Notes under the pieces: generated by a model | Database searches by the model: none | Told to the model about the DNA's origin: nothing | What the model saw: only the letters and a program-made list of their open reading frames with translations | Translations under genes and position numbers: made by a program | Origin: Flavobacteriales bacterium | Lineage (GTDB): Bacteria; Bacteroidota; Bacteroidia; CAIKAF01 | Direction: 5' to 3' | Length of the DNA: 64,000 nucleotides | Assembly (NCBI GenBank): GCA_052437175.1 | Contig: JBQVOK010000008.1 | Location: 95,506-159,505 of the forward strand | Shown: positions 1-64,000 of the stretch, one piece after another | Numbering within the stretch: the first letter of the stretch is position 1 | Layout of the letters: each line of letters opens with the position of its first letter

Positions 1-188
1 CGCACCACAAAACCCGCGGCAAAGGTGGCCAGGGTAGAAAGAAAGGCAGCCGTAGGATTATCCTGCGGAAAGAATTTGGTGGAGATCAGGGGCGCCAGGC
101 TCCCGAACAGATAAAAGTCGTACCATTCGATCATGGTGCCTACTGAAGAGGCCCCGATCACTTTACGTATACCCGTGTTAGCGCTCAT
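1..188 (-). CDS. MFS transporter (metabolite:H+ symporter family), N-terminal part; gene continues past the window start
   Basis: Minus-strand ATG at 186-188 gives MSANTGIRKVIGASSVGTMIEWYDFYLFGSLAPLISTKFF..., a typical MHS/ProP-like N-terminus (G-x-x-EWYDF motif); open to position 1. Confidence 0.55.
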   Translation of the reverse strand, partial: MSANTGIRKVIGASSVGTMIEWYDFYLFGSLAPLISTKFFPQDNPTAAFLSTLATFAAGFVV

Positions 189-215
189 ATTGCTTGAAAT
201 TAAATGTACGTTTTT

Positions 216-1643
216 TTAAAGGAAAATATGTGTCTGTAAGATCAGTTCGTAACGCCAGCCGTTGTACACCGGCGAACCGCCCACGCTTTTGTAGGTAGGC
301 CGTGTGCTGTATTGCAGCGTTATTTTGGCGTTGTGATCGTTGATGTGGTAATTGAGACCGGCATCGAGCTGTGCAGTGGTCCTGCCGCCCAGGCGTTCAA
401 AATTCTTCAGGGTCAGCACGGCATAGGGCATAAAAGCATTGCCATTCTTGAGGCGGGGCAGCTGAAAACCGAACTGTGTATACCAGATATACCCCGTACC
501 CAGGGTAGGCTGACTGTTTCCTCCGCCCGCCCAGCTGGTATTGGGATTTACCGCCACGCTCTGTACCGCCGGGTGTATGTTCAGGATACCCAGGTTACGC
601 AGGAAGTCCGGACCGTAGTTATGATATGTGAAGCTGGAATACAGGTTTACCGACATGTTCTTCTTCTTGCCCACGGGCATGTCCAGGAACAGGTCTATCC
701 CATAGTTCTGCTGTGCATAGGTGCGTATGGAATCCGTTGGAGCCGGGCGGTTGGCCGTGGCCCCGGGATGTGCATAAAAACCGGCACCTACGTTCAGCAC
801 TTTTTTCTTACCCAGGTAACTGCCCACAAAATACGGCAGGGTATTGTTCTCCTTATCCCAGAACATCCAGTTCAGGTAGCCCTGGAAGGCCACTTTTTCA
901 TTCACAATATAAGTAGCGATGGGCGAATTGACCGTATTCTTTGAAATACCGAAGGCAAAAGGCTTGTTCACGGCCAGGCGGTAATCCAGGCGGCCGATCT
1001 GTCCTTTGGCGTAGATCCCCAGCTGTCGGGCAAACTGATCCGTAGCCTCGATGTTGTACCAGTTGTGAATGGGCGCATCCAGCGTCATAAAATTGAGCGT
1101 ACTCTGGCTGGCCAGGCGCGAAACCCCGTTCCAGTAATGCAGGCCCGTTCCCAAATGCAGGTAACCAGGCACCACGGCAAATTCCGTCCAGGCATCGTGA
1201 ATATAGAGCTGCGGACGTTTACCGCCATTGCTCAGTGTCGTGTTCACCCCTGAGTAATTGCTCACTGCGCCCACGCCCCCGTTGATAAAACTCTGGTTAT
1301 TGATGCCGAAATGCGAAACGATGAGAAAACGCGGCGATATCTGGGCATGGATCAGGAAACGCGAACGGCGTATACCCACGTCGAACGCATAGCGCTGGGG
1401 CTGACCGTCCGAATCCAGCGTGCCCTGGTTATTCTGCGTCACCGATATCCATTGCTGATGCCAGGTAATGAAACGGATAAACTTGGTCCCTTCGGGGTTC
1501 AGGTTGATCTTCATGGGCTGGTACGAATGATCGAAAGGAGACTTTATTTTACGCTCCTTCTTCGGCTTCGGCGCTTCGGTCTGTGCGCACAAAGCACTGC
1601 TGAATGCCAGGAGGCAGGCCAGCGGTAGAATTGATTTTTTCAT
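216..1643 (-). CDS. Secreted outer-membrane beta-barrel/porin-like protein
   Basis: Signal peptide MKKSILPLACLLAFSSALCAQ; alternating amphipathic, aromatic-rich beta-strand pattern, 475 aa. Confidence 0.45.
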   Translation of the reverse strand: MKKSILPLACLLAFSSALCAQTEAPKPKKERKIKSPFDHSYQPMKINLNPEGTKFIRFITWHQQWISVTQNNQGTLDSDGQPQRYAFDVGIRRSRFLIHAQISPRFLIVSHFGINNQSFINGGVGAVSNYSGVNTTLSNGGKRPQLYIHDAWTEFAVVPGYLHLGTGLHYWNGVSRLASQSTLNFMTLDAPIHNWYNIEATDQFARQLGIYAKGQIGRLDYRLAVNKPFAFGISKNTVNSPIATYIVNEKVAFQGYLNWMFWDKENNTLPYFVGSYLGKKKVLNVGAGFYAHPGATANRPAPTDSIRTYAQQNYGIDLFLDMPVGKKKNMSVNLYSSFTYHNYGPDFLRNLGILNIHPAVQSVAVNPNTSWAGGGNSQPTLGTGYIWYTQFGFQLPRLKNGNAFMPYAVLTLKNFERLGGRTTAQLDAGLNYHINDHNAKITLQYSTRPTYKSVGGSPVYNGWRYELILQTHIFL

Positions 1644-1739
1644 AAGTCATGCGTTTTTTCGATTTAAGGCATGACCAAGTTGGGCAGGAAGAGGCGTTAA
1701 AAAAAAAAGCCGCCTATACTTTGCTAAAACCTATACTTT

Positions 1740-2165
1740 TCAGAGCGGTTTTTTGAAACGCTCCCATTTGATGAGCATGAATTTATCGCCCAGTTCCGTA
1801 ATGACACAGCCCGACAGATACAGGTTGTTCTTGTCCTTAAGGTACTCTACCAGCTCGGTGTGGTTCAGCACCTTATACGTAGGATGATACTCGGCATGCG
1901 CCGGCCGTTCGATCTTATACTGCTTTACCCAGTTGATCACCGATACGTGGCTTACGCCCAGGATGCGCTCGATCTCCCGGTAACTGATGCCTTCGATATA
2001 CAGCTGTAAGGCCTTTACCACGTAGTACTGATCGATCTCCTTTCCCTTTTTCAGCACCGTAAAATTATACCCGCAGCTTTTACACTTAAAACGCTGCCGG
2101 CCGCTGATCACACCGCTTTTGATATACTCCTCGGACTGGCATTTGGGACACTGTATACTTTTCAT
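1740..2165 (-). CDS. IS1-family InsA-like zinc-finger/HTH protein, a lone IS remnant or domesticated regulator
   Basis: CPKCQS...CKSCGYNF Cys4 zinc finger followed by an HTH (ISYREIERILGVSHVSVINWV), the IS1 InsA architecture; no transposase ORF adjacent. Confidence 0.55.
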   Translation of the reverse strand: MKSIQCPKCQSEEYIKSGVISGRQRFKCKSCGYNFTVLKKGKEIDQYYVVKALQLYIEGISYREIERILGVSHVSVINWVKQYKIERPAHAEYHPTYKVLNHTELVEYLKDKNNLYLSGCVITELGDKFMLIKWERFKKPL

Positions 2166-2271
2166 GAGAGAAATTAACTATAGGTATTTTGCAAATGTAT
2201 ATGTATTTAGCAAATAAAAAAAAATCGTATTATATTGAGTACTAATTTAGCGTTGTAAATCATTTGAACAC

Positions 2272-4215
2272 ATGAGTTATCCATATCAGATCCTGAGCGA
2301 GGAACAATATAAGGAAGTATATCAATTTAGTATTGAGAAACCGGAAGAATTCTGGGCCTCCGTCGCAAAGCATTTTACCTGGAAGAAAAAATGGGAAAAA
2401 GTGCTGGAATGGAATTTTAAAGACCCGGATGTACAATGGTTCAAAGGGGCCAAACTGAACATCACCGAAAACTGCCTGGACCGCTGGGCCCTTACGCAGC
2501 CCAATACCCCGGCCATTATCTGGGAAAGCAACGATCCCGATGAGCACCACCGCGTGCTTACCTACCAGGAACTCCTGTTCAAAGTATCGCAGTTTGCCAA
2601 TGTGCTAAAGAACAACGGCGTTAAAAAAGGCGATCGCGTATGTATTTATATGCCTATGGTACCCGAGCTGGCTATTGCCGTGCTGGCCTGTGCCCGTATC
2701 GGGGCGGTGCATTCGGTGATCTTTGGCGGCTTTTCGGCCCAGAGCATTGCCGACCGCCTGCGCGATGCCCGCTGCGAAGTGGTGATCACCGCTGACGGCG
2801 CCTTCCGCGGGAACAAGGAAGTACCGCTCAAGAACGTGATCGACGATGCCCTTTTGCAGTCGCCCGACGTACGCCGCGTGATCGTACTCACCCGCAACCG
2901 TACGCCCGTTTCCATGATCAAGGGCCGCGATGTATGGTGGGAAGACGAGATCCGCAAGGTGGAGACCATGGGCAACCCGTTCTGTCCCGCCGAGGAAATG
3001 GACGCCGAAGATATGCTCTTTATCCTGTATACCTCCGGTTCCACAGGCAAGCCCAAAGGCGTGGTACATACCTGCGCAGGGTATATGGTGTTTGCCAACT
3101 ATTCTTTTGTGAATGTATTCCAGTATAAACCCGGCGACGTATATTTCTGTACCGCCGATATCGGCTGGATCACCGGCCACAGTTATATTGTGTACGGGCC
3201 ACTCTCGGCCGGGGCCACCACGCTTATGTTCGAAGGTATCCCCACCTGGCCCGATGCCGGCCGTTTCTGGGATATTGTAGACAAATTTAAGGTGAATATC
3301 CTGTACACAGCGCCTACCGCCATCCGCAGCCTTATGGGCTTTGGCGATTCGTACCTGGCAGACAAGGACCTGAGCAGCCTCAAAGTGCTGGGCAGCGTGG
3401 GCGAACCCATCAATGAAGAGGCCTGGCACTGGTTCCATAAAAACATCGGGAAAGAAAAATGTCCCATTGTAGATACCTGGTGGCAAACCGAAACCGGGGG
3501 CATTATGATCTCGAACCTGGCCGGCATTACGCCTGCCAAACCGGCGCACGCTACCCTGCCCCTGCCCGGCATACAACCTGTACTGGTAGACGAGAACGGG
3601 AAGCTCATCGAAGGCAGCGACGCCGCTTCGGGCATACTCCCGGCAGACAGTATCAGTGGCAACCTCTGTATACAGTTCCCCTGGCCCGGCATTATACGCA
3701 CCACCTACGGCGATCACGAACGCTGCCGCCAGACCTATTTTTCGGCCTACGAAGACAACTATTTCACCGGCGACGGCTGTTTCCGCGATACCGACGGTAA
3801 TTACCGCATCACCGGCCGTGTAGACGATGTGCTGAACGTAAGCGGGCACCGTATCGGTACCGCCGAAGTGGAAAATGCCATCAATATGCATACCGATGTG
3901 GTGGAAAGCGCCGTGGTAGGCTACCCGCACGATATAAAAGGACAGGGCATCTACGGCTTTGTGGTATACAGCGGCAGCAACAACGACCTGAACCTGGTGC
4001 GCCAGGACATCAACCAGACCGTTTCGCGGCTCATCGGGCCCATAGCGAAACTGGATAAAATACAGTTTGTAAGCGGTTTGCCCAAGACCCGCAGCGGCAA
4101 GATCATGCGCCGTATCCTGCGGAAAATAGCGGAGGGCGAACTTGAAAATTTTGGCGATATCTCCACACTTCTCGATCCGGATGTGGTGAAACAGATCGCT
4201 GAAGCCAGGGTATAA
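2272..4215 (+). CDS. acs: Acetyl-CoA synthetase (AMP-forming)
   Basis: 647 aa; Acs-type N-terminus; AMP-binding motif YTSGSTGKPKGV; C-terminal PKTRSGKIMRR. Confidence 0.95.
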   Translation: MSYPYQILSEEQYKEVYQFSIEKPEEFWASVAKHFTWKKKWEKVLEWNFKDPDVQWFKGAKLNITENCLDRWALTQPNTPAIIWESNDPDEHHRVLTYQELLFKVSQFANVLKNNGVKKGDRVCIYMPMVPELAIAVLACARIGAVHSVIFGGFSAQSIADRLRDARCEVVITADGAFRGNKEVPLKNVIDDALLQSPDVRRVIVLTRNRTPVSMIKGRDVWWEDEIRKVETMGNPFCPAEEMDAEDMLFILYTSGSTGKPKGVVHTCAGYMVFANYSFVNVFQYKPGDVYFCTADIGWITGHSYIVYGPLSAGATTLMFEGIPTWPDAGRFWDIVDKFKVNILYTAPTAIRSLMGFGDSYLADKDLSSLKVLGSVGEPINEEAWHWFHKNIGKEKCPIVDTWWQTETGGIMISNLAGITPAKPAHATLPLPGIQPVLVDENGKLIEGSDAASGILPADSISGNLCIQFPWPGIIRTTYGDHERCRQTYFSAYEDNYFTGDGCFRDTDGNYRITGRVDDVLNVSGHRIGTAEVENAINMHTDVVESAVVGYPHDIKGQGIYGFVVYSGSNNDLNLVRQDINQTVSRLIGPIAKLDKIQFVSGLPKTRSGKIMRRILRKIAEGELENFGDISTLLDPDVVKQIAEARV

Positions 4216-4240
4216 AAACGGATCGTCTTTTTCATGGGTT

Positions 4241-4276
4241 GTCCGGCTATCGAACAGTAGCCGGACATTTTATTTT
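4241..4276 (+). terminator. Rho-independent terminator after acs
   Basis: 9-bp stem GTCCGGCTA / TAGCCGGAC with an 8-nt loop, followed by ATTTTATTTT. Confidence 0.6.
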
Positions 4277-4338
4277 CTCCCCTCCCTTCAGGATATTTTG
4301 TATACATTTGGAAGGCACAGCAGAGAATTTAAACACCT

Positions 4339-6198
4339 ATGTTCAGAAAAATTAGTATAATAATTGTAATCCTTGTATCCTGCGGGCTCCTGTACGCACA
4401 GAAGCCTTCAGACTTTGCAGAGCGGACCGATATCAATATGGCCATGGCCCCCTTTCTGCATGGCGTTGCCAGCGGAGATCCCCTGCAGGACCGTGTTATA
4501 CTCTGGACAAGGCTCACCCTGCCCGCAGCACTGCCAGTGGCCGAAGTACAATGGGAGATCGCTTCCGACACCGCGTTCCGCAACGTCATAAACCAGGGCA
4601 GTGTACGTACGGGCCCCGAAAAGGACTATACCGTAAAAGCCGATGCCGGTGGCCTGCAGCCCGATCAATGGTACTACTACCGTTTCCGCTACAATAATGC
4701 CTATTCCTGCACCGGCCGCACCCGTACCTTCCCCGAAGAAGGCCTTAAAAGAGTACGTGCCGCCGTGCTTTCCTGTCAGGATTACCAGAACGGCTTTTAC
4801 AATGCCCTGCAACACCTTGCACAGCGTAATGATTTTGACGTGGTATTTCACCTGGGCGACTATATATACGAATATGCCGCCAACAGCGCCGTGGGCCGTG
4901 AACACGAGCCCATGACCGAAATGATACAGCTTAGCGATTACCGCATACGGCATTCGCAGTACCGCCTGGACAGGGACCTGCGCAACCTGCACCAGCAATA
5001 TCCCTTCATTTGTGTGTGGGACGATCACGAGACCGCCAACGATTCCTGGCGCGAAGGGGCACATAACCACGACCCTAAAACCGAAGGTGATTTTGCAGAC
5101 CGGAAACGCAATTCCACACAGGCTTATGCCGAATGGATGCCTATACGTCTTCCCGAATCGGACAATAACTTACATATTTACCGTTCGTTCCGCTGGGGGC
5201 AACTGGCCGAATTCTACTTTCTCGACACCCGTCTTATCGACCGTGACGAGCAGGCCGGCGGCCTTTTCCTGTCCGTAAGCGACTCTACCCTGAACGACAG
5301 CAGCCGCGTCATGCTCGGGCGTACCCAGATGCAGTGGCTGCAGCAGCAGATGAGCCAGTCAAAGGCTCAATGGCAGGTGCTGGCCCAGCAGGTAATGATG
5401 GCCCCGCTGCTGTTCCGGCTTTTCAATACATGGAGAGTCATCAACCCCGATCAGTGGGACGGTTACCCGGCCGAGCGGGAACGCCTGTTAAAATTTATAC
5501 ACGATCGTAAAATTCAGAACCTGGTGGTGCTCACGGGCGATATACATACCTCCTGGGCCAATAACATCCCGTATAAAGATCATCGTTTGGCGGATGGCAG
5601 TGAAGCCCCGATCGGTGTGGAATTCGTAGGGACATCGGTTACCTCGGCCAGCGGACTGAACCTGCCCGGCGTTATTTCGGAAGTACGTTTTATGAATCCC
5701 CACATTCAGTTTGCCGACCTGGAACACCACGGCTACTTTATCCTGGATATAGAGGCTGCACGTACCCAGGCCGACTGGTATTTTGTAAACCATATCGACC
5801 GGCGTAAATACAAAGTGTATCATGCCCGCGGTTTTGAGACCTACAGCGGCGAAAACCGGCTGCGGGAAGCTCCCGAAGCAAAAGCTGCGGAACAAAACCC
5901 GGCCCTGCCACCCTCCGAACCTGCGGAAAAAGGCCCCGAAAACGGGCTCTGGCTGCTGAGCACGGCAAAAGAAAAGGAAAGCGGAATACCGGTGATACAG
6001 TACTATACGTCCAGATCCGGTATTTTTGATTTTTATGCCTACAATGCACAGGGCGATCTGTTGTACCAGACCGCTGTGGCGGCACACAAAGGTTTAAATT
6101 ACTGCCATTTTAAAGACATAAAATCTTCAGGGACCCTCGATAAGGTACGTTGTGTGAACCGCAAGAGCAAACAGGAAGCCAGCATCCTGGTACGCTAA
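4339..6198 (+). CDS. phoD: PhoD-like alkaline phosphatase/phosphodiesterase (metallophosphatase) with a C-terminal extension
   Basis: Signal peptide; GDYIYE and WDDHE metallophosphatase motifs; PhoD-length catalytic region plus a C-terminal tail of about 130 aa. Confidence 0.8.
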   Translation: MFRKISIIIVILVSCGLLYAQKPSDFAERTDINMAMAPFLHGVASGDPLQDRVILWTRLTLPAALPVAEVQWEIASDTAFRNVINQGSVRTGPEKDYTVKADAGGLQPDQWYYYRFRYNNAYSCTGRTRTFPEEGLKRVRAAVLSCQDYQNGFYNALQHLAQRNDFDVVFHLGDYIYEYAANSAVGREHEPMTEMIQLSDYRIRHSQYRLDRDLRNLHQQYPFICVWDDHETANDSWREGAHNHDPKTEGDFADRKRNSTQAYAEWMPIRLPESDNNLHIYRSFRWGQLAEFYFLDTRLIDRDEQAGGLFLSVSDSTLNDSSRVMLGRTQMQWLQQQMSQSKAQWQVLAQQVMMAPLLFRLFNTWRVINPDQWDGYPAERERLLKFIHDRKIQNLVVLTGDIHTSWANNIPYKDHRLADGSEAPIGVEFVGTSVTSASGLNLPGVISEVRFMNPHIQFADLEHHGYFILDIEAARTQADWYFVNHIDRRKYKVYHARGFETYSGENRLREAPEAKAAEQNPALPPSEPAEKGPENGLWLLSTAKEKESGIPVIQYYTSRSGIFDFYAYNAQGDLLYQTAVAAHKGLNYCHFKDIKSSGTLDKVRCVNRKSKQEASILVR

Positions 6199-6204
6199 CC
6201 CAGC

Positions 6205-9200
6205 TTACTGCCGTACAAATTTCTGCTTCTGCAGGCCCTGGCGGCTGCGCATTTCGAGTACATACGTGCCTTTGCGCAGGGAAAGGATGTCTATACGAAG
6301 CTGGTTCAGGCCGGCGTTGGCCGCCACGGAACCCGTAAGCACTACCCGCCCCGAAATATCCAGCACACGCCAGTTCATGGCGTCGTCTTCACTTAAGATA
6401 TAATCGGCAAAGATCTGCTGCTCGGCCGGGTTCGGGTACACCATACCTACCCAGAAATCATCATTCAGGTTCCGGCAGCGTGTTTCCGGATCGATGAGTA
6501 TACTATCATTTATCGTATATAGATCTACACAACAGAAATGAAGGGCATTCGTGCCAACGGGGATCAATCCGCTGAATGAATAATTCAGCAAAGCACCCGG
6601 GCCCAGGGAACCATTCCACAATTCCCGGAAACCGGCGCCATAATCTGCGCGGGCACCCAGTTCCAGGTCTGTGATCAGCTGGTTGCCCGTATTCAGCAGG
6701 GTACCTGAAAAACTGATCTTGCCGTTGCTTTCTGCGCATTGTACGTTCATCCATTCGGCCGAAAGTTCGCGCTCGTTCACTACGATCTCTACCGAGGCCG
6801 AATCGGAACAGTTCTGGTTGTTCCCGGCGATCAGCACCAGCGTATACACACCGGTATCGGCATACACCACCGCCCCCGGTTCCTGCAGGTTGCTCTGTAC
6901 CCCGTTCCCGAAGTTCCAGAGATAGCTGCCGGCATTGGTCCCGGTAAATACCGGCGTTACACTCAGCGGCGGTGCGCCGAACGTGGTATTTACGGTAAAG
7001 CTGGCCGTTGGAGCCTGTTTTACATAAATGGTACCTTGCAGTGAATCTTTACAGCCCGCCTGTGTGGTCACGATCAGGCGCACGATACGGCTTCCGCTGC
7101 CCGTATACGCAAATACCGGCTGGGCCGCCTGCGAGGTACCGGCCGTACTGAAACGCCAGAGATAGGAACTGATATTGTCGTTAATACCCGTAGAATTGTT
7201 CAGGAAAGGGATCGGCGTACCGGCACAGATGCTGTCGGGCATGCTGAAATCGGCCAAAGCCGCCTTCGTTACCGGTACGATTTTTGTTTTGTATGCCCGG
7301 CACTGGTTATTGGTAGACACCCGCAGGGTTACCTGAAAGCTATCTTCCGCACCGAAAATAAACTGCGGACTGAACAGGTTGGATGTGCTGCCGTTCCCGA
7401 AGAACCAGGTATACGACTGGGGCGAAACGCCATTCCCGAAGGTAGTGGTATTCTGAAAGACCGTAGGTCCTTCATAGCATACCCCGCTGAAAGTAAAGTC
7501 CGGGTAAGCCCCTTCCTTGATCAGCACGGGGCGGGTGAGCGTACGTACACAACCCGAGTCATTCTGTACCGTAAAGCTTACAAAATACTGACCCGGCAAC
7601 ACATAGGTATGTTTGGGCGCAGATACCGACGAGCTGTTTGCTGCCCCGGAAGCCGGATCGTTGAAATTCCAGGCATAACTGCTTATTCCTCCCGCATTCG
7701 GCAGTGCATGGCCTGTAAAAACCGTACTGTCGTTATTGCAGGTATCGGCATAACTGAAGCTGAGCGCAGGCTGTGCATTTATCGTGATGTTCCGGCGCAG
7801 GGTATTGCCGCAACCGTTATCGGCCAGTATAAAAAGTTCTACCGGGTAAGTGCCCGCTGCAAGGTAAGTATTCTGGGGCTGTGCCAGCGACGAGGTATTC
7901 CCGTCCCCGAAATCCCAGTGGTAGGTAAGTACGTTCTGGTTGCTGCTGGCCGTAAAGGACGTGCCGGCATTCTCGCAGCGCTGTACCGCATCGAAACTGA
8001 TCACCGGCGCCGTACCGTTCAGCAGCACGTTCACCGTATCGTCTGCATAACAGCCGTTCTCATTGGTGGCATGTACCCAGTAAGTGCCTGGGTTACTGAG
8101 TATGATCGACGCGCTTTGCTCGCCCGTATTCCACAGGTAATTCGATCCCGGTCCGCCCGGAACGTTCAGCTGCAGACTGTTGTTGAGACAGAGCGTGGTA
8201 TCATTGCCCAGGCCGGCCAGGGGAAAAGGATCGTTAAGTACCTGCACCGTGTCCGAAGTAAAAACACAGCCCGTAGTGGTCTGGGTAACCGTTACATAAT
8301 AGAGACCCGGGCTGCTGATCGTCAGTGCGGTATCTGTGCTGTTGTCCGACCACACAAAGTTGTACGAGGCCCCGGGCAGGTTGGTCTGCCACACACGGCT
8401 TCCGCCCTGGCACAGGTAGTTTACGGGAGGCAGCTGGTTAAATGCCGACAGGCTGGCTACCCGCACCGTATCGGAATACGTATTGCCGAAACCGTCGCTC
8501 ACCTGTACCCAGTAAATACCGGGCGAGGTTACCGGCAGGGCGGCTGTGGAAGCGCCCGTACTCCAGAGGTACGATGCATAACCTGTACCCGCGTTCAGGG
8601 TTATAAGCCCGCAGAGCGGATTTACGCTGGTATCCCGGCCCAGGTTTACGGGCGGCAGGTAGCGCTGGGTAAGAAAATCTTCGGTCAGGTTGCGGAGCGA
8701 ATCGTTATGCTGCTGGTTAAAGAATATCATTTCTGCCACTTCCATCTGCGAAGTAGCCAGCACCGAAGAATTGGAATAACTGGCATTGCTGCCGAGTATA
8801 AGCGGTGCATTGGGATTGATGCTGTATGTCTGAGCCGTACCGGAGCCCACCAGGGTACCGTTGCGGTAGAGGCGGGCCGTTGTGGTATTGTCGAGCGCGG
8901 TGAACATACGGTAGGTATTGCCCGGGCTGGAAATAAAATACTCCGCGGCCACCCCGCCCCCATTGCTGGCCCACAGGAAATTAGCGCCCCCGTTGTAGTT
9001 ATAAGCCGCCCGGTTGTGCTGGTTCGGGGTAAAGGTCGTAAAATTGGCCATGGTAAATATAAAACCATAGGCCTGGGGCTGGGTATTGAGCTTGCCCAGG
9101 AAATACACCTCCATGGGGTCTGTATTGGCAATGGCGCTGCCTTTGATATTGGTGGTGAGCTGCCTTACACTCCCGTTAAAATGCACAAAAGGCTTGTTGC

Positions 9201-9684
9201 CCAATCCGCCCGATGAGCGGTAGGTAGGGCTGGTGGCTGCATTGGCATTGGAGGCAAGTGCCGTATATTCGAGCGAGTTCCAGTTCTGCAGGGCCGTATT
9301 ATTGGCCTGGGTTATGTTCAGCGCACTGAACCAGCCCCGGAGTCCGCCCGCCAGCGTAGGTGAAAAGTGCGTAAAGGTGTACACCGGCGAGTTATTACTC
9401 TGCCCGCTGCTGCGCACTCTCCAGAAATAGGTGGCAGGCTGGGGTATCGTGTATACCAGGCTGTCCTGGCTGAGCCCGGCAAACAGCTGGGAACCTGCAA
9501 ATGCGGCATTATCCGCCACTTCCAGGTCGAACGAATAAGGCAGCCCCGAGGTATTCCAGCGGAGTACAACGGAATTACCCGGCAGAATGCTGCCCCGTGC
9601 AGGAGAATAAGGGTCCGGCGTTTGTGCTCTGGTGATGGCCGCAAGGCCGAGGAGAAAGACACAAACTGGAATAAGTTTTTTCAT
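6205..9684 (-). CDS. Large secreted multi-domain protein (LamG-like N-region, PKD-like repeats) with a T9SS C-terminal sorting domain
   Basis: Signal peptide MKKLIPVCVFLLGLAAITRAQ; repeated W/HWDFGDG PKD-like modules; C-terminus YPNPAEQQ...VLDISGRVV...GTYVLEMRS is a typical T9SS CTD. Confidence 0.8.
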   Translation of the reverse strand: MKKLIPVCVFLLGLAAITRAQTPDPYSPARGSILPGNSVVLRWNTSGLPYSFDLEVADNAAFAGSQLFAGLSQDSLVYTIPQPATYFWRVRSSGQSNNSPVYTFTHFSPTLAGGLRGWFSALNITQANNTALQNWNSLEYTALASNANAATSPTYRSSGGLGNKPFVHFNGSVRQLTTNIKGSAIANTDPMEVYFLGKLNTQPQAYGFIFTMANFTTFTPNQHNRAAYNYNGGANFLWASNGGGVAAEYFISSPGNTYRMFTALDNTTTARLYRNGTLVGSGTAQTYSINPNAPLILGSNASYSNSSVLATSQMEVAEMIFFNQQHNDSLRNLTEDFLTQRYLPPVNLGRDTSVNPLCGLITLNAGTGYASYLWSTGASTAALPVTSPGIYWVQVSDGFGNTYSDTVRVASLSAFNQLPPVNYLCQGGSRVWQTNLPGASYNFVWSDNSTDTALTISSPGLYYVTVTQTTTGCVFTSDTVQVLNDPFPLAGLGNDTTLCLNNSLQLNVPGGPGSNYLWNTGEQSASIILSNPGTYWVHATNENGCYADDTVNVLLNGTAPVISFDAVQRCENAGTSFTASSNQNVLTYHWDFGDGNTSSLAQPQNTYLAAGTYPVELFILADNGCGNTLRRNITINAQPALSFSYADTCNNDSTVFTGHALPNAGGISSYAWNFNDPASGAANSSSVSAPKHTYVLPGQYFVSFTVQNDSGCVRTLTRPVLIKEGAYPDFTFSGVCYEGPTVFQNTTTFGNGVSPQSYTWFFGNGSTSNLFSPQFIFGAEDSFQVTLRVSTNNQCRAYKTKIVPVTKAALADFSMPDSICAGTPIPFLNNSTGINDNISSYLWRFSTAGTSQAAQPVFAYTGSGSRIVRLIVTTQAGCKDSLQGTIYVKQAPTASFTVNTTFGAPPLSVTPVFTGTNAGSYLWNFGNGVQSNLQEPGAVVYADTGVYTLVLIAGNNQNCSDSASVEIVVNERELSAEWMNVQCAESNGKISFSGTLLNTGNQLITDLELGARADYGAGFRELWNGSLGPGALLNYSFSGLIPVGTNALHFCCVDLYTINDSILIDPETRCRNLNDDFWVGMVYPNPAEQQIFADYILSEDDAMNWRVLDISGRVVLTGSVAANAGLNQLRIDILSLRKGTYVLEMRSRQGLQKQKFVRQ

Positions 9685-9789
9685 ATCTGAATCTTACACT
9701 TCAAAGTAACGCAAAAAAAGGCAGTTAACTTAACACGGCCTTACTTTTTTTGCTTGGGGCAGTATCTGTTTTTTTCCTAATTTCGCCCC

Positions 9790-10647
9790 ATGCATAATGC
9801 AGATATACCCGTTACGGTAATTAAAACGCAAAAAACGCTGTTCCGTTTCAACCTCCGTGAACTCTGGACCTACCGCGACCTGCTTTTTCTTATGGTAAAA
9901 CGCGACATTGCCGTGGTATATAAACAAACGGTACTGGGGCCGCTCTGGTTTTTCCTGCAGCCCGTTCTTACCACGCTCATGTTTACCCTTATTTTTGGTC
10001 GTATAGCCCGCATCGATACGGCAGGCATACCCGCTCCCCTTTTTTATCTTTCGGCCCTCATTGGCTGGAACTATTTTGCCGCCTGCCTCAACGAAACCTC
10101 CCAGATCTTCCGCAACAACGCACATATTTTCGGCAAGGTATATTTTCCCCGGCTGGTGGCTCCGTTAAGTACCATTCTTTCGAACCTGCTGAAGTTCCTG
10201 ATCCAGTACGCCCTTTTTATCGCGGTATGGATATACTATTATGTACAGCAGCCTTTCCAGGTACACTGGCTCTGGCTGCTGCCCGGCACGCTTTTTATGA
10301 TCCTCGTACTGGGTATCACAGGCCTGGGCGCCGGGCTCTTTATTTCCTCGCTTACCACCAAGTACCGTGACCTGTCCTTCCTGGTACAGTTCGGCGTACA
10401 ACTGCTTATGTATGCCACCCCGGTGATCTATTCCGTGAACAATGCCTCCTTTTCTGAAGAATTCCGCCTGCTCCTGTGGCTTAACCCGCTCACGTCCCTG
10501 ATCGAGGCCTTCCGCTTCTGGTATATGGGTGCGGGCACTTTTGAGCCCCTGTGGATACTTTACTCCCTGAGCGCTGCCCTTGTGCTGCTGCTGGGCGGTA
10601 TACTGGTGTTTAACTATGTGGAACGCGACTTTATGGATACCGTATAA
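9790..10647 (+). CDS. wzm: ABC-2 type polysaccharide exporter permease (Wzm/TagG-like)
   Basis: 285 aa, 6 predicted TM segments, ABC-2 family signature region; immediately precedes a Wzt-type ATPase. Confidence 0.85.
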   Translation: MHNADIPVTVIKTQKTLFRFNLRELWTYRDLLFLMVKRDIAVVYKQTVLGPLWFFLQPVLTTLMFTLIFGRIARIDTAGIPAPLFYLSALIGWNYFAACLNETSQIFRNNAHIFGKVYFPRLVAPLSTILSNLLKFLIQYALFIAVWIYYYVQQPFQVHWLWLLPGTLFMILVLGITGLGAGLFISSLTTKYRDLSFLVQFGVQLLMYATPVIYSVNNASFSEEFRLLLWLNPLTSLIEAFRFWYMGAGTFEPLWILYSLSAALVLLLGGILVFNYVERDFMDTV

Positions 10648-10649
10648 TC

Positions 10650-11921
10650 ATGGGAAAAGCACTGCAGGTAAACGGTCTCGGAAAAATGTACCGCCTCGGT
10701 ACCATAAGTACCGGCACGCTCAGTCATGACCTGAACCGGTTCTGGCATAAGATGCGGGGCAAGGAAGACCCCTATGCCACCGTGGGGCAGTTGAACGACC
10801 GCAGCGGCAAAGCCGGCGAAAACCCTTATGTATGGGCGCTTAAGGACGTTTCTTTCGATGTAAACGAAGGCGATGTACTCGGTATTATCGGGCGCAACGG
10901 AGCCGGTAAGAGTACACTGCTCAAGATACTTTCCCGGATAACCGCCCCCAGCAGCGGTGAAATTAAAGTACGCGGACGTATTGCCAGCCTGCTGGAAGTA
11001 GGTACCGGCTTTCATCCCGAACTTACGGGCCGTGAGAATATTTATCTCAACGGTGCTATACTGGGCATGCGCAGACGCGAGATCCAGAAAAAATTTGATG
11101 AGATCGTCGACTTCAGCGGTTGTGAAAAATATATTGACACTCCTGTAAAAAGATATTCCAGCGGTATGTACGTACGCCTGGCCTTTGCCGTGGCCGCGCA
11201 CCTCGAAAGCGAGATACTGATCGTAGACGAGGTACTGGCGGTAGGCGATGCCGAATTCCAGAAAAAATGCATCGGTAAAATGCAGGATGTAAGCTCTTCC
11301 ATGGGGCGCACCGTACTTTTCGTATCGCATGATCTCAATGCCATGGCCAGGCTCTGTCCCAATGCCCTGCTTATGAACAGCGGCCATATCTACGCACAGG
11401 GCACTACCTTCGATATGATCGGGAAGTACTTCGGCGAACTGGGCAAAAAACCGCCGGGCGAACTACAGCGCACGGGGTCGCGGCAGATACGCCTAACCGA
11501 TATACAACTGCTGGACCATAACGGGAACGAGGTAAAAAGCCTGGGATCGGGCATGCCCTTTACCATACGTATACGCATAAACGTGCTCGAAGACGTGGCG
11601 GGCGCTCATTTTGCCGTTACCCTTAAAAATGCGTTCGGGACCAAGGTAACTTCATCCTGGACCAATTTCAGCGGGCAACAGATCGATATACGCAAAGGAG
11701 AGACCCACCGCATCGATTTTCATTTCAGCGACCTCAGTATGGTACCGGGCGAATATTCCGTTATTTCGTATATTAATGCAGGCAATGAGGTGATCGAGAT
11801 GATCGACGACGTACTGCTGTTTTCCGTACTGGAGTCAGGCACGTCTGCATTCCTGCGTTATCCCACCATCAGCGAAGGTCTGGTCATTTCCAGGTCGGAT
11901 ATCCAATCCCAGAAAGAGTGA
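10650..11921 (+). CDS. wzt: ABC polysaccharide exporter ATP-binding protein with a C-terminal carbohydrate-binding extension (Wzt-like)
   Basis: Walker A GRNGAGKST, signature YSSGMYVRL, Walker B ILIVDE; an extra domain of about 170 aa follows the NBD. Confidence 0.9.
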   Translation: MGKALQVNGLGKMYRLGTISTGTLSHDLNRFWHKMRGKEDPYATVGQLNDRSGKAGENPYVWALKDVSFDVNEGDVLGIIGRNGAGKSTLLKILSRITAPSSGEIKVRGRIASLLEVGTGFHPELTGRENIYLNGAILGMRRREIQKKFDEIVDFSGCEKYIDTPVKRYSSGMYVRLAFAVAAHLESEILIVDEVLAVGDAEFQKKCIGKMQDVSSSMGRTVLFVSHDLNAMARLCPNALLMNSGHIYAQGTTFDMIGKYFGELGKKPPGELQRTGSRQIRLTDIQLLDHNGNEVKSLGSGMPFTIRIRINVLEDVAGAHFAVTLKNAFGTKVTSSWTNFSGQQIDIRKGETHRIDFHFSDLSMVPGEYSVISYINAGNEVIEMIDDVLLFSVLESGTSAFLRYPTISEGLVISRSDIQSQKE

Positions 11922-11928
11922 TCCAGCC

Positions 11929-12789
11929 ATGAAGTTTTTCTCGCCACCATATACCTTCCTTCCCCTCAAAGAACGGTTCCTGTACTTTTTACGGGCCCGT
12001 TTCAGTGCTGATTCGCCGCAGTTCCGGGAAACCGACCGCTTCCTGCTGAAAACAGGACAGGTATTCGCTTGTTTCAGCGCCTGCAACCTTAGCCGCCGGT
12101 ACCTCGAGGGCCTTTTCAGCTACGGGGGCCATCAGCTGCACGTACGCCTGCGCCGGAATTCCTCAGACCCCGAGGTCTTTTACCAGATCTTTATCGAAGA
12201 AGAATACCTCCGCAGCATCCGCCTTATCCGGGAAAAGGTACAACTGCCCGAAAACCCGCTGATCATAGATGCCGGGGCCAATATAGGCCTGGCTGCCCTG
12301 TATTTTTCACTTCATTTTACGGGTTGCCGCCTGCAACTGCTCGAGCCTTTTGAAGAGAACGCGGCATCGGCCCGCGAAAATATTCAGCGAAACCACCTGA
12401 ACGCCGAGGTACTGCAGGCAGCGTTCTGGCAGCGCGAAACAGAACTGCAGGCCGACTTCAGCTTCCGCGACGGTAAAGAATGGTCCGTGACCGTGCTCGA
12501 ATCGCCGCAAGGGCCCATACAGGGCATTACACCGGCCATGTTACTCCCCGCAGACGGCAGCACGATCGACATTCTGAAGGTAGATATCGAGGGCAGTGAA
12601 TTTCCGGTTTTCCTGGACCCTGGCGCCCCCGACGCCATGCTGCGTAACACACGGGCGCTGATCATGGAGATACATGACGACAAAGGCGACCGCGAACAGC
12701 TAAAAGCCGTTTTCGCAAAGAACAATTTTGAATGCATCGAGCTGGGAGAACTCAGCCTGTTCCTGAACCGCTCATTTATGCATGTATGA
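11929..12789 (+). CDS. FkbM-family SAM-dependent methyltransferase
   Basis: IIDAGANIGLAALYF motif of the FkbM methyltransferase family. Confidence 0.75.
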   Translation: MKFFSPPYTFLPLKERFLYFLRARFSADSPQFRETDRFLLKTGQVFACFSACNLSRRYLEGLFSYGGHQLHVRLRRNSSDPEVFYQIFIEEEYLRSIRLIREKVQLPENPLIIDAGANIGLAALYFSLHFTGCRLQLLEPFEENAASARENIQRNHLNAEVLQAAFWQRETELQADFSFRDGKEWSVTVLESPQGPIQGITPAMLLPADGSTIDILKVDIEGSEFPVFLDPGAPDAMLRNTRALIMEIHDDKGDREQLKAVFAKNNFECIELGELSLFLNRSFMHV

Positions 12790-13892
12790 GGGCAGGAACG
12801 GTTAAACGAAAGGCCGGACTCGATATCATGCGTGCCTGTGCCATATTACTGGTACTCCTGGCTCACACGCTCGAATACAGCGGCCTGCAGGATACCGGTA
12901 CCCTAAGCTACCACCTGGGTGTGGCCGGGGTAGAACTGTTCTTTGTGCTCAGTGGCTTCCTGATCGGCCGTATCATACTGCAACTGCCTTCCGGCGAAGG
13001 CCGCATTTCTTTCCCCGCGCTCAGGAACTTCTGGGTACGCCGCTGGTTCCGGACCATTCCCGTGTATATCCTGGCGCTGTTCGTACATGCCACCGTCCTT
13101 TTCCTGGTAAAAAATTACTATATCGTTTTCCTGAATCCGCAATACTATCTCTATTTCGTGTTCCTGCAGAACGCATTTACGCCCGAACCCGAACTTTACG
13201 GCATAGCCTGGAGCCTTTCTGTGGAAGAATGGTTCTATATCAGCTTCCCGCTTTTCCTGCTGCTGTTGTCCCGGCTAAGACCGCTCCCGCCGCGGCAGAT
13301 CATCCTGTATATATTTGCGTATATAGGTCTTGTGATCGCAGCCCGGATGTTATATGTATACGAGCCTATGGCCGGTTATGACCTGCTGGTGCGTAAACGA
13401 ATGCCTTTCCGCCTCGATTCCATCATCTGGGGCGTGGTCATGGCCTGGCTCTCCCTGCTGCGCCCCGCAGCCTTTTACAGATATCGCATACCTATGGCCC
13501 TGGCAGGAGCCCTGCTGGCCGGCACCGGTATATACGTACTAAACCTGCACGTAAACAGCGGGTTCAACGGAATGAGCTTTTTTAACCGGGTCTTTCTTTT
13601 TAATTATTACGACCTGGGCCTGGCACTCTGCCTGCCCCTGGCTGCAGGTCTGCAAACGCCCCACAGGTCTCTCCTGGTGCGCGCCGTTACCACCATAAGC
13701 CTTGTCTCGTACAGTGTATACCTGTTCCATATACCCGTTATCCATCTCTGCCGGTACCTGCTGAAAGATGGCCCCGGGCTCTTTATTACGATCTGGATAT
13801 GTACATTTGCAGCTTCGTACCTCAGCTATACGTATATAGAAGTACCGGTGCTGAAACTACGCGATAAAAAGACCAGGAAAGAAACACACTGA
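12786..13892 (+). CDS. Acyltransferase family 3 (OatA/OafA-like O-acetyltransferase), integral membrane
   Basis: MRACAILLVLLAH...LFFVLSGFLI acyltransferase-3 signature; about 10 TM segments; ATGA start overlap with the upstream gene. Confidence 0.8.
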   Translation: MRAGTVKRKAGLDIMRACAILLVLLAHTLEYSGLQDTGTLSYHLGVAGVELFFVLSGFLIGRIILQLPSGEGRISFPALRNFWVRRWFRTIPVYILALFVHATVLFLVKNYYIVFLNPQYYLYFVFLQNAFTPEPELYGIAWSLSVEEWFYISFPLFLLLLSRLRPLPPRQIILYIFAYIGLVIAARMLYVYEPMAGYDLLVRKRMPFRLDSIIWGVVMAWLSLLRPAAFYRYRIPMALAGALLAGTGIYVLNLHVNSGFNGMSFFNRVFLFNYYDLGLALCLPLAAGLQTPHRSLLVRAVTTISLVSYSVYLFHIPVIHLCRYLLKDGPGLFITIWICTFAASYLSYTYIEVPVLKLRDKKTRKETH

Positions 13893-13893
13893 C

Positions 13894-14844
13894 ATGCAGG
13901 AAGGCGTATCCATAATCATCTGCTGTTACAACAGCGAAAGACGCATCCGGGAAACGCTGCGGCACCTGGCGGCCCAGCAGCAGCTTTCTTTCCCGGCAGA
14001 GCTACTGCTTATAGACAATGCCTGCACCGACCGCACCGTAGCCGTAGCACAGGACTGCTGGCAGGAACTGGGCTCCCCTGTACCCCTGCACGTGCACCGG
14101 GAAGAGCGCCCCGGGCTTACGCATGCCCGCATGTGCGGTATAGACGCGGCGCGTTACAGCATTACGCTTTTCTGTGACGACGACAACCATCTCGCTCCCC
14201 TGTATCTCTGCACCGCGTATCATTTTATGCAAAGTCACCCGGAAGTGGGAGCCTGCTTCGGGCATTCGGAAGCCATATACGAAGAAACGCCTCCTTCCTG
14301 GATACACGGCCTGGAAGAAGCCTTTGCCGTTGGTCCTGCCGGTCTCGCCGAAGGAGAAATAGAACCTCCGCGTACACCCTGGGGTGCCGGACTGCTTATG
14401 CCTACCGCCTTTCTGAAAAAGATGCAGGCCGGGGAACAGGGCAGTTACCTGTCAGACCGGACGGGAAAGAGCCTCAGCAGTGGTGGCGATACAGAATTCT
14501 GCTACCGCGCCAGGGCCGAAGGATACAAATGGTACTATAACCCGGCGCTCCGGTTCGGGCATGTGATCCCCGCAGGCAGGACCGGCAAAACATACCTGCG
14601 CAGCCTGTTCGCCAAGTTCGGGGAGGCCGAAGCCCGTATAGACCGTTATTACCGCGAAAGACCGGGGCGTCCCGTTAACTTTAATATATCAAGGTATATA
14701 CTAAAAGAACGTTTCCTGCTTAAAGCAGCCGCCCTCCTCCCACAAAGCGACGCATCCTTTCACAAAGAACTTGCTCGTATACGAAAACTGGGATACTATT
14801 CTGAATGGCTGAAAATTAGCGGCAATGAACGTACTGCACATTAA
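13894..14844 (+). CDS. Glycosyltransferase family 2
   Basis: N-terminal VSIIICCYNSERRIRETL...DNACTD, a GT-A fold DxD-type motif. Confidence 0.8.
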   Translation: MQEGVSIIICCYNSERRIRETLRHLAAQQQLSFPAELLLIDNACTDRTVAVAQDCWQELGSPVPLHVHREERPGLTHARMCGIDAARYSITLFCDDDNHLAPLYLCTAYHFMQSHPEVGACFGHSEAIYEETPPSWIHGLEEAFAVGPAGLAEGEIEPPRTPWGAGLLMPTAFLKKMQAGEQGSYLSDRTGKSLSSGGDTEFCYRARAEGYKWYYNPALRFGHVIPAGRTGKTYLRSLFAKFGEAEARIDRYYRERPGRPVNFNISRYILKERFLLKAAALLPQSDASFHKELARIRKLGYYSEWLKISGNERTAH

Positions 14845-16009
14845 CTACTCCGATCACCGCAGCGGGGCCTATCTCGCTATGTGGGGGCTGCATGAAAGTA
14901 TGATGCAGCAAGGCATACAAAGCAAAGTACTGCTGCTCAACCAGGCCAATGGCAGCCGCCCCGGACAGTATGTATACTGGGACTTTATTGCCGGACAAAG
15001 CTTCGAAAAGCTACAGCAGTGGCTGCGTAACCGCAGAACACACCGGCAGCAGCAGGCCATACGGCACGATGCCCATTCCCGCGGACTGCTCTTTTCTTTT
15101 CCCTCTACCCCTTACCGTATCCATAAACACCCGCTTTTTGCCTGGGCAGATATTATACACCTGCATAATGTTTCCGGCTTCCTGGACTGGCAAAGTTTTT
15201 TCGGAGTGTGCACAAAAAAAGTGGTGTGGACGGCACACGACTGCGGACCTTTCGACGACGGATTCCATACCCGTTACGCTGTGCCGGAAGAATTGTACGC
15301 AGAGATCCGCCGCGAAAACATGCGTGTAAAAAAAGACGCATTACTGTCTAAAAAAACAACTATCGAGTGGGTCTTCCCTTCCCGCTACCACATGAAGCGG
15401 GCCGCGGGCAGCCAACTACCCGTCACACCGGCTTCCGTGATCTTTCATTCTATAGACCCCTCCGTTTTTTACCCCGAACATAAAGAAAAGGCCCTGCAGG
15501 CACTCGGACTGGACAGCGGGCAGCGTTACCTGCTGTTTGCCGCTTCAGGGCTTAACCGCACGGAAAAAGGCTTCCGGCTCCTGCTCGAACAACTTCCCTT
15601 ACTCCGCGAAAGGGGCTACCACCTGCTGGCACTGGGCGAATCGCCACCTCCTGATATACCGGCAGACGTAATACTGTGCGGCGGGGTGAACGATGCCGCC
15701 ACTATGCGCCTCTATTACAACGCGGCCGACTTCCTGCTCAGTCCCTCCTATGAAGAAAGCTTCGGGCTGAGCCTTGCCGAAAGTGTGCTCTGTGGTACGC
15801 CTGTTATTTCAAGGCCGGTAGGTATAGCCGCCGAACTGGGTACGGATTATGTACATATAGCCGCTGACGAGAGCGATGCCGCCTATGTAAAAAAACTGGC
15901 CGAGGTACTGAAAACCGCGCCTTTACGGCCTGCAGCTCCGTTCCCGGCAGAGACTTTCTGCAGTACGGCTCTTGCAAACCGATATTTGGAACTATATTTG
16001 AGACCATAA
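14825..16009 (+). CDS. Glycosyltransferase family 4 (GT-B fold)
   Basis: MNVLHINYS N-terminus; C-terminal EESFGLSLAESVLCGTPVI motif. Confidence 0.8.
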   Translation: MNVLHINYSDHRSGAYLAMWGLHESMMQQGIQSKVLLLNQANGSRPGQYVYWDFIAGQSFEKLQQWLRNRRTHRQQQAIRHDAHSRGLLFSFPSTPYRIHKHPLFAWADIIHLHNVSGFLDWQSFFGVCTKKVVWTAHDCGPFDDGFHTRYAVPEELYAEIRRENMRVKKDALLSKKTTIEWVFPSRYHMKRAAGSQLPVTPASVIFHSIDPSVFYPEHKEKALQALGLDSGQRYLLFAASGLNRTEKGFRLLLEQLPLLRERGYHLLALGESPPPDIPADVILCGGVNDAATMRLYYNAADFLLSPSYEESFGLSLAESVLCGTPVISRPVGIAAELGTDYVHIAADESDAAYVKKLAEVLKTAPLRPAAPFPAETFCSTALANRYLELYLRP

Positions 16010-16016
16010 TACGCTA

Positions 16017-16661
16017 ATGAAGATCCCGGGGAAAATACGACGATTACTGGGCCTGCACCTGAGCCGGAAAATACAGGGCAGCGGGAATACCCTTTCCCTG
16101 GACGGTTATTACGACGATATCCGCATCGATATCTGCGGCAATGACAATACCCTTATTTTTGAAAAGAACGTAAAGGTCACCCATGCCCTGTTTCGCATTC
16201 ACGGCAACAATTGCCGCATCGTCATCGGCAGGAACGTACGTATCGGCAGCGGCGAATTCTGGGTCGAGGACAATGCCTGTATCCTCAGTATCGGAGAGAA
16301 CAGCACCATTGAAAGCGGTCATTTTGCCGTAACGGAAGACGGATCGGAGCTGCGGATAGGCAGTGACTGTATGCTGGCCAAAGAGATAGAGATACGTACC
16401 GGCGACTCCCATTCCCTGCTCAACAGCGAAGGAGAGCGCATCAACCCGGGCGGCCATGTGATCGTAGACGAACACGTATGGATCGCCAGCCGGGCCATGG
16501 TCCTCAAAAACGTACATATACAAAAAGGGGCCGTTATTGCCGCCGGGGCCATAGTGACCGCCGACGTGGCCGCACACAGCATTGTGGCCGGTAATCCCGC
16601 CCGCCAGGTAAAACAGGATATACGCTGGACCCGCCAGAGAATTAAAGCCGGCCACTCATGA
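16017..16661 (+). CDS. Hexapeptide-repeat (left-handed beta-helix) acetyltransferase
   Basis: Repeated [LIV]GxxxxI hexapeptide pattern (IGSGEFWVEDNACILSIGENSTIESGHFAV...). Confidence 0.75.
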   Translation: MKIPGKIRRLLGLHLSRKIQGSGNTLSLDGYYDDIRIDICGNDNTLIFEKNVKVTHALFRIHGNNCRIVIGRNVRIGSGEFWVEDNACILSIGENSTIESGHFAVTEDGSELRIGSDCMLAKEIEIRTGDSHSLLNSEGERINPGGHVIVDEHVWIASRAMVLKNVHIQKGAVIAAGAIVTADVAAHSIVAGNPARQVKQDIRWTRQRIKAGHS

Positions 16662-17539
16662 AAATAACCGTCATCACTCCCTCCTTTAACCAGGGCCGAT
16701 ACCTCGAAGAGACTATCCAAAGCGTACTCTCCCAGCAGTACGAACAGCTCGAGTACATCATTATTGACGGGGGCAGCAGCGATGACTCTGCGGCTATTAT
16801 CCGCAAATATGCGTCTTCGCTGCATTACTGGATAAGTGAGCCCGACCGGGGCCAGACCCATGCCATTAACAAAGGACTGCAGCAGGCCGGGGGCGATGTG
16901 ATCCATTGGGTGAACAGCGATGACCTGATGGCCGAAGGTTCCTTACAGGCCATTGCCGACGCTTTTGCCGACCCTTCTGTAATGGCTTTCTGCGGACGTT
17001 CCTATATCTTCGGGGGGCAACACGAACAATTCAGTTCCAGTCCCCGCGGAAGCCTGCCCTATATGTTCTCCAAAGCCCAGGTAGATCAGCCTTCCACGGT
17101 TTTCCGCAGGGAAGTGTATCAGCATATCCCGCTCGATGAGAGCCTGCATTATGCCATGGACCTGGACCTCTGGTTTGCCTTCCTGTGCAGGTACGGCAAT
17201 ACGCACATCGCATACAGCGACAGCCTGCTGCTGAAGTTCCGCGAGCACGAAAGCTCCAAGACCATAAGCCGGCAGGACGAAATGCTGGCCGAACGGATAC
17301 TGCTGGCCGAAAAATGGAAACAGAAAATTCTTCATAAAGAACTGCCGGCACCCGACCCTTCGGTAGAATCACAAAAAAAAGAGATCTGTGCCGGTCTGAG
17401 CGATTTCCAGGCATACCAGCTGCTGCATTCGCCCTATCTTTCGGCAGGGCAGCGAAAAAGCCTGCTGGCCGCGATCAGCACCCGGCACCTGGCCTGGCGC
17501 TCCCGGCTCGAACTGCTTAAACTTCGTCTTTCCCTATAA
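16658..17539 (+). CDS. Glycosyltransferase family 2
   Basis: ITVITPSFNQGRYLEETIQSVLSQ...IIIDGGSSDD GT2 N-terminal motif. Confidence 0.8.
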   Translation: MKITVITPSFNQGRYLEETIQSVLSQQYEQLEYIIIDGGSSDDSAAIIRKYASSLHYWISEPDRGQTHAINKGLQQAGGDVIHWVNSDDLMAEGSLQAIADAFADPSVMAFCGRSYIFGGQHEQFSSSPRGSLPYMFSKAQVDQPSTVFRREVYQHIPLDESLHYAMDLDLWFAFLCRYGNTHIAYSDSLLLKFREHESSKTISRQDEMLAERILLAEKWKQKILHKELPAPDPSVESQKKEICAGLSDFQAYQLLHSPYLSAGQRKSLLAAISTRHLAWRSRLELLKLRLSL

Positions 17540-17550
17540 AATGAACAACC

Positions 17551-18468
17551 ATGCCGGAAACGCCTTTCTTTTCCATAGTTATCCCCACGTATAACCGCGC
17601 CGGGCAACTGCTGAGCACCGTACAAAGCGTACTGGCCCAGAGTTTCAGCAACCTGGAGCTGCTCATCATCGACGATGGTTCTACCGATGATACCCCACAG
17701 GTAATGGAGTCAATAAGCGATCCGCGGGTACGCTACCTGCGGCAGGAAAACAGCGAACGCAGCGCCGCACGCAACAGGGGCATGGAGCTGAGCCGCGGAC
17801 TGTATCTCTGTTTCCTGGACAGCGACGATACCCTGCACCCCGACTACCTGCAACACCTGTACCATACCGCAGGCAGGGAAGCCTTCCCCGTGTGTGTGCT
17901 GGGCCCGCAGCTGCATTTTATACAGGACGGGAAACTGCTGAAACAAAAGGCACCTTTTCACAGGGATATACGTACGGCAGAAATACTTGCCGCCAAAGAG
18001 GTGATCTCTGTAATACAGTGTATACACCGCGATATATATACCTCCTTTCGTTTCGACGAACGTTTTTCCATCTGGGAGGATACGCATCTTTTTTTACGTA
18101 TACTCATAAAACACCCCTACATTCCTGTTCCGGAAGCCATCGCTTTTGTAAATATGCACAGCGGTTCTGCAGTGGCGGCTTTTTTTCAGCGTATACGTGT
18201 GAGCGACTGTTTCCGGTATACCAATGCGATACTCGACCTGCTGCACTACCCACCCTTCGGCGGACCGGAACTAAAGCCGCTGTTACAGGCCTATGCATAT
18301 ACCAAAATACAGATGTTCATATACCAGGCACTCTGTAACCGGCAGTATGCGGAAGCGGCAGAACTGCTTAACTATTCCGCACAGTTCGGCAAAGATCGTA
18401 TCTATACCCTGAAAACACGTATAAAAATACTGCTCGGTTCGTATTTTCGCATTCATATTAACGCATGA
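17551..18468 (+). CDS. Glycosyltransferase family 2
   Basis: FSIVIPTYNRAGQLLSTVQSVLAQ...LIIDDGSTDDT. Confidence 0.8.
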   Translation: MPETPFFSIVIPTYNRAGQLLSTVQSVLAQSFSNLELLIIDDGSTDDTPQVMESISDPRVRYLRQENSERSAARNRGMELSRGLYLCFLDSDDTLHPDYLQHLYHTAGREAFPVCVLGPQLHFIQDGKLLKQKAPFHRDIRTAEILAAKEVISVIQCIHRDIYTSFRFDERFSIWEDTHLFLRILIKHPYIPVPEAIAFVNMHSGSAVAAFFQRIRVSDCFRYTNAILDLLHYPPFGGPELKPLLQAYAYTKIQMFIYQALCNRQYAEAAELLNYSAQFGKDRIYTLKTRIKILLGSYFRIHINA

Positions 18469-19631
18469 AAAATAGGAAAAAGATCCTGGTCATAAGTAGC
18501 TGGTTCCCCACGGATGACGACCCGGTGAATGGTTCATTCGTATACGAACAGTCAGCGGCATTGCAGAAAGCCGGACATACCGTATCGGTACTGATGCCTA
18601 ACCTGAGCGGATCGGCCAGGCAAACACTGAGCGCAGGCGGTCTGAAACCGGGACAACGTACACGAGTGTATAAAAAAATACCTGTGCATGAGATCGTACA
18701 GCCCGTGTATTTCCCTATGCTCAAACAATACTATACGGAACGTCTGTATAAAAAATGTTTTCATTTTCTAAAAACGTATATTGATGAAAACGGACGTCCC
18801 GACATTCTGCATTCACACGCAGCCTTTATGGGCGGAGTTATCGCCTCACGGCTGAGTACCGATTTTCATATACCGCTTGTACATACCGAACACACGTCCG
18901 GCCTTATTTTTAACCCGGGGCAGTATACAAAGACCGACCGCAAAGCTTTTGCACACCTGGCGGAACAGGCCGCGTCATTTCTTTTTGTAAGCCGCTTTGC
19001 ACAGGAAAAGATCATGCAGATGAGCGCCGCACGCTGGCAGGCCACCGCCGTATTGCCCAATATGGTGAACGATAGCTTCTTTGCGCCCTTACCCACACCG
19101 AAAGGCCCCTTTACCGTGCTCTGCATAGGCAGGTATATGCCTGTAAAAAATCATGCCCTGCTGCTGAGCGCCTGGCAAAGTTTCAGCGCCAGGCACCCTG
19201 AGGCCCGCCTGTTGCTGGCCGGTAAAAACCTGGACAGTACAGATGTCCATACCTTACTGCAGGAAAGAGGAGTCAGCGGTTCGGTAAGCTGCATGCCCGC
19301 CCTGGACAGAGCTGCCGTATACGAACAGATCGTGGGGGCCCATGTACTTGTGTCTTCTTCGGAAACAGAGACCTTTGGCCTGAGCCTGGCCGAAGCACTG
19401 GCCTGCGGACGTCCCGTGGTGGCTACCGACTCAGGCGGACCGGCCGATATCATCACCCCGGGCGACGGCTTCCTGGTACCCCGCAACGATGCCGTGGCCT
19501 TTGCCGAAGCGCTGGAAAAAATATACCAGGGACAGTATGATCCTCCGGATGTACTGTCTGAACGATGCCGGGCCCGTTTCGGCGAAGCTCTTATTGTGCA
19601 GGCCCTCGAAGCCATCTATGCAGGTCTCTGA
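18465..19631 (+). CDS. Glycosyltransferase family 4
   Basis: KILVISSWFP N-terminus; SSETETFGLSLAEALACGRPVVATDSGG GT4 motif. Confidence 0.8.
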   Translation: MKNRKKILVISSWFPTDDDPVNGSFVYEQSAALQKAGHTVSVLMPNLSGSARQTLSAGGLKPGQRTRVYKKIPVHEIVQPVYFPMLKQYYTERLYKKCFHFLKTYIDENGRPDILHSHAAFMGGVIASRLSTDFHIPLVHTEHTSGLIFNPGQYTKTDRKAFAHLAEQAASFLFVSRFAQEKIMQMSAARWQATAVLPNMVNDSFFAPLPTPKGPFTVLCIGRYMPVKNHALLLSAWQSFSARHPEARLLLAGKNLDSTDVHTLLQERGVSGSVSCMPALDRAAVYEQIVGAHVLVSSSETETFGLSLAEALACGRPVVATDSGGPADIITPGDGFLVPRNDAVAFAEALEKIYQGQYDPPDVLSERCRARFGEALIVQALEAIYAGL

Positions 19632-19676
19632 AAATCGCCTATCTTTGCCGGGGTTCCTGCAAAAACGCTCCGGTAC

Positions 19677-20990
19677 GTGAAGAAGATACTCATCCTTTCC
19701 TATTTCTTTCCGCCCTGTAATATGGTGGCCTCCCAGCGCATCTATTCCTGGTACAGGCATTTTCATAAATTCGGGTTGTACCCGGTGATTGTTACACGCC
19801 ACTGGAACCATGAAATAGATACCCTGCCCGATCTTTCGCGCCCGGATAACAGCCCACTGCGCATCGAGAAGAACGAATGGGGCGAGGTCCATTACCTGCC
19901 TTACCGGGGTACCCTGCGCGACCGTTTCATGACCCGGTACGGCAACCGCTATGCCCTGTTCCGCAGGTTCCTTACACTGGCCGAACTGTTTGCGCCCTAT
20001 ATCCACCCGGCCCTGAACCCTTTTCGTTCTTTCCGGGAATATGCAGATGCGTACATTGCAGACCAGAAACCCTCATTCCTGCTTATTTCCGCCAATCCGT
20101 ACACCCTTTTCCAGGTGGGGCATTACCTGCAGAAAAAGTATGGCATCCCCTGGTTTGCCGATTACCGCGACGACTGGACCCAGAATCACCTGCGGCAGAC
20201 CAGCTCTCCCCTGCAGAAAGCATTGCTGCGTATTGAAAAACGGGCCGAAAAAAAGTATATGAAACAGGTCGCGGCCATCCTCACCGTCTCCGGTGTACTG
20301 GTAAACCAGATTGCAGCCAGACTTAAAAAAGACAATGTTTACCTTATCGAAAACGGTGCAGAACTCGATTTTTACAATACCGACTTAAAAAATCCATATC
20401 CTGGGCAGAATTTTGTGATCTGCTATACAGGTATCATGTACGATTTTGGCTATATGGACACCTTTTACGAGGGCTTCCGGCAGTTTATCTCCGGCCTCGG
20501 GAGCGAAGAAACCGCAGGTATCCAGGTATATTTCATCGGAACGGAGACCAATGCAGGCCGGGCACGGGACAAAATGACGGAGCTGGCCGCGGCATACCCG
20601 CAGAATGTGGTGATCCTGAAAAAGCTTCCCGCCCCTGAAATAGCCCCATACCAGTTCTTTGCAAGCGTGCTGCTGAACCTGATCGTAGGAAATCCGGCCG
20701 ACGGCATCATCGGCGCAAAAACGTATACATACGCCGTTACCGGCAGGCCTATACTTGCCGTTACCCATGTACCCGGCAAAGATTCACCTTTTTTCCCCGG
20801 GCGCGATATACAGTACATCGCCAATACAGCCGCAGAAGTATATTCTTTCCTGAACGATATCTACCGCCGGGGGAAACAGGGTCAGGATACACATACATCC
20901 ATAACAGACGGGGAAAAATACACGCTTTCGAGAGAATACAACGCCCGCAGGCTGGCAGAGATCATCCTTGAAAAAGAAAAAAGGCCGTAA
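19677..20990 (+). CDS. Glycosyltransferase-like protein (GT4-like N-terminal domain); apparent GTG start
   Basis: MKKILILSYFFPP N-terminus resembles the GT4 N-domain; sits inside the glycosyltransferase cluster; no canonical C-terminal ExxxxxxxE motif recognised. Confidence 0.45.
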   Translation: MKKILILSYFFPPCNMVASQRIYSWYRHFHKFGLYPVIVTRHWNHEIDTLPDLSRPDNSPLRIEKNEWGEVHYLPYRGTLRDRFMTRYGNRYALFRRFLTLAELFAPYIHPALNPFRSFREYADAYIADQKPSFLLISANPYTLFQVGHYLQKKYGIPWFADYRDDWTQNHLRQTSSPLQKALLRIEKRAEKKYMKQVAAILTVSGVLVNQIAARLKKDNVYLIENGAELDFYNTDLKNPYPGQNFVICYTGIMYDFGYMDTFYEGFRQFISGLGSEETAGIQVYFIGTETNAGRARDKMTELAAAYPQNVVILKKLPAPEIAPYQFFASVLLNLIVGNPADGIIGAKTYTYAVTGRPILAVTHVPGKDSPFFPGRDIQYIANTAAEVYSFLNDIYRRGKQGQDTHTSITDGEKYTLSREYNARRLAEIILEKEKRP

Positions 20991-21016
20991 AACTTTATTA
21001 CCTTCGGGTTCAGAGA

Positions 21017-21937
21017 ATGAGTACACAAAGGGAAATATACCGCCAGGCTGATACCGGTTCCCTGCCCCTGTATTTTCAGCCTTTCTGGCTGGACGTAGTG
21101 GCACCGGAACAATGGGACGTACGTTTTGCCGACAGCCATGGTGCTTCGCCCTTTGTCTTTGCCCGTAAGGGCTCCCGGGTATTTATGCCGCCCTTTACCC
21201 AGTTCCTGGGCCCCTGTTTCCAGGTTACCGACGCCAAGTATACCAACCGACTTTCCCGCGATCATGAACAGACCGCGCGCGTGCTGGATGCACTTCCCTC
21301 CTACGACTCCCTGCACCTGCAACTGGGCACCCATGTGCAGAACATGCTGCCGTATATATGGAAAAAAATGTCGGTAAGTCCGCGGTATTCCTATATTCTG
21401 CCTGCCGGAAAGAGTCCGGGGGAAGCCTTTTCGGACTTCCGGGAGAACATACGCCGTGAGATCCGCAAGGCCGAAAAACAGTTTCGTGTACACCGCGCAT
21501 CCGCAGCAGAGATCCCGGCCCTGTTGCCGCATTTCGATCTGCGCAGGACCATTAAGGACCCGGCCAATATCCCGGTATTACAGGCGCTTATCGGGGCCTG
21601 TTATACAAACGAGGCAGGCTATGTACTGGTGGCCCTGGACAGCCGGGACCTTCCGCAGGCCTTTATTTTCCTGGCACACGATAACAGCAGTATGTACTAC
21701 ATAAGCGGGGCCGGAACCGAAAGCGGCAAAAAAGGCGGGGCCCTGAGCATGCTCATGTGGCAGGGCATACAACGTGCGCTGAGCAGCGGCAGAGCTTTTG
21801 ATTTTGAAGGTTCCATGGTGCCTTCCATCGAGCGCTTTTTCCGGGCCTTCGGCAGTGAACAAAAGGTGTATTTCGAAGTACGCAGCTTCCCGTCCCTGCT
21901 GCGGCGTTTTGTATACTGGTGGCGCATTCTCCGCTGA
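21017..21937 (+). CDS. FemAB/BioF2-like GNAT-fold acyltransferase
   Basis: Length and FQPFWLDVV...FLGPCF pattern resemble FemAB-family (Acetyltransf_6) proteins common in polysaccharide loci. Confidence 0.4.
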   Translation: MSTQREIYRQADTGSLPLYFQPFWLDVVAPEQWDVRFADSHGASPFVFARKGSRVFMPPFTQFLGPCFQVTDAKYTNRLSRDHEQTARVLDALPSYDSLHLQLGTHVQNMLPYIWKKMSVSPRYSYILPAGKSPGEAFSDFRENIRREIRKAEKQFRVHRASAAEIPALLPHFDLRRTIKDPANIPVLQALIGACYTNEAGYVLVALDSRDLPQAFIFLAHDNSSMYYISGAGTESGKKGGALSMLMWQGIQRALSSGRAFDFEGSMVPSIERFFRAFGSEQKVYFEVRSFPSLLRRFVYWWRILR

Positions 21938-21993
21938 GCATTTTTACGGTATATCTCCCAAAAACGTCAACTTTATCGTTACTTTGTGGCTAC

Positions 21994-22863
21994 ATGAGCA
22001 CTGAACATCAGCAATGTTTATTATCGGGCAGTAGGGACCTGCGGCCCCTGAAAGGTTATGAAGGCCTGGTGAAAAGTAGTCCCCTGGGCTTTGTTTTCGA
22101 CCGGCGTATTCCCACACCCGAAGAGCTGCAGGCACATTATGCCGCCTATTCCCGGAACGACTACCTTTCGCCCCTTACCATAAAAAGGTATAACGAGCTG
22201 CTCGATCTTTTTGAGCCTTTCCGCAAAACCGGCAGGATACTTGACCTGGGCTGTGGGGTAGGCTATTTCCTGGAAGAGGCCCGTAAAAGAGGCTGGGAGA
22301 CCTATGGCACCGAATTTACCCGGGAGGCCATCGATATCTGTTCGGCAAAGGGCATTCAGATGCAGAAAGGCAAGACCCGTGCGGATATGTTCCCCCCGGA
22401 TGCCTTCGATATCGTTACCTCTTTCGAGGTTATTGAGCATATCAGCTATCCCCTGGAGGAAATGGACTGTGTACGGCATTTCCTGCGCAAAGGCGGACTG
22501 TTTTACTGTACCACGCCCAACTTCAATGCCCTGGAACGTTACCGGCTCAAATCGGCATACCGCGTTATCGCCTATCCCGAACACCTGAGCTATTATACGC
22601 CCCGCACCTTTCATTACCTGATGCGGCAGAAAGGCATGAAAAAAGTATTCCTGAAGACCACGGGAGTAAGCATAAGCAGCCTGCTCGGCGACGAAAAGGC
22701 TGCAGCGGCCGCCGGGGCGGTAAGTGCCGGGTCTAAAGACGAAAAACTGAGGGAGGCCCTCGACTCCGGCTTCCTGAGCCGCAGTGCCAAAACCATTATG
22801 AACGCCCTTCTTTCGCTGGCAGGAGTGGGCAATTCTCTGAAAGCCGCATACATTAAACAATAA
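21994..22863 (+). CDS. Class I SAM-dependent methyltransferase
   Basis: ILDLGCGVGYF glycine-rich SAM-binding motif; start moved to the internal ATG at 21994, after the stop of the upstream gene. Confidence 0.8.
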   Translation: MSTEHQQCLLSGSRDLRPLKGYEGLVKSSPLGFVFDRRIPTPEELQAHYAAYSRNDYLSPLTIKRYNELLDLFEPFRKTGRILDLGCGVGYFLEEARKRGWETYGTEFTREAIDICSAKGIQMQKGKTRADMFPPDAFDIVTSFEVIEHISYPLEEMDCVRHFLRKGGLFYCTTPNFNALERYRLKSAYRVIAYPEHLSYYTPRTFHYLMRQKGMKKVFLKTTGVSISSLLGDEKAAAAAGAVSAGSKDEKLREALDSGFLSRSAKTIMNALLSLAGVGNSLKAAYIKQ

Positions 22864-22867
22864 ACTT

Positions 22868-24319
22868 GTGGACAGCTATCTGAGTCATATAGGACAGTTT
22901 TCGGTCACAGATCACCTGGTGGCCCTGCTGGTAATGACCGGGCTGCTCATACTGGGATGGCAGAAGCAGCAGCGTATTTATGCCGCCTTACCGGAACAGA
23001 AACCCCGTCTTTACTTTGCCGGGTTTGCCTACAAGGTGGTGTTCTCGTACCTGTTTGCCCTGGTGTATTTCTTTTATTACGGCGGTGGCGACACCATTGC
23101 CTATTTTTCGAACGGGCTTATTATGCAGCGCCTGCTGATCGATAACCCGGCCGGTTTCTTCCGGCTTTTCCTGGCCCCGTCCATAAGCTGGGAAGATTAT
23201 TTTACCTATTTCAACAGTTATACCGGCTACCCCGAAATGTCGCTTTCGACCAAGGCCAATAACCATATGGTGGTAAAAGCAAGCACACTGCTGAACATAG
23301 CCGGGCTCAACAATTTTTTTGCCACCAGCATGGTTTTCGGAGCCATTGCCTACCAGTTCATCTGGAAATTCTACCGCACCTTCTGCAGCATCGCTCCGGG
23401 AAGGGAAAAAATACTGGGTTTTGTTTTTCTCTTTTTCCCCTCCTTTGTGTTCTGGAGCAGTGGTATCATGAAAGACACCATCTGCGTGGCCGCCATTGCC
23501 GAACTGGTCTATGTGTTTTACCACGGCTTTATCCGCAGGGAACGCAAACTCCGCTACCTGTTTTCAGCCCTGGTATGTACGTACCTGCTCTTTGTCGTTA
23601 AACCCTACCTGCTGCTGGCCCTGGTCCCCGGCTTTCTTTTCTGGGGGCCTTTTACCTGGCTCCGCTCCCTGAAAAGTCCATTACTGCGGTTCCTGTTCTT
23701 TCCCTTTATTATACTGGTCTCCGGCGCGGGTATCTACCTTTTTTTCCGGCAGGGGCTGGAATCCAGTTCCCTCGGCTCTACCGACGATGCCTTGCGTTAT
23801 GCTTCCGTTGTACAGCAGGACCTGATCCGTTCTGACCAGTATGGCGATAACTTTATAGACATAGGAGCCTTCGACCCCACCATCAGCGGTGTAGTCAGCA
23901 AAATACCCATAGCCGTATCCGTAGGACTTTTCATGCCTTTTCTCTGGCAGGCCCGGAACCCCGTAATGTTCATGAGCGGCCTCGAAAATACCTTCCTGCT
24001 CCTGATGACGCTTTATTTCCTTTTCCGGACACGCATATACGGAATTTTCGCTTATACATTCTCCAACCCCGTACTCCTGTTCTGCATCACATTCTCCCTG
24101 GCCACGGCCTTTATTGTAGGACTTACCACGGCTAATTTCGGGGCCCTTGTACGTTACAAGATACCCTTGCTGCCCTTCTTTATTTCGTACTTTATTATTC
24201 TCATCGATACCATGCAGAAGAAAAAAGCGGAGCAGGAAGAGAACGAGAGCGGGCAAGAAGATCAGCTGCGGAGTTTTAAGAATGCCGAAAAGCGGATCGT
24301 GGCACGCAACACGTTTTAA
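22868..24319 (+). CDS. Polytopic membrane protein, possible polysaccharide polymerase/ligase (Wzy-like)
   Basis: At least 10 hydrophobic helices; terminal position in the polysaccharide locus; no catalytic motif recognised; GTG start. Confidence 0.4.
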   Translation: MDSYLSHIGQFSVTDHLVALLVMTGLLILGWQKQQRIYAALPEQKPRLYFAGFAYKVVFSYLFALVYFFYYGGGDTIAYFSNGLIMQRLLIDNPAGFFRLFLAPSISWEDYFTYFNSYTGYPEMSLSTKANNHMVVKASTLLNIAGLNNFFATSMVFGAIAYQFIWKFYRTFCSIAPGREKILGFVFLFFPSFVFWSSGIMKDTICVAAIAELVYVFYHGFIRRERKLRYLFSALVCTYLLFVVKPYLLLALVPGFLFWGPFTWLRSLKSPLLRFLFFPFIILVSGAGIYLFFRQGLESSSLGSTDDALRYASVVQQDLIRSDQYGDNFIDIGAFDPTISGVVSKIPIAVSVGLFMPFLWQARNPVMFMSGLENTFLLLMTLYFLFRTRIYGIFAYTFSNPVLLFCITFSLATAFIVGLTTANFGALVRYKIPLLPFFISYFIILIDTMQKKKAEQEENESGQEDQLRSFKNAEKRIVARNTF

Positions 24320-25593
24320 TCGAAACGAATGGCCCGTATGGGCTTCACTCTTTTTACCGCCTGCACCGGCAGCAACATGGCCAGCAGGCACACGGCAAAT
24401 GTTCCGGCATTGATGATCAGCAGCCATTGCCAGCTGAAATGCATCGGTACCACTTCTACGTAGTAGGTTGCTTTATCCAGCTTAATGATGCGGTACGTAT
24501 TCTGCAGGAAGATCACCAGCAGGGCCACGGCATTACCCGCCAGCATGCCCGTACCCGTGATCCAGGCAGAGCGGTACAGGAAAATACGCACCAGCAGGCG
24601 GTGTGTGGCTCCCAGCGCACGCAGGATGCCTATCATCTGGGTCTTTTCCAGGATCAGGATCAGCAGGGCCGAGGTCATGCTTACCATCCCGATCAGGATC
24701 ATCAGGGTAATAATAATGAACACGTTGATGTTCTGGTATTCGAGCCAGAGAAAGATCTCGGGTTCTATTTCCTTTACGTTGCGCACGTTCAGGTCGAAAG
24801 GCGTTTGCAGGCGTACCTCTTCGGTAAGTGCGTCGAGCTGGTCCACATCGTTGAGCATTACCTCGTACCCGGCCACCGACGAATAATACCAGTTATTGAG
24901 GTCCTGCACCTGGCGCATATCGCACCACACGATCTTTTCGTCCAGTTCGGCCAGCCCGGTTTCGTATATACCTGCAATGCGAAAACGGCGCGGGGCCCGC
25001 TGCGGGGACTCGATCTCGGGTACTTTTTCACCCGGCCGGTTAATGAAATAGGCCGTAATGGTATCGTTCAGCTTCAGGAATAATTTTTTACACAGTTCTG
25101 TCGAAACCACGATGTCCGAAGAACTTTGCAGGGAATCGCCCCGGTATACCGGAGCCGTTCCTTCTTTTAAATACCGTTCGAAAAAAGTTGGGTTATACGA
25201 TGCTGGCAAACCTTTATAAAGCACGCCCTGTATCTCGCTGCCGGTCTTAATGATGGCCGGCTTGGACGCAAAGGCCTGCACATAGGCAACACCTTCTATG
25301 GTCTGCAGGGCAAGCGGCAGGCTGGGATCGAACGGTACCGGCTCTACTTCAAAGGAATTACCGCTGGAAAAACCGGTAACCTGGATATGCGCCTGCAAAC
25401 CGGTCACTTTTTCAGTGATCTCGCCCTGGAAACCGGTAACGATGGATACGGAAACGATCATAACGGCCAGGGAAAGCGCCACCGTAGCGGATGCCAGCCA
25501 TACGATAGGCCCTGCAAAACCGCGGTTCTTATTCCAGCCGGAGATCTTCGACGCTATAAAATAAGCCGTATTCATTCGGCCTCTAAAGTACAA
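24316..25593 (-). CDS. FtsX/LolE-like ABC transporter permease
   Basis: N-terminal TM, large periplasmic domain, then three C-terminal TM helices; C-terminus VKRVKPIRAIRFD is typical of the LolC/E-MacB family. Confidence 0.8.
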   Translation of the reverse strand: MYFRGRMNTAYFIASKISGWNKNRGFAGPIVWLASATVALSLAVMIVSVSIVTGFQGEITEKVTGLQAHIQVTGFSSGNSFEVEPVPFDPSLPLALQTIEGVAYVQAFASKPAIIKTGSEIQGVLYKGLPASYNPTFFERYLKEGTAPVYRGDSLQSSSDIVVSTELCKKLFLKLNDTITAYFINRPGEKVPEIESPQRAPRRFRIAGIYETGLAELDEKIVWCDMRQVQDLNNWYYSSVAGYEVMLNDVDQLDALTEEVRLQTPFDLNVRNVKEIEPEIFLWLEYQNINVFIIITLMILIGMVSMTSALLILILEKTQMIGILRALGATHRLLVRIFLYRSAWITGTGMLAGNAVALLVIFLQNTYRIIKLDKATYYVEVVPMHFSWQWLLIINAGTFAVCLLAMLLPVQAVKRVKPIRAIRFD

Positions 25594-25634
25594 AGAAGTT
25601 CAGTTCTTACAGATATTCTTCCTTCGTATATGCA

Positions 25635-27452
25635 TCAATATCCGCTGTGTATCCATTTGTGCATAGCCATACGGTTCCCCGAACGCAAACGGAGTAGATA
25701 CATTCCCGCAGGCAGGCTGCCCGTGCTCCAGTGCTGCATCTGTACGCCGGCAGATGCATACAGCCGCGTTACTGCGATCTGCTGACCCGCTGCGTTGTAA
25801 AGTGTTGCGGAAAGATCGGTCGCTTCCGGGCTGTGCAGCATAAAGGCAAGCGTGCCCGATTGCAGGCTGCAGGAACTTACCCGGAAACCGGGAAGCGTTT
25901 CTTCCGCAACCCCGGAAGTACCCCCGGAAGTGTCCTGTTCCGCTTGTTCCGGTCCGCAGCGCGAAAAAGATCCGCTGCCCGTACGGTAACGATAGAGAGC
26001 CGGGTTGATGTCCTGCTCAAACGTATTCGGGATACCCACGGAAGGCAGGGGCCGCAGGATATTCCAGTAGTCAGGCGGTATCGCAGGCAGATAGTACGAC
26101 ACGTCGTTCAGGCTTCCCGTACCGGCCGGCGTAATGGTCCCCTTTACATTATTGCCGTACTGAAAATGTCCGCTGCCCTGCAGGTTGTAAAACCCGAGAG
26201 CGCCTGTGATGTCATTGCCCACGAAATTCTGTCCGTCGCTCTGCACAGAACCGGACGACATCATCAGTCCATACAGCTCTATTTTATTACGGAAAAACGT
26301 ATTGTAAGGCCCCGAAGGCCCCCATACAATATCGATCTGCAGGTTTTGTGCAATATTCCCTTCAAACAGGTTGGCAAAGGCATAGTGGCCATGCAGGCAG
26401 ATATCCGCTGCATAATCGGGAATGGGCTCCGAGCGTAAGGGTTCCCGGGAATAATTATAACCGAACACATTGCCGTTGGCGCCCTGCTTTACGATCATGG
26501 CATGGCGCAGCTTACGGAAGATGCAGTTCTCCACACGGTTGGAGGCGGCATGCGCGATCAGAAGTACGCCGTAACCGCGCGTACCCGAACCATCGTAGGC
26601 AAAAGCTTCATGAAAATAAGATTTGGACACTTGTGTATGCGCCGTACTTTCCAGCAAAACATGGGCATATACGCTTTTAAAACTCTCTACACCGCGTATA
26701 TAGCAATTCCGTGCAAAGCTGAAATAAAAGCCATAACCGCCTGAGCCGGCATCAGTGCGGGTCATACTGAAACACTCAAAACCCACGGCCTGCCGGGGTG
26801 TTATACGCCGGATCTCCGGCTGCAGAAGCGGATCCATATCTATACGCAATGCTTCGTCCAGCCAGATGGTATCGCCCGAAACGGAGTCGATGCGGGCCAG
26901 GTGCCCTACGGAAAAAGAGGCCCAGGAAGCGGGAGCGATGTCCCAGGCACCGTTGGTCTGGCGTATCTCGATACAGTCACCCACATTAAAAGCCGCCTGT
27001 CCCGGGGGCAGGAACAATTTACGTGAGTTGCGCCGGAACCCGCCGGCAAGAGCCGTAAAGGACTGGTTCTGGTTACTGCGGATGTTGAAACTGTTGCCGG
27101 AACCACCCTGGAAACGGAATTCAAAACGGGTGGAATCGGCGCCGTCGCCACGGATAATGACGCTGTCGGGCAGGGAAATGCTGCTGTGGAAACGATAGGT
27201 ACCCGCCGGGAAATACAGGATGCGGGGCTCTCCTGAAGCAGCGGCCAGGGCGGCGTTCAGGGCCGGCGCATCGTCGAGCGTATCGTCGGGAACGGCCCCG
27301 AAGCCGGTGATCAGCGAAACAGGCCAGTTAGCACCGAAAGATGCTTCCAGACCGGCGGCAGACCAGTCGGTACGCAGGGTATCGGGTATCACCTGTGCCA
27401 GGCCGAATGCACAGGAAAAGAGGCCCAGCAGGGCCGTAAGTACAGGTTTCAT
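25635..27452 (-). CDS. Secreted right-handed parallel beta-helix (pectate-lyase-fold) protein with a T9SS C-terminal domain
   Basis: Signal peptide; repeated N/G-rich beta-helix rungs (NVFGYNYS, GNDITGALGFYN); C-terminal T9SS CTD (ATLYNAAGQQIAVT...GMYLLRLRSGN). Confidence 0.7.
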   Translation of the reverse strand: MKPVLTALLGLFSCAFGLAQVIPDTLRTDWSAAGLEASFGANWPVSLITGFGAVPDDTLDDAPALNAALAAASGEPRILYFPAGTYRFHSSISLPDSVIIRGDGADSTRFEFRFQGGSGNSFNIRSNQNQSFTALAGGFRRNSRKLFLPPGQAAFNVGDCIEIRQTNGAWDIAPASWASFSVGHLARIDSVSGDTIWLDEALRIDMDPLLQPEIRRITPRQAVGFECFSMTRTDAGSGGYGFYFSFARNCYIRGVESFKSVYAHVLLESTAHTQVSKSYFHEAFAYDGSGTRGYGVLLIAHAASNRVENCIFRKLRHAMIVKQGANGNVFGYNYSREPLRSEPIPDYAADICLHGHYAFANLFEGNIAQNLQIDIVWGPSGPYNTFFRNKIELYGLMMSSGSVQSDGQNFVGNDITGALGFYNLQGSGHFQYGNNVKGTITPAGTGSLNDVSYYLPAIPPDYWNILRPLPSVGIPNTFEQDINPALYRYRTGSGSFSRCGPEQAEQDTSGGTSGVAEETLPGFRVSSCSLQSGTLAFMLHSPEATDLSATLYNAAGQQIAVTRLYASAGVQMQHWSTGSLPAGMYLLRLRSGNRMAMHKWIHSGY

Positions 27453-27527
27453 CGTGTGTCAGAAAAAGGTGATACAAGATAACAAAGTATCCCGTTCTGC
27501 AAACTAAGTATACTGAAAATGTTTAGC

Positions 27528-28331
27528 TTAACTACTGAAGATATTGTACTTCAGGATACAGAAAATAGCCCGGAACCCGTCCTGCCAGCCGATCTTCTTG
27601 CCTTCTTCGTAGGTACGTCCGTAATACGAAATTCCTACTTCGTAGATGCGTACACGGGGCACGCGGGCAATTTTGGCGGTCACTTCCGGCTCAAAACCGA
27701 AACGTTTCTCTTCCAGGGGGATCGACTGCAACATTTTGGTATTGAAGAGCTTGTAGCATGTTTCCATGTCCGTAAGGTTCAGGTTGGTGAACATATTGGA
27801 CAGGAAGGTGAGGAACTTATTACCGATGGTATGCCAGAAGAAGAGGATGCGGTGGGCATTGCCGCCCATAAAACGGGAGCCGTACACCACATCGGCATAG
27901 CCGTCGATCACGGGTTTCAGCAGGATATTGTATTCTTCGGGATCGTATTCCAGGTCGGCATCCTGTATAATGAGATAATCGCCTGTAGCTTCTGCGATAC
28001 CGGTATGCAGGGCTGCGCCTTTGCCCATGTTCACGGGGTGTTTGTAATACCGGATATTGAAATCGGGGTTCTCCTGCTGGTATTTCAGGATGGATTCCTC
28101 GGTATGGTCGCGGCTGCAGTCGTTCACTAGGATCACCTCTTTCTCGATGTTGTTCAGCAGTTGAACTGCCTTTACCTTATTCAGGATCAGGTGAATGGTA
28201 TTCCCTTCATTGTAGGCGGGGATCACGATGGACAGTTTGGAGACCGGCTTCTCTGCAGACACGTTTCGAGGTAATTTTTTGCAATGATACGGAAAAACAA
28301 CTAATCCGAACGGTTCTTCTCCCATAAGCAC
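27528..28331 (-). CDS. Glycosyltransferase family 2 (Dpm1/polyprenyl-phosphate glycosyltransferase-like)
   Basis: [14 protein letters not shown]...VNDCSRDHT...[14 protein letters not shown]2 motifs. Confidence 0.8.
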
Positions 28332-28354
28332 GGCCTGTTCATGGAGCCTAACGT

Positions 28355-28792
28355 TCAGTTCATTTTAAACTGGATAGGAACAATATATTTGAGCCTTGTC
28401 GGTTTTCCTTTCTGCGTTGCCGGCTGCATACGGGGAAGTGCTGAAATTACGCGGAGGGCTTCTTCTTCCATACCATAGCCGAGCACGACTTCCGGTTTTT
28501 TGTTCTTTACATCTACAATATACCCTGTACTGTCGATGATGAATTCTACGTAAACGGTACCTTCTTTACCAGCCTGTACCGCCTCTTTCGGATAGGTAAG
28601 ATTCCTGACTATAAATTGTCCCAGGCTGCGGTCAAAACATTCCAGGCGCTTATCATTATTGAATTTTGCATCACATCCGGGGAAAAGAGGAAGCACTTCT
28701 TTTGCCCTCCGGAGGCTTCTTGGCATGTCTTTCTGCGCAGAAACCAATAAAGGGAAACTCAAAAAAAGTATAATGAAAATTTTACGGATCAT
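28355..28792 (-). CDS. Secreted standalone TonB C-terminal-domain protein (paralogue 1 of 4)
   Basis: Signal peptide; the FPGCD...C motif shared by all four paralogues; TonB_C-like [12 protein letters not shown]...ALPRMQPA. Confidence 0.7.
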
Positions 28793-28811
28793 CGTATTAA
28801 ATACGTATGTA

Positions 28812-29261
28812 CTATCCTAATTTAAATGAAAGGGGTATTGCATATTTAACCGCTACCGGCTTTCCTTCATGCACAGCAGGCTGCATACGCGGCAGTTTTT
28901 TCACCACACGCACAGCTTCCTTCACCAGTGAGGGATGAATCTTGTCATCCGGCCTTGTATTCCTTATATCAGTAACATAGCCCTCACGGTCTATAACTAC
29001 TTCCAGGTATACGGTACCCTGTGCTTCCACCTCGCGCGCGTCTGAAGGATAGTATATATTCCTGTTCAATAAAATGCCGAGTTGTACGTCAAAACATTTA
29101 CGCAATTCTTCAGCAGACTCCAGCGACTCACAACCCGGAAAAACAGGCGGTCTGTCTGCTTCTTCAAAAGACATCAGTGAATCGGCCGGTGCCTGCGCGC
29201 GGACTACGTTTAAAGCAACACTAAAAAAAGCCAGCAGGCTCAGGAAAATAAATTTACGCAT
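28812..29261 (-). CDS. Secreted standalone TonB C-terminal-domain protein (paralogue 2)
   Basis: Signal peptide; FPGCESLESAEELRKCF; AQGTVYLEVVIDREGYV...LPRMQPAVHEGKPV. Confidence 0.7.
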   Translation of the reverse strand: MRKFIFLSLLAFFSVALNVVRAQAPADSLMSFEEADRPPVFPGCESLESAEELRKCFDVQLGILLNRNIYYPSDAREVEAQGTVYLEVVIDREGYVTDIRNTRPDDKIHPSLVKEAVRVVKKLPRMQPAVHEGKPVAVKYAIPLSFKLG

Positions 29262-29280
29262 TATTACAGGTATAAAAATT

Positions 29281-29739
29281 CTAATTCAACACAAAACGCA
29301 CCGGTTGCACAAACTGTACATTTACCGGTTCCCCGTTCAGCATAGCGGGTCTGCTCATGGCCGGCAGTTTCTTCAGCACGCGTATGGCCTCGGCCTCCAG
29401 CTCTTTATTATAGGTACGCCCCGTTACACTGCGCACCTCTTTAACTTCGCCTTCGGTGCCGATGGTAAAGCGCACGTATACCACGCCGGAGATGCCCTCT
29501 TCACGGGCCATGGGCGGATATTTTACATTCTGTATGATCACATTCCGCACACCCTCCTGGAAACAGCCCAGGAGCGAAGTCTCGCTGGTTTCCCCGTCAC
29601 AACCGGGAAAAACGGGTACTGTGCTGAAGGATCCTTCGAAACCGGTCCTGATGGCAGGTTCCGGGGCTTCGGGCTGCGCGTAGGAGGCTGCACAGGTCAG
29701 GCCGGAGATCAGCAGGGCGAAGAAGAGTAATTTTTTCAT
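29281..29739 (-). CDS. Secreted standalone TonB C-terminal-domain protein (paralogue 3)
   Basis: Signal peptide; FPGCDGETSETSLLGCF; EGISGVVYVRFTIGTEGEV...LPAMSRPAMLNGEPV. Confidence 0.7.
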   Translation of the reverse strand: MKKLLFFALLISGLTCAASYAQPEAPEPAIRTGFEGSFSTVPVFPGCDGETSETSLLGCFQEGVRNVIIQNVKYPPMAREEGISGVVYVRFTIGTEGEVKEVRSVTGRTYNKELEAEAIRVLKKLPAMSRPAMLNGEPVNVQFVQPVRFVLN

Positions 29740-29762
29740 GGAGACTTATTTCGGTAAAAATA

Positions 29763-38876: not shown

Positions 38877-40066
38877 ATCTTAATTAATTCTCCGCTGAAA
38901 ATGTAAATGGCAAAAGCCACGGCATTAAACAGTATAAAGATCGAAATATATTTTACCGCCGTAGCGGGCAGTTTACCGAAAAATACATCGCGCCCGTTTT
39001 TCTTGCAGAGGTACGTATAGTAATTGTGAATAACGGAATACAGGCCGAACAACATACCGCTCATGATATAATGCACACGAAACCCGTTCCAGAAACCCAT
39101 GAGCGTAAATGTGAAAAAAAGGGCCAGGTTCTGGCGCTGTATGGGTTTGAACATTTTTTTGGTGGTCAGCTCCTTGAACACCGGCTTAAAGAAGTAGTCG
39201 TTGAGCCAGTCGCCCAGGGTCTTGTGCCAGCGCTGCCAGAATTCCTTTGGGTTTATGGACGTAAAAGGACGATTGAAGTTATAGGGCACACGGATACCGA
39301 TCATGTGGCCGAAGCCCATGGCCAGCAGCGAATACCCTGCAAAATCGAAGAAAAGATAAAAGAGGTAGGTATACATGTATGCTGCGTGGAACAGCAGGCT
39401 GCCGTCGTTCACGAGCCGCAGCAGCAGGGCCTGGTTAATGATCTCTGCAATGATGAATTTATAGAGCAGTCCGCGTACAAAATAATCGAGCCCTTCCAGG
39501 AAAACGGGCATGCTTATGCCGGCGTACCCTTTTTGCACATCTGTGTCAAATCTCTGCAAGCGATCGATGGGGCCGATCAATAAAGTAGGCACGAATGTCG
39601 TAAAATTAAAAAAGCGCAGCGGGGATACGGTTCCCGGTGCGTCTTTTTCATCGATATACAGCTGCACTACGCGGAACGTGATGTACGAAAGTCCGGCTAC
39701 CTGCCACAACAGGGCCATAACTCCCTGCAATCCCTTCCCGTCCTCTGCGGCAGGCAGTACATTGGTCAGCTTCATCAGCACCAGGGGCAATACCAGCAGC
39801 AGCACGGGCAGCAGTAAGCCCTGTACCTTTAATTTACGGCCCAGGAAATAGTATATACCATAGGAATAGGCCAGCAGTGCCAGCAGTTGCAGTGGTTTGG
39901 GAAAAAGCACGAACAGGTAAAAGGCCGAACTGAAGGCCAGCAGCCAGCGGTAAGGAATCCATTTTGCCGGGAGAGCCTTTGCCAGCAGGAACAGCAGGAT
40001 CACCGCCGCCATATAGGTAAAGAACGGCAGGGACGTAAAAGGCAATATGTCGCTGAACGTAAACAT
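38873..40066 (-). CDS. MBOAT-family membrane O-acyltransferase (DltB/AlgI-like)
   Basis: 397 aa polytopic; MBOAT histidine region FWQRWHKTLGDWLNDYFFKP; ATGA overlap with the ligase gene. Confidence 0.85.
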   Translation of the reverse strand: MFTFSDILPFTSLPFFTYMAAVILLFLLAKALPAKWIPYRWLLAFSSAFYLFVLFPKPLQLLALLAYSYGIYYFLGRKLKVQGLLLPVLLLVLPLVLMKLTNVLPAAEDGKGLQGVMALLWQVAGLSYITFRVVQLYIDEKDAPGTVSPLRFFNFTTFVPTLLIGPIDRLQRFDTDVQKGYAGISMPVFLEGLDYFVRGLLYKFIIAEIINQALLLRLVNDGSLLFHAAYMYTYLFYLFFDFAGYSLLAMGFGHMIGIRVPYNFNRPFTSINPKEFWQRWHKTLGDWLNDYFFKPVFKELTTKKMFKPIQRQNLALFFTFTLMGFWNGFRVHYIMSGMLFGLYSVIHNYYTYLCKKNGRDVFFGKLPATAVKYISIFILFNAVAFAIYIFSGELIKI

Positions 40067-40215
40067 CAGAACTGCTGGTATACAAAATCGACCTTAGATC
40101 CGGAAGCCCCGTCCCTTTTGAATATCCTCATTTCGTATATAAATACGTAACCCAGCAGCAGCAGGGCATACACAATGGTATTGCGGAATATGCGGTTCTT
40201 CAGGATATTTTTCAT
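40066..40215 (-). CDS. Unannotated 49-aa single-TM ORF (DltX-like), translationally coupled on both sides
   Basis: Hand-translated MKNILKNRIFRNTIVYALLLLGYVFIYEMRIFKRDGASGSKVDFVYQQF; its ATG overlaps the TGA of the DltD-like gene (ATGA), and its TGA overlaps the ATG of the MBOAT gene. Confidence 0.45.
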   Translation of the reverse strand: MKNILKNRIFRNTIVYALLLLGYVFIYEMRIFKRDGASGSKVDFVYQQF

Positions 40216-41396
40216 GGATAGCTTGTTTTTAAGAAACGGCTGATCTTGAGCCAGCCGTAATCGCCCAGGTGCATGATATCGCGCAGGGTGCCGGGTTCGT
40301 AGTCTTTTTTGTCGCTTACGAACATATTAAAGCAGGGATAGCCTTTGCTGCGGATGCGTTCTTCGAGCAGGGCAATGATCTCGTTGTATTTTTCAAGGTC
40401 GTGGTAGTAATAGGGATTCAGGGGTTGTATCACAAAACTGGCGCGGACATTACGGCTTTCGAGCAGGTTCAGCAGCAGCATAAAATCGGCCAGTTCCCGG
40501 TTGGTAGCCGGCGGGTCCGGCTCAATGGCCTTCGCCTTGCGCGGAACACCCTGCTCATCCAGCAGGTATTTGCTGTAGTACGCGTTGCCCACATACAGTT
40601 CATTATTCGTAACAGCGTGTACAAAGGTGTCCTGCAGTTGTTTGAGGCGTTTGTCCCAATCGATATGGATCTCCGGCCTTGACGGAATATCCGCCGTTTT
40701 CACCTCGTACTTTACCCCCTGCAATGTGCTTCCCCAGGATTCCACAAAAGAATGATAGAGCGGAATATGGCGGCTGCGGTACAGGGCACTAAAATAACTG
40801 AGCGTAGGCCCGGGGTCCTCTATCTCGCTGCGGTGCTCGTATACAAAGCGGGCTACTTCCATGCGGGCTTCTGGCTGCAACCGCGGGTTGGTGGCAATGG
40901 AACGCAGAAAGGCCGGACGTACGAACTCCAGGAAAGCCTGGGTATGGGTGCCCTGGGTATCGAACCAGCCCGGACTGATGACAAAACAGATGCGTGAGCT
41001 GTCGAGGAACTCTTCCATGGCCAGCAGTTCGCAATACATGCTGAAGGACTGGTGATAGGCATGTCCGTAACCTATGGCAGGCATATTGAGACTGTCCGAC
41101 AGAAAAAAGTAAGAAGAATAGCGGTCGCTGCCGAGCTCCGAAGAACCCATGATGGTGAGCACCCGTGGGTTTTTAAGGGCTGCGGCCAGTTCCAGCTCAT
41201 CCTGCGGGCCGGCCACACAATTGGAAAAATTACCCCGCACGCGCTGCTGGGTACCCGAAATGATCTCATCCTGCACAGGGCTGCCGCAGCTGCGTACATA
41301 CAGCGTGAACAGGGCCATAAAAAGCCCCGTGACACATACACCTATACAGAGAGGAAGCAGGTGAAACCGGAACAGATCACCTATGTGTTTTTTCAT
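40212..41396 (-). CDS. DltD-like membrane-anchored SGNH-type protein
   Basis: 394 aa, N-terminal TM anchor (LLPLCIGVCVTGLFMALFTLYV), periplasmic domain with a GSSELGS motif; position between the carrier protein and MBOAT matches dlt operon organisation. Confidence 0.55.
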   Translation of the reverse strand: MKKHIGDLFRFHLLPLCIGVCVTGLFMALFTLYVRSCGSPVQDEIISGTQQRVRGNFSNCVAGPQDELELAAALKNPRVLTIMGSSELGSDRYSSYFFLSDSLNMPAIGYGHAYHQSFSMYCELLAMEEFLDSSRICFVISPGWFDTQGTHTQAFLEFVRPAFLRSIATNPRLQPEARMEVARFVYEHRSEIEDPGPTLSYFSALYRSRHIPLYHSFVESWGSTLQGVKYEVKTADIPSRPEIHIDWDKRLKQLQDTFVHAVTNNELYVGNAYYSKYLLDEQGVPRKAKAIEPDPPATNRELADFMLLLNLLESRNVRASFVIQPLNPYYYHDLEKYNEIIALLEERIRSKGYPCFNMFVSDKKDYEPGTLRDIMHLGDYGWLKISRFLKTSYP

Positions 41397-41614
41397 TTTT
41401 TAGCGGCGATGTATTGCGTAATAAGCTCCACCGTTTCAAAATGTTCCACCGTGATCTCGTTGAACGGCACCTTGATACCGTATTCATTTTCGATCTCCAC
41501 GGCCAGCTCCACGATGGTGATGGAATCGAGTATCCTCGACGACCAGAGGGGATCGTTCTTTCCCACCTTTGCAAATGCGATCTCGTGGATCTTGCTGATC
41601 AGAAATTCTTCCAT
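41393..41614 (-). CDS. Acyl/D-alanyl carrier protein
   Basis: 73 aa; phosphopantetheine attachment motif LDSITIVELAVEIE (DS[IL] serine). Confidence 0.8.
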   Translation of the reverse strand: MEEFLISKIHEIAFAKVGKNDPLWSSRILDSITIVELAVEIENEYGIKVPFNEITVEHFETVELITQYIAAKK

Positions 41615-41717
41615 AGATATCCTGCTACTTTGGCGCGAAAGTACAAATTTTTCGGGTTGAAAAGCAGTACCGGCCTCTGCATTAAAGGCTCTGTTCGCTA
41701 TAGTCGCGTTTTTTGTC

Positions 41718-41725
41718 TACTTTTG
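41718..41725 (+). promoter_or_regulatory. Bacteroidetes-type -7 promoter element TAnnTTTG (TACTTTTG) upstream of der
   Basis: TACTTTTGCGG 9 nt upstream of the der ATG; the identical 11-mer recurs at 49415. Confidence 0.3.
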
Positions 41726-41733
41726 CGGTTGAA

Positions 41734-43038
41734 ATGAGTACGATAGTAGCCATAGTCGGCAGACCCAACGTAGGTAAAAGCACCTTATTCAACCGGCTTA
41801 CCGAAAGCCGCGAAGCCATCGTGGACCCCAGCAGCGGTACCACGCGTGACCGTCATTACGGCAAATGTGAATGGGGCGGACGGGAATTTACCGTGATCGA
41901 CACCGGCGGATACATCAGCGGAAGCGACGATGTATTCGAAAGCGAGATCAACAAACAGGTAAAAATGGCCGTGGACGAATGCGATGTGGTTATTTTCATG
42001 ACCGATGTGACCACCGGTACCACCCATCCCGACCTGGCCGTGGCCGATATGCTGCGCAAGTCGAAAAAGCCCGTGTTCATCGTGGTGAACAAAGTGGACA
42101 ATTCGATGCGCGAGAACGACGTACACGAATTCTACGGACTGGGTTTCGGAGAGATCTTTGCTGTTTCCGCACAAAGCGGTTCCGGCACCGGCGAACTGCT
42201 CGATGAGATCATTAAGCATATTAAACCCGAAGAGGAACAGGAAGAGGACGTACTGCCCAAACTGGCCGTTGTTGGCCGCCCCAATGTGGGAAAATCGTCC
42301 TTTATCAATTCCCTGCTCGAGGAAGACCGCAATATCGTAACCCCCGTGGCAGGTACCACGCGGGATACCATCCATACCCGTTTCAATAAGTTCGGTTTCG
42401 ATTTCTGGGTACTGGATACCGCCGGCCTCCGCAAAAAATCGAAGGTTACCGAAAATATTGAATTTTACAGCGTACTACGCACCATACGTGCCATAGAGGA
42501 ATGCGATGTGGCCATCCTGATGCTGGATGCCACCCAGGGCCTCGAAAGCCAGGACCTGAACATTATACACCTGGTGGAAAAGAACCACAAGGGCCTGGTA
42601 GTGGTGGTGAACAAGTGGGACCTGGTAGCCAAGGAAACCAATACGGCCAAGGCTTTTGAAGAAAGAATATACGAAAAAACGGCTCCGTTCCGCGACTTTC
42701 CCATCATATTTACGTCCGTACTGAACAAACAGCGCGTACTGAAAGCCCTGGAAGCCGCCATGGAAGTTACGGCCAACCGTCAGCGCCGCATTAAAACGGC
42801 CGAACTGAACGAGTTCTTCCAGCCCCTGCTCGACGAGTTCCCGCCACCGGCCATCAAAGGCAAATACATTAAGATCAAGTATGTAACGCAGTTACCGGGC
42901 CACTACCCTACGTTTGCGTTCTTCTGTAACCTGCCGCAGTACGTAAAAGATCCGTACCGCCGTTTCCTGGAAAATAAACTCCGCGAAAACTTTAATTTTC
43001 ACGGGGCGCCTATCCGCATTTTCTTCCGTCAGAAATAA
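41734..43038 (+). CDS. der: Ribosome-biogenesis GTPase Der (EngA), two G-domains plus a KH-like domain
   Basis: [19 protein letters not shown] (G1) and a second [19 protein letters not shown]; start at the internal ATG at 41734. Confidence 0.95.
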
Positions 43039-43040
43039 GA

Positions 43041-43625
43041 TCAGCGGAACAGGGTCTCCAGTTCGGCCTGCATGCTGAGGGTCTTATCGGCGATATACCA
43101 GCGCTGTATGCCTTCGACCATCGTGTCCTTGCTGAATGCAGCTTCTTTCATGCGCATCATTTCGGCCTGTGCCACTGCCGGACGCGGGCCCCAGGTAAAC
43201 AGGTCCGCTCCCGTTTCCGCATCCATTACGATCATTTTCGGGATACTGCGGCCGCCATTGGTCAGGTAACGTTCCATCAGTTCCGGGTGTTCGTCACGGA
43301 ATACATAACGGATGTCTATATGTTTATTGGGCGAAAGCGCTTTCTCGATCACGGGAATGTTCTGCGCCGCATCACCACACCAGAACTCCGTTATGATAAG
43401 TATACGAACATTACGTTCCCAGGCCTGTATCTTCTGCTGCAGCGAGGGAATAATTTCCGTGTGTTTCGTTAAACGCTGCATGCGCTGCAGGTTCAGCAGG
43501 GTATAGTGCACCATGAACTCACTCTGGTCGGGGCCGCTGGTACGTTTTTCTGCCACGGCCTTTTCAAAGACATTCATATATTCTCCGAAAGAAAGTCCCT
43601 GTTCGTAATATGCTTTATTTTCCAT
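43041..43625 (-). CDS. Thioredoxin-fold family protein
   Basis: EFWCGDAAQNIP thioredoxin-like CxxA/C region; start set at the internal ATG at 43625 (MENKAYYEQ...). Confidence 0.5.
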   Translation of the reverse strand: MENKAYYEQGLSFGEYMNVFEKAVAEKRTSGPDQSEFMVHYTLLNLQRMQRLTKHTEIIPSLQQKIQAWERNVRILIITEFWCGDAAQNIPVIEKALSPNKHIDIRYVFRDEHPELMERYLTNGGRSIPKMIVMDAETGADLFTWGPRPAVAQAEMMRMKEAAFSKDTMVEGIQRWYIADKTLSMQAELETLFR

Positions 43626-43738
43626 ACCCCAAAAATGCACATTCCGCGTATAATAAAACGTAACCATAGTTACATAATGCATTTGCATTAGGCTTATGTA
43701 TAGCAGGGCCTTGTAATTTAGTGCCATAAAAGAGCCGT

Positions 43739-44881
43739 ATGAAAACACTTACATACCCTATTATACTTCTGCTCATTGGCAGCAGCATCCTCCTCTCCTC
43801 CTGCAAAAAAGAAGATCCCCAGCCACCCGGCAACCCAACACCCGGCAGCAGCGATACCCTCAGCGGGGCCTGGGAACGCTTCAGCCCAAACCTGTACGGG
43901 CAGGGCAACATACAGCGCCTGTTCGAGGTAAACGGCGGTATTCTGTGCGAAATGCAGGCCCAGAGCAGCAATCATCCTTCCACGTTCAGCCTGTTCAACG
44001 GATCGGCACTGTCGCAGCTGTTCGCTATCCCCGGCAACGACCAAACGATCTCCACCATTCAGCTGGGCAGCGGCGAGCTATATACTGTTGCCGACCATAC
44101 CACAAGCACGGGTGGCTTTGGCGCTACCTACAACTATGCGTACGTCCTTTACCGCGTAGGGCTTAACGGAGGATCGGCCTTATGCAGTATACCCAACCCT
44201 GCCAATGCTTCGCTGCATGGTTTCCGTCTCTGGATACAGGACGGCCAGGTGTATGCCGGTGGCAGCACGGGTTTTGCGTCTGCAAGCGATCAGCGCCTGC
44301 AGGTATTCCGTCTGCAGAACGATTCCATGCACAAAGTGCTGGACCAGCCCGTTACCCGCCCGGCCAGTGTAATACCGGCAGCAAACGGGGCCTATTTTAT
44401 TTCGTATGCACTCAACAACGGTTCCTATTCCGATATAGGAGTACAAAAATATGCCGGTACTCAGCTGCAAACCCTGTACAGTAATGTACAGAGCAATGCA
44501 GAGCCGGTAGTGGCTGGCAATACACTCTATTTTTACGAGATACAGCCGGGCAGCGACCCTGCCGGCACCTACGTACGCCTTACAAGCCAGGGTAGCAGCG
44601 CGGTATACTATCTTTCGAAAGGCACTGCCTATACCAAGTTCTTCCGCAATACGCACGATGCACTATACAGTTCGGTGGCTTATGCCAATCATGCGCAGGA
44701 CAATAATTTTGTGATTTTCCGTAGCAACGGGCAGCTGGATATACTACCCCAGAAAATAAAAGATCTGCCCCAGCACGAGCAGCTGTACATGCAGGTAAGC
44801 GATTTCTGGGAAAGCCCCTCCTATTATTACCGGGTCAGTACCAATGGCGGACAGCAGTACCTGTTCCGTCTGCCTAAATAA
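43739..44881 (+). CDS. Lipoprotein of unknown function (beta-rich)
   Basis: Lipobox LLSSC after the signal peptide MKTLTYPIILLLIGSSILLSSC. Confidence 0.55.
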   Translation: MKTLTYPIILLLIGSSILLSSCKKEDPQPPGNPTPGSSDTLSGAWERFSPNLYGQGNIQRLFEVNGGILCEMQAQSSNHPSTFSLFNGSALSQLFAIPGNDQTISTIQLGSGELYTVADHTTSTGGFGATYNYAYVLYRVGLNGGSALCSIPNPANASLHGFRLWIQDGQVYAGGSTGFASASDQRLQVFRLQNDSMHKVLDQPVTRPASVIPAANGAYFISYALNNGSYSDIGVQKYAGTQLQTLYSNVQSNAEPVVAGNTLYFYEIQPGSDPAGTYVRLTSQGSSAVYYLSKGTAYTKFFRNTHDALYSSVAYANHAQDNNFVIFRSNGQLDILPQKIKDLPQHEQLYMQVSDFWESPSYYYRVSTNGGQQYLFRLPK

Positions 44882-45287
44882 GTCCCATGCGCTGTTTCCA
44901 GGCTTCAAAAAAGTCGGGGGCTGAGAGCTGCAGTTCACCTGCTTTGGAAAGGAATACCTGGGTACTTTCGGCTTCCATTACCTCTTCGTTCTGTGCGTTC
45001 AGTATACGGTAGCGGAGTATGAGTTTGGCTGCGTCGCAGGGCACATAGCAGGTTTCGATGGTAAAATGCTCTTCGTATTTCAGCGGACGTTTGTATTTCA
45101 TTTTCAGGTCTACAACGGGTACGGCAAAACCTTCGGTATGGTACATGCCCATGTAGGTGAGCCCGTATTTGCGGCCCCAGGCTTCGCGGCCGTCCTCGAG
45201 GTATTTTACATAATGCCCGTGCCATACGATGCCCAATGCATCCACCTCGTCAAAGCGTACCCGTTGTGTATAATTTTCTTTCAGCAT
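44874..45287 (-). CDS. Hotdog-fold acyl-CoA thioesterase (YbgC/4HBT family)
   Basis: MLKENYTQRVRFDEVDALGIVWHGHYVKYLE..., a 4HBT thioesterase pattern; start at the internal ATG at 45287, 4 nt after the upstream stop. Confidence 0.8.
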   Translation of the reverse strand: MLKENYTQRVRFDEVDALGIVWHGHYVKYLEDGREAWGRKYGLTYMGMYHTEGFAVPVVDLKMKYKRPLKYEEHFTIETCYVPCDAAKLILRYRILNAQNEEVMEAESTQVFLSKAGELQLSAPDFFEAWKQRMGLI

Positions 45288-45291
45288 AGAT

Positions 45292-46563
45292 TCATCGGTA
45301 TTTGAATGCGGCGGCAAAACGTGCGGCCAGCAGCAGTACAAGGGCAAAAAGGGTAAGTTTGAGCAACTGGGGCCATACCAGGGCCAGGTCGGCTTCCCGC
45401 AGGAAAACATCGTAAAAGGCATTCAGCGCCCAGTTGAGCGGCGAAAGGCTGCCCAGGGTCTTAACCACAGGAGGCATTACAAAGGAAGGCACCCAGATAC
45501 CGCCCACGGCAGCCATAATGAGCACAGAAATGGAGCCGAAAGAGGCCGCCTGTTCATGCGTGCGGGCCAGGGTACCGATAAACAGTCCATAGGCCGTTGC
45601 CGCCAGCGCACAGGTAAGGGCCACGATGAGCAGGGTGAACACATTATGCCCGATGACCAGCACGGGCAGGCCCAGCATGGGTAGCCAGACCAGGCCGGTG
45701 GAAAGCATCAGGGCAAACTGCAGCATGCAGATGAGCATATAGGCCGATATCTTGCCGAACACGCTCAGGTCAAAAGAACCCGGTATCACCCGCAGGCGGC
45801 GTTCAATACCATTGTCTTTCTCACGCACGATATTGGTACCGAGAGGAATAACAATAAAAAACATGGCAAAAATGGTCCAGGCCGGCACGTTATGCTGTAC
45901 GCTGTTGGGTTTAATGAGGCTGTTCTCGCCCGTAGAATATTCCGTGCTGAAATCTACCCCGGTAACATCGGCGCTGATCTGCACCCTGCCGGCACCGGGA
46001 ATAAATTCGGCGATACGGGCCGAAAAAGCATCCACCAGCAAGCCGGTCTGTATGGCATTGATATTGCGCTCCATGGCAATTTCTACCGAAGCCTTGTAGG
46101 ATGAAGGCACAGCCGGATCGAACACCAGTTGTATCGTTTTTCGTACAGTATCAGCGCCTTGTTTTTTGGCCGTACCCAGTACCGAAGCCAGTACATTGCC
46201 GGCATTAGTACGGATCTGTTCACTGACTCCCTCCGGGATGATCATGCCCATTTTATAGCTGCCGTCGGAAGTGAGGCGGTATACGTCGTTCTCGCTCAGT
46301 TCGGCATTGTTCAGGGTATATATGGGTTCCAGGAACCCGGATGCATCAAAACCCCGGCGCAGCTGCTGTCCCAGGGTATCCCGGTCCAGGTCGCACACCA
46401 GTATCTGCTGCCGGGTCTCGCGCTGGGCGTTCAGCGCCGAATCCTGTATCAGGGTGATCAGGAATACCATAACGCCGGGCAGCACAAAGAGTATACCCAG
46501 TCCGGCAGGGTCGCGCAGCAGCAGCAATAATTCCTTTTTCCAGGCTTCGTAAAATCTTCTCAT
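45292..46563 (-). CDS. ABC-2 family transporter permease with a large extracytoplasmic loop
   Basis: 423 aa; N-terminal TM, periplasmic domain of about 200 aa, then 5 TM helices (ABC-2/YhhJ-like topology). Confidence 0.8.
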   Translation of the reverse strand: MRRFYEAWKKELLLLLRDPAGLGILFVLPGVMVFLITLIQDSALNAQRETRQQILVCDLDRDTLGQQLRRGFDASGFLEPIYTLNNAELSENDVYRLTSDGSYKMGMIIPEGVSEQIRTNAGNVLASVLGTAKKQGADTVRKTIQLVFDPAVPSSYKASVEIAMERNINAIQTGLLVDAFSARIAEFIPGAGRVQISADVTGVDFSTEYSTGENSLIKPNSVQHNVPAWTIFAMFFIVIPLGTNIVREKDNGIERRLRVIPGSFDLSVFGKISAYMLICMLQFALMLSTGLVWLPMLGLPVLVIGHNVFTLLIVALTCALAATAYGLFIGTLARTHEQAASFGSISVLIMAAVGGIWVPSFVMPPVVKTLGSLSPLNWALNAFYDVFLREADLALVWPQLLKLTLFALVLLLAARFAAAFKYR

Positions 46564-47312
46564 TCGTCGCGCAGGTCCTTTCCGGTTAATTTCAGGAACA
46601 TAGATTCCAGGGTTTCGCAGGCATGCTGCCGCATCAGTTCGGCTGGTGTACCATCGGCAATGATAACGCCGCTATCGATGATGCCTACCCGGGAACAGAG
46701 CGTTTCGGCCTCACGCATGTGGTGCGAGGTATAAAAAACGGTATGCCCGCTGCGGTTGTATTCGGCCAGGAACTCCACGATCACGTTACGGCTCTGTACG
46801 TCGATGCCTACGGTGGGCTCGTCCAGGAAAAGCAGGTCGGGACCGTGCAGGATACCTGCGATCAGGTTCACCCGGCGTTTCATACCGCCGCTATACGTTT
46901 TCAGGGGTCGGGAAGCATGTTTTTCCAGTCCGAATATGCGCAGGTAATGTTCGGTACGTTCGCGCAGTTCTTTATGCGGAATGCGGTAGGCACTGCCGAA
47001 AAAGTGCAGGTTCTCGCGGGCGCTGAGTTTATCGTACAGGGCAATATCCTGCGGTACCAGGCCGATACGGCTTTTGGAAAGTGCGTTAAAATCTGCCGGT
47101 GAAGAGCCGGTAACGCGCACCGTACCCTGTTTGTAGGGCACCAGTCCGCAGAGTATATTCATGAGCGAGGTCTTTCCTGCGCCGTTGGGGCCCAGGATGC
47201 CGTAGAATTCACCCGGCTGTACGTCCAGGTCAAGTCCGTTGAGCACGGGCTCTATTTTTCCGCGGTACGCTTTAGAGAGTCCGCGTACCTGTATGAGGGG
47301 TTCCGGAATCAT
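46560..47312 (-). CDS. ABC transporter ATP-binding protein
   Basis: Walker A GPNGAGKTS, signature YSGGMKRRV, Walker B LLFLDEPT. Confidence 0.9.
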   Translation of the reverse strand: MIPEPLIQVRGLSKAYRGKIEPVLNGLDLDVQPGEFYGILGPNGAGKTSLMNILCGLVPYKQGTVRVTGSSPADFNALSKSRIGLVPQDIALYDKLSARENLHFFGSAYRIPHKELRERTEHYLRIFGLEKHASRPLKTYSGGMKRRVNLIAGILHGPDLLFLDEPTVGIDVQSRNVIVEFLAEYNRSGHTVFYTSHHMREAETLCSRVGIIDSGVIIADGTPAELMRQHACETLESMFLKLTGKDLRDE

Positions 47313-48394
47313 ACTTTTTTATCCCATTCTTTGGCCAGGAGATACAATTCTTCGAAAAGCAGCTGTTCCTTATCGGCAATACGGTGCAGGGAGGCCGATA
47401 CGGACTGCCAGTCGCTGCCGTTATTGCTGCGGTTCTTTACCAGGCGGCTGGCCTCGTAGGCAAAGGCACGCCAGTCGTCGCCGATCCCGGTCATGCGGGT
47501 ACTGAATGCGGCAAAGCGTTCATCGCCGAAGATACGGGCACATTCCTGCAGGAAAGCCGCGTACATAAAGCGGAACCCTGCGCCGCCGGTACCGATCTCC
47601 TCCTGCATGCGCACCACCTGTCCGAGGTACTGCAGGGCTTTGCGGTCGCCCAGTTTCTGCGGCCATTTCAGCATACGATCTGCCAGGTAATGAATGCCCT
47701 TGGCCCCAAAAAATTTCAGGGGAATTTCCGTCATATCGTAGCAGGTCTTGCGCAGGCCTTTTACAATGGCCTTACGCAGGTTGATCTGTTCCGGCACGGA
47801 TACCGGCCAGTACATTTTGCCCCGGGGCGTGGCGGTACCTTTGGCAAAGCGTACGCGCTGAAAATCGCGGCGGCTGAGCGTGGTCACGGTTTCCATAACG
47901 GGGTCGCTGATATGGTACTGCTCGCCCTCGCGTGCAAAGGCCACCAGGTTATGTGCGTTGAAGTGAAAGCGGTAAGGCTCCGGGAAATAGGTAAGGTGAA
48001 ACACGCCTACCACGCAGCCCGTGGGAATTCCCTGTGCCAGGTTGGCATCGAGCTCTTCCATGGCTTTTTCGGGATTACGGTAGGTCTTTACCTTCATTTT
48101 AATGCCCAGCTTTTTAGCGGCCCGCTGGAAAATAACACCCGGGAACGGACGAAAACCCGTAACAGGAATGCCGTTGAGCTTCATAAAAGGCATGTGGGCA
48201 AAGAAAAGTCCTGAACCGATGCCGAATACCAGCGGTTCGTTTATATCGAGGCCGTGAAAACGGAAGAGGTTAGCGGTAACCCCGTTCTCGCAATGGGCCG
48301 ACTGGCGGTGATCGAATACCGGATCAGGCATGGTGGGAGTCTGGATCATCGAGCTTAAGTAACTGTTCAACAGAAATACGGAAAGAATCTGCAT
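47309..48394 (-). CDS. BtrH_N/DUF4872-type papain-fold protein (start uncertain, possibly 48331 or 48349)
   Basis: N-terminal HCENGVTANLFRFHGLDINEPLVFGIGSGLFF with Cys-His spacing typical of BtrH N-terminal domain proteins; operonic with the ABC exporter. Confidence 0.5.
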   Translation of the reverse strand: MQILSVFLLNSYLSSMIQTPTMPDPVFDHRQSAHCENGVTANLFRFHGLDINEPLVFGIGSGLFFAHMPFMKLNGIPVTGFRPFPGVIFQRAAKKLGIKMKVKTYRNPEKAMEELDANLAQGIPTGCVVGVFHLTYFPEPYRFHFNAHNLVAFAREGEQYHISDPVMETVTTLSRRDFQRVRFAKGTATPRGKMYWPVSVPEQINLRKAIVKGLRKTCYDMTEIPLKFFGAKGIHYLADRMLKWPQKLGDRKALQYLGQVVRMQEEIGTGGAGFRFMYAAFLQECARIFGDERFAAFSTRMTGIGDDWRAFAYEASRLVKNRSNNGSDWQSVSASLHRIADKEQLLFEELYLLAKEWDKKV

Positions 48395-48746
48395 AGGCTT
48401 CTTTTTCGGCCTGTGTGGCTTTTTCGAGCCCGCCGGGACGGATATGTTCCTTAATTTTTACTTTGGACACACCCGAATACTGGGAGAGCAGCTTTACGTC
48501 CATCTGGTTCTTTTCCATGTGGTACAACAGGGTCGAAGCTTCGTTACGGAGCACCTGCTCACGTACCCCGGCCACGGCTTCATTGATGATATCCCAGGCC
48601 TGCTGCATTACGATGTTCTTGGGTTCCCAGCCGGTGCTGAGCGCATTTACATAATTCCCGTTCTCATCGAGCACATAGTACAGGTCGCGGGTCTTACCCT
48701 GCAACATTCCATCGTCCTGCGGCACTTCCTTCTCTTTCATATTCAA
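48324..48746 (-). CDS. Hypothetical protein, first gene of the exporter operon
   Basis: 140-aa ORF with good coding periodicity; no motif recognised; overlaps the annotated start region of the downstream gene. Confidence 0.4.
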   Translation of the reverse strand: MNMKEKEVPQDDGMLQGKTRDLYYVLDENGNYVNALSTGWEPKNIVMQQAWDIINEAVAGVREQVLRNEASTLLYHMEKNQMDVKLLSQYSGVSKVKIKEHIRPGGLEKATQAEKEAYADSFRISVEQLLKLDDPDSHHA

Positions 48747-49002
48747 ACAAAACTGTGTATAACAAAGATAATAAACCTGCGCGGCACAACAATTGTTTTC
48801 ACCGTCAGCGGCTTTTTACCGGATTTATGACGTGTAAACGGCGCCGAATACTACTACACAGGAATATTTTAACGCTTAAATATATTGAATACCTGTCTTT
48901 TACCATACAAATCACACAAGAGAACGGGTCTGCATTAAATTTATTTTGTGATTTTATTTTGCCGGTGTAAAATTTTGACGTACCTTTGCAGTCCTAAAAC
49001 AC

Positions 49003-49075
49003 TGCGAGGTGGAGAAGTAGGTATCTCGTCGGGCTCATAACCCGAAGGCCGCTGGTTCGAGTCCAGCCCTCGCTA
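49003..49075 (+). tRNA. tRNA-Met (anticodon CAT), initiator-like
   Basis: Hand-folded cloverleaf: acceptor TGCGAGG/CCTCGCT, D-stem GAGA/TCTC, anticodon stem TCGGG/CCCGA with loop CTCATAA, T-arm GCTGG-TTCGAGT-CCAGC, discriminator A. Three G-C pairs in the anticodon stem and a 1:72 mismatch are initiator hallmarks. Confidence 0.7.
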
Positions 49076-49088
49076 CTAAAAACAAATA

Positions 49089-49116
49089 AAGCCTGGTCCC
49101 GTACCGGGCTTTTTTC
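49089..49116 (+). terminator. Possible terminator after tRNA-Met
   Basis: CCCG-TAC-CGGG hairpin within AGCC...GGCT, followed by TTTTTTC. Confidence 0.4.
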
Positions 49117-49414
49117 ATTTCCTGAGCCTTCTGCCAACCAGCTGTGCAGCCAATACAAGGTTTACCTGTCCTGCCCGCCGGAAAACGAAGGCATCAACCA
49201 TAGAGACCGAAAAGCAAGCAAACGTTACGTTTAAAGATGCATATTTTTTTGACATAATTGCACATATTTCAAAAATCCACTCCAAAATATAGACAGCAGT
49301 GTATTTACACGGGAAGGGCAAATTAAAGCGCTTCGTTATCAGCCCTATATACGAAAAGAGGCGGGAATATGCCGATAAAAAGTGCTGCATAACAGAGACT
49401 TTATATTTACTGCT

Positions 49415-49422
49415 TACTTTTG
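49415..49422 (+). promoter_or_regulatory. Bacteroidetes-type -7 element TACTTTTG upstream of the T9SS cargo gene
   Basis: TACTTTTGCGG 28 nt upstream of the ATG at 49450. Confidence 0.3.
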
Positions 49423-49449
49423 CGGCCAGTTACAATCAAGCATACACTA

Positions 49450-51732
49450 ATGAAGAAAGTTCTCCTCAGCCTGGGGCTCGTTACCTCAGCCCTGTTCAGT
49501 TACGGACAGGTCACCATTACCAAGTACCTTCCTTCAGTGGCGCCGGGCAGCAGTCAACAGCGTGCCCCCAACGGGACCCCATCACATACGGCGTTCCGTT
49601 CACATTTTATTATTCCGGCCTCTGAGATCAGCGGCATTCTGAACGGCAGCCAGTTCTCTGAGATCGCCTTTGTGCTGCTGGGCGGGGCTTCTGTACCTTT
49701 TTCAGGGAATATGAGCATTTACCTGGAAAACACCACGGATGCACAAAACCTGAAATCGAGCGACTGGGCCACGGCCATCGGCCCGATGACGCAGGTATAC
49801 AACGGCAGCTACAGTGTTCCCGCAGGGAACGTAGCTTCGGAGATCGGGCTTACGCTTACACAGACCTTTACCTACACGGGCGGCGGACTGTACGTAGGTA
49901 TCGACTACCTGGGCAGTGTTTTCTCCGGGGCGCTCGATCCGGCTACCTACCGCTGCAACAGCGTTTTATCGGGGGCTCTGTATATGGCGGCTTCTGCCAC
50001 TACCACCCCACCTGCCACGCTGAACCAGGTTTCGGCTTTCCGTCCGCAGTTACGTTTTACCTACCCGAACCCCAACAGCCACGATGCTTCGGTTGAGAAT
50101 ATCGATGTGAACAAGGCACACCTGGCTAAGATCGGCGAACCCCTCACTTCGGTAAAAGCCTATATACGCAATTCAGGCAGTGATACCCTCAGCAACCTGC
50201 CCCTCACCCTGAACGTAAGCGGCGCCAATACGCTGAGCCAGGTACAGACCCTTGCCAGCCTGGCCCCCGGCCTTACCGACACGGTGATCTTCAGCGGGCT
50301 GTCATTCCTGAACGACGGTACGCAGACGCTGACCGTAAACGCCCCGAACGACGACGTTGCCCAGAACAACAGCTTCTCCGTGTTACAGTATGTATCTTGT
50401 GATACGCTTGCCTACAGTCATAACGGAAGCGCCAACGACGACATCGGGTTCAATACCGGAGCCGGGATCCTGGCCGTACGTCTTACCAGCGGGCCCGATC
50501 TTTTCCCGGTAGTAAAAGGCGTAAACGTACGTATATCCACGGCCTCTTCCACCCAGAACAAAGTGGTGGCCGGCGTACTGCTCGATAAACAGGGGGCCAT
50601 CATAGCCCTTTCTGCCCCGGATACCATGCAAAGCGGCGACCTGGGCAAAACGGTGTTCTTCCCCTTCAGCAGCCTTCCTGCCATTGCCCCGAACGACACC
50701 TTTTATGTCGGGCTCAGGCAATATCCTTCGGCGCAGGGTTATTTCCCGGTGGGAACCCAATACCCGGCCCTGGTGCCCGCAGACCGTGTGTTTTCCTTCG
50801 GGTTCAACGGCGATTCCATCAGCACGTACAATAACCTGGGCACCCTGATCATTGAAGCAGTCCTGGGCAGTTCTGTGCAACTGAGCGATAATACCGCCAA
50901 CGGTTCGGTATGTGAAGGTCAGCCCGTGAGCTGGACCGCAACACCCGGATTTAACAGCTACGATTTTATAGTGAACGGCAACAGCGCGCAACAATCCGCT
51001 GCAAATACCTATACCGCTACTCCCGCTGCCAGCAGCAGTATACAGGTAAATGCCGTGTACCAGAACTGTCCCGTACAGTCGGCCACCGATTCCCTTTATG
51101 TAGTACCGGTGCCGCACACCCAGCTGGCCGCTACCATCTGCGAGGGAGAAACCTATATCCTGGGCAGCCAGGTGCTGAACAGTCCGGGTACCTACAGCGA
51201 AACCTTTCCAGTGGCAGGCGCACTCTGCGACAGCGTGGTAAGCGTAACCCTTACGGTAAATATGGTAAACGAAGGCCTTAGCCAGAACGGCACAGAACTG
51301 AGTGCCAATGCCCAGAATGCAGCCTATGTATGGATCGACTGCAGCAGTGGGTTAGCGGTGCCCGGCGAAACGGCCCGCACGTTCAACCCGACACAGAACG
51401 GAAGCTACGCCGTAATTGTTACCGAAAACGGTTGCAGTGACACCTCAGCCTGTGCGCAGGTAACCCTTACTCCTGCCGGGCTTAACGAAAACGAGGCTTT
51501 ACAGGCCCTTGCGCTGTATCCGAACCCTGCCAGGGAAAGCTTTAACCTGCAGTTAACGGGCATACAGATCCGCGAAGTACGCATTTCGGATATAAATGGG
51601 CGCGTTCTGTATACGAAAATTACGGGTTCTGAAATGATCAGTGTTCCCGTTGAACAACTGCACCCGGGTATATACCTGGTACAGGTACATACAGATGCCG
51701 GAACGGCAGTACGCCGCTTTATAAAGCACTAA
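49450..51732 (+). CDS. Secreted protein with a T9SS C-terminal sorting domain (Ig-like/beta-rich modules)
   Basis: Signal peptide MKKVLLSLGLVTSALFSYGQ; C-terminus LALYPNPARESFNLQL...DINGRVLY...GIYLVQVHTD is a typical T9SS CTD. Confidence 0.75.
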   Translation: MKKVLLSLGLVTSALFSYGQVTITKYLPSVAPGSSQQRAPNGTPSHTAFRSHFIIPASEISGILNGSQFSEIAFVLLGGASVPFSGNMSIYLENTTDAQNLKSSDWATAIGPMTQVYNGSYSVPAGNVASEIGLTLTQTFTYTGGGLYVGIDYLGSVFSGALDPATYRCNSVLSGALYMAASATTTPPATLNQVSAFRPQLRFTYPNPNSHDASVENIDVNKAHLAKIGEPLTSVKAYIRNSGSDTLSNLPLTLNVSGANTLSQVQTLASLAPGLTDTVIFSGLSFLNDGTQTLTVNAPNDDVAQNNSFSVLQYVSCDTLAYSHNGSANDDIGFNTGAGILAVRLTSGPDLFPVVKGVNVRISTASSTQNKVVAGVLLDKQGAIIALSAPDTMQSGDLGKTVFFPFSSLPAIAPNDTFYVGLRQYPSAQGYFPVGTQYPALVPADRVFSFGFNGDSISTYNNLGTLIIEAVLGSSVQLSDNTANGSVCEGQPVSWTATPGFNSYDFIVNGNSAQQSAANTYTATPAASSSIQVNAVYQNCPVQSATDSLYVVPVPHTQLAATICEGETYILGSQVLNSPGTYSETFPVAGALCDSVVSVTLTVNMVNEGLSQNGTELSANAQNAAYVWIDCSSGLAVPGETARTFNPTQNGSYAVIVTENGCSDTSACAQVTLTPAGLNENEALQALALYPNPARESFNLQLTGIQIREVRISDINGRVLYTKITGSEMISVPVEQLHPGIYLVQVHTDAGTAVRRFIKH

Positions 51733-51753
51733 AACGTATATACATTAAGAGAA

Positions 51754-51780
51754 GGCCGGTTTTCATACCGGCTTTTTTTA
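51754..51780 (+). terminator. Rho-independent terminator
   Basis: GCCGGT-TTTCAT-ACCGGC followed by TTTTTTTA, 22 nt after the stop. Confidence 0.7.
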
Positions 51781-52163
51781 TACCCGCTTCGTACCGGGGA
51801 GAAGGCGTTTACCGGGACGGAAGGTATATACCTAAAAAAAGAAGCCGGGGAAAAGCCGGCCTCCTGGGTAAAACAAAAACAAGGAAAAAGCCCGGCAGTA
51901 AGGGACCGGGCTCTTTTCGGGTACGGATAGTTAAGAAGGGGAATCTGAATACTGTAACCGTAGTATATATCTATTGTTTGTTTGCAATTTTCGTGGTGAA
52001 CTCTGCGTCAGGCCTGCCTTCCGAAGAACCACAGGACAAATATACCCCGCCTTTTCATACCCGAAAGCGCCAATGTATATCCGCCGGGGTTCGTTTCCTA
52101 AGTGCGAAAATCCGTTTTACATCCGTTTTTATACCCTGTGCAAGATGTTCTGCAAATGAAAGC

Positions 52164-52208
52164 ACACAAAAAACCCGCAGGATAATGTATATACGTTATT
52201 CCTGCGGG
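52164..52208 (-). terminator. Rho-independent terminator of the giant adhesin gene (minus strand)
   Basis: CCCGCAGG...CCTGCGGG 8-bp stem; the U-tract on the minus strand is the complement of AAAAAA at 52168-52173; about 25 nt downstream of the stop at 52230. Confidence 0.6.
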
Positions 52209-52229
52209 TAGAGCATGTAATGAATACTT

Positions 52230-55200
52230 TTAGTTTCGTATAATGCGTATCACCGATGTATAACCGGCGGCTTCTACGCGCAGCAGGTAAACCCCCGGCA
52301 ATAAGGCCGTCATATCCAGTTTCATGGCAGTGGCATCCGGCATAAATACCGTTTGCTGCATTTTACCACTCATGTCAAAAATATGCACATAGGCCGTACC
52401 CTGTATCGAAGAGCTGATGTTCAGCATGCCGTCGGTCGGGTTCGGGTATGCCTGCAGGTTCAGAGCCGCAGCCGATTCGTCGAGGCCTACGGTATTGATA
52501 GTGATACAGGCCGAAGTATCTGTACAGCCGTCCTGTGTAACAATTACGGCATAAGATCCGTTCTGGCCGGCCTGGAACACCTGGTTCACCGCTGCATCAA
52601 TGTTGGAGCCGGTAGCACAGTTGATCCACTGGTACTGGGCAGGTGCTGCCTGCGCGGTAAGTATAACCCCGTTCGCACTCTGGCTTACATTGGTATTTAC
52701 CTGTTTGATGGTCAGCTGCAGGGTAAGCGTACTGTCGCAACCGGCGGCGTTGGTCAGCAGTTGTGTGTAGGTACCGCTGCTGGTGTAGGTCTGGCCGTTC
52801 AGTGTGTAACTTCCGCAGGCCGTAGCGCTCAGTGTGGATGTAGTCGGCTGGTTGATAGTCAGGTTCAGCGTAAGCGTACTGTCACAACCCGCCGCATTGG
52901 TCAGCAGTTGCGTGTAGGTACCGCTGGTCGTGTAGGTCTGGCCGTTCAGTGTATAGCTTTCGCAGGCGCTGGCATTCAGTGTGGAGCTGCTGTTTTGCTT
53001 GATAACCAGGTTCAGCGTGATGATACTGTCGCAACCCGCCGCATTCGTAAGCAATTGCGTGTAGGTACCGCTGGTCGTGTAGGTCTGCCCGTTCAGCGTA
53101 TAGCTTTCGCAGGCAGAGGCAGTCAGTGTGGAGCTGCTGTTTTGCTTGATAACCAGGTTGAGCGTGAGGGTGCTGTCGCAACCCGCCGCATTCGTCAGCA
53201 ATTGCGTGTAGGTACCGCTGGTCGTATAGGTCTGCCCGTTCAGCGTATAGCTTTCGCAGGCAGAGGCACTCAGTGTGGAGCTACTGTTTTGTTTGATAAC
53301 CAGGTTCAGCGTGAGGGTACTGTCGCAACCCGCCGCATTCGTCAGCAATTGCGTATAGGTACCGCTGGTCGTGTAGGTCTGCCCGTTCAGCGTATAGCTT
53401 TCGCAGGCAGAGGCACTCAGGGTGGAGCTACTGTTTTGTTTGATAACCAGGTTCAGCGTGATAGTACTGTCGCAACCCGCAGCGTTGGTCAGCAGTTGTG
53501 TGTAGGTACCGCTGGCCGTGTAGGTCTGGCCGTTCAGCGTATAGCTTTCGCAGGCGCTGGCACTCAGGGTAGATGTAGTGCTGTTTTTAATGGTCAGATT
53601 CAGCGTGAGGGTACTGTCGCAGCCTGCTGCATTGGTCAGCAGCTGGGTATAGGTACCACTGGCCGTGTAGGTCTGTCCATTTAACGTATACGCATCACAA
53701 CTTGAAATATTTAAGGTAGATATGGTGCTGTTTTTAATGGTCAGGTTCAGCGTGAGGGTGCTGTCGCAGCCTGCTGCATTGGTCAGCAGCTGGGTATAGG
53801 TACCGCTGGTCGTGTAGGTCTGGCCATTTAACGTATACGCATCACAACTTGAAATATTTAAGGTAGATGTAGTACTGTGTTTAATGGTCAGGTTTAATGT
53901 AATGGTACTGTCGCAACCCGCTGCATTCGTACGCAGCTGCGTATAGGTGCCGCTGGTCGTATAGGTCTGGCCATTCAGCGTATAGCCATCGCAGGCACTG
54001 ATGTTCAGTGTGGAGGCCGTGCTGTGCTTAATGGTCAGGTTCAGCGTAAGGGTGCTGTCGCAGCCCGCAGCATTCGTCAGCAGTTGCGTATAGGTACCAC
54101 TGCTGGTATAGGTCTGGCCGTTTAAAGTATAGGCATCACAACGTGTAATATTCAGCACGGATGAAGTGCTCTGCTTAATGGTCAGGTTCAGCGTAAGGGT
54201 GCTGTCGCAGCCCGCAGCATTGGTCAGCAGCTGGGTATAGGTGCCGCTACTGGTATAGGTCTGGCCATTCAGCGTATATGCATCGCAACTTGAAATAGTC
54301 AATGTCGATGTGGTGCTGGGCTTAATGGTCAGGTTCAGCGTGATGGTGCTGTCGCAGCCTGCTGCATTCGTCAGCATTTGCGTATAGGTGCCGCTGCTGG
54401 TATAGGTCTGGCCATTCAGCGTATAGCCATCGCAGCTGCTGATATTCAACACAGACGTAGTACTGTTCTTAATGGTCAGGTTCAGCGTGATGGTGCTGTC
54501 GCAGCCGGCCGCATTGGTCAGCAGCTGGGTATAGGTACCACTGGTCGTATAGGTCTGACCATTCAGCGTATACGCATCACAACTTGAAATGGTCAATGTC
54601 GATGTAGTACTGTGTTTAATGGTCAGATTGAGCGTAAGGGTACTGTCGCAACCGGCCGCATTGGTCAGCAGCTGGGTATAGGTACCACTGGTCGTATAAG
54701 TCTGGCCATTCAGCGTATACGCATCACAGCTTGAAATAGTCAATGTCGATGTAGTACTGTGCTTAATGGTCAGATTGAGCGTAAGGGTACTGTCGCAACC
54801 CGCTGCATTGGTAAACAGTTGTGTATAGGTGCCGCTGCTGGTATAGGTCTGACCGTTTAACGTATACACATCACAGGCCGTTGCCGAAAGTACGGAAGAC
54901 GTACTGTTCTTAATGGTTAGGTTCAGCGTAAGGGTGCTGTCGCAGCCGGCAGCATTGGTCAGCAGCTGGGTATAGGTGCCGCTTGTGGTATAGGTCTGAC
55001 CGTTTAACGTATACGTATCGCAGGCCGTTGCCGAAAGTACGGAAGACGTGCTGTTCTTAATGGTCAGGTTCAGCGTAAGGGTGCTGTCGCAACCCGCCGC
55101 ATTGGTCAGCAGCTGGGTATAGGTCCCGCTGGCCGTATAGGTCTGGCCATTCAGCGTATAGGAATCACAAGATGAAATACTGAGGGTAGATGTGGTACCC

Positions 55201-57335
55201 TGCTTAATGGTGAGGTTCAGGGTAATGATGGAATCACAACCGGCGGCATTTACCAGGGTATCTTTAGCGGTGTTGTTGGAAGCGGTATAGGTAACGCCGT
55301 TGATCCAGGTAAAAGATTCGCAGGCCGAACGCACATCTGTGGTATAGCTGGGCTGCAGCACGGTCAGGTTCAGGGTGATCACCGAATCGCAGCCGGCCGC
55401 GTTAACCAGGGTATCTTTAGCCGTATTGGTAGAGCTGGTGTAGGTTACACCGTTGATCCAGGTATAGGGTCCGCAGCTGGTGTGCGTAACGGTGGATGCC
55501 GTACTTTGCTTTTTAATGATGGTCACATCGTCGTAGGAACCGCTGCAGCTGCCGTTACTTACCGTCCAGCGCAGTACATTGGTACCGTTGGCCAGGCCGC
55601 TTACCAGTGCCGTGGGCGAATTAACATTGCTGAAGGAACCGCTGCCCGATACCACCGTCCAGGTACCTGTACCGGCAGAAGCCGCATTCGCAGCAAGCAG
55701 GGCCGTGGTACCACATACCGACTGATCGGGACCGGCCACGGCAGCCTGGGGCTCGTCATAAATAGTGAGCGTGGTTACGATAATACTATCGCAACCTGCG
55801 TATTGTGAGGGGAAAGTGTCTGTAAACACGCCGGAAGCATACTGCATGGCACCGGCCACAAAAAAGCTGTCGCAGGCACTTATGTTTATGTTGTACACCT
55901 GATCGCTGCAGGCAAAGCAGGCATTGTTATTGGTCAGGCCCAGGCTCTGCACGCCTATGATGTTGGGGCCGTATGAGTTCTGGCGTGCAGCCACATTCAC
56001 GTGTGCAAGTCCGTATGTATTGTAAGTGTGCGTAACTACCTGTGAAGTAAGCGCAATATCCGATACTCCGGTGCAGGTGGTCATGGCCTGCATATCCGTC
56101 TGTACCAGGTAACCACCCAGCGACGAACTGGAACCCGCTAAAACATAATTGCTGCCATTGCGGCATACATCTTCAAAGATCTCGGTCTGAAACACATTCC
56201 CGAACGATTTACTGATAAGTGTTGCCCCGCTCGTATCCAGCTGTGCAAACCAGGCATTGCGTTCTGATCCGTTGATATGCTGACCCGCCAGCAAGAGGGT
56301 ATTCGTCTGTGTATCGAAACGCATTCTTTTTACCAGTTCGTTGTTGGGCGTAGTAAGTTTCTTCGACCATATAATTACACCGTTTTCCTGGAATTTATAC
56401 AGCCCGATATCGTACCCGTTGTTATAGTTGGTAACCATGTACAGTTCTTTATTGGGTGCTTTTACCAGGCTTACCGGCACCTCTGACAGATCCATATTCC
56501 GCTGCCGTATAGTACCTACCGTAGCGCCGGCCGGACTTACCTGCGCAATATTGAGCCTGCGCGTGGAGTTGGTTTCCATGCCTATTACGATCAGGTTTCC
56601 ATTGGTATGTAACTTGATGCCCGCTACGTGGCTGGAATTCAGGTTAGCCTGGGAATGGTTCACATCATACCCGTATATACGGGTCCAAACAGGCTCCAGC
56701 GTAGCACTGAGCTTACCATACGTGGCAGTGGTCCATTCATAATAACTTACCCCGCCGCTGAACAGGTCGCGGAAGTTACCGGCATAATAGATAGACCCGT
56801 CGGAAGCTACTTCTATATCCACAATATGCAGAGATCTGTAGGTGTACTGGTTCGTAGGATTGGCCTGTACCTCCAGTTTTTTACGATAAAGAATGTTCCC
56901 GTTCGGGTCGGTGATCCAGGTAAAACCGCTTATTACATATTGTTCACCCACAATACCGCTCACAAAAAAGTTCCCGTTGGGCAGTTCGCGGATAAAGTTG
57001 ATGCGTAAGTCCGTATTATCCTGGAAAGAACGCTGGTAGTACTTTACCCAAACGGTATCGCCCTGGGGCGTTAGCTGGGCCAGGCCACAGATCCCGCGCG
57101 GGATATCACCCAGCTGAAACTGAGCAAGCTGTTTATTGATACCGATAAGGAGGTTACCGTTACTAAGCGGTGCACAGGCCTCTACACGGGAAGGATACTG
57201 AGTTTGTCCGCTTATCACGGGCATCAGGATGTCGAGATTTTTTTCGTAACGCGGCCCTGGGTTCTGACCAAGTACCGTGAGGGGGAGTACGAAGAGCAGG
57301 CAGAGAAGAAGGAAGGGGGAAATCTTTCGTTTCAT
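52230..57335 (-). CDS. Giant T9SS-secreted cell-surface repeat protein/adhesin (1701 aa): N-terminal beta-propeller-like region, about 20 tandem 49-aa Cys-bracketed repeats, C-terminal T9SS sorting domain
   Basis: Signal peptide MKRKISPFLLLCLLFVLPLTVLGQ; repeats of the form CDxYTLNGQTYTxSGTYTQLLTNAAGCDSTLTLNLTIK; C-terminus YPNPTDGMLNISS...GVYLLRVEAAGYTSV is a T9SS CTD. Confidence 0.85.
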   Translation of the reverse strand: MKRKISPFLLLCLLFVLPLTVLGQNPGPRYEKNLDILMPVISGQTQYPSRVEACAPLSNGNLLIGINKQLAQFQLGDIPRGICGLAQLTPQGDTVWVKYYQRSFQDNTDLRINFIRELPNGNFFVSGIVGEQYVISGFTWITDPNGNILYRKKLEVQANPTNQYTYRSLHIVDIEVASDGSIYYAGNFRDLFSGGVSYYEWTTATYGKLSATLEPVWTRIYGYDVNHSQANLNSSHVAGIKLHTNGNLIVIGMETNSTRRLNIAQVSPAGATVGTIRQRNMDLSEVPVSLVKAPNKELYMVTNYNNGYDIGLYKFQENGVIIWSKKLTTPNNELVKRMRFDTQTNTLLLAGQHINGSERNAWFAQLDTSGATLISKSFGNVFQTEIFEDVCRNGSNYVLAGSSSSLGGYLVQTDMQAMTTCTGVSDIALTSQVVTHTYNTYGLAHVNVAARQNSYGPNIIGVQSLGLTNNNACFACSDQVYNINISACDSFFVAGAMQYASGVFTDTFPSQYAGCDSIIVTTLTIYDEPQAAVAGPDQSVCGTTALLAANAASAGTGTWTVVSGSGSFSNVNSPTALVSGLANGTNVLRWTVSNGSCSGSYDDVTIIKKQSTASTVTHTSCGPYTWINGVTYTSSTNTAKDTLVNAAGCDSVITLNLTVLQPSYTTDVRSACESFTWINGVTYTASNNTAKDTLVNAAGCDSIITLNLTIKQGTTSTLSISSCDSYTLNGQTYTASGTYTQLLTNAAGCDSTLTLNLTIKNSTSSVLSATACDTYTLNGQTYTTSGTYTQLLTNAAGCDSTLTLNLTIKNSTSSVLSATACDVYTLNGQTYTSSGTYTQLFTNAAGCDSTLTLNLTIKHSTTSTLTISSCDAYTLNGQTYTTSGTYTQLLTNAAGCDSTLTLNLTIKHSTTSTLTISSCDAYTLNGQTYTTSGTYTQLLTNAAGCDSTITLNLTIKNSTTSVLNISSCDGYTLNGQTYTSSGTYTQMLTNAAGCDSTITLNLTIKPSTTSTLTISSCDAYTLNGQTYTSSGTYTQLLTNAAGCDSTLTLNLTIKQSTSSVLNITRCDAYTLNGQTYTSSGTYTQLLTNAAGCDSTLTLNLTIKHSTASTLNISACDGYTLNGQTYTTSGTYTQLRTNAAGCDSTITLNLTIKHSTTSTLNISSCDAYTLNGQTYTTSGTYTQLLTNAAGCDSTLTLNLTIKNSTISTLNISSCDAYTLNGQTYTASGTYTQLLTNAAGCDSTLTLNLTIKNSTTSTLSASACESYTLNGQTYTASGTYTQLLTNAAGCDSTITLNLVIKQNSSSTLSASACESYTLNGQTYTTSGTYTQLLTNAAGCDSTLTLNLVIKQNSSSTLSASACESYTLNGQTYTTSGTYTQLLTNAAGCDSTLTLNLVIKQNSSSTLTASACESYTLNGQTYTTSGTYTQLLTNAAGCDSIITLNLVIKQNSSSTLNASACESYTLNGQTYTTSGTYTQLLTNAAGCDSTLTLNLTINQPTTSTLSATACGSYTLNGQTYTSSGTYTQLLTNAAGCDSTLTLQLTIKQVNTNVSQSANGVILTAQAAPAQYQWINCATGSNIDAAVNQVFQAGQNGSYAVIVTQDGCTDTSACITINTVGLDESAAALNLQAYPNPTDGMLNISSSIQGTAYVHIFDMSGKMQQTVFMPDATAMKLDMTALLPGVYLLRVEAAGYTSVIRIIRN
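52700..55500 (-). repeat. About 19-20 head-to-tail copies of a 147-nt, in-frame 49-codon repeat; many copies are near-identical at the DNA level
   Basis: The unit ...GTTCAGCGTGAGGGTACTGTCGCAACCCGCCGCATTCGTCAGCAATTGCGTGTAGGTACCGCTGGTCGTGTAGGTCTGCCCGTTCAGCGTATAGCTTTCGCAGGC... recurs with few substitutions; 17 LNGQTYT and 2-3 WINGVTYT protein repeats were counted. Confidence 0.85.
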
Positions 57336-57608
57336 TCGGATTTTATTGCTTATGTGTGATATATAGAGTATTGTTTGAATACGAGGGGTTTTTAAGCCGG
57401 CAAAAATAGCTTTAAGTTTTCATCCGGCCGTTACCCGGTTTTCCGCCAGGTGCGGTCAGCAGTACCTCTTAAATCATATTGCCTTGATTATAAATAAATT
57501 AAATGCATTTATAAATACTATACGGAACATAGATTCTGAGGGAACGGGGTTCATATCATCCGGTTTTATCGTCCAGGGAATGCAGGGAAAAGTCAGGCAG
57601 CGCAGCCG

Positions 57609-57652
57609 ATAAAAAACCCACAGGAAAGCCCTTATACTTCTTTCCTGCGGGT
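57609..57652 (-). terminator. Rho-independent terminator (minus strand) downstream of the LytTR regulator gene
   Basis: CCCACAGGAAAG...CTTTCCTGCGGG 12-bp stem (one G.U pair) followed by a U-tract on the minus strand (complement of AAAAAA at 57611-57616). Confidence 0.5.
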
Positions 57653-57806
57653 GCTTTTCATAGTTTCTCGTTATCGATCAACAGACACAACTTTATTCTC
57701 TGCATACAGGCAGGACATATACAGGACAAAAGTACACACAAAGGAAGGGTACGTCAACATGTAATGGATAAGCGCTGCGTTCGGATGTATATGCGCTGAA
57801 ATATGC

Positions 57807-58556
57807 TCAGAAACTGTTCAGGAACTGCAGCAGCTGTTCTTTTTTGCGGGTTGAGACCGGCACTTTGTCTTCATTTACGGTAACGATAATGCCTTCGCCC
57901 TTTTCGTAGCGGATAATATGATCCATATTTACCAGGTATGACTGGTGGGTACGGATAAAACGGTCGCTGCCGATCATTTCCTCGTAATCACCCAGGGGGC
58001 GCGACACGGTAACCCGGCGTTTGTCGAGCAGGTAAAAGGTGGTATAATTACCGTCGGCTTCGCAGAAAACGATGTCCGACGTGTTAATGATGTATATACT
58101 TTCGGCCGTTTTGAGGGTAATACGCTTTACCTGGCGTTCGCTGCCCGAGAAATTCTGCATAAAGGTATCGAGCCTTTCCACCAGTTTTTCACGTTCGATC
58201 CGTTTCCCGGCATTCGCAATAGCATCTTTCAGTTCGAAGGGGTCTACGGGTTTCAGCAGGTAATTGAGTGCCGATACCTTACAGGCCTTGATGGCATACT
58301 CTTCGTAGGCGGTAATGAAGATCACGGGAATGACCAGGTGTTTGATACGGTTCAGCAGGTCGAAACCATTGCCGTCTTTCAGACGTATGTCCAGCAGCAG
58401 CAGATCGGGCGTTTTATGCTGTATTGCGGCCACGGCAGACTGCACCCCATCGGCCTCCCGCAGGGCAATGTCGCTGTCGGTGCAATACAGGCGTATCATT
58501 TCGCCGATCACCTCGCGTGCCTTTGTTTCATCGTCAACAATAAGTATATCTATCAT
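57807..58556 (-). CDS. LytR/AlgR-family response regulator (REC plus LytTR DNA-binding domain)
   Basis: MIDILIVDDE...LLLLDIRLKDGNGFDLL REC domain; C-terminal LytTR domain (RITLKTAESIYIINTSDIVFCEADGNYTTFY). Confidence 0.9.
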   Translation of the reverse strand: MIDILIVDDETKAREVIGEMIRLYCTDSDIALREADGVQSAVAAIQHKTPDLLLLDIRLKDGNGFDLLNRIKHLVIPVIFITAYEEYAIKACKVSALNYLLKPVDPFELKDAIANAGKRIEREKLVERLDTFMQNFSGSERQVKRITLKTAESIYIINTSDIVFCEADGNYTTFYLLDKRRVTVSRPLGDYEEMIGSDRFIRTHQSYLVNMDHIIRYEKGEGIIVTVNEDKVPVSTRKKEQLLQFLNSF

Positions 58557-58586
58557 CTGTAAGAGCCGGCTCTTTACTGGTTAAAG

Positions 58587-60533
58587 TTAAAATTTTTTCT
58601 TTAATGGTATGCGGAAAGAGACCAGGGTTCCCGAACCGGCAGCCGAACGGATGGTAAAATGGATCTTACGGCGCTTGCCGCGGTTCAGCAGTTCCAGGCG
58701 TTCCCGGGTGATCTGCAGGGCCAGTGATTTTTTGCCGGACGTCTGTTCTTTAGCCCCCTCCTGGTCAAAGCCTACCCCGTTATCCTGTACATCTACCTGC
58801 AAAAAGCCGTCCTGCTCCCGGAAGCTCACCGAAAGTTCACCCCGGCCGTCCATTCCGCGGAAACCATGTTCCAGGGCATTTTCAATAAAAGGCTGGGTAA
58901 GCATGGGCGGTATCCAGGTGTTTTCCAGGTCCAGCTCCTCATCTACATGCAGGGTATAGTCGAAACCGTTGTCGAAACGCAGCTCCTGCAGGCTGATGTA
59001 GTTCTGCAGCCACTGCACCTCGCGCGAGAGTGAAATGTATTCCTCGCGGGAATTTTCCAGGATGGAACGTACGATCCGGGCAAAGGAAGACAGGAAGCGC
59101 CCCGCTTCGGCCGGATTGTTCTTCATCATAAAGCTCTGGATGGCCGTGAGTGCATTAAAAATAAAGTGGGGGTTCATCTGGCTGCGCAGCAGACGCTGTT
59201 CCAGGCGCATGGTATGTTGCTCCGACCGGATGCGGTTGTTCCGGATCAGCAGAGCCGATATAACAATGATGAGCAGGGCCAGGCCTCCGATACCATACAG
59301 GAAGTAAAGGCGCTGCCGCAACTGAAGCTCCTGGATCTCGGCGTTCTTTTTGAGGGTTTCGTTCTCCTGTTCTTTTTTACCGGTCTCGTATTTTTCTTTC
59401 AGCTCGGATATTTTCCCGGCCATATCGCTCGAAAAGATACCGCTCTGGTATTCATTGGCAAGCTCGTACGAGGCCAGTGCCTGCCGGTAATTGCCCATGG
59501 CCTTGTAGGTGTTGTAATACTCCATGTGGAAATTGGCCAGATCGGAGGCAGCGGCAATCCTGCGGTCTTTAATAAGTCCGAAACCTTCGTTCAGTGCATC
59601 CAGGGCCTCGCTGTATTTCCCCGTCATACGGTGCACGGAGCACTGGTACATGAGCGAATACGCCATCTTTAAGCTGTCGCCAAGCTGCTGGTAATTCTCG
59701 TAGCTGTCCTTAAAGGTTTTCAGGGCCTTGTCGTACTCGCCCCGGGCCACGTATATGTTTCCCATATTGATCTGGCAGCCGGCAATGATCATCAGGTCTT
59801 TCAGGTCTTTCTGTATCTGCAGGCAAAGATTAAAATAGGTAAGCGCTTTGTCGTAGCGTTTCAGGTCGTTGTTGAGCACGCCCAGGTTCAGCAGGGCATG
59901 CGACATTCCGCGGCGGTCGCCGATCTCTTCGCGTATTTCCAGGGAGCGCAGGTAGTAGTTCTCACCTTCTTCATACCGTTCCAGGTTCAGAAAAAGCAGG
60001 GCCATGGTGCCCAGGGTAAGGGCCTGTCCCCTTTTTTCGCCGATCTTTTCGTACAGATCATAGGTCTTCTGGTAATTCACCAGGGCTTTTTCGTACTCAC
60101 CCCGGCTGCGGTAATAAGTGCCGTAATGTGAGTTTACCCCTGCCAGACCGAACGCATAGTCCATTTTCGTATATATACTATCGGCCTTTTTCACATAAAA
60201 GATGCTTTCCTCCGGATGGCCTGTTACGAAAAGGTAATCGGCATAGCTAAGACTTGCCGAAGCTTCGCCGCGCGGGTAACGTATATCTGCGGCGGTCTTC
60301 TGCATCATTTCTATGTAAGGCAGGGTACTCTTGCGGGAAGGGTCCTTATAACTGTATACATAGATAATATTTTCGAGCAGTTTTATCTTGTTGCTATCGT
60401 TCGGGTGAACGGGCAGTACCCGCAGCATACTGTCGAGGTCCTGGGCAAGGGCGCGACCTGTGCCGGCCAACAGACAGAGACACAGGAAAAACGGGAAAAA
60501 CAGCCGTGAAGATCGTCTGAGAGTGGGGTTCAT
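58587..60533 (-). CDS. Sensor histidine kinase, LytS/YehU type, with an extracytoplasmic TPR-repeat sensor domain
   Basis: Signal peptide; multiple TPR-like repeats (YYRSRGEYEKAL.../ALLNLGVLNN...); TM; LRSQMNPHFIFNALTAIQ His_kinase motif plus HATPase; start at the internal ATG at 60533. Confidence 0.85.
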   Translation of the reverse strand: MNPTLRRSSRLFFPFFLCLCLLAGTGRALAQDLDSMLRVLPVHPNDSNKIKLLENIIYVYSYKDPSRKSTLPYIEMMQKTAADIRYPRGEASASLSYADYLFVTGHPEESIFYVKKADSIYTKMDYAFGLAGVNSHYGTYYRSRGEYEKALVNYQKTYDLYEKIGEKRGQALTLGTMALLFLNLERYEEGENYYLRSLEIREEIGDRRGMSHALLNLGVLNNDLKRYDKALTYFNLCLQIQKDLKDLMIIAGCQINMGNIYVARGEYDKALKTFKDSYENYQQLGDSLKMAYSLMYQCSVHRMTGKYSEALDALNEGFGLIKDRRIAAASDLANFHMEYYNTYKAMGNYRQALASYELANEYQSGIFSSDMAGKISELKEKYETGKKEQENETLKKNAEIQELQLRQRLYFLYGIGGLALLIIVISALLIRNNRIRSEQHTMRLEQRLLRSQMNPHFIFNALTAIQSFMMKNNPAEAGRFLSSFARIVRSILENSREEYISLSREVQWLQNYISLQELRFDNGFDYTLHVDEELDLENTWIPPMLTQPFIENALEHGFRGMDGRGELSVSFREQDGFLQVDVQDNGVGFDQEGAKEQTSGKKSLALQITRERLELLNRGKRRKIHFTIRSAAGSGTLVSFRIPLKKKF

Positions 60534-60684
60534 TTGCCAAAGGTACGCTTCTTTAGCAGAATGCCGTTCTGCTTTTGTTTTAGTATAGTTAAGAAATACT
60601 ATACACAACTAAAAAAGTCCCGCCTTCACGGGACCTTCGTTCATTTCCTGTAATTCAAGAATTTCTGCATCAGATTTTTACATC

Positions 60685-61128
60685 CTACTTTCCCGTACTG
60701 CCAAAACCGCCGGTGCCCCTTTCACTTTCCTGCAGCTGTTCGCTCAGGGTCCACTGTACCTGTTCGTGTCTGGCGATCACCAGCTGGGCAATGCGTTCGC
60801 CGGGTTGTATCTCAAAAGCCGTGTCGGACAGGTTTACCAGGATAACGCCTATTTCGCCGCGGTAGTCCGAATCGATCGTGCCCGGGCTGTTCAGTACCGT
60901 TATACCATGTTTCAGGGCCAGGCCGCTGCGCGGACGCACCTGCGCCTCGTACCCCGCCGGCAACTCTATAAACAGGCCGGTGGGCACCAGTTTCCGTTGT
61001 AAAGGTGCCAGTGTAAAAGCCTCTTCCAGGAAAGCTTTCAGGTCCATACCCGCCGCACCGGGCGTAGCGTAAAAAGGCAGTTCATTGCCCGATCTATTCC
61101 GTATTTTTACTTCCATATCTGTCTGCAA
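60685..61128 (-). CDS. dut: dUTP diphosphatase (start may be the internal ATG at 61116)
   Basis: dUTPase motifs [33 protein letters not shown]. Confidence 0.9.
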
Positions 61129-62611
61129 TTTTGCGGATAAGTGTCTGTAGTGTTTTTTCGTTCTTTATAAGCCAGGCTATATATACGATAATTCCGGCGG
61201 TAGCCGTAAAATAATAGAGAATGGGTCTGTCGGCCGGTACAAAACGGGTAATGCCGTAAAAAATGATACAGCCCAGGATATACTGGTGCAGGCGTCCGAA
61301 ACGGTACGGCACGGCATAGTAACGCTGTCCCACCAGGTACGAGATGCCCGACATAATGGCATAACAGATCAGTGTGGCCCAGGCCGAGCCGCGGAAGCCC
61401 CAGACAGGAATGAACAGCAGGTTGAGCACAATGGTGAACAAGGCCCCTACAATAGAGAAATACATTCCGTAAAGCGTTTTACCGCTGATCTTGTACCACA
61501 TGCTCAGGTTCTGGTAAATGCCGTTATACAGGTTGGCGATGAGCAGTACGGGTACAATATCGATGCCCGACCAGTAGGCAGAATTGCGCAGGAATATCCA
61601 CTTAAATACGTCTACATACAGCGCCACTACCAGGAAGATCAGCAGGCAGAACCACACAAAATAGTCCATCACCAGGGCCAGGGTATGCCGGGTGTCGGTA
61701 TCTTTGTTCATGCTGAAAAAGAAGGGCTCCGCCGCATAGCGGAAGGCCTGTATAAAAATGGTGAGCAATATCGCCAGCTTGTAGCAGGCCCCGTAGATCC
61801 CGGCCTGTTCATCGGCTTCGTCTGCGGGCAGCAGCTGTTTCAGGAAAATAAGGTCGGCCTTTTCATTGATGATATACGCCAGCGCACCGATGGCCAGGGG
61901 AACGGCATACACCAGCATCTGCCGCAGCAGCGCCGTATCGTTGCGCATCCCGTAACGGAAGATCACCGGCGTAAGCATCAGGAATTTAATGCCGCTGGCC
62001 ACAATATTGGCAATAAATACATAGGCCACGCCTTTATCATGATCGTATACCGCCGACCAGATGCCGAGTCCTTCCTGTCCGCCCTTCATGTACAGACCGC
62101 GGCAATAGACCAGGAAAAAGACCACGAGCCCGAAATTGATCAGTATATTTAGTATATTAATCAATGCGAAAATGCCGGGCTTGTTCTCTTCGCGCAGTTT
62201 GGCCAGGGGTACCGAACTCAGGGCATCCAGGAAAATAATGAGCGAGAACAGGATCACGTAATCGGTATGCTGCGGATATTTTAGGAAACCGGCGATCGGC
62301 TGTGCAAAAATGAATACCGATACCAGGAACACCGCAGAGACCAGGGTAACGAAGTTCTGGGCCGTGGCAAAGACCTTGCGTTTATCGGCATGTTCCATAC
62401 CCGAAAAGCGGAACATGGCCGTTTCCATACCGAAGGTGAGCAATGCCAGGGCAATGGCTATGTAGGAATAAAGCACCGATTGTACCCCGTAGGCTTCCGG
62501 CTCGAATACGTCGGTAAGCAGCGGGGTGAGCAAATAGTTAATGAGCTTGCCCAGTATACTGGTAAGTCCGTATATTACGGTTTGCCCGGCTAATTGTCGC
62601 AATCGGCTCAT
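61094..62611 (-). CDS. Polysaccharide/lipid-linked oligosaccharide flippase of the MOP superfamily (Wzx/MurJ-like)
   Basis: 505 aa, about 14 TM helices; N-terminus [33 protein letters not shown] is typical of polysaccharide biosynthesis protein/flippase families. Confidence 0.7.
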
Positions 62612-62626
62612 ACAGGCTCAGGGAGA

Positions 62627-63409
62627 TTATTCTCCTGAAAAATTGGGTTTGCGCTTTTCGAGGAAGGCCGTGGTACCTTCTTTAAAATCATTGGTGGCAA
62701 AGGTACTTCCGAACTGTGCGATCTCGTAGCTGAAGCCATCTTTCGAAGCGGCAAAGCCGGCATTTACCGAACGGATGGCATGTGCGATGGCAGCCGGTGA
62801 GTTACGGCTTATCTTTTCGGCCAGTTGCATGGCTTCGTTCAGCAGTTCGGCCTGCGGCACGGTCTTGTTTACCAGTCCCCACTGCTCTGCCTGTGCGGCA
62901 CTGATCATTTCGGCGGAGAAGATCAGCTGTGAGGCCCTTCCCTTGCCAATGAGGCGCGGCAGGCGCTGCGTTCCGCCATAACCCGGTATCACACCCAGGC
63001 TTACTTCGGGCAGGCCCATTTTGGCGTTATCGGAGGCGATGCGTATGTGGCAGCTCATGGCCAGTTCCAGTCCGCCGCCCAGGGCAAAACCGTTTACGGC
63101 AGCGATCACGGGTTTTTCCAGTTCTTCTACATAATCGAAGAGCATGCGCTGTCCTTCTCCGGCCAGCATTTTGCCTTCTTCGGCATTGAAATGGGCAAAT
63201 TCTGAAATATCGGCACCGGCTACAAAGGCTTTTTCGCCCGAACCCGTGAGTATGATCACCCGGATATTTTTATCGCTGCCGGCTTCGTTAAAGGCCGTAT
63301 GCAGTTCCTGTATCGTGGCTTTGTTCAGCGCATTCAGTTTTTCGGGACGGTTAATGGTTATGATCCGTACCGAACCGCGGTCTTCCGTTTGAATATTTGA
63401 AAAGCTCAT
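62627..63409 (-). CDS. Enoyl-CoA hydratase/isomerase (crotonase family)
   Basis: VRIITINRPEKLNAL...AAVNGFALGGGLELAMSCHIRIAS crotonase oxyanion-hole motifs; start at the internal ATG at 63409. Confidence 0.85.
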   Translation of the reverse strand: MSFSNIQTEDRGSVRIITINRPEKLNALNKATIQELHTAFNEAGSDKNIRVIILTGSGEKAFVAGADISEFAHFNAEEGKMLAGEGQRMLFDYVEELEKPVIAAVNGFALGGGLELAMSCHIRIASDNAKMGLPEVSLGVIPGYGGTQRLPRLIGKGRASQLIFSAEMISAAQAEQWGLVNKTVPQAELLNEAMQLAEKISRNSPAAIAHAIRSVNAGFAASKDGFSYEIAQFGSTFATNDFKEGTTAFLEKRKPNFSGE

Positions 63410-63517
63410 GTATTTTGGTTTTGGGTATAAAGGTAGGAATATGAGCGGGCCCTGCAAAAAAAGCCGTCCCGCTTACAGCGAGACGGCCTTTTGCAAAGTT
63501 CTGTTATGTAAAACGTT

Positions 63518-64000
63518 CTATCGTACAATAATACGGCGGTTGATGCGGCTGTCGCCCCGGATCACCTGCAGGGTATACATGCCCGGTGCAAAAGCCGAAA
63601 CATCTACCGTGGCTGTGCCGCCGGCGGCCGTGTGCAGGTTCTGCTGCAGAAGTACCACCTTGCCCGAAACGTCGATCATTTTCAGTACAGCATCCTGGAA
63701 ACCTTCGCTGGTTTTAATATTCAGCAGCCCGGAAGCGGGGTTCGGGTACACCGAAATACCGGCATCCGCCGCTTCGTTCAGGCCCACGTCGCTCAGTACC
63801 GTAAGAGTGGCCGGCGTACGTTCGCTTACGCAGTAAAAACCTTCTTCTTCCACTTCCCAGTCGTAGAAATAGTAATACAGTCCGGCACCTTCGCTGCAAC
63901 CGGTAATGGATACCAGGCCCGTTAAGGTATAGGGATATGCAACACCACCGCCGTTACTGCGCTGCAGGCGCGGACCGGTGTAACCGAAATTCGTGGTATT
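63518..64000 (-). CDS. C-terminal part of a secreted T9SS cargo protein; gene continues beyond the window end
   Basis: The frame is open from 64000 with no stops; C-terminus YPNPASGLLNIKTSEGF...IDVSGKVV...GMYTLQVIRGDS is a T9SS CTD. Confidence 0.6.
   Translation of the reverse strand, partial: NTTNFGYTGPRLQRSNGGGVAYPYTLTGLVSITGCSEGAGLYYYFYDWEVEEEGFYCVSERTPATLTVLSDVGLNEAADAGISVYPNPASGLLNIKTSEGFQDAVLKMIDVSGKVVLLQQNLHTAAGGTATVDVSAFAPGMYTLQVIRGDSRINRRIIVR

Follow-up and report, generated by a model that had tools for sequence, protein, structure and literature searches.

DltX is a membrane microprotein with an invariant Tyr in a C-terminal FXYXXF motif, the so-called acyl shuttle motif; D-Ala from DltB is taken over by this Tyr, which then delivers it to DltD, at the catalytic Ser (PMC12148441; PMC13653941). 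In B. thuringiensis, DltX is essential for D-alanylation (PMC5541007). Members of the family (PF12459/DUF3687), such as those of S. aureus, S. thermophilus, B. thuringiensis and L. plantarum, are 40-60 aa long. Their basic N-terminus is followed by a single transmembrane (TM) helix, which has a conserved Tyr close to its beginning and L-Y close to its end; a short linker outside the cytoplasm then leads to the C-terminal [FY]xYxxF, in which the Tyr is invariant. Their genes are located first in the operon, in the order X-A-B-C-D, together with the partner genes dltA, dltB, dltC and dltD. The need of DltB for DltX in order to function has been demonstrated in Firmicutes only.

Two other systems are related to this one. 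First of all, PatA/AlgI-type bacterial MBOATs also use FxYxxF, on which an acyl-Tyr intermediate is formed and passed to an SGNH partner (PMC12148441); the MBOAT itself carries the motif in these proteins, by fusion through two additional TM helices, and acyl-CoA serves as donor. The second is dra of Bordetella (BP2987-BP2991), which is reported as five genes adding D-Ala to an outer-membrane component (PMC9410548; PMC9858536).

The stretch of DNA analysed here, which is called the window in the following, comprises 64,000 nucleotides of a Flavobacteriales contig. Between the genes of a DltD-like protein and a DltB-like MBOAT it carries a small ORF, designated ORF X, which probably encodes a divergent DltX orthologue, that is to say, the acyl-carrying microprotein of a Dlt D-alanylation-type pathway. 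An X protein in a dlt-type operon is to be expected from the known Dlt mechanism. It is less usual for a whole Gram-negative branch to lie outside the family models and to have as its partner an MBOAT without the canonical catalytic histidine. Flavobacteriales are not known to have teichoic acids.

ORF X and the operon around it

The sequence-only reading had placed a 49-aa ORF between the two genes, and analysis of the letters and their open reading frames located ORF X at exactly those positions, 40066..40215 on the minus strand. Its peptide, MKNILKNRIFRNTIVYALLLLGYVFIYEMRIFKRDGASGSKVDFVYQQF, is encoded by 49 codons and a stop. The initiation codon is ATG (40215-40213), which is the earliest start codon past the upstream in-frame stop, and the termination codon is TGA (40068-40066). 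Overlapping stop and start codons on both sides had also been described, and both could be confirmed: ATGA is formed by the start of ORF X and the stop of the DltD-like gene (TGA at 40212-40214), and TGATG is formed by the stop of ORF X and the ATG of the MBOAT gene (40064-40066), which have one base in common.

In the peptide, hydropathy and charge analysis predicted one TM helix, as the sequence-only reading had proposed, at residues 13-29 (TIVYALLLLGYVFIYEM, 40129..40179, minus strand), which is the single hydrophobic 17-mer of X and has a mean Kyte-Doolittle value of 1.8; the N-terminal segment carries a net charge of +5 and the C-terminal tail one of +1. The aromatic C-terminal tail noticed at the same time corresponds to the hexapeptide F44-V-Y46-Q-Q-F49 (40069..40086, minus strand, with the Tyr46 codon at 40078-40080), which agrees with the FxYxxF of DltX, and the stop codon comes right after F49. 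The window contains 1,710 stop-to-stop segments that are 20 aa or longer, and none but X has the ending F.Y..F, for which 0.16 occurrences are expected from composition. The description of the ORF as unannotated does not wholly hold, since an identical peptide is already present in NCBI (MGQ3013966.1, "MAG: hypothetical protein [Flavobacteriales bacterium]"). X-type ORFs have likewise been predicted by gene callers on several other metagenome assemblies.

ORF X is the third of five minus-strand genes, in the order carrier protein, DltD-like protein, X, DltB-like MBOAT and DltA-like enzyme, which overlap successively by 4, 4, 1 and 4 nt; in this translationally coupled operon X is accompanied by all four Dlt partners. 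The same linkage of X with the four partner genes is seen in relatives. The first gene encodes a DltC-like carrier protein of 73 aa (41393..41614, minus strand), which matches PF00550 at 4.5e-6 and the NCBIfam DltC models at 2.8e-8 and 4e-5, below cut-off; Ser31 in DSIT (codon 41522-41524) is its predicted phosphopantetheine site, and the first of the 4-nt overlaps joins its stop to the start of the DltD-like gene. The DltD-like SGNH-type transferase of 394 aa (40212..41396, minus strand) matches PF04914 at 5e-43, TIGR04092 with 116 bits (cut-off 150) and the PDB structure of DltD 7dxm at 1.7e-8, and it has an N-terminal TM anchor, a GSSE motif (Ser85/86) and D373-x-x-H376. Downstream of X, the DltB-like MBOAT of 397 aa (38873..40066, minus strand) matches TIGR04091 at 5.8e-76 with 256 bits (cut-off 375), and it aligns end to end with S. 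thermophilus DltB (6bug, 1.3e-43), residues 9-394 against 13-407. The last gene encodes a DltA-like adenylating enzyme of 494 aa (37392..38876, minus strand), with matches to NF003417 (9.7e-130, 433 bits, cut-off 476) and to the PDB structure of DltA 3fcc (2.2e-95). The scores of all four large Dlt-like proteins stay under the equivalog cut-offs of NCBIfam; these proteins are related to Firmicute Dlt proteins without being close orthologues.

The operon is limited by a divergent der-type GTPase gene on one side and by the convergent atpC and atpD on the other. Between the convergent DltA-like gene and atpC, 38 nt past the DltA-like stop, a consensus scan found a terminator-like hairpin (37339..37354, minus strand) of 6 bp, GC-rich and followed by the T-rich tail TATTTTATTG. 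This hairpin probably marks the operon end, and it may act as a terminator, possibly a bidirectional one. Rfam found no RNA family in 37000-42100, and a sigma-70 promoter scan stayed at background (5 found, 4.7 expected), with a consensus that does not cover Bacteroidota promoters.

Kinship with DltX and the proposed acyl transfer

The relationship of X to DltX is seen most clearly when the two families are compared as profiles. An hhalign comparison of 20 Bacteroidota X peptides with 20 Firmicute DltX sequences gave a probability of 96.4% (E 1.4e-9). The Bacteroidota family is aligned over its full length, from the basic N-terminus through the TM helix to the motif, with a Bacteroidota linker about 7 residues longer. 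Together with the FxYxxF motif, this match supports the DltX-like character that had been read from the letters. With an HMM of 34 DltX sequences from Firmicutes, too, X was the best match in the window, though a weak one (9 bits, E 0.11).

Annotation models, in turn, do not reach this branch. The window X has no match to Pfam DltX (PF12459) or to NCBIfam even at E <=1, and among the 20 Bacteroidota peptides 8 have sub-threshold matches to PF12459, the best with 20.1 bits, where the gathering score is 25, whereas the Staphylococcus DltX used as control reaches 51.3 bits. The X peptides of Bordetella, Achromobacter and Aliarcobacter gave no Pfam DltX match, and none of the Gram-negative-type X peptides tested reached the Pfam DltX threshold. 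A profile search of a collection of 5.8 billion proteins returned 67 relatives, every one of them named hypothetical protein at its source, and only 3 of these 67 have a precomputed PF12459 match. With the single X peptide as query, a word-indexed search found near-identical copies only, and an exhaustive phmmer search found five proteins only, all of which end in DF[IV]YQQF or EFIYQQF. The sole PDB match of the X profile, Piezo2, was set aside as a chance match (E 4.4), and a literature search for dlt in Flavobacteria or Bacteroidetes gave nothing relevant. Judged by the profile alignment, X is homologous to DltX and belongs to a divergent branch not recognised by the annotation models in current use. 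If so, a function can be assigned to a class of genes of about 50 aa, called hypothetical or not called at all, in the dlt-like operons of Bacteroidota, Campylobacterota and Betaproteobacteria, and the acyl shuttle on a separate microprotein would reach beyond Gram-positive bacteria.

In its construction X follows Firmicute DltX closely, with respect to the size range, the basic N-terminus, the single TM helix, in which Tyr and L-Y again stand close to the beginning and the end, the short, predicted extracytoplasmic linker, the C-terminal motif with the invariant Tyr, and the dltA, dltB, dltC and dltD partner genes. They differ in further respects: the motif is YQQF in X and YNEF or YTEF in Firmicute DltX; the host of X is Gram-negative; and X lies between dltD and dltB, in the order C-D-X-B-A, and not at the head of the operon. 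With this caveat on the position, the earlier remark that size and position recall DltX is supported. The 20 aligned Bacteroidota X peptides all have Y16, F44, Y46 and F49, and conservation of at least 90% is seen for Y27 and Q48; Y16 and Y27 lie within the predicted TM helix. The N-terminal segment has a positive net charge in 25 of 26 family members, and the charge of the C-terminal tail is at most +1 in all; by the positive-inside rule, an N-in/C-out topology is therefore predicted for X.

From these parts, the following pathway can be proposed. The DltA-like enzyme would adenylate D-alanine, or else an amino acid of comparably small size, and load it onto the 73-aa carrier protein, and the loaded carrier would then dock at the cytoplasmic face of the DltB-like MBOAT. 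Through the MBOAT, the acyl group would be transferred to the hydroxyl of Tyr46 in the periplasmic FVYQQF tail of X; the tail, anchored by the predicted N-in/C-out helix, would swing to the GSSE serine of the DltD-like protein, and this membrane-anchored SGNH protein would finally hand the acyl group to a putative envelope acceptor. For this route we infer acyl-Tyr chemistry with D-Ala as the acyl group. Compared with PatA/AlgI-type proteins, the motif is common to both, but in the window it is placed on a separate peptide, and the donor would be a carrier protein loaded by the DltA-like enzyme instead of acyl-CoA. Tyr46, or the equivalent Tyr in Bordetella dra, would offer a precise mutational handle on what these Gram-negative systems modify.

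It may also be considered that the group moved by the dlt-like operon is another one, a small acyl or aminoacyl group destined for an acceptor other than teichoic acid, and that X shuttles that group. The sub-cut-off NCBIfam matches of the DltA-, DltB- and DltD-like proteins are consistent with this, as is the Gram-negative nature of the organism. The Cys of FCGE is credited with the D-Ala selectivity of Bacillus DltA, and in several Bacteroidia DltA-like proteins (L009-L023-type loci) FCGE is replaced by FMGEELP or FAGEVIP, that is, Cys gives way to Met or Ala in some relatives, which hints at an altered substrate selectivity in part of the Bacteroidia clade. The window enzyme, however, keeps SFDLSV, FLFCGEVLP and NTYGPTEATV, which it has in common with Firmicute DltA in the sampled loci, and dra of Bordetella, an operon of the same type, is reported to add D-alanine to an outer-membrane component (PMC9410548; PMC9858536). 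A different cargo is thus regarded as unlikely, and X is still best understood as a DltX-type carrier in a D-alanylation-type pathway.

Active site of the partner MBOAT

A conserved histidine is the hallmark of MBOATs (PMC10213974), and in DltB it has been described as "the invariant His336" and the active residue (PMC11035591). In the window MBOAT, the position of His336 of S. thermophilus DltB is occupied by Asn327 (39086-39088; MGFWNGF vs MGFWHGI), and that of the active-site Tyr345 by Ser336 (39059-39061), whereas His289 of DltB is kept as His281 (39224-39226). The substitution is not peculiar to the window: Asn and Ser are found at these two positions in 31/31 loci with the order C-D-X-B-A, namely the window and 30 fetched loci (L001-L023, L025, L026, L031, L033, L040, L042, L049), in contrast to His and Tyr in 50/50 loci of Firmicutes, Verrucomicrobia and Chloroflexi. 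The presence of Pro295 or of Arg splits along the same clade line. His332 was considered as a shifted stand-in for His336 and rejected, being Gln, Asn or Tyr in several relatives.

Because His336 is changed to Asn and Tyr345 to Ser, the canonical transfer chemistry of Firmicutes cannot be assumed for this MBOAT. With Asn at the canonical position, His281 becomes the likely base, and the most economical reading we infer is that His281 would probably act as base with Asn327 as its hydrogen-bonding partner. That such a system is functional in spite of Asn and Ser is indicated by the dra locus of Bordetella. The dra operon and the dlt-like operons of Achromobacter have the same D-X-B-A order as the window, with an ORF of 41-69 aa ending in EFQYQQF directly upstream of the MBOAT, and their MBOATs (L025, L026, L031, L033, L040, L042, L049) carry the same WNG...SG active-site variant; they belong to another phylum, however, and the MBOAT identity is only about 35%. 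As a tentative extension, possible rather than probable, the Gram-negative C-D-X-B-A Dlt systems could form a mechanistically distinct MBOAT subclass, working either with a swapped His281/Asn327 pair or with peptide-assisted catalysis, and acting on a non-teichoic acceptor. The His336-to-Asn variant, if it is catalytically competent, bears on the mechanism of MBOATs in general.

The altered active site is also an argument for a second alternative, in which X is a real, conserved subunit of the MBOAT-DltD complex but serves as a membrane adaptor, be it structural or regulatory, while the acyl group takes another route: without the canonical His336 and Tyr345, the Firmicute chemistry may not apply, and one structural paper has proposed a regulatory role for DltX and DltD (PMC11035591). 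Such an adaptor would not need an invariant C-terminal Tyr, yet the only invariant residues in the predicted extracytoplasmic part of X are the F-x-Y-x-x-F positions, the Tyr included, and this pattern is the acyl-carrying one in both DltX and PatA (PMC12148441). A mere adaptor is therefore quite improbable. The window MBOAT, unlike PatA-type MBOATs, ends in ...IYIFSGELIKI without an FxYxxF motif, and hence it needs a shuttle on another protein, a place that X as an acyl-carrying microprotein would fill.

Conservation and selection across genomes

A scan of one genome per species with an alignment of the MBOAT yielded the sample of 80 dlt-type loci. A same-strand small ORF ending in [FY]xYxxF was found in 78 of the 80, and in all 30 fetched loci with the gene order of the window, so that the conserved small ORF expected at orthologous junctions is indeed there. 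A complete ORF ending in F.Y..F is present in 67 of the 78 positive loci; two more are cut by the contig end and still keep ...FVYQQF or ...FVYEAF, one has an X ORF without ATG in the expected range, and the remaining eight are of Bacillus type, with YIYTEF or YIYNDF (L024, L030, L034, L036, L039, L041, L059, L076). These last endings mean that the first position of the motif is F or Y, and not strictly F. The two other loci, L066 (a Gemella MAG) and L080 (Clostridium sp. UBA2485), were the only ones among the 80 in which an X-type ORF was not found near dltA or the MBOAT gene.

The gene order separates the groups. Every Bacteroidota, Chlorobiota, Aliarcobacter, Achromobacter and Bordetella locus has the order (C)-D-X-B-A, with X directly upstream of the MBOAT; counting the window with the 30 fetched loci, 31 loci have C-D-X-B-A, with 29 complete X ORFs and 2 cut by the contig end. 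The distance from the end of X to the start of the MBOAT in these loci is at most about 20 nt, or 85-303 nt where the tblastn match starts late. In bacilli and lactobacilli the order is the classical one, X-A-B-C-D.

Purifying selection on the codons of X, the absence of which had been named as speaking against the gene, was found in both comparisons made. Between X and L081, whose peptides are 90% identical, there are 9 synonymous and 5 non-synonymous changes (dN/dS 0.125), a synonymous excess with a binomial p of 7e-4, and the comparison with L082 gave a dN/dS of 0.153; the genes flanking X have values of 0.05-0.13, which are close to those of X. ORF X is thus a real gene, conserved and under purifying selection. 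That it is only a chance open frame, untranslated, in a 150-nt spacer, as its shortness, its G+C of 0.43 against 0.52 for the operon and the want of a family match might suggest, is effectively refuted by the synonymous excess, by the frame, length, TM segment and C-terminal motif kept across phyla, by the start and stop overlaps on both sides and by an F.Y..F ending that occurs once in 1,710 ORFs.

Several further arrangements were observed in the sample. Some clostridia have the order D-X-A-B-C (L037, L050, L069), and Candidatus Udaeobacter has C-X-A-B (L056, L065); X adjoins D in more cases than one would expect from the order dltXABCD given in textbooks. X-bearing dlt-type loci also occur in Verrucomicrobia and Chloroflexi MAGs (e.g., Chloroflexia L075). 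In Streptococcus oral taxon 061, S. timonensis and Gemella bergeri, there is a second MBOAT-DltD pair, and after it comes an X-like ORF belonging to that pair (7187-7318 and 7650-7781 in L055, the same coordinates in L063, and 7413-7571 in L027), ending in DFIYSEF or EFVYSNF. In the two streptococci, this second pair is located just upstream of the canonical dltX-A-B-C operon, and the additional MBOAT-DltD-X set suggests a paralogous acylation module with a microprotein of its own.

Follow-up and report, generated by a model that had tools for sequence, protein, structure and literature searches.

[quoted passage not shown] SprB and RemA, gliding adhesins of Flavobacterium johnsoniae, are thought to make up filaments whose binding sites lie at a distance from the cell. 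The arrays of the group B streptococcal Rib/alpha C stalks are typically near-identical at the DNA level. GhpA of Aureispira sp. CCB-QB is 5,898 aa long, contains 52 repeats and assembles, as a heptamer with a hollow stem, into a grappling hook (PDB 9flp, 9flw; bioRxiv 10.1101/2024.01.29.577165). T9SS cargo of Tannerella forsythia is O-glycosylated at the motif D(S/T)(A/I/L/V/M/T), and its S-layer proteins, TfsA and TfsB, have many such sites, which receive their glycans while still in the periplasm (PMC8550257, PMC8729774). Abundant T9SS cargo proteins of P. gingivalis avoid O-glycosylation (PMC8729774).

Here we describe a repeat protein gene in a 64-kb stretch of DNA ("the window"). What this gene adds to the known kind is a very abundant domain that the Pfam and NCBIfam models searched do not recognize and that lacks a solved structure. 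Our preferred reading, which we put at a probability of roughly 0.6, is that the protein forms a stalk, variable in length and probably glycosylated, with a β-propeller head held out from the cell surface.

Architecture of the repeat protein

The long ORF that heads Table 1 is genuine and encodes a secreted, predicted surface protein of the Bacteroidota. Its assignment to the sense strand is based on a signal peptide, a sorting domain, homologues and a dN/dS of ~0.11. The 443-aa antisense ORF exists, as a previous reading of the sequence alone (the sequence-only reading) had said, and is an artefact, as it had also said: because its translation itself repeats every 49 aa, this ORF mirrors the repeat and is not a gene.

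Table 1. Features of the repeat gene and its upstream region (window positions)
Feature	Position	Strand	Details and basis
Complete T9SS-secreted repeat protein gene	52230..57335	-	1701 codons + stop; ORF, homologues, domain matches
Sec signal peptide, residues 1-23	57267..57335	-	from the translation; predicted cleavage between VLG and QNPG
N-terminal head, residues 24-475	55911..57266	-	AlphaFold2 + Foldseek
Isolated divergent module, residues 482-530	55746..55892	-	Cys488 + Cys515; HMM built from units
PKD-like domain, residues ~534-607	55515..55736	-	AGPDQ...C...W motif; weak Pfam match
Two WINGVTYT-variant modules, residues 616-715	55191..55490	-	module alignment
Core array, residues 716-1548	52692..55190	-	17 head-to-tail modules, 147 nt / 49 aa each
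Small 2-Cys beta domain between array and sorting domain	52461..52691	-	YQWINC...GSYAVIVTQDGCTDTSAC; translation
Type A T9SS C-terminal sorting domain, residues 1630-1701	52233..52448	-	PF18962 + TIGR04183
Antisense 443-aa ORF (repeat by-product, not a gene)	52353..53684	+	49-aa periodic translation
TATTTTTG box (putative promoter)	57401..57408	-	66 nt 5' of ATG; invariant in four orthologous intergenic regions
Perfect 9-bp direct repeat, TATTTATAA-N12-TATTTATAA	57488..57517	-	candidate LytTR-regulator site
Intrinsic terminator-like hairpin	57611..57652	-	13-bp stem + U6; ends the two-component operon
LytTR-family response regulator, 249 aa	57807..58556	-	Response_reg E 5e-22, LytTR E 2e-19
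Sensor histidine kinase	58587..60533	-	TPR repeats, His_kinase (PF06580), HATPase_c; domain matches

By reading and alignment, the predicted signal peptide has typical n-, h- and c-regions, and an A followed by QNPGP is kept at the cleavage site in orthologues. Cleavage at the predicted position would leave Gln at the N-terminus, in line with the Bacteroidetes "Q-rule" (PMC5837995). At the other end of the protein, the sorting domain scores above both curated cut-offs (PF18962, Por_Secre_tail: E 2.2e-10, 41.1 bits, cut-off 27; TIGR04183: E 1.2e-9, 38 bits, cut-off 23), which bears out the proposal that this protein, made of 49-aa, two-Cys modules, is T9SS cargo. Furthermore, the window holds two more sorting-domain genes (49420-51732 and 6205-9684), suggesting an active T9SS.

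The 17 core modules, the two WINGVTYT variants and the isolated divergent copy make 20 modules, in agreement with the earlier estimate of about 20; the repeat consensus and the WINGVTYT variant quoted with that estimate are both correct. The two variants pair one-to-one with units 2-3 of a related locus, L001 (91% and 83% nt identity). Assignment of the PKD-like domain is weak, with a score against K319L-like_PKD (PF22352; E 9e-4, 19.6 bits) that falls under the cut-off of 27. The small Cys domain next to the sorting domain has no Pfam match, and the adjacent gene carries this cassette as well, at 38% identity over 205 aa (E 7e-36).

The head is modelled as an all-β propeller of ~7 blades over residues ~24-412 (AlphaFold2 pLDDT 69.5, pTM 0.74, ~28 strands), followed by a low-confidence stretch at residues ~414-475. 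A deeper alignment of the head gained only three further homologues, and confidence in the model is therefore modest. Foldseek returned 399 PDB matches at E<=0.001, the best being the CylK propeller (E 5.7e-15, TMq 0.61). No Pfam match to the head was found and no catalytic family was recognized; there is a weak sequence link to a protein annotated PQQ_2/DUF5122/SBBP. Since the structural matches include both enzymes (CylK, sialidases, lactonases, paraoxonase/Drp35) and binders (BtuG), the name "adhesin" is unproven, and we regard the head as a putative generic β-propeller that may or may not be adhesive.

Could the protein instead be a released, soluble enzyme or scavenger, with the repeats serving as a protease-resistant, glycosylated linker? 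The enzymes among the best matches of the head would fit, and proteins that are released, secreted enzymes among them, can carry a type A sorting domain too. Indeed, one homologue, P0006, joins the module array to an M4 peptidase. However, a rod of 1000 residues has no obvious use in such a protein, the head itself belongs to no recognized catalytic family, and array length varies among orthologues whose head is conserved, which fits reach from a surface. We consider a soluble enzyme very unlikely and favour a surface stalk.

The module and its family

A three-module profile matches at least 35,870 representative proteins (clusters at 50% identity), which carry from 1 up to 77 copies, and arrays fill up to 88% of some proteins. 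Arrays of the module follow heads that are unrelated to one another (M4 peptidase, LRR, FG-GAP, FN3, YDG), and the sorting domains after them can be of type A or of type B. Together with the range of 1 to 20 modules behind the single head family described here, this argues for a role as a stalk.

No Pfam repeat family matched the whole protein at E<=1, nor queries of one and three modules at E<=10; at the gathering threshold, the module matches neither the HYR and Big families nor those of SprB, PKD and cadherin repeats. Among 47 diverse three-module segments, no Pfam family matched more than 4, and module-rich homologues had no valid Pfam match over their modules. The Pfam copy searched has its newest models from 2025. 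The module likewise has no match in NCBIfam release 20.0 and no sequence match in the PDB; Pfam and NCBIfam scans of the protein, the modules and the homologues returned the sorting domain and scattered chance matches only. Hence the module is not an SprB, PKD or cadherin repeat that these models recognize, as the sequence-only reading had proposed; the best PKD match to modules is PKD_4, at E 0.03-0.05 in two of the 47 sequences. We also considered PF26918, which is listed on two Flavobacterium YDG proteins that have a short variant of the module. Because this family, known here from precomputed annotations only (its model is missing from the Pfam copy searched), is absent from three proteins with mostly canonical modules (P0001, P0003 and P0005), it seems not to cover our module. 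In the literature we found no named T9SS two-Cys repeat or stalk; the module may have been described under another name. The suggestion of an undescribed adhesin repeat family thus needs rewording: the family is uncurated, but it is abundant, and adhesion is only a presumed function. Thousands of giant Bacteroidota proteins are thus annotated by their sorting signal alone, and an HMM built from the array would annotate them.

AlphaFold2 predicts that three consecutive modules are all-β, with five strands per unit (pLDDT 95.6, pTM 0.68). The longest β strand starts with the D-S-hydrophobic triplet, which may be conserved for structure only. In a Foldseek search of the PDB, the only match to the three-module model at E<=0.001 was the neck of GhpA (9flp_A, E 2.9e-5), and this match is weak; next came GhpA fragment 6, and the Rib tandem structures 6s5y and 8yke were among the weak matches. 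These matches raise the alternative that the protein bundles side by side into a multi-stranded, GhpA-like filament, with the module surfaces as lateral contacts. GhpA is itself a T9SS substrate whose stem of Ig-like repeats has disulfides and probable O-glycans, and strong surface conservation would fit lateral packing. We nonetheless regard bundling as highly improbable and prefer the stalk reading.

Every core module contains a C-D-S-[T/I] triplet and a pair of Cys spaced by 26 residues. The Cys pair is invariant or nearly so in an alignment of 47 sequences. Of 4333 modules, 4081 retain the two Cys, which lie 26-29 residues apart. Isolated single modules likewise retain both, which argues for an intramodule pair; the two Cys probably form a disulfide within each module.

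The protein has 23 D[ST][AILVMT] sites, compared with 8.4 +/- 2.5 in shuffled sequences, and 20 of these are module C-D-S-[T/I/V] triplets. Across the family, D-S-[AILVMT] directly follows the second Cys in 85% of 4263 modules. Judged by its sequence, this Sec-exported protein has the motif of the Bacteroidota general O-glycosylation system, and the Ser of the C-D-S-[T/I/V] triplet is probably glycosylated. One O-glycosylation motif per module provides a testable idea of why the protein was conserved while the DNA drifted.

Divergence and copy number of the array

Tandem Repeats Finder reports a period of 147 nt and 17.1 copies at 52708-55225 (score 2150). Earlier, the copies had been described as near-identical, with very high DNA identity. 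We found otherwise: pairwise, the 17 core units average 77% nt identity (range 67-95%) and 83% aa identity, the longest exact repeat within the array is 60 nt, and a likeness of 94-95% is reached by no units other than 13/14 and 16-18, counted over all 20 modules. Third codon positions of the core units are 57% identical, with a mean dS of ~1.17 and a dN/dS of ~0.11. Hence the protein sequence of the module is under purifying selection, while the DNA has drifted. A three-unit (441-nt) super-repeat, hinted at by Tandem Repeats Finder, was rejected, as units i and i+3 are no more alike than neighbours are. A dN/dS of 0.11 on nearly every residue is more than a passive spacer needs.

Selection on almost all positions, with synonymous sites saturated, would also suit an alternative in which the modules are the working parts, forming a multivalent binding surface for a polysaccharide or a partner cell, with the propeller as an accessory. 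Each module exposes conserved Tyr, Thr, Asn and Gln (YTLNGQTYTxSGTYTQLLTN), a composition common in carbohydrate-binding surfaces, and the share of some proteins taken up by the array is in line with this alternative. However, the module showed no likeness to any carbohydrate-binding family, and its presence behind many unrelated catalytic and binding heads, in widely varying copy number, is the usual behaviour of a stalk domain. We regard a multivalent surface as quite unlikely, and a stalk as the better account of the modules.

Orthologues of the head carry 1, 2, 3, 12, 18, 19 or 20 modules; copy number thus differs among relatives, and the sequence-only reading had expected variation. Two conspecific assemblies, L001 (12 modules) and L008 (18 modules), align at 98.5-98.9% identity across 13.4 and 8.4 kb and still differ by exactly 882 nt (6 units). 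Two L001 units, 5 and 7, are perfectly chimeric, joining L008 units 5/8 and 10-11/13 at crossovers that lie inside identical stretches of 30 and 93 nt. The locus therefore provides a clean natural series of array lengths, with recombination junctions at single-nucleotide resolution. Simple collapse of a near-identical six-unit duplication was rejected as an explanation for this pair, because L008 is ~80% self-identical at an 882-nt shift and because the difference consists of two separate three-unit deletions with chimeric units. The arrays also show concerted evolution: identity is 87% within the array of L009 but 69% between the arrays of L009 and the window, the heads of which are 84% identical. 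The array had been called recombination-prone and length-variable. This is so among relatives; since the DNA copies have diverged, high-frequency, phase-like variation from cell to cell is not indicated.

The 12-versus-18 difference could be an assembly shortcut instead of real recombination. Four conspecific short-read contigs (99.1-99.9% nt identity) extend into the array, and every one of them stops inside it, at window positions 55103, 55103, 55062 and 54604, and the contig of P0002, from a relative with an 85% identical head, also ends in the array. The exact repeat protein is absent from a collection of 15 billion proteins, where the neighbouring regulator of the same organism is present on 11 contigs. 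The prediction that short-read assemblies fail at the array is therefore right as to the place and wrong as to the manner, since in practice they break there and do not collapse. Such array genes are thus systematically lost from short-read metagenome assemblies.

These contig ends and the missing protein could also be taken to mean that the copy number of 20 and the differences among relatives are themselves assembly artefacts, the true length being different and possibly fixed; the junctions in L001 do lie in identical stretches, where an assembly graph could jump. Several observations argue against this. The reading frame is intact across all units, and no exact repeat exceeds the length given above. 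At 99.9% identity, L017 bears out the first ~four core units. In independent assemblies, three related species have 18, 19 and 20 modules on contigs of 0.3-1.1 Mb. Collapse cannot explain the distant homologues, which have 1-3 modules. We consider it unlikely that the copy numbers are artefacts, and treat the variation in stalk length as real.

Upstream region, proposed role and known systems

An adjacent LytTR system with a TPR sensor had been put forward as a possible regulator of the array gene. Both of its genes are real. A protein identical to the response regulator appears in a Flavobacteriales bacterium MAG under the name of a LytR/AlgR family regulator; the mechanical ORF of the sensor kinase begins at TTG 60608, and orthologues of 647-648 aa fit a Met start at 60533. 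The Bacteroidota -7 promoter consensus is TAnnTTTG, which the TATTTTTG box fits, making it a putative promoter. Sites for LytTR regulators are typically paired 9-bp direct repeats ~12 bp apart, and the TATTTATAA pair is the only exact 9+12+9 repeat in the window. It is only loosely conserved, in sequence as in position: L003 and L009 have pairs with one mismatch in the same 21-nt phase, and L008 has none. The hairpin that ends the two-component operon (-23.9 kcal/mol, z -4.1, with 0 of 200 shuffles folding as well) is kept in L003 and L008. Four close relatives retain the order of the two-component and repeat genes, whereas more distant head homologues have no two-component system beside them. 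The regulatory link is no more than suggestive, with gene order and the 9-N12-9 repeat in its favour, and the terminator between the operons and the distant relatives against it.

How might the protein work? We propose that it is exported first by Sec and then by the T9SS. The type A sorting domain would direct passage through the outer membrane and then, as in T9SS cargo that has been studied, be removed, leaving the protein attached to the surface. With the C-terminus anchored, the N-terminal propeller would be the distal, functional head, and the 20 small all-β modules would form the presumably rigid stalk between head and anchor, each stapled by an intramodule disulfide and bearing one O-glycan on the C-D-S-[T/I/V] Ser. 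The stalk would set how far the head projects; as a guess from strand lengths, each module may contribute ~3-4 nm, or 60-80 nm in total. In-register unequal recombination between units would change its length.

A broader version of this proposal is tentative, and we think it rather doubtful as a whole: the module may be a "glyco-stalk" unit, one of the largest uncurated Bacteroidota extracellular families, disulfide-stapled, with one sequon, C-D-S-[I/V/T/L], forming a rod tuned in length by recombination and, in this lineage, switched by a dedicated LytTR system. If true, T9SS surface proteins would be held off the cell by a regularly glycosylated rod.

PKD domains (PF00801, PF18911, PF22352) are, like the module, small β-sandwich modules common in T9SS cargo, but the 49-aa module is about half their length and falls below every PKD threshold. 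SprB and RemA are likewise large, repetitive T9SS surface proteins. In contrast to SprB, the protein described here has no match to the SprB repeat (PF13573) and carries a type A rather than a type B sorting domain; moreover, no PorP/SprF-like gene adjoins its gene, and it has no known link to motility. Stalk repeats of Gram-positive surface proteins, such as those of Rib/alpha C and Ig-like arrays, share tandem small β domains that serve as a stalk of variable length, and a copy number changed by recombination. They differ in fold, secretion route and anchoring, and Rib domains have no Cys pair; the units described here, at 77% identity with saturated synonymous sites, also lack the DNA homogeneity typical of Rib arrays. 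TfsA and TfsB are unrelated in module and architecture, and are similar in bearing many glycosylation-motif sites on T9SS cargo, with one predicted site per module in our protein.

GhpA has no detectable sequence relationship to the protein, and the structural similarity is weak (TMq 0.40). Its reported disulfides link neighbouring domains, whereas the Cys pair described here is probably within the module, and its hook region is unrelated to the β-propeller. Nonetheless, both are Bacteroidota T9SS substrates with a distal N-terminal head (by prediction in our case) and a long stem of small β repeats, which in GhpA are Ig-like, and the GhpA stem, with disulfides and probable O-glycans on every repeat, is the closest solved structure to our module model.

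Architecture of the repeat protein

The repeat-protein gene is real and well formed. A 147-nt period runs through positions 52708-55225 (17.1 copies, 83% matches, score 2150 in Tandem Repeats Finder), and 20 modules emerge when the units are anchored on the AGCDS motif; the consensus proposed in the sequence-only reading agrees with them. That reading also took an antisense ORF to be a by-product of the repeat; its translation is itself periodic, and hence the ORF mirrors the repeat. The domains follow the order head, isolated module and PKD-like domain, 19 tandem modules, small Cys-containing domain, and sorting domain. The T9SS signal claimed earlier holds, with both sorting-domain models above their curated cut-offs. 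At the N-terminus, orthologues keep the signal-peptide cleavage region, and the predicted Gln after cleavage fits the Bacteroidetes Q-rule as outlined in PMC5837995.

Features of the repeat-protein locus and other T9SS cargo genes in the window
Feature	Position	Strand	Remarks
Third T9SS cargo gene, 1159 aa	6205-9684	-	several PKD domains, type A sorting domain
Convergent neighbouring gene, 770 aa	49420-51732	+	tail cassette common to repeat protein
Two strong terminator-like hairpins with T runs	51839-51916	-	between convergent T9SS genes, 314-390 nt downstream of repeat-protein stop codon
Repeat-protein ORF	52230..57335	-	5.1 kb; encodes 1701 aa
Signal peptide	residues 1-23		Sec-like; predicted cleavage before Gln, between VLG and QNPG
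Head	residues 24-475		all-beta model
Isolated divergent module	residues 482-530		Cys at 488/515
PKD-like domain	after head and isolated module		K319L-like_PKD E 9e-4, below cut-off; weak assignment
Two WINGVTYT-variant modules	residues 616-715
17 core units	residues 716-1548		each exactly 49 aa
Type A T9SS sorting domain	C-terminal		PF18962 41.1 bits (cut-off 27); TIGR04183 38 bits (cut-off 23)
Antisense ORF, 443 aa	52353..53684	+	periodic translation
TATTTTTG box	57408-57401		between regulator and repeat gene; invariant in alignment; candidate promoter element
Perfect TATTTATAA-N12-TATTTATAA direct repeat	57517-57488	gene strand	upstream of repeat gene, downstream of regulator gene
Hairpin and U6 tail	57652-57611		regulator/repeat-gene intergenic; -23.9 kcal/mol, z -4.1; conserved
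CAGCGCATAT / CAGCGCTTAT pair	57768-57798		21-nt-phased, one mismatch; just past regulator stop codon
Sensor kinase, mechanical ORF	58587-60608	-	TTG start, 673 aa

The head has no Pfam match. Its AlphaFold2 model, built from a shallow alignment, is all-beta with ~28 strands (pLDDT 69.5, pTM 0.74) and matched 399 PDB chains in Foldseek at E<=0.001, the top-ranked of which are all beta-propellers. The CylK propeller ranks first (E 5.7e-15, TMq 0.61); below it stand lactonases, sialidases and BtuG, a surface lipoprotein that binds B12. As modelled, the head fold is a propeller. The label "adhesin" is one that we infer.

The convergent neighbouring gene and the repeat protein share a tail cassette made up of a single two-Cys module, a small YxWxxC...GSYAVIVT..GC domain and the type A sorting domain (38% identity over 205 aa, E 7e-36). 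This similarity suggests that the cassette is shuffled between T9SS cargo genes, and the genome evidently encodes many T9SS substrates. The N-terminal part of the neighbouring gene has only a weak CARDB match.

An abundant module family

The module family is very abundant, is unrecognised by the family libraries searched and lacks a solved structure. The earlier suspicion that no known repeat family covers it was borne out. No Pfam or NCBIfam family matched over the repeat in scans of the whole protein and of one- and three-module queries; no Pfam family matches more than 4 of 47 diverse three-module segments; and mostly-module homologues have no valid Pfam match across their modules. Likewise, no PDB sequence matches the module, even by profile at E<=10. 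Database names of module-rich proteins mention the sorting domain only, or read "hypothetical". Nonetheless, a search of 1.84 billion cluster representatives with a three-module profile found 35,870 proteins at E<=0.001, of which 13,657 also pass E<=1e-30; the best 150 of the 35,870 have 4 to 77 modules each (median 28). In the first homologue search, the arrays were preceded by M4 peptidase, LRR, FG-GAP, FN3 or YDG heads and followed by type A (PF18962) or type B (PF13585) sorting domains. Where a source is named, it is Bacteroidia, Bacteroidales, Saprospiraceae, Sphingobacteriales or Flavobacterium.

In an AlphaFold2 model of three modules (47-sequence alignment; pLDDT 95.6, pTM 0.68), each module has five strands, the first Cys ending strand 1 and the second directly preceding the long strand 5. 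Both Cys are present in 4081 of 4333 modules, 26-29 residues apart, and the pair is invariant or nearly so in the alignment. Since isolated single modules keep both (488/515 in the repeat protein, the convergent neighbouring gene, and the one-module head relative L007), the pair is most simply read as an intramodule disulfide.

What is the significance of the residues that follow the second Cys? D-S-[A/I/L/V/M/T] stands directly after it in 85% of 4263 modules. Of 23 such motifs in the repeat protein, 20 are module triplets; shuffled sequences contain 8.4 +/- 2.5. This triplet is the general O-glycosylation motif of Bacteroidota, and T9SS cargo of Tannerella forsythia is heavily O-glycosylated, with DSI and DST sites localised directly (PMC8550257, PMC8729774). 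We therefore propose that each module carries one O-glycan. Against this, P. gingivalis avoids glycosylating abundant T9SS cargo (PMC8729774), and the conserved triplet may be purely structural and unrelated to glycosylation. Two Flavobacterium YDG-domain proteins (P0025 and P0028) have a shortened module variant of ~46 aa, with ...C-H-T-E... replacing G-C-D-S and without the triplet; they are annotated with PF26918, an accession newer than the Pfam copy searched.

Divergence and copy number of the repeats

The copies had been described as near-identical in DNA. However, nucleotide identity among the 17 core units averages only 77% (range 67-95%), and the longest stretch repeated exactly is 60 nt. 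Identity is 57% at third codon positions, whereas it is 83% in amino acids; mean dS is ~1.17 and dN/dS ~0.11. These values indicate that the duplicates are mostly old and that the protein is under purifying selection. A recent origin is suggested only for units 13/14 and 16-18 of the 20 modules, which are 94-95% identical. Selection on almost every residue exceeds the needs of a passive spacer, which leaves room for the modules themselves to act in binding, or to pack laterally as in GhpA, the grappling-hook T9SS protein of Aureispira.

The length variability that had been predicted is found among relatives of the head, which carry 1 to 20 modules. The window has 20 as assembled, followed by L009 with 19 (head 89% identical to that of the window in amino acids), L008 with 18 (74%), L001 (P0001) with 12 (75%) and L003/L004 (P0002) with at least 11 (85%), the contig stopping inside the array. 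L005, L006 (P0041) and L007 have three, two and one (36%, 36% and 34%). L009 units are 87% identical among themselves and 69% to window units, with heads 84% identical in DNA, a pattern of arrays evolving in concert.

L001 and L008 are conspecific and come from separate metagenomes (98.5-98.9% nucleotide identity over 13.4 and 8.4 kb). The DNA next to their arrays is 100% identical, and their lengths differ by exactly 882 nt, or six units. L001 corresponds to L008 with units 5-8 merged into one and units 10-13 into another; both merged units are perfect chimeras, and the switch falls in sequence that is identical over 30 nt in one and 93 nt in the other. This difference bears the signature of in-register unequal homologous recombination, although an assembly-graph shortcut is a possible source of it. 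Units 10 and 11 of L008 (within L008 9853-14761) are adjacent 147-nt units, 100% identical, where L001 has a single chimeric unit; the pair reflects a very recent duplication or else a region that the assembly has not resolved.

Short-read assemblies had been expected to collapse the array. It does defeat them, but they break there instead: all four conspecific contigs reaching the array stop inside it (window 55103, 55103, 55062 and 54604). Identity of the conspecific contigs to the window is 99.1-99.9%, and contig L017, at 99.9%, confirms roughly the first four core units. The exact repeat protein is absent from a collection of ~15 billion proteins, in which the exact response regulator of the adjoining gene is present on 11 contigs; one source names the latter as from a Flavobacteriales bacterium MAG.

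Surroundings, possible regulation and proposed mechanism

The genes run in the order dUTPase, TPR/His_kinase sensor, LytTR regulator, repeat protein and convergent T9SS gene. L001, L003, L008 and L009 keep this order; since they are close relatives and generally syntenic, its conservation tells us little about function. No such two-component system adjoins the distant head homologues L002 and L005-L007. Because a conserved terminator-like hairpin lies between them, the regulator and repeat-protein genes are separate transcription units. The TATTTTTG box fits TAnnTTTG, the consensus of the Bacteroidota -7 promoter element. LytTR sites usually consist of two 9-bp repeats spaced 12-13 bp apart, and the TATTTATAA pair is the only 9+12+9 exact repeat within the 64-kb window. 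L003 and L009 have related, loosely conserved pairs in the same 21-nt phase; L008 has none. The suggested regulation of the repeat-protein gene by the adjoining LytTR system is plausible but remains an inference.

The window, L003 and L008 share the second pair, CAGCGCATAT / CAGCGCTTAT, which stands upstream of the terminator hairpin. In other assemblies the sensor kinase has been called at full length four times, three of them at 647-648 aa; its real start is probably a Met at ~60533, as the sequence-only reading implied. An extra 1121-aa T9SS cargo gene with a weak NosD match and a sorting domain lies between dUTPase and sensor kinase in L001 (3324-6689) and at the corresponding place in L008; it is absent at that position in the window and L003.

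We propose that the repeat protein is first exported by Sec and would fold in the periplasm, with disulfide formation and putative O-glycosylation of each module. The type A sorting domain would then guide T9SS transport across the outer membrane and, by analogy with studied cargo, the processed C-terminus would attach the protein to the surface. The propeller would sit at the tip of a 20-module rod, 60-80 nm long as a rough guess from 11-residue strands. Unequal recombination between units would change how far it reaches, both in the course of evolution and from strain to strain. The repeat protein belongs to a known kind, the repetitive T9SS surface proteins, and is built from an abundant domain that the family libraries searched do not recognise.
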